From NCBI GenBank assembly GCA_025201805.1, contig MU619287.1:1-52583 (forward strand): a DNA stretch of 52,583 nt, read 5' to 3'. The position numbers were made by a program, and so were the translations under genes. This DNA is from Parasitella parasitica NRRL 2501 (taxonomy: Eukaryota > Fungi > Mucoromycota). Under the pieces are notes generated by a model. That model was given only the letters and a program-made list of their open reading frames with translations. It made no database searches and was not told where the DNA came from. This document shows positions 1 through 52,583 of the stretch, in pieces (positions within the stretch are counted from its first letter, which is position 1; each line of letters opens with the position of its first letter).

Positions 1-121
1 AGTTGGTAACCAGTTCGATTGGGAACGCTTCGGTATCAACATCCATTTCAACCACTGCAACTTCTAAACCATCGTCATTGAAAAGGTTTCCTTGTCCGTC
101 TTCGTGTACAAAGTTGCTCAT
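1..121 (-). mobile_element. 5' end of a probable Tc1/IS630-type DNA transposase ORF, running off the window edge
   Basis: The minus strand reads MSNFVHEDGQGNLFNDDGLEVAVVEMDVDTEAFPIELVTN from ATG 121. This resembles the recurrent N-terminus I recall for Mucorales Tc1-like transposases. Upstream DNA (~145-310) carries repeated GCGAA motifs typical of subterminal repeats. The catalytic domain is not in the window. Confidence 0.5.
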
Positions 122-1020
122 ATTGTGAACTTTTGCTTTTTCGAACAATGCGAATAATTTTAATCAAAATATGCGAACTTTTTTTATTTTTGTTTGCGAA
201 TTTTTTATTTCGTGATGTGCGCACTTTTTTTTTGAAGTTCCGCGAAAATTAATAATTTTTTTTTGCGTACTTTTTTTTTCCAAAAGTGCGAACTTAATTT
301 GTGAAAATAGTGTAAACAAAAACAAATAAACCCTGAATAATACATCCATTCAATTACTGAATCGATATGCCGAGAATAAATTCTTGGCAACCCAATAGCC
401 AAACTGTGCTGGACCATGAGCAAGTTGTACAACTCCTGCTTGTTTGGACACAAAATAAACGTAAGGTCCACTGCACCAAATGCGCCACCATTGCTATAAA
501 AATTAAAAAAAGCTTAGAAAAATACAATTATAACTCTTCTTGGTTTATTAAAGTTAAAATGTAAGTGAAGTTCTGGTTAGCTCCTTGAACTTCATCTTAT
601 TTATAGTAAAGTAAAATATAGTGAATTCAAGTTACTAATGTAATAACTTGATCTTGATTAAATTAAGCTTCATGGGAAAGCAGTAAGCAGTGTTTGATTA
701 ATGTGGAGTACAAGTTGTACAATCGTCTTTAAATGTATAATATTAATGGTATAATTATTATTATTAATGCTTTATTCTCAGGATCTTAGTCAAGAACTAA
801 GATCTGCTTTACTAATTCAATATGATGTGTGAAAGACTGCCAGTAATTCACATCAACCATCACCACCTTTCATCGAAAAGGTTTCGAGAATAAACAGCCT
901 CACGTCCCTGTCTTCAAATGTGCGACCTGTAGCCACACAAAAGGAGCCGCTGACATCCGCGAGTACTTTATCAACCATTCGGACACCACCAGAGCCCAGA
1001 TCCTTGGCGACCTTGAATCA

Positions 1021-1995
1021 ATGGATACTTTCGACGATCCTCAGACCACCCAGACAACTTCAGGAACACCGGCAGAACCAGCACCCACCCTCTGTGAGGC
1101 GACAATACCCACCAACAGCCAAACAGCATCAGACCCTGTCATCCAACAGCTATTACAAACTGTGGAATTACTTCAGCGTGAACTAGCAGCCACCCGCCAA
1201 GAACTTGCGGATCTCAAACGCCAACAACTCCCAGTTGCGAATCTCCCTGCCACCCACACCCCTACTTTTGCTTCCCAACCAGCCCACCCTGCGGGCACCA
1301 CCAACCCCTGGAATCAACCAGACCGGATCGCCAATGTCACTGAATCCCTCTTTGCCGAGAAGGAGCGAGAAAGGAAACGACAACAGAGATACGAAACCTC
1401 GGCTAGAATGCTTCAGTACCCCTCCTCTAACCAAGGTTACGAACATGTATACATCCCCACCAAAGTACGACTCCCCGTTGGCAAACTTCGAACTTTGCTC
1501 CGCAGACTCGGCATCAGTAATGGACGCATTATCGACATCCACTACCCCGTCCGCAACATCGCAGGAATCCTCGTCCACAAGGATTTTGTGGATGACTTTA
1601 AAAACACCTTAATCAAGCGTGGAGGCCGAGTGATTGAAGATTTTGACCCTCGTAGTGGAACCACCATTCAGGACCCTAAGTACGCCGACTACACGGAGAA
1701 TCAACGAGACCAAATTGCATCCTATGTTCATCAAAGCCGCCTCGAAAAATCGCTTCGACATATTCGGGAACCTGTCAAGTTTTCCGTAGCTCGTTACTTC
1801 TACCAACAGTGTTGGATCTCTAAACCCATCTTTGATGAAATCATGGCCACCCGTTCTCCAATGCCCGAAGCAATCTTCGGCCAGGATGCCACTATCACAC
1901 AGACCCTCGAGCCTCGGTCATCAATCACCTTTGAATTTGATGCCGATGGCCTACTCATCATGCCAGATGCTCCTGATCAAATGGACTCTCAATGA
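1021..1995 (+). CDS. LINE ORF1 protein (coiled coil plus putative nucleic-acid-binding domain)
   Basis: 324 aa with coiled-coil heptads (IQQLLQTVELLQRELAATRQELADLK), directly upstream of an RT ORF. The frame stays open upstream to 847. Confidence 0.8.
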   Translation: MDTFDDPQTTQTTSGTPAEPAPTLCEATIPTNSQTASDPVIQQLLQTVELLQRELAATRQELADLKRQQLPVANLPATHTPTFASQPAHPAGTTNPWNQPDRIANVTESLFAEKERERKRQQRYETSARMLQYPSSNQGYEHVYIPTKVRLPVGKLRTLLRRLGISNGRIIDIHYPVRNIAGILVHKDFVDDFKNTLIKRGGRVIEDFDPRSGTTIQDPKYADYTENQRDQIASYVHQSRLEKSLRHIREPVKFSVARYFYQQCWISKPIFDEIMATRSPMPEAIFGQDATITQTLEPRSSITFEFDADGLLIMPDAPDQMDSQ

Positions 1996-4900
1996 GTGAG
2001 ACCCATTTGACAGTATCATTATTTAATGCCACAGGTGCTCCCAAACAAACAATTCATCTACTCCTCCAACTCGCTGGATCCTCCTCCCTTCTCTTCATCA
2101 CCGAAACTTGGCTCCTCCCCAAAAACATCAAATATCCTACATTATGGCGCCAATTCCACACTTACGGTGCTCCTGTCAACTCCTCTCATCCCCATCGTGG
2201 TAAGGATGGCATTGCGCTGCTGGTGAATCCGACATTCAAGCTACCCATTCAACATATTCAACATGAGCATCCTTTACTCACTAAGTTTACCCTCACAGTT
2301 ATTTTAAATCATAAATTATTAATCCATTGTCTATATCTACCACCTTCTTTAGATTCAGAATCAATCGACGAAATACTAGCACTTTTACCATTGCAATACC
2401 ACTCTACTACAAGTACTTTCATATGCGGTGACCTCAATGCCAGACTCGGACCTCATACTGGTGACTCTTCGTTCAACCCTCGAGGACGAAACGTATGGAA
2501 CTGGCTTCAATCGAATAATCTAATCGTTTGGAACAGCAGGCTTTCTTTCGGACAACCAACGAACTACCACTTTCAGGGGCAGAGCATTATAGACTACTTT
2601 ATTAGTGATACAGAATTCCAATCTACGCAACTGACCATTCAGGATGAGAGATCACTCAGCTCCACCCATAAATTCATGACAATGGAATTTGAGGTGCCTA
2701 GCTTGTTACAACCAATCGATAACTCTCCCCTTCCCCAGCGTCTACAGTGGAATTTGAACAAACTGAAAAACAAGACTATATGCCATCAGTATCGCACAAC
2801 CCTCTTACGCAATTTCGGGTCTCTGGACGTAGATTTTACAAGTCTGCATGACAGCAGCAGTGCACGCAATTTCATTGAGAATATAGCAACCACCCTCTGT
2901 ATTGCAATATATGACTCTCTCGACAAAACATGCGGCAAGCGAAACCCACTGACTGATCAATTTCTTAAGGAGTTCTGGACACCAGGCCTTACTGCTGCTT
3001 TTGACCAGAAAGAATCATATTACAAAAAATGGCGAAAGGCTAGAGACACTATTAACAAATTCAGGTACTGGGTACAACACCAGGAAGCTGTGGCAAACCT
3101 TCGTAAACTGATTAGACACAGGCGACAAGAAACCTGGAACCAATTTTGTAACAAAATGGAGCAGGGGGAGTACAACAAGGCCATCACTAGATTCAGCCGC
3201 ATCAGAAAAAATAGAGCTCCCAAACCTAGTTTTTCATCGTTAGACCCACAACAAACAGACGCAGCGGCAATGGCGACACATCTTCAGACCATCTACTCAG
3301 GTAGTCTCCTAAATCAATCGTCAGCCACATTACCTCCACCTTCGACAGAGGTTGTTGCACCGTTCACACAGGAGGCACACCCGTTTGATATTAACGAGAT
3401 CCAGGACCTTATTAAGACCCTGCCCCGCAACAAGGCACCTGGAATGGACCACATAACGGCCGAAATGCTCAAACCGGTGATTGACATAGTGTCGCTGCGA
3501 CTACTTCTTCTCTTCAAATTGTGTTGGTGCTGGTCTTATACACCTCTCTCATGGCGCGTGGCCCAAGTAGTCCCAATCCACAAAAAAGGCCCTGCTACTG
3601 ATCCAGGTAACTTTCGACCCATTAGCCTGACATCTGTTTTTCGGAAACTCTTTGAACAAAGTATATATCATGCATTACAAGCATCAAGCCCTCAACTGGA
3701 CATTGCCCAAGGGGGTTTTAGAGAATACCGAAGTTCCTTAGATCAAGTCTTATGCTTAACTGAAGTTTGCAAAATGCTCCGTCAATACCACCATTTTACC
3801 CCTACGTTGGCTTTTTTGGACATAAAATCGGCTTATGATACCGTTGATCGAAATTTTATCTGGCAGCAATTACAGTCGTTTGTCTCTGCTCCCATGCTGG
3901 CTATTCTGCGGAATCTATTTAATGAAGTGCACATTGAAGTCTTACTCAACAACTCTACCTCACCTAGATTTCAACCAATTACTGGAGTACTGCAAGGATC
4001 CATACTATCCCCCTTCTTATACTCTATCTACATCAATGGTTTACCACATCTCCTACGTCCACATTTGAGTAATGTTAACGAAATGACAAATGCCATCGAA
4101 CTCGCTCCAACAATCACATCCCTCTTGTATGCTGACGATGTTGTCTTGATTGCAAAACCCGAAAAAATGCCACATTTACTACAGACGTGCGAGGATCATA
4201 GTTATACCTTGGGTTACCGTTGGAACCCTAAGAAATGTGTCATTGTTGCTCCACCTCGAGATACTCAAGAATATCACCTTTATGGTACCAACATACCCAA
4301 AGAAACCTCCTTTTCGTATCTTGGCATAGCCATCAAACCAGGTGGAAACATTAATACTGCTACTTTAATACAACAGAATGTCAACAAAGCCAAACAATCC
4401 ATGAATCAAATATCTGCTATCGGGACCAACTCGAAAGGGTTTTCCACATTACTATCGATGCGCTTCTATGTCCAAATGATACGTTCACAAATGGAATATG
4501 GACTAGCAATCTGTGCCTTGAATCAAACAAATATAAAGCAGCTCGAGGCGGGTCAAAATGACTGTGTACGTAAACTGTATGGGGGATCTCGAACATCTTC
4601 AACGAAAGTGATGTTGCGTATGGCCAATCAGCCCTCAATGAAAGATAGATCAATAATTTTGCAAGCTAAATACATACGTCGAGCACTACAACTACCAGAG
4701 GATACACTGTTACAAAAGCTACTACCGCATATCCAAACATCTGCCAGTCATTCTCAATGGTACAAATTAATCTCCAATCCTCTCTGGCAAAAATGTGAAC
4801 CAGTGTTGGACAGATTAGACCGACGTACCTTTAACACCCTGAAGCGAGAATTCCTCCAGGATAGTTATGCCACTCTCTGCAATGGTCCGAATAGCCAAAT

Positions 4901-5171
4901 GATTTCCACTTGCCGTCCAACTTTGGTGGTTGATCCTATTCTATGGCTACCAATGACACGTATGGAGCGTAGTCAGGTAGTTCGATGGCGTCTTGGCTGG
5001 CTTCCAGGAGGCAAACCACGCCCTTGCCCTTTCCACCCGACAACTAATCTCTCTCGTGCTCACGTTACTGACTGTCTGCAGATACATCGCCGACTTCAGT
5101 TGCCTGAATCTATCCAAGACCCTCTTTCTTTCCTGCTTAACTTACTGCCACTAAAAAAGCCCACAAATGCT
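1992..5171 (+). CDS. LINE ORF2: apurinic endonuclease + reverse transcriptase + C-terminal Cys/His knuckle (truncated by gap)
   Basis: APE motifs ITETW, GDLNAR, IIDYF and SSTH. RT motifs KAPGMD, NFRPISL, QGGFR, LDIKSAYD, GVLQGSILSP, YADD and YLGI. C-terminal CPFH-x8-H-x3-C. No stops over ~1060 codons. Confidence 0.95.
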
Positions 5172-5516
5172 NNNNNNNNNNNNNNNNNNNNNNNNNNNNN
5201 NNNNNNNNNNNNNNNNNNNNNNNNNNNNNNNNNNNNNNNNNNNNNNNNNNNNNNNNNNNNNNNNNNNNNNNNNNNNNNNNNNNNNNNNNNNNNNNNNNNN
5301 NNNNNNNNNNNNNNNNNNNNNNNNNNNNNNNNNNNNNNNNNNNNNNNNNNNNNNNNNNNNNNNNNNNNNNNNNNNNNNNNNNNNNNNNNNNNNNNNNNNN
5401 NNNNNNNNNNNNNNNNNNNNNNNNNNNNNNNNNNNNNNNNNNNNNNNNNNNNNNNNNNNNNNNNNNNNNNNNNNNNNNNNNNNNNNNNNNNNNNNNNNNN
5501 NNNNNNNNNNNNNNNN
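5172..5516. other. Assembly gap (345 N)
   Basis: Run of N. ORFs spanning it are artefacts. Confidence 1.
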
Positions 5517-6548
5517 AACTGGTCCGGGCAATGCAGTTATTCCAACTATTGTGCTCATTATGACCATTTTTATTTTCCTTTTTATTTAATAAAATTTCTC
5601 ATTTAACCGTATATTGAGAAATCAATATCTCTGGGTGTGTATCCTATAACATTTTGTTCCTGAGGTCGGTGTTAAATCCTGATGAATGTTCTTCCATCAA
5701 AGCTACTAGGAACAACATTCTATCCTTCATACGTATCTATGCTCTTGTCTTACTGGTAACTCGGAAACTCTTATCCACCAAGCTCCTAGGGATTGGTTCA
5801 AGGTGTATCCAATTATCCCTCATCCTAGATCATGATCCTATTGCTGCGGCACTGTCAAAATAACTAAAAATACCTTCAAAACATAAACTAGTTTAAATCT
5901 TCATTCAATCTTGGAATAGCAAAATAAATATATTCAGTTCTAATTGTATTTTTCTGTCTATATTTTGTTACTGTATTCTAGACATAGATAAGGATATCTT
6001 TAACAGAATAACTAAAGTATGACGATAGCCATCCTGACACGGCCAACCAATGTTACGCAAATCTCCATCAATGGTGAAAGCATTCAGCATAATTTGCTTC
6101 TCCTGAAAACCTAAAATTAAACAACAAATTAATGCATTGACTCGAGGATCAATCTATGAGAACTGATATACAACAATTCAAATCCTATAAATACTAAGAT
6201 GTTTTCCTCTAGATAGAACCTCAGCATACTTTTATAATAAAGAACCCCAAACTTGATTATAATTGTAATTTCATATCGCTTTTATTTTTGTTTTTTTTAT
6301 TTCGTAAATCTTTCAAATTTACTGCATGGATATCTCACTAGTCTCTCATCTTTTTTGTTACTCCTTTAAATTTGGGCTCTGTTCTTTCGCTCGTGGAATC
6401 AAAACTTGTCAAGTATAAACAAAAGTCTTTCATTGCAGCTGGTATTCCTCATTGACCACTTGCTTTCTTCAAAATAAATTTACTATTATGATAATCTGCG
6501 TTCTACTTATATATTTATCCAATTAACTTAAATTAATATAGACTACAT

Positions 6549-7336
6549 TGTATGTGCACAGTTAATAGTATGTACCATACAAATTTATACTATATAGGAT
6601 ATAGGCTACAGATGTCACCATTAGGATGAATGACACTATAGACCTATACTTATACTTATATCTCGACACGAGCCTTGGATATTTACTAGATTTAGTATGT
6701 GCTACGAGCTTATGCTATTTAAGATCTATGCTTCTACAGATGCGTATTCCCAGTTTCTACATACGCACTACAAGACATATACTTATATCCATGATACTAG
6801 CTACAGATACATTATGTACTACAGACTTGTACAATATGCGCAATGCTATAGATGTGCTTATGACATGCTATAGACAACATGCTACATATGCCGATATATG
6901 CTAAGATAAATATTAAGTGATATACACTCAGACATATCCTATTAATATAGACTGGGTAAGACTATACAAGAAATGGTATACGCTTATGGATCGATACTAA
7001 TAATCTTCGTATAGAAGATTCATCAGGGTACCTCGGGTAAAGTCTATCTCCTTACTCAAATAGATTTAAGTTATCTTGAGTCAGCTGATATGTTGATTAG
7101 CAAAAAATTAAGATGCTAGTTACGCAGTATTGTCGTACGTGTTAAATTGCGAGAGTAGAACATTTATCCATAGCTCAAGTATATAAAGGTTCACCTACCT
7201 GGCCAGTAGATGAACTGCAGCTTTATACAGCTGTCGATTCGATAATAAAACCTATACCTTTATCGAGTTGACAATTATTGTTTTTTTATTATAATTTTTC
7301 CCATGAATCTATACATCTTATACCGATTCCACAACA
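6549..7336 (+). mobile_element. Putative solo LTR
   Basis: ~790-bp block bounded by TGT...ACA, with distinct TA/CA-rich composition, a TATATAAA box (~7180) and AATAAA (~7243) in U3-R-U5 order. No clean 5-bp TSD was found. Confidence 0.4.
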
Positions 7337-8804
7337 CATATTATAGAATACAATTTATTACTATTAGATTTGAGTGAAGCGAGTTAAAAGTTGAGTCTTG
7401 GTAAATTTTTGCTTTAATCAAAAAAAAAAAAAAAAAAAAAAATTTAGAATAAAGACATCTGGACAAGGAGATATCCTGTACTTATTATTTATGCTTTTTG
7501 AATGATTCAATGGTCGTTTTTTTTTTTTTTACTGTGGATTAGGTATTGAACAACGTAACTTAATTCTCGATAATAAGGTCTGTACTAATTCAGCAAATAA
7601 TTATTATTATATATGTTGTTCATTCGACATATGTTAATGGTTATTTTGTCTGCGGTAAATGACGGGTAACAATATGCCTTGTTTATTACACACCATTAAA
7701 TTGATAATGTAATCTTTACAATTATTTGAATGTAAATGCAATAGATAGTAATGAGTGGTCGATTGATTTCAATATTGTGCTGACCCATATAATTTGAAAT
7801 ATTAGTACTTGTGATGAACAAAAGAGATTGAATGCCTAGGAGATAATCGCTAATCTTGGATCGACAAACATATTGTTCTTGGTGCGGAAATCCTTAGAAA
7901 AGAACAAAGGTGCCCTGTTGTGTTGTATGCAAAAGATAATGTAAGTTACAATAGGACCTTCAGCAGTTTACAAAAAAAAAAGAATGTAACAATGGCTAAT
8001 TTCCATATTTATATGTACATTTTAATACGGCAATGCTTTATTTTCGTAAAATAATGCAAAGTTCTCCACAATATATAATAATAAACAATTAATCAAAGGT
8101 GATCTTGCATCGTCACATTAGTAAAAAGATTATATTGGTGGCATCTTTTCTTTATTGCATAATGGAATGGTTACTCGCATCTTCCATTCAGGGAGAATGC
8201 TCCATCATTAAACAGTAATGGCGATAGTAGAAGTAGCAGTAGTAGTTGTCATCAATTCAGTAGTCGACAATGTAGTCAGGTACTCAAGAATTGTTTGCCA
8301 GACAAATTTAATATTTTATAAGTTACCAAAAAAGTGTCGCTAAAAGTTTGATTGTTGTTTCAAAAAGGAGAGATACAAGGTGGTAGCTTGTTATGCACAG
8401 GTTCTTTGATTGGTTTGGATTGTTGACATTGGAAGTGACTTTTTTTTCTATTTTGACCATCTTTGCGATTGTGTTTTTTCTTTTCCTTCTTTCGCCTTTG
8501 CATCGTTTTTTCTTGAGATTATTGAGTTGCATAGTTTATTTCATTTAAGAAAAGAAAAGAAAAAGAAGGTAGGTTAACTATTGTTGGAGCAGGAAATAAA
8601 CTTGTGCTTTTGGCCAACACGGTCTATTTTTGATCGAATGAGCCGATGTTCGCCCATTGCAAAAAAAAAAAAAAAAAAAAAAAAAAAGTTATCAACTGCT
8701 GTATTTACAATAAAGAAATCTTTGTTCTATCGACATTGAAGATAAAGAGAAACAAAGAAAAGGATTGATTTACTAATATAATTGACTTGATAGGAAAGCA
8801 AAGC

Positions 8805-11800
8805 ATGATTTCCAATCCCAACCACAATGTGCAATCTATCATCAGCAATGAGAACCTTTTAGCGACTTTGACTGAAAAAGATGAATTAATATACGAGAGG
8901 AACAACATCCGTCTCAGTCAAATGGAGGCAGAGGTCCGTCAGCTGGCAACGTATGGTGGAGCTTGCGATGAGCTGCTAGAATGGCTCAGTGATACTCGTG
9001 CTTATAACCCATACAATGAAAAGGCACTTTTGGGGTGTATTAGTGCCATTTCTGAAAAAGCTACGGAATACGGACCTTGGTCTGGTATGGAAATCCTTAA
9101 AGAAGCAAATCAAAAGTGTGTTAATAGATTGTCTGACAAGGGACGAGGTATGCATTATTGGTCAATATATCGAAATTGTGCGAAATGTTAATGCTAGTCG
9201 TTCCAATTAGCCTATGTTAAAAAATGCTTTGAAGACTTACAAAATTCAGTGAATGGACGAAGATCTAGTAATACCTCCTCAATGTCCAGTACATCGGTAT
9301 CACATCCCTCGCCTTCTTTGCTGATCAGTAATAAATTCGCTCAACAAGCTACTGTGCCAGAGTCACCTACAGCAGCCACCAGTAGTTTTAGCCAATCGGT
9401 AAAGCTCTTCGATCCTTCTCTTTTTCCACAATCCCCCAATTCTAATACTGGCTCACCGTTGGCGTCACCGCAGTTTACAGGAGCTGAAGTAATAACAGCT
9501 TCTCCTCACGCAGCAAACTCTACGTATCCCGTTTCAACAGACAACCACTTGAACAATTACTTGCAGCGTCAAATTGAACAGCGAGCGGCACAATCCAAGC
9601 AAAATGAACAACTGGGTTTGCAAACCCAACAGCAATACATGCAGCAATACCACCAACAGCAATACCAGCAGCAACAGCCGCAGCCGCAGCCACAGCCGCA
9701 ACAGCCGCAACAGCCCCAAATAAACGTGCAGCGTTTGAGTCCAGCGCAGTTGCAACACATAAAGAACATGCAAATGCAACATGAGCAGCTTCGCAGAGCC
9801 CAGCAAGAAGAGCAGCGAAAGCTGCTGAGACAGCAAGAGATAAGAAAGCAACGAGAGCAGTACGAACTGCAAAGACGACTTGAGGCACAGAGATTACAAG
9901 AAACCCAAAGAATACAAGAAGCTAAAATAATTGAGCAGCTGAAGCAACGCCAAATACAACTGCAAGGCCAATATCAAGCACAACAGCCGCAGCAACAGCA
10001 ACAGCAGCAGCAACAGCAACAGCAGCAGCAACAGCAGCAGCAACAGCAGCAACAACAGCAACAGCAGCAGCAACAAACTTTAATGAGGCAGTATCACCAG
10101 CATCTTGGTAAACCACCGCAGCCTCCTGCTTCTAATAATGTGCCTCCTACTGTTGTCATGGCAGCTGCAGCAAATTCTGGTCAATATCAAGTATCTAGAC
10201 AGCAACAAGACCCTCGAATGAACAACTACTGGCTAATGAACAACAGCAGTATGAATATTTCTTCAGACCTATTTTCAGCTGCTGCAGCAACTACTATAGC
10301 TAATACACCGGTTACATCTACATTCATCACACCAGCTGCCTCTGCAACCGCCCCTTCTCCTTTAACAGCTATCCCGGAAAACACTGCAGTAACTGGTACA
10401 TCCATCAATGTCACACCATCTGTCACAGAAACACCATCATCACACCCAAAGCCACTTGCAAGCAATGGTATTTCTAAATCATCATTATCAGTCCCATCGA
10501 CGCCCAATATACCGACAAAGGCCATACCTAGAAGTGCAAGCATATCAGTTTATCCGTCTGATACACGTCCCTCTGCAGATACGTTAAAAATTCATCTCCC
10601 TGGGGGTGGTACCATTCATAAGCCTTATGATGCCGCCGTCGACAGCTTTGCCAAACCAACCGGCCAGGGCGATAAAATCGAATACCAACACAAGGTGAGA
10701 CATGCCTTCCAGCCGTTTCGACTCGTCCATGGCGAAGTTGTCACCAAAAAGTCTTTCTTTATTGCAGACGACGAGTACGACAAGCTGTTCAAAAACCCAA
10801 ATACCACCTTCATCGATTATCGCGGTCAAGTACCGTTATCTTATGTAATAACTGCTTGGTATGACAACACCCCAGAACGCAAGTGCGACTGGCCTACGGG
10901 AGCTCGCATTGAGCTGAATGGCCATAATTTACCGCTGCAAAAGGTACAATGATGTAGCATGATGTCTGCGAGTGTGGTACTAACAATCTACAACAGAGGG
11001 AAAAGATCAATAACCCAAATGGCCCATCCACCATCTCTGGCAAGGACAAGCCATTTGATTTAACCAGATTACTGACAAGAGGTACGAATACCCTTGTTCT
11101 CCACCAACCAAAGTGTGCCTGTGTGAGTAGCCTATCAGAATGGACGCAATGCTATCCAGACACTAACCGTAAATTTGACAACCTAGTCGTATTCCTTTGC
11201 AGTGCAAGTCTTTATTAGACCAAGCGAAAATTTCATCCGCAGCCTTGTAAAGAATAATATCATCAGCATTGACAAAAGTAATCGCTTGATTGATAATTTA
11301 CTTGGCAAGTTCAAAAGCGAAGATAACAACGACGAAGACCTTGTCATTATACAGAAATCGGTTACCCTCAAATTGAAATGCCCTCTTATGTTTAGAAGAA
11401 TGAATCAGCCTGTTCGAGGCGTCGACTGCAAACATGTTGACGTAAGTTGTTTATAAGAGTGCATAGTGCAAACAGTAGTTTCTAACAAACATCCCACACA
11501 GTGCTTTGATTTGGAAGCCTATCTCATGGTCAACAAGGTTGAGAACCCTACCTGGGCATGTCCTCACTGCAACAACACCATTGGCCCTACATCGTTAGCT
11601 CGCGATCTACTAGTGGAGCAGTTACTAGTAACCCTGCCCAAGCGAGCATCTGAAATAGAGTACATTGGGGATCACTCGAACTTTAAGATCGTCAGAATGG
11701 AGGATCCTGATTCAGACGATGAGGATGACCAAGACGACAAGGACAACGTGTTCAAGTATATAGCAAAAGACAACAGCACATCCCTTGGACAAGCAGCTGC

Positions 11801-11927
11801 TACCAGTGCATCGAATGGAAATGTTATAGATCTGATTAGTGATGATGAAGACGAGGAAATAGGACAGGACGTTCAACGTGGCAATAATACTCCGTTAAAG
11901 AGAGGTTGGGATGCCCAAAACCACTGA
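8805..11927 (+). CDS. ZMIZ1/2-like SP-RING (zf-MIZ) protein with polyQ region and C-terminal SIM
   Basis: Five exons join in frame across GT-AG introns: 8805-9147, 9211-10943, 10997-11122, 11187-11441, 11502-11927. [37 protein letters not shown]...WACPHCN. N-terminal ELLEWLSDTRAYNPYNEKALLGCI is ZMIZ1_N-like. SIM VIDLISDDEDEE. Confidence 0.88.
9990..10076 (+). repeat. CAG/CAA repeat encoding 29 consecutive Gln
   Basis: Read directly in exon 2 of the ZMIZ-like gene. Confidence 0.95.
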
Positions 11928-12060
11928 ACCATCCAATAGAATATATACCCTCTGATGTCCTCAATCAGTCAGCCCCCCCCCCTCCTATGTACAAAAGAAC
12001 GTGTAAAAAAGCTGAATAAAAACATCATTTATTAGTCGAAATGGTTCTGTAGCAGCGCCT

Positions 12061-12699
12061 TCATAGTGCAGTGAAATAGGAATCCAAAGTGTTTGTACCC
12101 ATAAAGAGCTCATCATCGACTGACACCAGTAATTGAGACGGATAAACAGACAATCCACGATATAAAGTATGAACGGTTGGCTTTTGGTCTGCTGGTTCCT
12201 CTTCTGTCTGTTCATCTTGCTCTGGAAATGTAAAGGATTTTTCCTACAGTGGTGTTATTATTAAGCACCAGCATTATAGCCCATTGCGCCGTTTCTTTAC
12301 CATTTTGATTAGTGTTTGCTGCGAATTCCTTGTTGCAAATCTGTACAAGATGCGAAAGCCATCCTCTTGAACGATCTTTAGCTACCGAACCAAGTTGTGC
12401 AATAAACGTAGCTTACTGTGTATGACACGATTAGCCTCGGCATCCTTCTGCTTTCTGGCTGCAGACAAACCGTGCTCGGTAACCACCACATAACTCAATA
12501 TCACAGAATAAAGTTCTTTCAAAACTTGATCATGCAGCCCATGTTCATTATACCAATCTAACTTTTCCTTGGGAACGTACAAGACTACACGTAAAGCCTA
12601 TTGCTGTTACTGCTTTGCTGTGGCTCTATACACTGATATTCTTACTGTGTTTTCAGTAATAGCAAGGTGGAGAATCGTACGACTGTGTTTAATGACCAT
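12061..12699 (-). CDS. Small multi-exon hypothetical protein, weakly SLX4IP-like fungal family
   Basis: ATG at 12699. Spliced segments read MVIKHSRTILHLAITENT / ALRVVLYVPKEKLDWYNEHGLHDQVLKELY... / KDGFRILYRFATRNSQQTLIK / ...KPTVHTLYRGLSVYPSQLLVSVD...TAL-stop (12061). The last acceptor site is uncertain. Confidence 0.6.
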
Positions 12700-12833
12700 G
12701 TAGCTAATGAGAAAAAAAAAAAAAAAAAAGGAGAAACAACAAAACCGCTGGGCATCCCTTGGGTCATTTTTATGCCGCCACAATCGAGGGAAAAAAAAAA
12801 AGTACCTGTTCTTTTTGTTCTTATTTCATAACC

Positions 12834-14771
12834 ATGTCTGGCTCAGGCTCAGGGTCAGGCTCTTTCCCCAAATTGCAACATTCAGAATCTTTGCTATCAT
12901 TGAGAACTCGAAAAAGCAACCAAGATTTTAGCGTCTTGGCAGCAGAGAATCTAGGAAGAAAGGTGTCTCCACTTGTAGACGAAAGAGTCTTTGCAGCATC
13001 TGTTGCCGATAATTATGAAGAGCGTGATGAACTATTAGGACAAGGAAACAGCGAGGTAATAGAGATAGGAAATTACGACCAAGACTGGTCAGATGTAAGG
13101 GCAAAGGACCCTCGCAGAGGATGGCTTAAACGGGCTCATTGCACAAGAGTATGGATCAAGCCGCTAGGTTCTAGCATTTTTCTCAACATTGACTAATGCC
13201 TGTTTAGAAATGCTGGATGGGGTTGCTCTTGGTGCTATTTATTTTAGGCTTGTTTGGACTAGTAACCAAAGTCGCTATAAACGAGCTCAATAAGGATTCC
13301 ATTGCGAAAGCCCATCTATATTACAATGGCTCGGCCTATTTTGAGACAACTGTCATTTATGTATCCCTGGATGGCTTTAGAAACGATTATTTGGATAGAA
13401 AAGTTACACCAAACATCGACCTATTAGGTATATACATTTGTTCGATGCTAAACAAATCAGACATGGCTGACATTTGGTTGTAATCTTTTAGCTGAACAGG
13501 GAATCCGTGCTGAATATTTGATACCATCCTTTCCGGTAAGAACAAGCTTCCACATGTCGATAACATTCTAACAGCAAGCCAGTCAATTACCTTTCCAAAT
13601 CATTGGACTTTGGCTACCGGTCTCTATCCTGAGTCTCATGGCATTGTAGCAAATGAGTTTTACGATCCTGGTATGAAAGAAGAGTTTATACACAAAAAGC
13701 CATCTATCAGTGGTGATCCCAAGTGGTGGGGCGGTGAGCCTATATGGGTCACTAGTAAAAACCAAGGCAAGAAGTCTGCTGTCATAATGTGGCCTGGATC
13801 CAATGTGCCGATTCATCAAGTATCGCCTGACTATTACATTGCCTATACAAGAGAGACAACAGCTATTGATAAAATGGACATTGCGTTAGACTGGCTGGAT
13901 ATGCCCATCGATAAAAGACCGCAGTCTATTTCCATTTATATTCCCCAAGTAGATCAAAAGGGCCATGGTGGAGGACCTGAAGGAAAACAGGCAAGTTTTG
14001 TACGCAAAAAGACTGGGGGAAAAAAATTACTGATATATGTCTGCATCCACAGTTGAATTCAGTGTTAAAGAGCATGGACGACGCCTTGGGTCATCTAATG
14101 TCTGGTTTAGCTGAGCGAAACATAGACAAGCATGTGCATCTTGTAGTGGTATGTTTTCTGCAGTTGTCGTGTATAGCTTTTACAAATGGCTCATAAAGAA
14201 CTTGCAGGTCAGCGATCACGGCATGGCAGCGTCCGACAAATCCAGACTGATCTATTACGATGAGATTATATCTGCAGAGTCAGAATCCTACCTTCGCAAA
14301 CGAGAGGCATGGCCTTTGCTAGGCCTTCGTCCAAAAGATGACGCACCTGAATTTGCCCTAGATCAGATATATAGAGAAATCCGTGAATACATCAAGAAGA
14401 ACGAAGCCCCTCATTTTCAAGTTTACAAAAGGAAAGACATGCCAGCAAGATTTCATTACAATTCTACAGAGCGTATTGCACCCATCATCCTGATACCGGA
14501 TGTAGGATATTCCATCATTCACAGCACAGATTACAATCAAAATTCTGAAAAACCTTATAGTCCGAGAGGAATCCATGGCTATGACAACATGGCGCTGGAA
14601 ATGAGGGCAATTTTTGCTGCCAGAGGACCAAGCATCGAGGAGGCCTATATCCCAGGCACGGTAGTAAGCCCTTTCTATAATATTGAATTGTACAAGTTTT
14701 TGACGAATATACTTGATTTGAACTCTGCGCCCAACAATGCGACATTGAACGGTGTATTTAACAAGTTGTAA
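12834..14771 (+). CDS. Nucleotide pyrophosphatase/phosphodiesterase (type II membrane, alkaline phosphatase superfamily, NPP1-like)
   Basis: TM helix followed by [44 protein letters not shown], SDHGM and GIHGYDN across several short introns. Confidence 0.92.
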
Positions 14772-14930
14772 TACCACAATAATCAAAGAAGATAGATATT
14801 TTTAAAACCGCTAGAGTATCTTCAAATGTATGCTTAATTTATGGTGTGCAAAGAGTAGGTTTCGCGTCTATGCGTGCACCCGGATTTCGAACACAAATAG
14901 ACAAAAAGAATTTACCCAAGATATAATATA

Positions 14931-16391
14931 CTATGGTTTGACATACGTCTTTATTGACAAATTAATAAACTTCTTTCTTTTCAGCGCAATCTCTGAAGAA
15001 CTGAATTTTGTGATTAATCCATCCTTTACAATTTTGCTCAGAAACCTCATGAGTACTCTGTTTAATGTGCTCAAGCCTGATTTTCTTTCTTGGCCAAGGT
15101 TTTCAGCTTCGAGAAACATCCCTCAATAGGGTTGAGGAAAGGCGAATAAGGGGGGGTTACAGGGCACATGTGATGATTTGAGTTCTTGAAAAGCTCTTTT
15201 ACCACAGGTGCTTTGTGAATGGAAGCATTATCCATCACAAAAAAGCGGGAATCAGCATTGGAATCTTCCAGCTTCTTCATAATCCCGCTCACAAAATCCT
15301 TGAAGATCTCACCTGTTGTGCCTCCTTTGACTAACTTTAGCAAGACATCTTCAAAACCATGGTAGGAGATGCTTGCAAGAATTGACATGTTAATAGCTCG
15401 CTTCGTGGCATTTACAATTACGCTTGAAGAGCCTTGTCCGCGTACAAGATTGGCTTTGAATCCAGCGTCGTCTACAAAGGTACAATTGGTCTTGTAGGCG
15501 ATACCTCTTTCAGATAATCTATGGACAAGATAATCGTATTTTGGCTGAAATATTATCTCTAAGTAGCTTCAACAGGACTGATATAAACAACCATTCAAAT
15601 ATTTGGCAACTTCATCATTCCGGCCTGTTGCTGTTGTTGCTTTCAGTGTTGTTTGATCAGATCCTTTGTAAGTATACTTGTTGATATACTTAATTGCCTG
15701 GACACTGGCACATACTTCCACATTAATGTGAGCATTGTATTTTTTTGAGAGATAGGGATTGTATGGCACAATACATTCATTTGTCATCTCAAAGTCGTGA
15801 TACATGTCCTGCTCGTCTATGATGCGTACATGGTGTAAGCGACCATCTCTTCTTCTGCGATGCAGTGGATATCCATCATCAGTTACTATTGTTGACGGTT
15901 GGGTAATGCCTTGGAATTTTTTTTTGGAACACGCATCATTATCAAAAGTCTTCACGCTTCTACTGCCTTCATACGCTTCAGAGTAAATCCAAGGCCATTG
16001 ACAAGGTAATTCCACACACTAGTTGGAGATATGCCTTTACAAGGAAACTTCTGTTCCCATGCCTCCTTGAGCATATGAAGGTTCTGTGTGCAGTCGCCGT
16101 TCAAGAGCTTTTTGATGTGCTTTCCATGCTCACGCCCCAAATTTGTTGTCTCCTTTCTTCTTCTTCCTCTTGGCTTCTTCCCCACACGGCCTTTTGTATA
16201 CCAAAAAAAAACATGATATTTCTGACAGATGGGTTGGACAGTTGCTACAGTCGCGCAGCCTCTGAAGCAGTGACTGATCCATTTTCTGCAACTTATGTTC
16301 GATGACAAGCTGTTTAATGACGGTTGGAATATCTCCGTATGATTTTTCTTTTTTTGGCTCTTCTGTTTTTAGTTGATGAAATACAAGGCAT
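14931..16391 (-). pseudogene. Degenerate Tc1/mariner-IS630 (DDE) transposase
   Basis: N-terminal basic/HTH region (KKPRGRRRK...LGFTLKR), then TFVDDAGF, MDNASIHK and PPYSPFLNPIEGCFSKLK. Multiple frameshifts, and interrupted by a Helitron fragment. Confidence 0.85.
15550..15945 (-). mobile_element. Helitron Rep (HUH) domain fragment
   Basis: CSKK...DDGYPLHRRR, IVPYNPYLSKKYNAHINVEVC, AIKYINKYTYKGSD (catalytic-Tyr region) and a frameshifted YISPVEA are hallmark Helitron Rep motifs. Confidence 0.9.
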
Positions 16392-16983
16392 TTTATTTAG
16401 GAAACGTAAAATGGTTATGTGAAAGAGATTAGAAAGGTTATGATTAAGCTGAATGTTACGGTCCTGGTCAACATTTGCGTGTTTATGGTTGTCAATTTAT
16501 TCTCAGTGGCGCGCATTAACAAACCGCATTGAGTGCTTAGAACTTTGAACACTAACTCAACACTTGTATTTTTGCAAATACCGTAGATGGCTCAAATACT
16601 AGAGAACAAAGCATAGTGGCGACTTATTTAATTTACTAATAATTGACAAGACTAATTTCCAGTAATAATCTACTTGACAGGGTACGATCTATGGTTATAC
16701 AACAAGGGCTACTCGTCTTTGATCTGACAGTGCCTTGGCCTTTATTCTGGTGCACAGGATGCTTTGATAAATGTGTAAGCACTTGTGAATCAGTAGCGTT
16801 CGATGAAACCAAAGCTGAATATTAAGCTATGTTGCAAGAACAAAACAATTTACAAAACTTGAAAAACTTGGGATCTGATGTCATGGATTGATCTTTTTTT
16901 AGAGTGAAATGGCTGAACAAGATAATCTCTATTTATCAATTGGGGGGGGGGATACCTTTACTTTTTCTGATGTTGTCGACAGC

Positions 16984-17044
16984 GTTGTCGACAACGCATG
17001 ATAGCCAATGAGAAGCCGCCTTTTTCAAAAAAAAATCCAAAGGG
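16984..17044 (+). repeat. Dispersed ~60-bp repeat, copy A
   Basis: Core TAGCCAATGAGAAGCCGCCTTTTTCAAAAAA...CCAAAGGG, near-identical to 26216-26273. Confidence 0.85.
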
Positions 17045-18999
17045 TTGTTGTCGATGGTGTCGTTGGGAGTTGGTTCAAGAACCTCATGATGAAACTGTTG
17101 TTCATTTTTTTAATGTAGCATTCATGTCGGTTTAACCTTCCTTGTTATATCTTTGAAAAATAAAACAATGATTTCTTCTCGTTTCTTGATTTAGATAGCT
17201 TGGCCCTTGTGTAGCCTGCTTTATAGTACACTCCTTTTTCAAATCGAATGGCACAAATTGAAAAAAAAAAAAACAAAAAGTGTATGTATTATTAGATTTG
17301 GGGGTAATACAGTAATCACTGTCTAACAGTTTCATTCGTTTGAGTTATTGCGCCTTTGACCTCGATGTATAGGACTCATGTCGATCTCATTGATAGTTTC
17401 GTTGGATATTGTAGTAAAATTACGATTCTGCAAAGAGGCTTCAGTAGATGCTGCGGATGTATTTTCCATTTGCTCAGTGTTTGTTTCTCTATTAGAGTAA
17501 ATGACTTTGTTGTAAGCAGGTGGGGGAAGCACTTCAGAATATAAAGGCAGCGTGTAGTCAATTTCTTGGTTATATCGATGTACTGAGGGCTGGACTTCTC
17601 TTATGCGGCTTGAGTTGCTCCGATTTGAGCACTGCGTTGCCCTTTCCGTTTCTGCTATAGCAATTTCTGGATCAGCCAGTGGATCCTCGGTTTAAAAAAA
17701 CCAAAGCGTAACCCATGTGATGGTTGAAATGCAGAGAAAGAAAGATGTTGCGTTATAGATATCTTGTAGTATGTGTTATTTCGGGAGAATTTTATATAGG
17801 AAGACTAAAACTTACTGTATCTCTTGTCTGACATTGGCATGAAAAAGTTGAATTTTGACCTCAACGCAATTGCTGCAATTAGAGGAGTCAAAATGACCAA
17901 CATGAGTATCCTCATTGGGAGCTTTGGGATTTTTTCAATGTATCTGACAATTGCTAACGAAGCGACAGCCTCAGAAATGGTAGATGCTATTACGACATTA
18001 CTCTTTTTTTTTTTTTTTTCCTTTCATTAATACAGTTTCTTACTTGATTATAGGCTAAGCGGATAAATGTACTTTACCTGTATGATGTACATGTTATCTA
18101 ATGCTTGGTTTTCCGGCTTAAATCTGAAAACTTTAAAGTACATGTAAATACTACAGCTTGCAAAGTACCATGAGAGATAGACTTACTAATCTCTGTTCCG
18201 AACGTAGCCACCGAAAGGATCAATGTAATGTACGTTACTTCCCTAAACATGCTCGCTTTGATTCGCCTGCCAATAGATCGACAAATGCGCTTTTTCCAAG
18301 TTTTGGAATATATAGATATATATAGATATAGGTATAGATATAAACAAAAAGGAGAAGAACAGTGTAAATTTGGCTAATTGAGCAAAAGAGGGGAGTTCTC
18401 TCTTGCTTGTACATGCTATACAGTGTAACCGTGACACATTTGTATTATCATCAATGAACTCATGGTTTGCTTTAGCTTATATACGTATGTATGTTATTCA
18501 ATCGTTACCACAGAAGGAAACTAATCAACTGCGCATACGATTCTTTGATTATGATTAATATGCAGACCGATAGTGAAAATAAATCGTTTGTATCTCTTCA
18601 GGTTGAGCGTTTCTCAGTATCACCATATTAGAAAAGGTAATTTCCATAAAGTCTAGCCTTCTGTAATCATTTTTGCATTGTATTTTCCGTGTAACCGTGA
18701 GCTAATATTGTAGACTTATTTTAAAGCCTGACAGCTACATTTATGTTGAGCTTCTTTTCATACACTTTGTTGGTCGTTTGATACGAGAGAATGAAATATC
18801 ATTCTTTTGAGCAGTACATAAATAATTATCAGATCTGATTGTAATGAAAACATTAGCATAACTACCAAGCTTTACATAATGTTATGAAAAACTGTAATGA
18901 TATTGATTCAACAAGGAAATATATACTTTCCATCACAAAATTCGTATCGAATATCAGTTTTTGCTTATCAAAAACTTTTGCAATATCTCTCAGAACTTG

Positions 19000-19735
19000 C
19001 AGCGGTTTAATACTAGCGCAAACCATGTTCGTGGATGCCAGCAACAATGACTGGGGCTGCAGCTGGCAACATCATCGAGCCTACGATTACTTGGGAATGC
19101 AGTACAGTCGATCAATTTGAGAGAACTCAAAGCAGCTCAGATAGCTCTCAGGGCCTTCACCCTCCGGCAAACTCTACTGTACTTATACGAACAGACAACA
19201 CGACGAGCCTTTCTTACATCAAGCAGGCTGGCACACAATCCTCGCCTCTCTTGAAGCTTGCAACCAAAGTATGGACTTGGTTTATTCGATACAAAAAGAT
19301 GATACAACCACAGTACATCCAAGGGTACACAAGATGGTAGCGCATATGGAGTCCAGGGGAACTTGGACGATCAATCAACTTTGGGAACCGTTCTCGATAG
19401 ACCCTTTGCCGATCGCACGACAGCGTTATTACCAAGACACGTATCTTGGCTTCCTGATCCAGCCGCTACGCAAACAGATGCATTCACGCTTCTATGGACG
19501 AACTGGCAGAGCCATATCTGAACCCCCCCCCCCTGTGGGACTTAATCTCCCGCGCACTCCCTCTGGTGATTCTGGAAGCCCCTTACTGGCTGAGTGCTCA
19601 CTGGTTCCCTCTGGTACAATGACTGCCTCGTTCCTCTCCTTTGCTGGTACCCCCCCCCCACAAGCACAGACAACCTCTCCGGCAACACCCTATCCTCTAT
19701 TCCGTCATAAATAGAATCTATCCGTGTGGCAATTA
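19000..19735 (+). pseudogene. DIRS-type tyrosine-recombinase retrotransposon remnant (RNase H + methyltransferase-like domain)
   Basis: Frameshifted RNase H (DIRS1-type) segments FVDASNNDWG, SINLRELKAA, VLIRTDNTTSLSYI and VAHMESR. These are followed by FSIDP/FADRTTALLPRHVSWLPDPAATQTDAFTLLW, YLNPP and APYWLSAHWFP (DIRS MT domain). Confidence 0.85.
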
Positions 19736-21668
19736 TCAGGAATATAATGGGATCGCAGCATTTAAAAGGTTCAAGCTGCTGCGTCAACGTTCTCCACCTG
19801 TTGTTACTGTCAACTAATTCGTTTTCGTTGCATTGTGAGTTTATTTTCTTGTGTACAGATGAGCCTAGCGCTTTTGTTCTTTCCTTGGCTTCTTCTCGGG
19901 CACAAAGTCTAGGTGTTTCTTGGGACAATATCATGGTTTTGGGTAAGGGATTCCTCCAGCATGTTTGTCAATCATTACCAACATGATCAAATGGTGAGTG
20001 TCGACTTCAATATCTCTGGATTAGCATAATCACGTTTCTTTACGATATCTTTTTTTTTCCCCCTCCATTCTTTTGTTTATTATTTGACCGAGCTCAAATT
20101 CGATTGATAGTATCATATATAATCTTCTTTATTATGTTTTATACCTTTGAGTTGGCTTTAAAATGAAGTTTCAACAAGATTCTAGCATAGCCACTGTTTG
20201 CTCGTCTAGTCCAAGTATCAACTTGCTTAATGCATCTCAAATTGAAAAGGCACTTGATATTTTGCTTTTGCGCTGATATAACTTTTATCAACTCCTAGAT
20301 AACTGATTTCGTGAATCAGCCAAAACTTTTGATTTTAGAGCGATAAATGTACCAAGCCTCAAAAAAATTCAAGTTAAAAACGCCTAATAATCCTCACGTA
20401 ACCGTGCCATTAACGTTGCGGAAACATTCCCTATAGATATGCCAGTTATACAACAACCAAATTCTACGTACTCATGAAATTAATATCTTTTCTTTCAATT
20501 TGTTAATCACTGCCACTTGCAAAGTATATAATGCTAAACTTGTATCTCAATCGCTTGATGAAATTTTATACATGCTTAAAGTTAGAATTATAGATCAAAT
20601 CATAAAATTGTAGACGCTGATAACTTTTAACCCAATTACTTGACTATAAATGGATGAAAAAGGACCCCAACTAACTAAAAGTGGTCGCTTTAAAGTATAA
20701 ATAGTATGAAAGCTAGGGATTTCTACAATGATGCTGGAAGAAACTAAGAACAATCTAAAAACACTGTGCACACGAGGCCATGCTTAATCTAGAAACTTTA
20801 CTTTGCATTGATAAAGGCATAGTATCAAATTGCCAAGGTACTTTACCAGATATTTGTTAAATCAGCAACATCAAGTACAATCATATAGCTATCAATACGA
20901 ATGTAAAAAACATAACCATCCTTGTAAGCATCTAAATATCACTTTTTTTTATTTTATTTTATTATCATTATCTATTATTTTTTTTTCCCGCCAATTGGCA
21001 GGCTCAAAAGCGCTGTCAAAAGCGCTAATTAGGATTTTTTTCTTTTTTGGGGGGTCTTTGCGTTGATACACACAAACATAATCGATTTGGTCGATTATAT
21101 CCACCTGGTACTTGTCCACTTCACAACAAAGTTTTTCTGACTAGTTCTACCCAGTAATACTTTAATTTTATCGGCTTTATTAGCCACATCATTGTCTATT
21201 TCCTTTGCATGAATGCTTTTGTTGTTCATTTGAAACACTTGTCTAAATGGCAGCAATTTTATTTCTAAACCTATTTTGCAAGGAACTAAAGCATGCACAA
21301 AGGACAAGTACCAACAAAAGCTAAAAACTGCTTAAAGAGGTAAACGTACAACACTGTACAAATATTCCGCAAAAACGAAAGATTCATTTACATGCATGCC
21401 GATTTTTCATTGATCTCATCGGCAAATGCTAAATCAAGAAATGAGAAACCGCATGTCGCAAAGCGTGTAACCCAGATAATTGACAGCCTTTTTAAGGCTA
21501 TTTGTTTTGTTACATTAAAGACAGGAGTGATGGTGGTTTTGGGTGGTACAACAACAAGCTTAAACATCTGACAGAGAATTTTAGAAGAAAAAAAAAAAAA
21601 AAATACCAGAGCAAGCCCTTTCGATTTATTAGTATTATTAATATAAAAGTTAATGTATTACATGCATA

Positions 21669-22999
21669 TTAAGCAACCGTCATGCTAATGGCAATAGACG
21701 AGCTTGTATGATAAGGTTTTTGAGCTGTCGATCGATGCCAGTTTGTGTAGGCTTTGTTATGGTACCATTCGTCTGGTAATTGGTTGGCATAAGCATCATA
21801 TTTGGTTTTGCTGATATGATTCTCACGAGTGAACCAAGGTTGCAGAGACTTTAGCAAATCCAATCGATGGCCAGCTGCTGCTCGTGCAAATTCAGAGCAG
21901 CGTAAAAGTGGAGGATCAGTGGCTGTCGCAGTAGTACACATTTTCTGGTATCCCCAACCGAGAGGGATTGATTGGAAGTCGCTTTGAATTCTTCTAAAGC
22001 CTGCTACAGCCATAAAAGAGGGCAGCCGCTTAGAGATGAAAGGATCTTGCTGGCGATGATGGAATCCCTCTATCACTATTATATGTAAATTGAAAATACA
22101 TGTTAAATGATATCTATCAAGCACGCATAGTTTTGTTTATAATATGTACGTTTGTTTATCAGGAAATCTTCGTATGGCGATGTACTGTGTGTTTCAATAT
22201 CCTATGAAAACAAAAGCATTAGCTTGATAATTAAGTACAAGAATGTTCAATTTACAGGTTCAACCAGCTCGATCCAGCCTCCTGGCTTCAAAATTCTGAA
22301 AAACTCTTTAACTAAAGGCAGCCATGTGCTTTCTGATAAATCCCAGTTGAGATCTCGTTGGAAGATATAGTCAACAGAGTGGTCCATAAAGGGTAACTTG
22401 ACTATAGACTGGCTGATATCAAACAGTTTAAAGTGGCAGTTCTTGGGTTTGATATCATGGGGAAAAGACGGCTGTCTGTCAATGCCAATAAAGTGAGCAT
22501 GAGGGAACTGTGTTGCCATTTCCATGGTCCATGTGCCTGAGCCACATCCAATGTCGAGCACCACCACCTTGTTTGATTTCTGTCGATCGTTCAACGATAC
22601 AATGGGTGCAGAGTAATCAGCATCGAATGCCGTCCTTAGGATGTAGTGCTGAGATACCATGCGATCAATTTCTTGCAGATTGCTGGTAGACAGAATTTCG
22701 ATGGATGATGCCATTGAAGCTGAACGGCTCATACTGACACCAGAGTCATGAATTGCTTTGGAGAGGCTCTTGACCGACATCCTTGAGCTCAGTATTTGTT
22801 GGTTGCTAATATCAGTGTTTGTATTGGGACGGGTAAATTGTTGCGACCCTTCTTTCTCGGTTGCCAGCGGCGATGAGACTACTGCCTTGAATGGATGGTG
22901 GCTCTTTCGTTTTCGGCCGCAACCATGGATTATGTTTAGTATCGATCTTAGCATCCTGTTGTGTCTTTTACTAGAGGTGGACATGTCTGCTGTTGTCAT
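21669..22999 (-). CDS. Class I SAM-dependent methyltransferase (LaeA/Methyltransf_23-like)
   Basis: VLDIGCGSGTW motif I, FIGID, LPFMDHSVDYIFQR and FRILKPGGWIELVEP. Three exons with GT-AG introns. Confidence 0.9.
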
Positions 23000-23379
23000 T
23001 TGAAAAGAGTAGAGGGAAAAGAAAATAAAAAGTGATGGACAGGCTCAGAGTTTATATAGCAAGGTATCCACATTTGTTACACCAGTGAACAGCATGCTTG
23101 CCACACACTTTAGACATTATTATTCCCATATCTCTCCTTTGCAAAGTACTTTTTGCCGAGAAAGTGCTTGTACATTCCGTTGGGTGCGTGCACATGAGAT
23201 AGAGCTAAATTACTGAATAATCGACTTGATGAGTGTCGGTTTGTAGGACATGTATCTATTAGCATACAAGTCAGTCAGATCATGTAAGAAATAGGGGGGA
23301 GGTTACAATTACAAAATTTGAGGAGAACATGCTATTGTACCTCCATCAAAGCGCTGCCTAAATCTGGCTTTTGTATTCT

Positions 23380-23462
23380 CTTTTTTTTTTTTTTTTATTT
23401 TTTTTTTTTTTTTTTTTTTTTTTTTATTTTTTTTTTTTTTTTTTTTTTTATTTATTTTTTTA
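23380..23462. repeat. ~80-bp poly(dT:dA) tract
   Basis: Read directly; T run with a few A interruptions. Confidence 0.95.
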
Positions 23463-23600
23463 TTCGATTAACTGAATAAAATATATTTATGCGACAAGTT
23501 GTGTATGTGTGCGTATGTGCATGTTTTCTTTTTAGTTGATACGATATTCAATCACCCGATCATTATTATACTATTCATTCGCCCCAAATTACAGACTCAC

Positions 23601-24544
23601 TTATTCTCTATTTGACTCTTCAGATTGCTTGGATTCTTCCGATGGGTTAGAATATGATGGTGGGGGAGAACGGCTATAGTCTCTACGACGGGGAGAAGCA
23701 TTTCTAGGTGGTGGGCTTCGGCTGTAGCCTCTGGGAGCGGAACGGGGAGAGCGAGAATAGCTGCGGCCACGGCGATCCCCATAGGGAGATGGGGAGCGAG
23801 AATAGCTACGTCCTCGTCTGAAGCCATCTCTGCGGCGAGAGCTATATCTATCAGGGCTACGGCTGCGGGATCCGTATCCATCTCTCCCTCTATAAAAAAA
23901 AAGAAAAGAAAATCGCTGTTAGTGCCCAGTTTCAATTTCGTAAAATGCATATATTTTCTTGTCTTGAGATTTATACTTTTTTCGAAAGAGCTTGTGTCTC
24001 GCATTGAATTTGATAATAGCAAGTAAAAAAGAAATGTAAACTGGAGCAGCTTTCCGTATGAAATCAAGCAAGAAGAAAATGTATTTACCTTCTGCAATCA
24101 CGAGCGAAATGACCCTCTTCGCCACAGTTGTAACAGCCAGGATCATTGTGTCTGCGAGGAGTTCCCTTTGCCTCTTCGACCACAATACGTGTGCCGTCAA
24201 TGTCCTAATATTACACACATAAATACATATGGACATACACAGATATATTACACCCCCCCCCAAAAAAAATCCGATCCTTGTGTATGCTTCACTTACAAGA
24301 CCGTCGGTGTCTCTGATTGCATCATAGGCAGCTTCAGAATCTTCGAATTCAACAAAACCAAAGGCTACAAAACAACACATGCTTAACTTTTGAGATGAAA
24401 AAAAAACAAGTACTCATTACACTTACCGAAACGGCTTCCTCTCTTCAATTGGCAATTGGTAATTCTGCCGTATTTGTAGAAAATGTCTTCCAGATCTCTA
24501 TCATCGAAATTATACGTAGGTAAACGACCAACAAACAACATCAT
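23601..24544 (-). CDS. SR splicing factor, RRM + CCHC zinc knuckle + RS domain (SRSF7/9G8-like)
   Basis: RNP2 LFVGRL, RNP1 [10 protein letters not shown], knuckle [14 protein letters not shown] and an RS tail (RSRSPDRYS...RSYSRSP repeats). Four exons; the last intron is 23890-24088. Confidence 0.9.
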
Positions 24545-25150
24545 TTTTCTTGCTGATTTTTGAAAGGAATTCGGAAAGGAAGAAAGGAGAAACAAAAAGA
24601 AAAAATATTTCTTTTTATTAAAAAACCGACCGTTTGATATATGCTGATGTGGCCACTTCCAACACCATTCCAAATGCAGTTAACAAAGAGGATGTATGCC
24701 GTCATATTTGCAAAAAAAAGGGGGTCTTGCAAGGCACAATGAGCCAAGAGACCCTCCAAATACAACCATGCATGCCATCAAAATTTGTTGTAACACACAA
24801 AATCTCGTAAAATTATAATACGTACAATTCTGAAAAATAAAAACGCTCAGAGAATCATCATTTCATAGACCCGGAACAGGGTCTGGGGTGCTACACTAAA
24901 CACACTGGTGAAGCCGCGATCTTCAAGTCATAACGCAGAACAAGTCAACATCATGAAGCACTAGAAAAAGGTAATAAGAATGTTGTGGGTGAGGCCTAGG
25001 AAGGGTGCAGGAGAACACTACAAAGCAGAAAATAATAGGATTTGTTAAAAGTGAAAGCGGCGAGGTAAAGCATACATACTTTTGTTGTGTGTGTATGTAT
25101 TTACCTGACAATAGAAAATAAAATGTGAGAAGAAAAAAAGACCAGCAATC

Positions 25151-26047
25151 ATGGGTGGGGCCAAGACGATTTTCTTTAGAGACATTGCCCAGCTCTTGCC
25201 AGTTGAGAAGAATAAATCCTGCATATGGGCCACACACATCTACAACGCTATTGACCGCTATGATTTGCTCTATCCTGTCAGACAAAACGAGACAGAGTTT
25301 ATAGAAATACTAAACAAAGTTCGTTTGGGGTATTTTGATAAAGATATCATTAAATTCATGGATCAAAGGACAGCTTACAAGAAACGCCTGCTGTTAAACT
25401 GCTTGCGCATATGCACAACACGAGAAAGGGTTAAAAATGCCAATGAAAGAGATCACAAAGGCTCTCCAAGCGAAGAAGTAAAATTCAAGGCCATTGATGC
25501 TTTTGTAGGTACTGCTGGCACTGCAAAAAAAGCGTTAAAAGAGACACGGCTTCTAGAAGATCTATGTTTGAAAGTCGGTATGCCTATGATGCTTTTACGA
25601 AATATGAGTATCAGGCTGGGCTGGGTGAATGGAACCATTGCGTGTGCCGTAAAAGTAGATGAAGATAGTATATGTTTTAGAAAGTTTTCTGACAATGATG
25701 AAGAGCATGGCGAAGTACAATTATATTGGATACAAAGAATCACAAGACAAGTATCAGGTACAAGTTATGTCAGACCACAATTTCCAATTATCCCTGCATT
25801 TGCATCCACAATACACAAAGCACAAAGTGCAACTATCAATTGTGTTGGTATGTTTTTCGACAACATGTTAACCCATGGTCAGCTCTACGTTGCAATGTCT
25901 AGGGTCAAAACGGCCTCTAACATATTGGAATTCCAAAACCCAAACAGAGACTTAATAAAGGAAGATTCAATGTTTTTAATTTACACTTGTCCTTTACAAT
26001 TAAAAAAAAATTACGTTCCTAAATTGATTCGATTTAAAAATAAATAA
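25151..26047 (+). pseudogene. PIF1-family helicase C-terminal fragment, likely transposon-borne
   Basis: DIAQLLPV (motif III), RQNETEFIEILNKVRLG, LKVGMPMMLLRN..GWVNGT, QFPIIPAFASTIHKAQ and HGQLYVAMSRV. No Walker A/B is visible and the ORF is intronless. Confidence 0.8.
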
Positions 26048-26215
26048 ACGCATTGCATGAAAGGACAACCGTACAAATGATATTAACAGGGCGTAACAAT
26101 CAATGCGGCCACAAAGTACTTTATAGAAGGTATTTATTGGATCCCTCTACCAGATATGTACACTAATAACACTACAGACCTCTTCCAGGGACTCTTAACA
26201 ATCGCCGATGTCTCT

Positions 26216-26273
26216 GTTGTCTCCAAGATATGGTAGCCAATGAAAAGCCGCCTTTTTCAAAAAACCCAAAGGG
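26216..26273 (+). repeat. Dispersed ~60-bp repeat, copy B
   Basis: Core TAGCCAATGAAAAGCCGCCTTTTTCAAAAAACCCAAAGGG, matching 16984-17044. Confidence 0.85.
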
Positions 26274-26655
26274 CAGGCTGTTGGCGCAACTTCAATTGAG
26301 AGAGTCATCCCATTCGCTGAAAAGAAAAGCAAGAATGCAATACGGTATACTGCCTTGAGGCTAGATAAATCTTTGGCGAATCAACTAAAGTGAAGGGTAT
26401 CATGGATCTCTTTTATATGTTTGCATGTCAAAAGTTCTTCTTGTATTGGCGTTTCACAGATCTCTTGGTCCTAACAATCAACTGTTGGAGACCAACTGTG
26501 TGCCTTTAGCATTGACTCATCTTTAGTATATGCGTCAAAAATTCAAAGCCACCCAAATTTTTTGCCTATAAAAAGCATCAGGAGGCATGAGAGAAATGCG
26601 TTTTCTCTCAGATATTACTTACTACCATCACAACAATAACCCAAAAAAAAAAACC

Positions 26656-28855
26656 ATGTCTTCAGCTGAAAAGTTTGACAGAGCTGCTCTTGAGGTATTC
26701 ATCATTTCTGATCTAGTATAAAGTTTTCGCATAGAAAATGAACACTCGCATTAACCACAGCCATGTCAAAATCACTCTAGCAACTTGTTACCCAACGCTT
26801 TTTCTACGCGCCTTCTTTCCAGATTTACGGTGGTAGAGTATACATAAGCTGCGCATTAGATATCTGTTGTCTTAATTGGCATATGTTTAGGCGTCGCCGG
26901 TCTTTACGATTTCGGCCCATCTGGTTGTGCTCTCTTGAACAACATTATTGCTCTCTGGCGTAGCCACTTTGTCTTGGAGGAAGAGATGCTTGAGGTCGAC
27001 ACCACCATCATGACCACCTACGACGTCCTCAAAACCTCTGGCCACGTCGACAAATTCTCTGATTTCATGTGCAAAGACTTGAAAAACGGCGAGATTTTCA
27101 GAGCTGATCATGTCATTGAGGCTGTCCTCGAGGCCCGTCTTCAAGGCGACAAGGAAGCAAAGGCCGCCAAGGCTGGAAAGACTGCCGAGGAAATTGCCGC
27201 CCAAGCCGCTGCAGATGCAGCAGCTAAAACTGACAAGAAAAAAAAGAAAAAGAAGGGCGTGGTTGTTGCCGTCGAGTTGGCCGACGAGGTGCGTCAATCT
27301 TACGAGGAGTGTTTGGCCCAAATCGACAACTATGGCGGCGAAGAATTAACTGCCATCATGAAGAAGTTTGATATCCGTTCTCCTGAATCTGGCAACGAGC
27401 TCTCTGAGCCCAATGCGTTCAATCTGATGTTTGAGTCTTTGATCGGTCCTACTGGTCAACTGAAGGGGTAAGTGTTTTTTTTTTTCCCTTTTTGACATGT
27501 ATGTCTGTGTCGAGTGTATTCATCTTGTGCCACAGTTTTTTGCGTCCTGAAACTGCTCAAGGCCAATTCCTCAACTTTAAAAAGCTCCTCGAATTCAACA
27601 ACGACAAGATGCCTTTTGCCTCTGCTCAGGTGGGTCGTTCTTTCCGTAACGAGATCTCCCCTCGCTCTGGTCTTTTGCGTGTCCGGTAAGAAAAAATACA
27701 CAAAATGCAGCGTAAAAAAAAAAAAAAAAATAACACCAACGTGTGTTTGTATATAGTGAATTCACCATGGCCGAGATTGAGCATTATGTTGACCCTGAGA
27801 ACAAGGACCATAGCAAGTTTGATGACATCAAGGATGTAGAGTTGACCTTATTGCCCAAGGATGTTCAGATGAGCGGCAAGACTGACACTATTCAGATGAC
27901 TGTGGGAGATGCTGTTGCAAAGAAGATTATCGATAACCAAACCCTTGGCTACTTCATTGCCCGTATTTACCAATTCTTGGACAAGATTGGTATCAAGAGT
28001 GATCGTCTTCGTTTCCGTCAGCACATGGACAACGAAATGGCTCACTACGCTTGTGATTGTTGGGATGCTGAAATCAAGACCAGTTACGGCTGGATCGAAT
28101 GTGTTGGCTGTGCGGATCGTTCTGCTTACGACTTGACTGTCCATTCAAAGCGAACTGACGAAAAGTTGATTGTACGTGAACAATTGCGTGAACCTCATGT
28201 CGTCGAATGCTGGCAGGTTGAGATCGACAAGAAGACTTTTGGCCCCAAGTTCAAAAAGGAAGCCAAGGCCGTTGAAGAAGCCTTAATGTCCTTGTCTGAC
28301 GATCAGTATGCTCAGCTCTCCAAGGACTTGGAGGCTAATGGCACTGGCTCCGTTCAAGTCAATGGGGAAGCTGTTCAGCTCGGTAAGGATATTGTCACTG
28401 TCAAACGTGGCACTATTACAGAGCATATCCGTGAATACACTCCCAATGTCATTGAGCCTTCGTTTGGTATTGGCCGTATTCTCTACTCTCTTTTAGAGCA
28501 TAGTTGGTGGGTCCGTGAAGATGATGAAGCGCGCAACGTCCTCTCTTTCCCGACTGTCGTCGCTCCCTTCAAATGCTGTCTTTTGCCTCTTTCCGGAAAC
28601 GCTGAATTCGAACCCTTTGTCCGCAAATACTCTAGTGCGCTTCGTAAAGCCGGCGTTTCCCTTCGTACGGATGACAGCAAGACCTCCATTGGCCGTAGAT
28701 ATGCTCGTAATGACGAACTCGGCATTCCTTATGCCATTACCATTGATTTCGATACTGTTAAGGATGGTACTGTCACTCTGCGTGAGCGTGATTCCACCAA
28801 GCAGACTCGTGACACATTTGAGAACATCTTGCAGACTCTTGTCGATGCCAACTAG
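26656..28855 (+). CDS. GRS1: Glycyl-tRNA synthetase (eukaryotic homodimeric type)
   Basis: [70 protein letters not shown] and anticodon-binding [13 protein letters not shown]. Four introns and strong codon bias. Confidence 0.97.
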
Positions 28856-29125
28856 AAAGATTGTACCAATTTTGGTTTTTTAATGCTCTCAGTCTTTATT
28901 ATCTTACTTTCACATTTATAAATTAGTTGTATCAATTAATAAAATTTTTGTCTTTCTTCGTGTATTTGTGTGTGTATGTGTGTGTGTGATGCAAATAGGT
29001 TGTAGTTGCTTGATTCAGGTGTGTTTGCTCGCTGCCGCCCTTGTTTATTTATATCCCGAAATGTGCCGCAGTTTCTTGGTATAAAAGCAGAGAATTTTTG
29101 CTTGAGTATTATCATCCACTTGAAC

Positions 29126-30785
29126 ATGTCTCTTGAAAGCTGGGCTATCGATAAATTAAGCGTTTTTCTGGGCTTTGACCCAGAGACCTTGCAATCTCAA
29201 ATCTTGCCATATCTGCTGACGAGCGACTCTCCAGATGCTTTTGCTGAACAGCTTATGGTAACAAAGTAGATACAGAAACGCGCCGCACATGTATTCACGT
29301 TTTTTGTATTCAGGATATGGTAGGCACAAGCGACGAAGCATTGTCATTCATTCAAGAATTCACACAACGTCGCTTCGGCCCAAAACAAGCACCCGAGCAA
29401 AGCCAAACATATCTCAAGCCAAAGCCAAAGCCAAAGCCAAAGCCATCGGCTGCTGTTTCTTTAGCAAAAGCAAGCGCTTCATCGTCACCTTTGACCTCGT
29501 CTATTCCCGATGCACAATTAGAGGGCTCATTCCCATCGTTACCTTCCAATCAGCAACCATATGAAACAGCTTGGCCAGCCAATATTAGTGTGCATCAAAA
29601 GAAGGAAGACGAATACTTTGCAGGGTAAGGAGCATCGGCTATGTTTTCTTAATGATCTTTTTTATTTTATTTTATTTTATTTATTGATCCATCAACAGAT
29701 TGCGTAAAAATAAAAGATCCAAGAACAAAAACAACGAGCTTCGTGCAGCAGCGTTCCCACCTGAAAGCAAGCCGGCATCTGCTGCGCCCAAGAAGGAGAA
29801 GAAGCCTAATAAAAAGGAAATGACACTGGAGGCAGCCTTAAAAGAGCTCGATATCAAGACGGAAAAACCGGGCAAAAAGCGGAAACCCTGTCAATGCCAA
29901 GCGACAAAACACCCATTGCTCACAGCAGCGCCCAACTGCTTGAGTTGCGGCAAAATCATCTGCACAGCGGAAGGTGTCGGGCCCTGTTCATTTTGTGGAT
30001 CACCCGTACTATCCAAAGACCAGCAAATTGCTCTGATTGCTGAAGCGAAAAAGAAACGGGCAGATCAAAAGCAAACGCAAAACCAACCTTCAAAACGAGC
30101 TGCTAGGAGCGATCAAGCTGGTGTGAAACCGGCCTACGCATCCAGGCTTGGCGACGGTGTCAGCATCGACAGTTTCAATTCGACACCCTATCAAAGCAGC
30201 GACGACGATGACAGCAGATTAAAAGCAGAGCGGCATAAAGAAAAACTGCTGGAATTTCAAAGAACCAGTGCTCAGAGAAGTACTGTTATTGATCAGGCTA
30301 CTGATTTTGAGTTACCAACGGATCAAGCCAATCCCTGGCTAACACCACAAGAACGGGCATTGATGATCAAAAGGCAGCAATCCAATTTGAAGCGTATTGA
30401 GAAAAAGGGGACAAGTAATAGACATAAAGTAATGACTATTGATGTTCAAACAAGGCAGGTCAGGGTACAGGACGCCGATTCTTCGTCTTCTTCTTCAGAC
30501 GATGATGACACCGAGAAGAAGCCTGTGACAAAGATGGACTTGTCGAAAAAAGAAACTGCTGCCGACGATGGTTCTGTAGGCACCTATGCCTATAATCCCT
30601 TGCTGAAAGGTATCGAAGCGCCAAAATTCGTCGGCAAGTCGACAAAAAAGACCAGAGGTCAGTTGAGAAGAAAAGAACGAGTGCAATATGATGTAGATGA
30701 TATTATGAATGACTATGTGTTGGCATCAAGTGTGAATTACGATGACGCTATTGATCCTGTCAATGAGCCTATTACTTGCGGTTGA
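29126..30785 (+). CDS. TRIP4/ASC-1 (Rqt4-like) C2HC5 zinc-finger protein
   Basis: CQCQATKHPLLTAAPNCLSCGKIICTAEGVGPCSFCG, KLLEFQRTSAQRSTVIDQATDF and a PWI-like N-terminus. Two introns. Confidence 0.88.
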
Positions 30786-33346
30786 CACATAATAAAGGAT
30801 TACTGCTGTGATTCCCCATTCATAGCAGCCTTTTCAGTCTGAAGTTTGCATGTTGGATGACAATAAAACGATTGAAAAAAGCCATGTCGTGGAATTGTTG
30901 GCATGTTGATCAAACAACTCGCACAAACTGCTGCTAGTAAACTTGGCCACCTCGGCATTTCTGTTTTGACAGCATAAAATGGGTTGTCATGCATAAATCA
31001 ACCAAAAGATATATAAAAAGCGGGCTTATTTCTATTTTGTATCCAGATGGGCTATTTTTAATCGAAACTGATATTCTTTCAAGAATTTGAGAGATGTGTT
31101 GTTATTTAGCCTATAGAGAAAAAGTTTGAGCATGTGTAAATTGTCTGCTCTATTTATTAATGTAATTTGAAAAAGTCATAAAGTCTTGAAATGCAATTAT
31201 TTATTTAAAAAACTCAATCTAATCAATTTATACAATTCAATACAAGGTTGTATTTGCGATGAAAAATAAAAATAAAAATAAAAATAAAAAAAACAATATT
31301 CTTTGGTATTATATTGGGCCTACGAGGGATTTAAGACCGAAAGACGAGTACTTTTTTTATTAGAAATGGATCAAATGTATCAAGTAATGGACGAATGTAT
31401 GTGGACCAAACGTCTTGCCATATAAAAACTTTTGAATAAATTACAAGTATTTGGGCTTGAGGTCAGACAATACTCTCGTCCGTTCAATGCTAATTTTGGC
31501 GGTAAATGATGAAATCGCCAGATCATGCGAATAAAAGCGGCGAACAGATCATTTGACTTCCCAAGCTTTAAAGAAATATTTATTAAGGTTCATGTAAGCA
31601 ATGCATCGATACATTTGGTACGGATCGGTGCTATAGGATAACTCTCAAGAACAATTTGAAAACTTTGCTCCATACATTAAATTTTATTTTTGTGGGCAGT
31701 CGACTACCAGAACATCACATTTGTCATCTTCTACTTTCAATTTGCCTACTAAAGTGAGCAGATCAGTTGAAGCATTGTTTGTGTATCATACGATGTCATA
31801 CAATTCTCGCCGAGTAATGCATGAACATCTCATAAATACTCTAATTTGGAGACATTGTATGCTTGAATAAAGTCCTTTGATTTTGTGATACAGATCCACA
31901 CTAATTAAACAGAACGAAATGTGTGTGGAGTTGAATGATTTGGACATCTCTAAAAAAAAAAAAAAAAAAAAGTGCAAGGTCATATTAGTCATTGTTGGTG
32001 CAAATATCAAATACATGTGCTCATAAATAAAATTGGAGCGATGCATTACAATCAACCAAAAGGTCTATCTTTATACGTGCTTGTGTATAAAGAAGTGATA
32101 GGCGGTCAAATAATGCTCACACATAGGTGTATATACTACATCGATTAAATGGCATGTAGTACTTTCATTCATGCACGCAAGTGTCATATAAAACCATACC
32201 ACCTAAAAACTTGAATTTAACAATATTTGCGAAACAACTCCTTAAAAAAGTTTTGTTTATCTTACGGAATTCTGATCTTGTTTATATGAATGTATGGCAT
32301 GGAAGAACAATACATGATGGGCTTGTGCGTGCATAAAGTGTTATTTGTTGATGTAAAGTAGTTTGCTTCAGGGGGGGGGGGAGCAAACGAAAGGTTATTT
32401 TTATAAGCGTTCTCGATAGTCTCACAAGAGAGCATCTAGATGTTCTCTGTTGTTCTGTAGTAAACTTGCTGCTGTATTTTGGAACACTTGAACATTTTGC
32501 TTTAACGCCCAAAAATCGACAGCACACAAGATTATCCAAAAATCATGATGCGGTGGTTTCCAACTTGAATAACACAGATGCTGCTTATGCTTCAAGTTTT
32601 TTTTTTGTTTAGAGTGTGTGTTGTATATGATTCTGTTTATATAGAAAGAATTATAGTCAAATGTAACATGATTTCTTGTACGACCTATTTGGAGGATATA
32701 TTGCTTTTTTAGTACTTTTTGATGTTGTGGAATTGCAGGTTGCACAAGAAATTAAATGAAAAATGGAAATAGTTTATGATTTAATGTTTCTTTTGCAAAT
32801 ACGTACAGGCACACATGATTGTGAGAACTTTGCCAAAAAAAAACATGTAAATCGTGAGCAAGGTTTCTGTATTTAAGCATCATGCAAGGGGGGGGGGGGA
32901 AAGAGACTTCAAGGAGCTTATCATCATCATATTATAGTTTATAAATATGTACAACCCAATTTTTTTTTTTTTTTTGACTTGTGGCCTTTCAAGACTAAAA
33001 GATGTTACACATTGAAGGTGGTGTGATTTTTAATGAATCATTTTGCCAAAACGTAATAACCGAGAAAAATCACATTTATATTTATATTATTTATTAAATG
33101 CTATCAAATGTAATGTGTATTCAAGCGTGCAAGTGTGCGTGTGAGGGAGGTGCTTTGGAGAAATGTTTAAATATATGTATAATAATAAAAATAGTAAGTA
33201 ATAGTAAGTAAATTATGATAACATGTAAGAAAATGATAGCTGATGTAATAAGCATTAATAAAGATGGGGATGCTACTAATTAACATCTTCATCACACACA
33301 CAAAAAGCTAAGCTATTTCATTGGTTTTACCGAGATTTCATTCTTT

Positions 33347-35097
33347 TTAAGCAGTTGCTTGAACAGCAGGTGCAGTAGTGGCAGCAGGTGCAGCAACGGC
33401 TTCCTCTTCTTGGCTCTTGGCAGCAGTAGGTTCCTCTTGTTCTTTGGCAGCTTCAACAGCATCTTCTACAGCAGGAGCTGCAGGTTCTTCGGCTGTTTCT
33501 GTAGCAGTAGTGGGCTCTTCCTTCTTCTCGGCAGGCTTCTTCTTGTTAGAGAATCCGCGGATCATTTGAGTAAGACGACGACCCAAAGGAGATCCAGAAC
33601 GTTTGACCTCAGGAGACTTGGGGGCAGCAGCAGTCGATTCAGCAGCGGCTACAAAAACAAATTTAGTGGTTAAATGATGAAATGACCATGTTGTACATGC
33701 ATGTAAAAGAAAGCAGAACAACAAACATATGTTCTGTAGTATGCAAAGTTACACATATTCACATGTGCTTCCATTCATAGTTTCAAAAGCAAATAGATGG
33801 GTTGATGGATTGTTAAACTTACCAGCAGATTCTGCTGCAGCAGGCTCATCGGCAGTGGCAGTGGCTTCAGCTGCTGGTTCAGTTGCAGCAACTTCAGCAG
33901 TGTCAGCAGCCTCAGTAGCAGCAGGCTGGTCTTCCTTCTTGTCTTTCTTGAATAATTTACCGAGGGGGCCCTTCTTGATGGTGTCAATTACATTGTCCTT
34001 GTGTTCCTTGGTAGTGGTAGTAGCAGGAGCAGCGACGGCTTCTTCTTCAACGACAGCACCCGATGTGGCAGTAGCAGCAGCATCGGCGGCGACGGCAGGA
34101 GCCTCCTGATTTTCCTTTTCAACGACTGTTTCAACTTGATTAGCGACTAGAGAAACAAAAATGAACCAGAATGAATACGCCATCAGTGTGCGATGCATTC
34201 AGAAATTTACCTTGAGGAGCTGGTTCTTCAATCTTTTCGGCTTCTTTAGCTTGGGCTGGAGTCTAGGAAGATATAAAAAAAAAAAAAAACAGCTTTAGTA
34301 ATGGTTGTAACACAACGAAAGCATTTTTGAAAGGTAGATCACAAAATTATGATGTACAGTTTTAAAATAGACCATCATCGTAACAACATAGGAACCCAAA
34401 GGGTCACACCAGCCTTGCTGATGTTGAACCTTCTTTGGGAAAAGCCCATGGAGCAACTACATGGATTCAACTCTCCGCCCCTTTTTGTGGACAAGAGAAT
34501 CTGATCCGACAAGATATCGTAATATATTACCTTGCTGCGGAAGATGTTACCCAAGATAGATTTGCGCTTCTCGTGCTTGGGCTTTTCGACATGAGTTTCT
34601 TCAGTAGCTGGTGCAGGTGCAGCAGCAGCAGCAGCAGCAGCAGCCTCTGTCGATTCAGCGTCATTTGCAGGAGCTTCAGTTTCTGTAGCAGTAGTAGCAG
34701 GAACAGCAGGCTCCTCTACAGTAACAGCAGCAGCAACAGGAGGCTCTTCTTCAGTCTCGGTTGTTTCAGGAGTCTCCTTTTTGGCCGGCTTCTTATCAGA
34801 GACCTTCTTATCAACAAAGGTCTTTGCTTTACCCAACAAGAGCGAGAGACGCTTGGATGTTGTGTTGGATTTGCTAGTAGCAGGTGTAGGAGCTGCAGCG
34901 GCAGGTTCCTCGGAGGTAGCAGCTACAGGAGTCTCATTGGCAACAGGTTCTTCAACAAGGGGAGAAGCGGCAGCAGCCTCAGTGGGAGCAGTGATAGCAG
35001 CGTCAGTGGCAGTTGCGGTGGTTGTGGCTTCAGCAGTGACAGGTGTGTCGACAACGGCAGCTGTGGTAGCAGTAGGTTCAGTAGGTTCAGTAGACAT
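33347..35097 (-). CDS. Ala/Glu/Thr/Pro-rich intrinsically disordered protein with repeated basic amphipathic motifs
   Basis: Four exons join in frame: 35097-34531, 34262-34211, 34146-33823, 33648-33347. Biased codon usage; no globular domain recognised. Confidence 0.8.
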
Positions 35098-35165
35098 TTT
35101 TATTTTAAATTGAAGAAAAAGAGAGAAAGAAGAAGAATAAGAGAATTAACTTGCAATGTCAATTT

Positions 35166-35169
<4 letters not shown>

Positions 35170-35226
<57 letters not shown>
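35170..35226. repeat. ~57-bp poly(dT:dA) tract upstream of the disordered-protein gene
   Basis: Read directly. Confidence 0.95.
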
Positions 35227-35562
35227 CTAATGGCACTAAATCAGACCTTTCACAACATAAGGTTACATTGATGCTAATAGCGGGGCATTTGTAAGGTTGC
35301 TGATAGGGCGATCGACCTCTCCTCGTTCTTGTTGAATCGGCTCAAGTGACATGATGCAACAGGCGCGAACAGATCAGCAGAGTAGATGACATATATCCTG
35401 TTTCTCCCTCAATTCAACTATTCAACAACTCTCTCTCACACACACGCACGCACACGCACACACAAACACATGCACGCATAATAAACTGAATGCACGTGAT
35501 ACGCAAATGCACAACATGTAGTTTCTTAATTCTTTATTGAAGAAAAAAATCAAGGGCAATAT

Positions 35563-36308
35563 TTAGGCACGAGCAAGACGAGCATTGCGGGCCAATTGAC
35601 GAGCATTGAGCTTGACAACCTTCTTGTCATCAGCACGGGGAACAACCTCATCCTTTTCAGTAAGAACGACCTCAATGTGAGAGGGAGAAGACATGAAGGG
35701 ATTGATTCTACCGTGAGCACGATAAGTACGACGACGATGCTTGGGAGCTTGGTTAACAACGATGCTGGAGATATAAAGTTCCTCAACATTCAAACCCTTG
35801 GCCTATTACACACAACAAGAGTAAGTAACCTCTTTTTCTCTCTCTCTCTCTCTCTCTTTACACATCTTTGATATACATACCTCAGCATTGCTTTCAGCGT
35901 TCTTCAACAAGTCAGTAACAAACTTGACAGACTTGACGGGCCAGCGACCTTGAGTGGTGCCGAATTCCTTGGCTTGAGAAGCACGACCAACACCACCGTT
36001 GAATTTGCGGAAAGGAATAACTTGCTTGTGTTCGGTAACGTTGTTGAGGTAAGCATAGGCCTTACTCAACTTCAATCCCTTGACAGCAACAGCGACTTCG
36101 TGGGTGTTTTTGAACTATAAAGAATAATCAGTACGCAAATCTCTTTGACTCAAAACAACATACGTGAACACGAAGGTAGGAACCTCTGGACTTGGCAGCT
36201 GTATAAAAAAAAAAAAAAAAAAGGTGGATTTAGTGTCTTGTGCAGACGTATTCAACGATAAAACTTACCCTTAGCAGGGTTGGCTGGGGTAGCAGCGTAT
36301 CTGACCAT
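35563..36308 (-). CDS. RPL17: 60S ribosomal protein L17 (uL22)
   Basis: [11 protein letters not shown]...[23 protein letters not shown] and [22 protein letters not shown]. Three introns. Confidence 0.97.
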
Positions 36309-38908
36309 ATTTATTTAAGAATAAACTCTACAGGAATCGAAGATCGTGTTAGAATATTGGTTCCAGGTCTTTTGTAGTCCTCATAATGCTCTTTTCCTTT
36401 GTATGGTGCAGTGTATATATTTCACACACAAAAAAAAAAAAAAATTGAATCCAAATGTGCAATATTGCCCATCCATCTTCTCCATATGTACATTCACAAA
36501 GAAAAAGAGCATTATCTTGCTTCAGCCATCTCCCTTTCCGTTTTATCTGTCATGTCAATGGATGCTTTATATCTTACATTTTAATACGCACAGCAAAGAG
36601 AGAGATCCATCCATTTGCACACTTTTCCTACAGTACTTACTCAATTTGCTGCCCCGTCCTTCAAGTGAGGGTGTTGATTATTTTTCGAGAGGAGACTTCC
36701 CTCGGTCCAAATCAATCAGCATGTAGCAGTGCGTGCCGGACAAAACTGCCTATGCCGAAACAATCATTAATCAAATGCAGCATGTTGCTTTCTATGCATT
36801 GAAGTTCAACTGATATCGTTATTTTTGAACTATATCAGTTGATCCCTTCCCAAGTTATTCTTTTCTTTCAATAATTAATTCACACGTAACAACAAACTTA
36901 CAGCGTGCTTATATTTGCTAAATTTAGTTGTATTTTTGAAGCCTGCATCGACAAATAAACAGAACTGGCAAGATTTTTTTTTTTCCTGTGAGCAAGCAAT
37001 TTAATACAAAAATATTCATCAGAACATAATTGACAATACATGAGCTTGTGTTCATATGTTTTGAAATTGATAAAAAAAAACCCCCTTTAACATCTGATTA
37101 TGGCCCTAAAGACCTCTAAATTGAGGTTTACACTTCATTATATCCAGATGAAAGGCATTAACATTAAGCTAACTGCAAAAACTGTAAATGAGGCCAGTAG
37201 GTTCAATTTGTCTTCGCTTAATATACACACATAGTAATTAGCCAAAATGTTGAGTACTCCATGTCTGAAGAGAAATAATCGCCTAAAACTTAAAAGTTTT
37301 GCATAAATTAGTGCCTGAAATGGCAATACTACATCATTTTCTTTTAGATATTGTTTACGATGCAGTGATGCATCAATTTCCCAACCGGAAGCCAAACTCA
37401 AGTAAACTCAATCCCGAACACACAATCCAGGAACATATCCCAATGGATCATATTCCCTATTTACAACTCAACATGACATGTTCATGGACAAAAGATACAA
37501 TCTATCGTCCCATTTTCTAAATCGTACCATGCCTCACATACCTTATCCTCCTGTCAGTCCACTTGAACTTACTTGTATATAAACCATAATTTTTTCCATG
37601 TATTAAACGAGATCTTTACCTGACTAAAAAATGAAAAATTTCACATTCTGATAAATCATACAGTTTCACAATGACATATTTAATGTGGATCTGCTTGGCC
37701 TGGGTATGCCAGGTCCCTTTTATAACAAGTTATTCCATTCTTTTCATTAGTGTACACGGTTGATCAGAAGGTGCTCTCCATCTTCAGGCTCGTTCCATAT
37801 TTTGTATTGATCGTTTTCAGCATACCCAGTCCCTCTTGCAAAGAGCTGTTATGTTGGAGCTATCCTCGCACAAGACAGTAACGTATGAGCTCTGGGAGGT
37901 TGTTGATGCGGTTTTAAGCGTTTGAAATCGGTCAAAAAGGGTAGCCTTGTGAAGTCTTGATCGAAAATATCACAAGTAAGGGTATTTCCACCATTTAAAA
38001 AAACAGGTCAAGTTGAAACAGTATAGTCGTATCCGGGCAGATGCGCTCTTGTAAAAGTGTGTGGAAAAGATTATCTTTGTACTTGCATAAAGTAAGGTAT
38101 TCATTCATCAACCAGCCAGTAACCACAATTATAAACTGTTTGTTTCTAGAATTAGCAACAAACAGACGAATCAGCCAAATCTATTATAGCTGTTACCAAC
38201 AGTGGCAAACAGAGATACTCTCAGCCTACACTCTATATCTTTTGTTGACAAGAAATAATAGAACGACGTGGGAGATGCTTCCAGTAACAGTAAATAAACG
38301 CCGTTGTCGACAACAAGTAGAGTGTATTTCGCTTCTTGGCCAAAAGGATTTCAGTAAGGGATTATTATCGGTAACAAGAAAAAAACATCGCTATCGATAA
38401 CAAGTACATAGAATCACGGATATAATGGCTGGTGGTTTGCTCATCTCTAATGCAAAACTCCCTCTACCGCGATCAGCAATTTTGAAGGGTGATGTTAATA
38501 ATAGAAGTCAAAATTTCATGCATGATGCCTATTAACCTATAATGCGCAATTCATATGCCCTTGCCACTTTATTACACAAAAACAGGATAAACAAGCATAT
38601 TGAAACAAATCGCATTAAAAGGGTATGGTGATATAATCAGGTGTTTCTTCATTCGCAATTCTATATATATGATACAGCAGTTTCTGCTATTTATATCCCA
38701 TCTTCACATCGTTCAAGTAAAAACAATATATCGTTTATCAGAGCTATTACACGCCCCAGCCTTAGCATTGGATTATTTGGCATTTGCTGAGGCTTATCGT
38801 TGGTCAATGAGCCTAAATGCATTGATGCGACATCCATATATAAAGGGCATGTATTAGCATTATTTCTATAATTTTTTCATTAAACCAACTCAATTCAATC
38901 AATACAAA

Positions 38909-39334
38909 ATGGTCTCTTTCACCTTTCTCAAGTCTGCCTCTCTCTTGGTCTTTGCTGCTTCCTTAGTTTCTGCTGCTCCTGCTAAAAATAAATGTAGCAG
39001 GTTCCGTGTAACGGCTCCTCATTCTTACTTCAAGACAACCGCTGGTCAATGCTACCAAGTTTCGTACGATTTTGGCGGCAATCCTCCATCCAATCCGTCT
39101 TGGGTCTCGGTTGACCTTTACGAGTATAAGACAGACAAATTCATCAACAATTTGGTAAACAAAGTCAAGGCCCATGGCATTGCTACGCCTTGGTTTAATG
39201 TCGATCTAGGTAAATACCACAAATCAGGAGATTACTATTACCTTGTTACCTATGGAAATGGCTGCAAGTCTATCAAGACACCCTACTTTTATGTCAACTA
39301 CAACAAAAATTCTCCTCCTTCAGTTTGCAATTAA
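38909..39334 (+). CDS. Small secreted 4-Cys beta-rich protein, paralogue A (basic)
   Basis: Signal peptide MVSFTFLKSASLLVFAASLVSA, intronless 141 aa, TATATAAA at ~38838. Aligns end-to-end with the next gene. Confidence 0.85.
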   Translation: MVSFTFLKSASLLVFAASLVSAAPAKNKCSRFRVTAPHSYFKTTAGQCYQVSYDFGGNPPSNPSWVSVDLYEYKTDKFINNLVNKVKAHGIATPWFNVDLGKYHKSGDYYYLVTYGNGCKSIKTPYFYVNYNKNSPPSVCN

Positions 39335-39681
39335 GGAATTCTTGAATAAATTGTATGTATTTTAGTAAATAAACGAGTAAATGATGTGTGTCAGTTCTTG
39401 AATTTTGAACAGTCTTGTTGTAAATACATACGGCGATCTTAGGTGTGTGGATGTATACCAAGATACACAATGATATTGAAATTGGTTACACCAGTGGACA
39501 TATCAGGAAAGGTACGCTTCCCTGTAAATTTGCTTGTGCAACTGTACATCTTTTTCATCAAATTCCAAGGAATGTCGATTGCACCCAATTTTTAAGTAAA
39601 CAAATGCTGATGATTGTAAAATAGCACGACGTGTATTCCTCATTTCTTGCTATTTTCTTCATTTATATTTATATTTACAGC

Positions 39682-40131
39682 ATGCAATTTTTCAAGGTCG
39701 CTGTCGCTATTGTGTTGTGTTTTTTTAGTATTGGGATTTTAGCACAGCAACAGCAGGACATATGCGCGGGATTCCGTATCACATCGCCCATCATGGAGCA
39801 TCTAAAATGGACGTCTGGTCAATGCTATCAGGTCTCCTACAATTTAGCCAGCGCCTTACCCTTCCTTGGAGATGGAAATAAGGCCAAGATTTCGGTTGAT
39901 GTGTATAGCGCAGACACCAATGTCAAAATGTCGAGCGTTGTTGTGGGAGAATCTGCAAATAATTTTGGTGGAACCAAAGCGTTCAACCTGCAAGTACCTG
40001 TTACTGGGGCTTACTACTATATGGTTACGCTAATTCAAGGTGATAATGATAATGAAATTCGGTGTGAACCTAAACGGACAGTTACTTTTCAGGTGGATGT
40101 GAATCCAAATTCACCACCTGCCCAATGCTAA
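39682..40131 (+). CDS. Small secreted 4-Cys beta-rich protein, paralogue B
   Basis: Signal peptide MQFFKVAVAIVLCFFSIGILA from ATG 39682. Shares CxxFRxTxP, GQCYQVSY, SVDxY, GxYYYxVT and NSPPxxC with paralogue A. Confidence 0.85.
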   Translation: MQFFKVAVAIVLCFFSIGILAQQQQDICAGFRITSPIMEHLKWTSGQCYQVSYNLASALPFLGDGNKAKISVDVYSADTNVKMSSVVVGESANNFGGTKAFNLQVPVTGAYYYMVTLIQGDNDNEIRCEPKRTVTFQVDVNPNSPPAQC

Positions 40132-40176
40132 ATTGATCTGACATTATGAATAAAATGTATTATTATGTAAAGACGT

Positions 40177-41704
40177 TTATTCGGTTTGTTTCCACTGATG
40201 AATACGAAGTGGATTGATAGTGTTGCTGCTGTTGTTTACAGTATTAGAATTGATGTTATCAGTGGTGTTTCGGTTAGCTTCATTCAATGAGGGTAATGGC
40301 AACTTTTGAAGTGGATTAATATTTACAAAATTAGATTCGTTATTAGCTGCTAGTGTAGACGATAGAGATGGCAATTGACGCTGCTGCTGTGGTGGAGGCG
40401 AAGGGGTATGAAATGATTGCTGTTTCGGCGCTGACACACTTGTTTGCTGCTTCATGGTTCCGAATCTCTTATCAAGGTATTTTGGGTCCATCAAAACAAA
40501 AGGGAAATTCACAGTGTGCGGTGATACCTCTATGGCCTTGAAATTGAAAGAGCTGTTTCGGATAGATTGTGCTTGCAGAACCGTCGACGATGTTGACACC
40601 CTTGGGGAGCCACCTGTAATCAAGTAGTTTTGAGTTTGGACTCCAATGGATCCCTTTTTCAACAGCTTTGAATAATCTGAAATGGCCAAAAATGTGTAAA
40701 ATTTTCAATGTTTTTGCACTTGATCAATCACTTACGTAGACCGCATGCGTTGCAGAGTGTTCTTGCTCCATCAGGTCCACGACGCCATTCAGGAGTTTCT
40801 GTAGTACCACAGGAATGACACTTTTGTCCTATCATATTACGTCTCTGAAATTCGCAAAACAGGTTGTTGTGTATGTTAGCCAACTGAAACTCATAACCAC
40901 AGTTATCAAGATTAAATTACATTTCTTCTGCGGTATTTTGGCCTAGACTGGCTACTGCTATTTTGCAGATTTCTTGCTTGTCTAATGAGTTCATATTCAG
41001 CATGATCTTTCTATGTTCAAGTGTTGGGTTAAAAGCAGCCCTATCTAAATCGAGAAATACCATATCGTTTACATTGACAGATTTACTTTGCTGATCGTCA
41101 ACGTGTTCGTCATCTTCATCTTCATCTTCGTCATCATCGTCGTATTCTTCATAATCCTCATCGTCGTGTTCGCTTTGGCCCTGATTGCGGCGTTTATTGT
41201 ACGTGGTCTTTTCGTTTGAAATGAACTTTTCGGTGGACTGGATGTCCTTGAACGCTTGTTTTGCTAATTCTGACAAGTTTTCGATCACTGTCTCTCTTTC
41301 TATATTGGACATTGTGTTGTGCTGCAGCTTCAACTGCCATATGCTCTCACATAGTTTGGAGCATTGGTTCAGGACCTACGGGTAGAGTTTTCAGTCGCTT
41401 TGTGTACATGGGTGCCTTTATCGTTAGCTTTGCTTACGTTCGCTATTGAGCTTGTTGAGCTTGTTGCTGCATTGCCATCTAATTTGGATGAATTTTTATT
41501 CGATCCAAAACCAGTTTTCGAATCCACATTTTCTAATTTATTTTCATCCTCATGGAAAATCCTGGTTTTTTTTTTTTTTTTATTTCAGTTGGCAAGATAG
41601 AAAATTAGGAAAATGACAACAAAAGTGTATGAATGTGATTACTTTTTGCTTGACATTTTTGGATATTTATCCGGCGAAGTTGAACATAGTTGAGACACAT
41701 CCAT
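40177..41704 (-). CDS. GATA zinc-finger transcription factor (C-x2-C-x18-C-x2-C, NsdD/Brg1-like class)
   Basis: A small exon at ~40737-40845 encodes [28 protein letters not shown] and splices to YSKLLKK. Upstream exons run from ATG 41704 and include an acidic tract. Confidence 0.88.
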
Positions 41705-41829
41705 TTAGACGTCGATATGCAGAGATTAAACAGATGAAGAATTATATGTATATGTATAATAAAAAGGAAAGAAAAAAAAAAGGGAAAAAAAAAAAAAAAA
41801 AAAATGTGTACAAGCTTTTCTTTATTATT

Positions 41830-44376
41830 TTATTTTGGCCTTGAAATAGGTTTGCCAGCCAAAACGTCTATTATTTCTTGGTAATCAAGTGTTTCATATT
41901 CAACGAGAGCATTTGCAAGTTTATCCAACTCTTCGCGATGTTCAACCAGAATATGTCTGGCTCTTTTCTCGCTGGTCTCAATTAGACTCAGGATTTCGCT
42001 TTCGATCAGCTGTTTGGTTTGCGCACTCAACAACTGCATGTCTTCATCGTCGTGACTCACAGGGCCAACTTTTTCGCTCATGCCGTAATAGCGTACCATG
42101 CGTTTGGCCACATCTGTTGCCTTCATAATATCGCTGCTGGCTCCACTAGTGACATTTTCTTGTCCAAATATCAGCTCTTCGGCTACTCTTCCGCCCATAC
42201 AGACGTCAATCTGGGCCAAAAACTCTTTTTTTGTAAAGGAATCCTACAAATCGCATACGTTTATACGTTAAGAAATAATGTATTCCAGTCTTTGAACAAC
42301 TTACTTTGTCCATCTCAGGCAGTTGAACAGTCATGCCTAATGCTGAACCTCTTGGCATAATCGTAGCTTTGTGCAATGGCATGGCTCCAGGTGTATAATA
42401 AGCAACAAGGGCATGTCCGCCCTCATGATACGCCGTTAATCTTTTGTTCTCTTCGGTGATCACTGCAGATTTACGTTCTGCCCCCATAATAATCTTGTCT
42501 TTAGAGTATTCAAGATGGCGTAAATTGACTTCCTTGCAGTTTTCACGGCTTGCTTGGATAGCTGCTTGATTAACCAAATTGGCCAAGTCTGCACCACTAA
42601 ATCCCGGTGTGCCCCGGGCAACAACGCTGACATCTACTTCACTGGCAATGTGGATCTTTTTCATATGATGCTTCAAGATCTCAATTCTCCCTCTCACATC
42701 AGGAAGCGGTACATTGACAGTTCTATCAAATCGACCAGGTCTCACTAAAGCCTTGTCCAGTAACTCGGGGAAATTAGTTGCAGCAATAAAGATAACACCT
42801 TCCGTCTGAGAAAAGCCATCCAGATCAACCAGCAATTGATTCAGGGTCTGTTTCATGTAAGATTGATCTTTGGGATTTCTCTTTGACCCGATGGCGTCTA
42901 TTTCGTCAATAAATACAATGCTAGGTGCCTTTGCTCTAGCAGCAGCAAACAGTTCTCGAACTCTTCTAGCACCTACACCAACATACATTTCATCAAACTC
43001 GCTGCCACTCATAAAAAAGAATGGAACATTGGCTTCACCCGCAACCGCTCTTGCAAGCATAGTTTTACCCGTTCCAGGTGGACCCGTTAATAAAACACCT
43101 TTGGGCAATTTACCTCCCAATTCAGTAAAGCGATGAGGATTCTTCAAGAATTCGACGATTTCTTCCAATTCTTGTTTGGCTTCGTCCACCCCTTGAACGT
43201 CTTCGAAGCGAACAGTCGTTTGCGTTACTGGTTCGTATTCTGTTTGTGAATTAGCCGTCTTCAATAGCCCCGAGTTCTCCAATGCAAGCGATATAATCGT
43301 GATGATACAGAATGCGTAGGTTAAAGTGACACCCACCCATCGCAAGGCCTTCCAGAACATGTATTTACGGGCTTCCTCTACCACAACATAAATAGGGTTT
43401 GACTTGTTGCCAGACACTGAAGGAAGGTTGCTACCAGCACCTTCCATCTTGGCAGCTCGTGCTCCTTGACGGCTTGCAATCACTTGTTGGAGGATTTCCT
43501 TTGTAATTGTATTGTTTGCAGCACTGCTTCCAGCTTCAGACAACTTTTGAGATCCGGACTCTTCTAATTTTTGCAGAATTCTTGCCAACACTTGCTCTGA
43601 TTTTCCTATTTGTGCTAAAGCAGCAATATAGTATTGCCAGCAATCTTCGTTGTGCGCGAAATTTCCACGTTCAAATCTAGTAATGACCGCTTGCGGATTG
43701 TTTGATCTGAGCCATTCCTACAGATCTTGATTAGAATCCTGTGCAAGGGAAATCCAGGCAATATAGCAAACCTTGTATAGCGTCGCTTGCTTGAATGTAT
43801 CTGTTGGAGAGGCATTAGCCTCTTGCTCCAGCTTATTTAACCGACGATAGTTAGTGATGCGGTTGCTGCCTCCACTACTGGAAAACAATGTGCGACGTTG
43901 CTGCTGCTGTTGTTGTCGTTGAAAAGGTTGAAAGGCTTTGGCCTTGAAATTTTCCTTTGGTATAAAACGGGCTATATTCAATGCAATGGCTGGATTTGCT
44001 TTTAATATACGGGTTGCATTTGTCACTGCTCTATTCAGTTGATCGAGATCTGAGGAGAGTATAGATGTCGGTAACTACAAATATTTGGGTTTGGTTTATG
44101 TGAATACATGTGAATACAGCTTGATTTATCCGAAACTTTACAGTCTCCTTGTTCATTTGTATCCATTGCTCATAGTTATGATGTAGATGGGCATGCTTAC
44201 TGATGGAAGGTGCGCGTGACGTAAGGTTGCAATGTTGGAAAAGTCGTGTAGCTTCTGAAGTTACCGTAGCGAGCTTAAGAAAGAAAATTGTACAAGTCTA
44301 TATGGATATCATTGCCATCAGACGATTATTTGTTAAATACCTTTTGTGAAAATGAAAAAGCTCCATATGTGCTCAT
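41830..44376 (-). CDS. YME1: Mitochondrial i-AAA metalloprotease (FtsH family)
   Basis: Walker A GPPGTGKT, Walker B FIDEID, SRH RPGRFD, Zn motif HEGGH and GASSD. 5' exons from ATG 44376 splice in frame. Confidence 0.95.
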
Positions 44377-44803
44377 GGTTTGGTTTTTTGTCCTTTTTTT
44401 TTTTTTTTCTTTTTCTATAGAAAAAGAGATGTTGACTAGATATTATTGCTTGTTGAATAGAAAACTCACAAGTTTCCTGGTACCACCAAACTTGGGAACT
44501 ATGCGAGGGAAAGAGCACTGCTTTTCCCAACGCTTGATGACGTATCCTTGTCAGATTGAACAATGTTCATTTGGGGCATTTTACACCATGATTGGGTATT
44601 CAACAACTTCGTCTACGGATATTCCATGACAGTGCATTGTATCAACGCAATAAAACTTGGCTACATAAAAAAAACAATGATGGATAGTTATAGTAGAAAC
44701 ATGTGCTCTGTCGCTCTTTCATGATGGCCCTTGCTGAATTCAATTTTGGTTGAGACTTTGACTGATATTGATTGAATCCATTGTAGAATCACACTCTTTT
44801 TTA

Positions 44804-44896
44804 ATTTACGTCATGATGGGCCAAAACTATGAAAAAAAAATGAGAAACGGAACAACCTTGTTTTGCTGAAAGGTTAATGCATCAGATTTACGTCAT
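44804..44896. promoter_or_regulatory. Two identical CRE/ATF-type sites (ATTTACGTCAT) in the divergent YME1 / LEA-like promoter
   Basis: The 11-mer occurs at 44804-44814 and 44886-44896, with TATAAAA at ~44978. Confidence 0.55.
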
Positions 44897-45071
44897 TACA
44901 TAATTTGAGCTATAAGAGCCTTTTAATACAGATCTTGAAATATGGTTGTGATAATGATCTCATTTTGAAAAAAAAAGTATAAAACCCCATTAGATTCAAC
45001 TTTTCTTGTTTCGATATATTATTTCACTTGAAATTGCTCGCATCCTCCTATTTTCATTAAACTAATCCGAC

Positions 45072-45735
45072 ATGAACTCTTCCTTTTTAAAAGCCTCTCT
45101 TCGCCGTAATGCCGCTGTTGCCAACAAACGCTTCTATTCCGCTCCTCCTCCACCTCCTCCTTCTGCTACCAATGACAAAAAAGGTGGCAACGGTGGCCTT
45201 TTCTTGGGAGTAGCTGCTTCTCTTGGCGTTGGTTATTACTTGTATCAAAGAAGTTCTGGTAAGTTGAGTTGATATGACATGGTAGAAGAGCATGGCTGAT
45301 AAAATGACTGCATATATAGCTGCCAAGAAGAGCACCACCGAAGGTAATCGTGAATTAGTCCAGCAGAAGATTCAAGAAGGCAAGCAAATTGTTGGTGATA
45401 AAGTTGACGAGGCTGGTCAAGCCGTTAATCAAACGGTTGACAAAGTCAAGGGTAAATATGAGCAAGGAAAGGCCAATGCTGCTTCCAAGGTCGACGAAGT
45501 CAAGGGTAAATATGAGCAAGAAAAGGCCAATGCTGCTTCCAAGGTCGATGAAGCCAAGGGCAAATATGAGCAAGGAAAGGCCACTGCTGCTTCTAAGGTC
45601 GACGAATTGAAGAAGGATGGAGCTGCAAAGTATGAAGAAGCCAAGGATGCCACTGCTCAAAAGGGTCAAGAAGTCCAAAAGGATGTAGGTGAAAAGGTGG
45701 CCGATGCTGGCAAGTCTATCAAGGACAAGGCTTAA
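45072..45735 (+). CDS. LEA-like helical-repeat protein with predicted mitochondrial presequence and single TM helix
   Basis: Arg-rich, acid-free N-terminus ending in KRFYS, TM GLFLGVAASLGVGYYLY, intron 45259-45319 and K/E/A-rich repeats. Confidence 0.8.
45436..45606 (+). repeat. 54-bp (18-aa) coding tandem repeat, ~3.2 copies
   Basis: Units start at 45436, 45490, 45544 and 45598: VD(K/E)(V/A)KGKYEQ(G/E)KA(N/T)AASK. Confidence 0.95.
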
Positions 45736-46896
45736 ATTGCATTCAATTCCTCAATTCATGTATCTTTTTTTTTTATCAACTTGTCTCATACTCTTTAACA
45801 GATGTATTGTGATATGCCAAACTTTGTAATATAGTAAATCTCGCATAAACCTGCTGTTTTGTTGTACAAATAAACTTGATACTTGCCATTATCTAGTTAA
45901 TTACCAGTTTTGTTTGAAAGTTGGACCATCTAACCAAGTACTAGAGTTTGAAAGCTGAAGTATAATTTTGAAGGATATTTTTCCAGTTTTGTATTCCTGC
46001 TCCTCTCAATTTGACTGTAACCATTATGGACATTGATAAGTTTAGCTCCGTAATTTCGAATATTTGGTTTCTTATACAAGACATGTGCAAATTATATTTG
46101 TGATCGAATTACCGGCGACACTTAACCTTTTAGATACAATCCAGGAACGGTTACCATGACCACGTAGTCAAAATAATGGTAACCAATATATTATATGGAT
46201 ACAACTGTATATCAGCTAGCTAATAGAAATGCTGTTATGTTTTTCCTGTGGAATGTAAGGTCATTTGAGAAAAACTTACAGTAAGAGGGGTGGGTGGGTG
46301 GAGACAGCTCGTATGCTCGATATTTAATTGATGTTTAGTGTCCAGAGGTAATAAAACTTGGAATGGTGAAAAAATTAAGCTACAGACATATCAAGAATTG
46401 CAAGTTATTATGTCTTTAGCTATCGATTGCTATCAAGATATGTATAGCTTCTCAATTGAAAATATATGTATGCCTGCAAAGCATATATACAGGAATTCTA
46501 TAGTAAGCATACCATACTACCTACCTTTCCCCCACAAACCTATGAAAAATAGCTTTTTCCGATTTAAATTTATCTCAAACTTGCACATCAATCAGATTCC
46601 TCAAATCAGTATGCTCCAAAACTAATGAATGTTAAATTACCAAAACGTCTACCTATACTCAATGCTTTGAAAACCTTGAGTGTCAAAATAGATGCTTATT
46701 TTCGTTTTGGTTGATAAAAACTTGGGCCTTATACTTAGTATTTATGGTAGATACGCTTTATTTATAAATCTTGAGTTCATACTATTTTAACAAAGCTGAG
46801 ACGCGGGTATTCAAACGAACCTTGATGATTTAAAGCAACACAAAATACACAACGACACAACATTTCCTTTTCCTCTTGTTTATATTTTAAAAGAAC

Positions 46897-49800
46897 ATGG
46901 AGAAGCCTTTACCTTTGAAGCCCAGTAGTTTCTCTACTCGAGATTACATTGCTCGTACACTGGGTCCTTTGGTTGCTGTTGCAGCAAGTGAGGATGCTGA
47001 AGAGCTGTGTCGAGTGAATCATATTCCCTCTTTTGCCGATTTTATAAAGCCATTTGGAGATATGTTCGAGGGACGAGGTACGTAAGACATACTGTACATT
47101 AAAAAAATACATGCCTTCACTCATCCTATTCATATGTTTACAGTAACACCGCGCGATTGGCAAGGCACACCTATTTCCATCGATAATTTTAATATACGTT
47201 TTCGGCCTATTCACAAATTGGAAGAGCCGGATCATCAGGCAGTGATGAACCTAGTACAGGACAGTGTAAAAGAAAAGGGAGAACGATACCAAGGGCTTTT
47301 AGAAGAGATTAGAACTAGAAATGACGTTACCGAAGACTATTTAAGTAGTAAGTAACCACTTTACCTGCCAAAGCCAAAATCATGCTCAAACGTGCAATTG
47401 AAGCACCTCTAGACGACTTGACACCTTGGTATGCAGACTTCAAAAACGCTGTTTTATCGCTTCGAGGAATCACAGAATACGAAACGTTTGATCATCCAGT
47501 GGCTACAATGATTGTCATATCTTCATCAAATCCGGACCCTGTCAGTACGATAATGCAACTTTACAATCCCAATGTGCCATCTTTTACTATCGACAAACCG
47601 TATGTGGATACAAATATTCTGAGGTACTATGTTGTTCTCCATGACCCAAATCGTACCAGCATTGAACAGTAAGAGTTTCTTTATTTTATACAAGCCCTGT
47701 TACTGACATAGCACAGCTCAACTGCAGTGTTTGAGAAACTGAAGCGAACAGTTGGATTACATTGTTATTTGCTCAAAATCAACTCCAGCCCCCGAGACCC
47801 ATTAGATAACGATAGCATAGAAGATCTCTCACAAGATGAAATCAGAACTATTTGGGAGCACGAGCTTACAGAGTCCTATAGCATCGAATCTAAACTACAG
47901 TCTTTCAGCACGTCCTCATCGACTGCGTCTATAAATTTGTTGGATGCAGTAACCAGTCCATCTCTGCCCTCATCATCGATTGTTTCAACTACCTCATCAA
48001 CACCTGGACACTCTCGCTCAACTTCGGTTTCTTCCAACATTAGTAATCCATTACAACCTACAGTGATCCACGGCACTTCTGTGCAGTCTTTGCCCATTGA
48101 TGTGCTGAACGACCAGGCACAACCCACGAGCAACACGGGTGAAAATGCAACCACGAGTATTGCAGTAGAAACCCCCGTTGCGCCTGCTATTCAGTATGGT
48201 CGGTGCATGACCGCTGACGATGTAGATAATGTAAAGGCAATGGTGCGCGAATTTACCACGCAAAGCATGATTCCATTCATGGAGCGCAATATTCAACATT
48301 GGAACGAGCAAGTAGCGTCTGCTCGCCGTGGTATAACAGGTCGTCTTTTTGGTGCTAGTCGTCGTCTCTTTGGGACATCGACGCGAAATCCCACAACACA
48401 ATCCGTACAAACGATTACAGTGTATGGTCCCAACGTACCTGTGGGTGCCAACACGCTGACGATATACCCTTACGCAGCGCCTGAAGCACAGATGAGAAAA
48501 TTGGCTGATTATGCCTTCATGTTGCGAGACTACAAGTTTGCTCACACCATTTATGATACAGTGCGCAGAGATTATGCAACCGAAAAGGCTTATAAACACC
48601 ATGCAGGAACTCAAGAGATGATGGGCATCTGTTTATTGATGTCGAGCCAGCCGCTGACAAATAAAACTGACGTGGATCGACATTTCGAACTGGCTGTTCA
48701 ACAATATCTGGGACGCTGCAGATCGCCTTATCATGCTACTCGAACCACTATTATATATTATGAGCTACTGAAAGCTCGTCGCTTGTGGAAGGACATTCCT
48801 ACAGCACTTGTGCGCATGACAGGTGAAGATTCGGATCTAAGATCAGGTTTATTCTTGGAACAGGCGGCTCACTGTTTCCTGAGGGCACGTAAACCCATGG
48901 TCAGAAAATACGGCTTTCATTTGGTCATGGCTGGTCATCGTTATGGCAAAGCATCGCAGCGTTTGCATGCTTACCGATCTTACAAAATGGCCTCGTTTGT
49001 GTTAGAGAGTAATTCATGGTCTGTTGCAAAATCGCACATTCAGTTTGCTCTAGGCCGTCAAGCGTTTCATCTAGGCCGTTTGGACGATGCAGTAACTTAT
49101 TTCTCAAACGTTTTGACCGATACAAGGCAGACTCCACAGCAGCAAGTTGCTCATATTCGAGAATTCCTATTCATCTATAAGCAGTATACAGCATCGGTTG
49201 GTATAGATCCCCTTAAAGAATCGCTGCCGCATTTGGCGCTTCCTATAATTCAAGACAAAGATATACAAGTGACTCTATCCAACGCACAATCAAATACAGC
49301 ACATCGAGAAGAGTGGGCTTCTATGGAACTGGAGCTTCTGGAAGAGAGTATTGCTAATGGGTATATATCCAGCTCTAAGAGGGCGATGGCTGTTCAGCAA
49401 CAAGATGATCACCGTGTAGTGAGCGCTGTAGGAGGTAAAAAGCCAAATTGACCAAACCCAGCGAGGAGAGAAATTCACACTTGCATATATTTAGAGCCTG
49501 CCATTGTTCATATTGAGCTTTTCAATCCTCTGCAAGTACCTATTTCACTAAGTCAATTGATTTTGGGCTGCCAATACCAAAAATCAACAGAAGTACAGGA
49601 GGTAACAGTTGACGCCTACGAGGTTATGCCAGAAGGCAAGCAACAAGGCGATTCAGACATGTACGAATTTGAGAATTTCGAGTTGCAAAAGATCAGCGAT
49701 ATCCCGTTGGAGCCAATGGAAAAGAAAACGGTAAGCAGTAAATGTAATTGCTAGATACTTTATTGACCTCGCCTATCAGATTAATCTTGCGATATTGCCT

Positions 49801-51685
49801 CGCCATGAAGGCAGTGTTCAGATAAACGGGCTACATTACACACTCAACGAACTAGTTCATACATTCAGACCATTCCATAAAAACGGACGACGTTTGAACA
49901 GAACCAAGGAAGAGATGATGTCTGTTGTATACGCCCCTGACAGATCACTAGACATCTTGGTGACATCGCCTATGCCATTACTAGACCTTGCATTCCACCA
50001 TGTGCCTGAGACTATTCTTTCCGGCGAAGTCATTCAGACCGTATTGGAGATCAACAATAAAGGTAATAAGGGCTTAACGGCCCTTCGATTAAAGACTAGT
50101 CATCCTAGCTTCATTTATGTTGGAAACCCAGAGGACATGGACAAAGATATCTATGGTAATAAGATAAATGTTTCCGTGGTGAACGATTTCGATACTAACT
50201 GCATAATATTTGCTAGCTTCTGAGCAGCCGGGTGCCCCCCTCCAAGTAAAACTACAAAATAAATTATTTGACGCAAGTGTTATTTCGATACCTTTACCAG
50301 CGAAAAAAAACGAAGAGCGCAGCAACGAAAATGGTGCTGTTATGCCTGGAGAAACTACTCTTGTCCCGCTATGGATCCGAGGTGATCGTATTGGCAAGCA
50401 CACCTTCAAGTTCTTATTCTCTTATCAATCCGACCAGGACAACGCAATGATCGCGCACAGGACATTACGCTATACAATGCATGTTCAGGTTCTTCCATCA
50501 CTCAAAATCAACGCATTTACAAGACCAAGCACAACTGCTGTCAATGAATATATCCTAGGCATAGAAATTGAAAATCTGCAGACTGTAGCCAATTTTGATT
50601 TGACACAATTGACAGCAGTGAGCCCAATGTGGTCAATTACACCTTTGAGCATCGACCTATCATCCAAAGAAGACGTACTTGCCAAGACAGTAATCCCACC
50701 TCGACAGACTACCTTTGCCTACTACAAGATTCAAAGATCAGAGCAGGTAGATACTTCTTGTCCAGAAGCATGGACATCTCAGGCACTAGGCGCGTTATTG
50801 AGCAAAGGAGACACAAAATCATTTCCGCCTCCAATTCTTGTGAACTTGAGCAAATTAGCCTTCAGACACAATGACATTCCTTTTGATGTGACACCCTTGA
50901 AACCATTTGCTCTGAATTCTCGCATGTATTGGAGACAAGACAATCTAGACACTCAGTTCCCCAACATCCCAAAAGACAAGTACAACCATCTCTTCACTCT
51001 ATACAAGACTGGTGATGTAGATCTAACTTTATATTGGGATATCCCACAAATGAAACGTCATGGCCACCACTATATTATTGGCGTCAATCTCGGCGTAATG
51101 CAAAATCCGTTCCAAGGCAACCTTTCAGAACTGGCAGGTAGAGAAAGCCGCAGCTTATTTGAAGCTACCGCCAAAGAAAGAGCTTTGCTAGTGAACAGCC
51201 TGACAAGGAATCGCGCGCTAAAGGACGAAAGTCCTATTAAATTAAAAGTTTCTTCGCCAGATCAAACAACTCATGATTTTGACAAGGAAGGGTAAGTGTA
51301 TTATCTCATACACGGATGTGTAATGGCGTGCTCAAGTTTTTCTAGTCTTTTAAAGGTATCTATCCTGGTATCATTGAGCAACTGCTCTTGGAATAGAACC
51401 AGCAAATATTTGTTGGAGTTGCTGCCATGGTCGAAACCTGAGAAAACCAGCAAAGCAGGCTCTTTCAATATTTTCCCTTTCCACTGGTCAGGCTCAACTG
51501 TTTTTTCGGGCACCTTGAAACCTGAAGAGAAATTAGACATACAAATTTTTGCTACTTTCCAATTACCTGGCGTCTATGATATTAATAGATGGAGGCTAAC
51601 TGTACGCACAGATGATAAAGATGACGCAGAGGTTTTCGTACATCAACCTAGCCTACCTCAATTAATCACCACCATTGCTATTTAA
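46897..51685 (+). CDS. TRS85: TRAPP III-specific subunit Trs85/TRAPPC8
   Basis: ETFDHPVA, IPFMERNIQHWNEQVASARRGITGRLF, EAQMRKLADYAFMLRDY and LEQAAHCF...RKYGFHLVMAGHRY, followed by Ig-like C-terminal exons. Confidence 0.92.
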
Positions 51686-52583
51686 ATAAAGAATAATCCA
51701 GATGATATTGAAAAACTATTTATACATTTGGCAAACTATTTCATCATAAAATGCAATTTCTTTTGCTTTGCATGTGTCATTTCAAACAGGGAGAAATTTT
51801 TGACGACATAGATGATGGTAAACAGGTTTTCTACACTGGTATCATATGTATCAAATGTTTAGAGTAGCCTGTCGAAACAGCAAGGCCTTGATGCTATCAT
51901 GGAACGTACCATATTGGTTTTATAGAGTGATTGGGAAGCTATTTTGGAGGGTCCAATGCCTTATTAGCGGATTTTGCTCATAATTGGGGGTTATTGGGTT
52001 TAAATGCGGCTTTTAAGCCAATAAAAATTGAGTAATTAATTCTAAACGACCAATGGAAATGCTCAAAACGAGGTTATTGGGTTTCAAATAATTTAATTAA
52101 AATCATGTCTCCTGAAGGACAGTCAGGCTTATTATTGCATTTTCTCAAAAATAATTGGCTTTAGAAAAATAAATGTCACAAGCTTAGATTATTTTTATCA
52201 CAATTTACCAATCAAAATTAGCCCAAATATTATATATAATTAGTACATCTTTTTGGATTCACTGTATATTCTATTTCATCAAGAAAAGAAAAGTGACAAA
52301 TAAGTTATCATTTTCACTTTGCGAACTAACTGAAAATTTTCATACATGTGACGAAGTTAAAAATGCAGAAATAAGCTTTTTACTAAAATACAGTCCGGCT
52401 GGTGGATATTGTCGGTTACAAGAAATATAACTGGATTTAATTTGTTAATTAACAAGTTGGGATTACCCCGATCAGCCCATTTGGGCCGACCCTTCCATAA
52501 TAAATTTCTCCACAGAAATTGAAGATAACATGTTAAAAACTCTTTTTAATATTGAAATGGGTGTTCTTGTCAGCGATCTAATT

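Follow-up and report, generated by a model that had tools for sequence, protein, structure and literature searches.

The window analysed here, a stretch of 52,583 nucleotides, carries at 8805-11927 (+) an intact five-exon gene with an ATG at 8805, a stop codon at 11925-11927 and 2883 nt of coding sequence, or about 960 codons. All four introns are 53-64 nt long, follow the GT...AG rule and contain a CTAAC-type or similar branch site. The features below were assigned from splice sites, composition, domain searches and alignment to the Parasitella orthologue P0001, which has the same architecture, lies at a syntenic locus and shares 64% identity along its whole length.

8805-9147 (+), exon 1: ATG and the greater part of the helical Zmiz1_N/TPR-like domain at the N-terminus (Pfam PF18028, phmmer, AlphaFold, P0001)
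9148-9210 (+), intron 1: 63 nt, GT...AG, acceptor revised relative to an open reading frame starting at 9249 (P0001 alignment, splice sites)
9211-10943 (+), exon 2: end of the N-terminal domain (to about 9250), Q/S/P-rich disordered and coiled-coil region, start of the GBD-like domain (Pfam PF25527, composition)
9990-10076 (+), within exon 2: run of 29 Q (composition)
from about 10677 (+): GBD-like (PINIT-type) beta domain, its first two thirds in exon 2 (PF25527)
10713-10730 (+): PFRLVH motif of the pre-RING domain
10944-10996 (+), intron 2: 53 nt, TACTAAC branch site (splice sites)
10997-11122 (+), exon 3: GBD-like domain continued, KPFDL...GTNTL...CAC (PF25527, 24.8 bits, profile positions 83-113)
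11123-11186 (+), intron 3: 64 nt (splice sites)
11187-11441 (+), exon 4: final GBD-like strand (SYSFAVQVFIRPS), linker and first half of the SP-RING (zf-MIZ, 28.5 bits, profile positions 2-24)
11427-11435 (+), within exon 4: CKH, the Cys-x-His zinc ligands
11442-11501 (+), intron 4: 60 nt, dividing the SP-RING between CKHVD and CFDLE (splice sites)
11502-11927 (+), exon 5: remaining half of the SP-RING, SP-CTD-like segment, acidic tail and stop (zf-MIZ, 24.3 bits, profile positions 26-49)
11559-11570 (+), within exon 5: CPHC zinc-ligand motif
11823-11858 (+), within exon 5: SUMO-interaction motif (SIM) with acidic run, VIDLISDDEDEE, conserved in Mucoromycota orthologues

All protein blocks that a previous sequence-only reading had quoted from this gene are present on the + strand where that reading had placed them. 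One splice site was corrected. Since P0001 aligns to AYVKKCFEDLQNS, which is encoded from 9211, intron 1 ends at 9210 and not near 9249, and the corrected start of exon 2 adds about 13 conserved residues to the N-terminal domain. Across intron 3 the end of the GBD-like domain reads CAC followed by SYSFAVQVFIRPS. The disordered region, rich in Q, S and P (21% Q), places about 450 residues ahead of the catalytic core.

The domain content of the gene is that of a ZMIZ protein, with a similarity far above chance level. Pfam searches were run one exon at a time, with P0001 serving as a full-length stand-in. Zmiz1_N (PF18028) matches residues 32-90 of exon 1 at 41.9 bits (cut-off 28.9), GBD-like_ZMIZ1_ZMIZ2 (PF25527) matches residues 476-563 of the exon 2 piece at 44.8 bits (cut-off 26), and zf-MIZ scores 28.5 bits on the exon with the first half of the RING and 24.3 bits on the exon with the second. 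In profile searches of the genome PF25527 reaches 51.5 bits at 10677-10958 and zf-MIZ 53.6 bits with both halves combined, and this gene is both the sole Zmiz1_N locus and the sole PF25527 locus. Full-length P0001 gives 94.4 bits for PF25527, 65.8 for zf-MIZ and 40.7 for Zmiz1_N. SAP (PF02037) and PINIT (PF14324) gave no match on the exons with a threshold of E <= 1, nor on P0001 with one of E <= 0.01, in agreement with the proposal that the protein has no SAP domain. The Zmiz1_N score of about 41 bits compares with 140-150 for animal proteins, and PF25527 is not fully specific when taken alone, since it also reaches 25-50 bits with certain SP-RING proteins of the SAP-PHD kind or from amoebozoans. 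However, two motifs of the pre-RING domain, PF[RK]LxH and CxCSxxFxxQ, are common to the fungal proteins and animal ZMIZ (11/11 and 8/11) and occur in none of 24 Pli1/Siz, amoebozoan and SAP-PHD sequences. Exon 4 can be aligned to animal ZMIZ from its first residue, but to Pli1 only from residue 46. In an alignment of 29 sequences from fungi and animals (A2), the zinc ligands and flanking SP-RING residues do not vary. The animal motifs that the sequence-only reading had given for comparison were also found, the human N-terminal one in PDB chain 5aiz_A, and PPFRLEHNL and CCCSHLFVLQLVHRPS in a Haliotis ZMIZ1-like protein (P0037).

The same genome contains a separate canonical Siz/PIAS gene on another contig (C195), with a PINIT domain and an SP-RING. 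It holds the only PINIT match of the genome and begins with a SAP-like stretch that Pfam leaves unscored; the matches that belong to the Pli1 clade do carry SAP. The gene in the window, with two ZMIZ-specific Pfam domains arranged in the animal order before its SP-RING, is thus of the ZMIZ type, as had been proposed, and is not the Siz1 of this genome.

Structure comparison points in the same direction for the N-terminus. Exon 1 finds PDB entry 5aiz, the human ZMIZ1 TPR structure, at a phmmer E of 3.2e-6, and a profile of the N domain does so at 2.3e-8. An AlphaFold model of this domain (pLDDT 78) superposes on 5aiz with a VIA Z of 14.1 and an rmsd of 1.8 A over 89 residues, while the next chain reaches a Z of 8.9. 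Foldseek with the same model ranks 5aiz first (TM 0.68/0.71), its next match having an E of 1, and a look-up in the ESM Atlas returned only generic helical-repeat neighbours. The suggestion that the N-terminus folds like the ZMIZ1 TPR domain is therefore borne out by the model, which lies 5 Z units closer to 5aiz than to other chains. For the catalytic core, the model of a Cunninghamella-like orthologue has a pLDDT above 90 for residues 1-280 and matches the crystal structures of Siz1, Siz2, PIAS2 and PIAS3 at E values of about 1e-16; orthologue P0014 matches 3i2d by phmmer at 1e-17.

The C-terminus is where the protein departs from its animal relatives. After the last zinc ligand there are only 118 residues, acidic in character, and the window protein has no counterpart of the animal proline-rich transactivation tail (220-380 residues, with an ...LLSYL...LFE ending). 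The description of the gene as an apparently complete animal-type co-activator was thus too strong. When the P0001 tail was used as a query, only Mucorales relatives were matched. The SIM itself is real and is kept across Mucoromycota orthologues, as it occurs 60-90 residues past the RING in 11/11 orthologues from Mucorales, as well as in Calcarisporiella and two Glomeromycotina; the SIM-plus-acidic motif was looked for in Basidiobolus and five animal ZMIZs and found in none of them. Canonical PIAS, Siz and Pli1 proteins have a SIM on the C-terminal side of the SP-RING, with an acidic or serine stretch after it, and a SIM with an acidic run is typical of active PIAS/Siz ligases.

The gene is under purifying selection, with dN/dS of 0.01-0.22 along its length. 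Against P0001, exon 1 (P0001 residues 1-114) is 81% identical with a dN/dS of 0.18, exon 2 gives 0.22 in the middle region and 0.08 in the GBD-like domain, exon 3 is 98% identical with 0.01, and exon 5 gives 0.20. A pseudogene or an artefact was considered and is ruled out by these values and by the intact exons. The synteny with Parasitella includes the same downstream PF01663 gene. Three-domain orthologues exist in at least 10 further Mucorales genera, in Calcarisporiella and in Glomeromycotina, and Zmiz1_N scores above its cut-off in Mucorales, Calcarisporiella and Basidiobolus. The Basidiobolus proteins combine the N domain with an SP-RING, end 37 residues past the RING and have neither a PF25527 match nor a SIM. 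It is worth noting that a word-index protein search was nearly blind to these relatives: the exon 2 domain found only P0001, and the P0001 core found only itself. The relatives were instead taken from an exhaustive representative search, as the best 150 of 3407 matches. Many of the fungal orthologues are already deposited in NCBI/UniProt with these Pfam domains, mostly labelled hypothetical, and one from Basidiobolus ranarum (KAK9768109.1) is named "Zinc finger MIZ domain-containing protein 2", which puts the novelty of the gene below what had been assumed. Nevertheless, none of them is characterised in the literature searched, and a search on ZMIZ in fungi, opisthokonts and phylogeny found no paper on a non-animal ZMIZ.

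The phylogeny of the catalytic core, drawn from those 150 matches without animal PIAS and unicellular holozoans, comprised a FastTree of 96 rows, IQ-TREE runs with a mixture model on 50 and on 40 rows, and two AU tests. The fungal ZMIZ-like, animal ZMIZ and Pli1/Siz clades are each solid, and the fungal ZMIZ-like clade lies outside the Pli1/Siz clade (100/99). Within it the branching mirrors fungal taxonomy, with Mucorales, Calcarisporiella, Glomeromycotina and Basidiobolus. In the 40-row tree, Pli1/Siz joins amoebozoan sequences (91/85) to the exclusion of the fungal ZMIZ-like clade. In the maximum-likelihood trees fungal and animal ZMIZ stay apart, and the AU tests reject neither that union (p 0.314) nor the union of fungal ZMIZ-like with Pli1/Siz (p 0.319). 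The SP-RING phylogeny that had been proposed thus separates the fungal clade from Pli1/Siz, but does not unite it with animal ZMIZ; since the order of the three clades is not fixed, the tree does not decide for or against orthology.

Taken together, the gene, which belongs to a Mucoraceae genome close to Parasitella, is probably functional, vertically inherited and a fungal representative of the ZMIZ branch among the SP-RING (PIAS-like) proteins. It would encode a putative nuclear transcriptional co-regulator of the SUMO E3 type. By analogy with Siz1 and PIAS, its SP-RING, PINIT-like domain and SP-CTD segment may engage Ubc9~SUMO, and the SIM may hold SUMO itself or proteins modified with it. 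The helical N domain would recruit a DNA-bound partner, presumably not Notch, because fungi lack it, and the Q-rich region may provide multivalent or activating contacts.

Several other origins and functions have to be weighed against this proposal. The protein may be a ZMIZ homologue that works as a non-catalytic scaffold, a co-activator or adaptor acting mainly by way of the N domain, the Q-rich region and the SIM, with the SP-RING serving as a protein-binding module. Such a role would fit ZMIZ1, which a review describes as acting mostly by direct binding and as having a SUMOylation-based regulation and an E3 activity less well established than those of canonical PIAS (PMC13687641), and it would fit the long Q-rich disordered region of the window protein. 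However, all four zinc ligands and their flanking residues are invariant, the predicted core fold matches that of active E3s, and the animal transactivation tail is missing. The conservation across Mucoromycota of a SIM with the acidic run of active ligases also speaks for catalysis, and we regard the scaffold as unlikely.

Given that the SIM is a PIAS/Siz trait, that the maximum-likelihood trees leave fungal and animal ZMIZ unjoined and that the AU test keeps a clade of fungal ZMIZ-like and Pli1/Siz sequences (p 0.319), one could also imagine a divergent Siz/PIAS paralogue, an old Siz duplicate that lost its SAP domain and whose N-terminal helices merely resemble Zmiz1_N. Such a duplicate would not be expected to score above the Zmiz1_N cut-off in Mucorales, Calcarisporiella and Basidiobolus alike, to match the 5aiz fold with a lead of 5 Z units over all other chains, or to have three domains in the animal order and GBD motifs common only with animal ZMIZ. 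In addition, the reduced tree places Pli1/Siz with amoebozoan sequences (91/85) and leaves the fungal ZMIZ-like clade outside. A paralogue appears quite improbable. It appears extremely improbable that a fungal lineage acquired an animal ZMIZ gene by horizontal transfer, although the other known members of the family are from animals and some Mucoromycota and Basidiobolus live with animals. The domains are only 24-37% identical to animal ZMIZ, the introns are short and of fungal type, synteny is kept within Mucoraceae, and at least four deep fungal lineages carry the gene in a tree that follows their taxonomy.

ZMIZ1 and ZMIZ2 are co-activators of Notch1, the androgen receptor, p53 and SMADs, and are human disease genes. 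To our knowledge they have been studied only in animals, where the TPR domain has been presented as the part that binds Notch1, and we know of no Notch in fungi. Because the five-exon fungal gene encodes a real relative of ZMIZ1/2, it shows that this "animal" family would predate the animal-fungal split, and that the family and its TPR domain appear, as judged from sequence, to be older than animal signalling. A conserved and selected orthologue in fungi without Notch therefore points to a function of the family, and of the TPR domain, that is independent of Notch. In theory, a transactivation tail could have replaced the SIM tail in animals, with the TPR domain put to a new use in binding Notch1, while Mucoromycota would still have the ancestral protein, whose TPR partner would not depend on Notch and might be one of the expanded CSL factors. 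We hold this history to be possible but doubtful; if true, that partner would show what role ZMIZ played before Notch arose. As Mucor-type fungi are genetically tractable, they would offer a simple system for studying the TPR partner and the E3 activity of a ZMIZ. The gene also adds a further case of early-diverging fungi retaining "animal" genes that Dikarya appear to lack, a pattern so well described for other pathways that it limits the surprise.

With regard to CSL, the genome contains six CSL loci. Fission yeasts and basidiomycetes have CSL as well (PMC1973085), and no ZMIZ-type protein from these groups was seen among the matches listed. The published partner of the ZMIZ1 TPR domain is Notch1 and not CSL (PMC13687641). 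The ZMIZ/CSL/SWI-SNF module that the sequence-only reading had envisaged is speculation.

The fungal protein can be compared with two known groups. Like animal ZMIZ1/ZMIZ2 (Zimp10/Zimp7; tonalli in Drosophila), it has a Zmiz1_N TPR-like domain, a long disordered middle, a GBD-like domain with PFRLxH and CxCSxxFxxQ, identical spacing of the SP-RING ligands and no SAP. However, its domains are only 24-37% identical to theirs, its middle region is Q-rich and coiled-coil whereas that of animal ZMIZ is Ala/Pro-rich, and the Notch1 partner of the animal TPR domain does not exist in fungi. Where animal ZMIZ ends in a proline-rich transactivation tail, the fungal protein ends in a SIM-plus-acidic tail that is absent from five animal ZMIZs. 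Siz1/Siz2/Pli1 and PIAS1-4 also have the C-terminal SIM followed by acidic residues, and their core of PINIT-type beta domain, SP-RING and SP-CTD is predicted from models to have a fold common with the fungal ZMIZ type. Unlike them, the fungal protein is without SAP and without a Pfam PINIT match, and has an additional Zmiz1_N domain and a 450-residue disordered region before the core.

The ZMIZ-type SP-RING gene occupies 8805-11927 on the + strand and is built of five exons, set out here with their Pfam matches and with the gene that follows downstream.

8805-9147, +, exon 1; Zmiz1_N (PF18028), 41.9 bits (cut-off 28.9)
9211-10943, +, exon 2; GBD-like_ZMIZ1_ZMIZ2 (PF25527) at its end, 44.8 bits (cut-off 26)
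10997-11122, +, exon 3; PF25527 continued, 24.8 bits (cut-off 26)
11187-11441, +, exon 4; first half of zf-MIZ, 28.5 bits (cut-off 33.5)
11502-11927, +, exon 5; second half of zf-MIZ, 24.3 bits (cut-off 33.5)
12759-14771, +, multi-exon nucleotide pyrophosphatase/phosphodiesterase-type gene (Parasitella counterpart: PF01663 gene at 11904-13859 of L016, the locus carrying P0001)

The four introns are 53-64 nt long, all GT...AG and each with a CTAAC-type or similar branch site, and the coding sequence of 2883 nt specifies 960 residues. The acceptor of intron 1 is not where a bare ORF list would put it: P0001, the database orthologue from Parasitella parasitica, aligns to AYVKKCFEDLQNS, encoded from 9211, which places these residues in exon 2 and within the N-terminal domain. 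The window gene was searched one exon at a time, with P0001 (910 aa; 64% identity overall, 72-98% by exon piece) as a full-length stand-in. A PF01663 phosphodiesterase gene lies downstream at both loci, alike in position and orientation. Between the window gene and P0001 dS is 0.67-0.98; exon 1 has a dN/dS of 0.18, the exon 2 beta domain 0.08 and the disordered middle 0.22, and exons 3, 4 and 5 have 0.01, 0.10 and 0.20. Because the locus is syntenic with that of P0001 and dN/dS is low (0.01-0.22), the gene is judged to be real and functional. The comparison also places the window in a genome of the Mucoraceae that is fairly close to Parasitella. The disordered region contains 29 uninterrupted glutamine codons (9990-10076); the run in the Parasitella orthologue is much shorter, so close relatives do not keep a stable tract length. 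An ORF of 1204 codons (1992-5606, +; about 5170-5550 masked as N), which lies immediately upstream and carries reverse-transcriptase-like motifs such as YADDVV, looks like a non-LTR retrotransposon.

Summed by the genome search, the zf-MIZ halves reach 53.6 bits, while SAP and PINIT gave no Pfam match at E <= 1 on any exon. Full-length P0001 scores 94.4 bits for PF25527, 65.8 for zf-MIZ and 40.7 for Zmiz1_N (profile positions 3-96 of 99). Both zinc-ligand motifs, CKH and CPHC, are there in the window protein, and their ligand columns are invariant across 29 aligned fungal and animal relatives. PF25527 also scores 25-50 bits, mostly above cut-off, on P0109, P0070, P0145, P0075 and P0116, which are SAP-PHD-MIZ proteins (e.g. 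of the oomycete Lagenidium) and amoebozoan and Diphylleia SP-RING proteins; the model thus also picks up PINIT-type domains, and its low scores are not specific to ZMIZ.

Against the PDB, exon 1, with most of the N-terminal domain, has human ZMIZ1 (5aiz) as its sole match (E 3.2e-6), and a profile of 13 fungal N domains improves this to 2.3e-8. An AlphaFold model built on the same alignment (pLDDT 78; helices 24-44, 47-62, 72-89 and 91-108) again retrieves 5aiz first, both in Foldseek (TM 0.68/0.71, rmsd 1.3 A; runner-up E 1) and in VIA-align (Z 14.1, rmsd 1.8 A over 89 residues; next chain Z 8.9). The assignment of this N-terminus to ZMIZ in the sequence-only reading is thus upheld by the PF18028 match and by the fold. 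The catalytic core was modelled on P0014, a Cunninghamella-like orthologue fragment whose 415 residues are exactly beta domain, RING and tail, with 29 sequences. The model (pLDDT > 90 over residues 1-280) matches crystal structures of Siz1, Siz2, PIAS2 and PIAS3 at E ~1e-16 over ~280 columns, and by sequence P0014 matches 3i2d at 1e-17. As modelled, the E3 core of the family is of the Siz/PIAS type of fold, from which the window protein would be expected to use a SUMO E3-type mechanism.

The genome (32.8 Mb, 450 contigs) has a single Zmiz1_N locus and a single PF25527 locus, both being the window gene. A canonical Siz/PIAS gene lies separately on contig C195 (PINIT 77.5 bits, zf-MIZ 73 bits), with a SAP-like N-terminal stretch unscored by Pfam and a YIDLT...acidic SIM; the window gene is therefore, in line with the sequence-only reading, not the genome's Siz1. 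Two further divergent SP-RING-only genes, similar to each other (L002, G000:C61:92718-92840; L003, G000:C43:174224-174352), score 48.8 and 41 bits for zf-MIZ, with no Pfam match to SAP, PINIT or the GBD-like domain. Each also has a hydrophobic-plus-acidic SIM-like stretch C-terminal to the RING.

A word-index protein search recovered only P0001 as a relative. Of the 3407 matches that the exhaustive search with P0001 gave at E <= 1e-3, 450 reach E <= 1e-10 and 25 reach E <= 1e-30; the matches were re-scored domain by domain, with taxa from cluster names and the best 150 of the 3407 listed. Among the matches listed, three-domain relatives come from ten further genera of Mucorales (Benjaminiella, Sporodiniella, Circinella, Dichotomocladium, Apophysomyces, Absidia, Cunninghamella, Radiomyces, Hesseltinella and Gongronella) and, beyond them, from Calcarisporiella and the Glomeromycotina Ambispora and Funneliformis; animal ZMIZ follows as next-best after the fungi (Haliotis, Limulus, Ciona, Gymnothorax, Intoshia, Hypsibius, Macrostomum). 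Basidiobolus proteins have the N domain (46-47 bits) and the RING, with no match to PF25527. All named N-domain matches in the best 150 of 3407 are from Mucoromycota, Basidiobolus or animals; none from Dikarya was seen there, and 17 are short unnamed fragments without taxon. One protein of unnamed origin, P0019 (1519 aa), has an unusual architecture of four tandem SP-RINGs (zf-MIZ 219 bits over four stretches) with a weak GBD-like match. Many database 'proteins' of 110-250 aa (P0010, P0012, P0018, P0020, P0026 and other short matches) are exon 1 running into intron 1 and ending in ...GRG..., which suggests that orthologues of the window gene are often mis-modelled on short contigs.

An IQ-TREE mixture-model tree of 50 core sequences groups the Mucoromycota ZMIZ-like proteins (94/88, Basidiobolus attaching weakly at 55/65), animal ZMIZ (100/100) and Dikarya Pli1/Siz (100/99, with S. 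japonicus Pli1 as anchor) on a weak backbone (55/65 and 88/73). The AU test rejects neither a forced clade of fungal and animal ZMIZ (p 0.314) nor one of fungal ZMIZ-like proteins with Pli1/Siz (p 0.319). Once the long SAP-PHD (plant/stramenopile-type) rows are dropped, support for the fungal clade is 92/75, and Pli1/Siz joins amoebozoan sequences (91/85) apart from the fungal and animal ZMIZ clades. Rooted on the PIAS/Siz side, this topology would be compatible with ZMIZ monophyly, without proving it. Two beta-domain motifs, PF[RK]LxH (11/11 animal ZMIZ; 5/15 fungal members) and CxCSxxFxxQ (8/11 and 3/15), both present in the window protein, occur in none of the 24 Pli1/Siz, amoebozoan/other and SAP-PHD sequences. 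Orthology to animal ZMIZ is thus partly supported, by the shared N domain, the animal-like domain order and these motifs.

The suggested ZMIZ/CSL/SWI-SNF module is speculation, because CSL occurs in groups with no ZMIZ-type protein identified among the matches listed and the documented TPR partner of ZMIZ1 is Notch1 itself (PMC13687641). The genome has six loci with the CSL DNA-binding domain PF09271 at 75-166 bits (L010-L015, on contigs C1, C114, C6, C84, C163 and C53), resembling the seven-gene expansion reported in Rhizopus oryzae (PMC1973085). CSL is also found in fission yeasts and basidiomycetes (PMC1973085), for which no ZMIZ-type protein was identified among the matches listed (best 150 of 3407).

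In the literature searched we found no paper on a non-animal ZMIZ: a fungal SUMO review compares human ZMIZ with Siz1 only (PMC7691676), and a 2026 ZMIZ1 review is silent on evolution beyond animals (PMC13687641). Public databases already annotate the ZMIZ domains in many fungal records, all named 'hypothetical' or 'SP-RING-type domain-containing' except KAK9768109.1 of Basidiobolus ranarum ('Zinc finger MIZ domain-containing protein 2' at NCBI). The window gene is a new, uncharacterised member of the known ZMIZ family with a variant C-terminus, and fits the familiar pattern of animal-like genes retained in early-diverging fungi.

That C-terminus carries the SIM VIDLISDDEDEE at 11823-11858, with the conserved pattern NVI[DSN]L[IL]SDD-acidic shared by 11/11 Mucorales orthologues, which bears out the PIAS-like SIM of the sequence-only reading. 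Its equivalents are IEVICLDSDDE in Calcarisporiella, EVIVLDDSDDDD in Ambispora and AIIILDDDDEDE in Funneliformis, in all these groups 60-90 residues C-terminal to the RING; Basidiobolus proteins end 37 residues past it. The gene, domains and SIM of the sequence-only reading therefore stand, as do the ZMIZ type and N-domain fold. However, the protein combines a ZMIZ front with a PIAS-like back, and 'complete animal-type' is not accurate. Only 118 residues, mostly acidic, follow its last zinc ligand, whereas the five animal ZMIZs examined lack the SIM-plus-acidic motif and instead have proline-rich tails of 220-380 residues, four of which (Haliotis, Limulus, Gymnothorax, Ciona) end in the ...LLSYL...LFE-type motifs of the transactivation region described for ZMIZ1 (PMC13687641).
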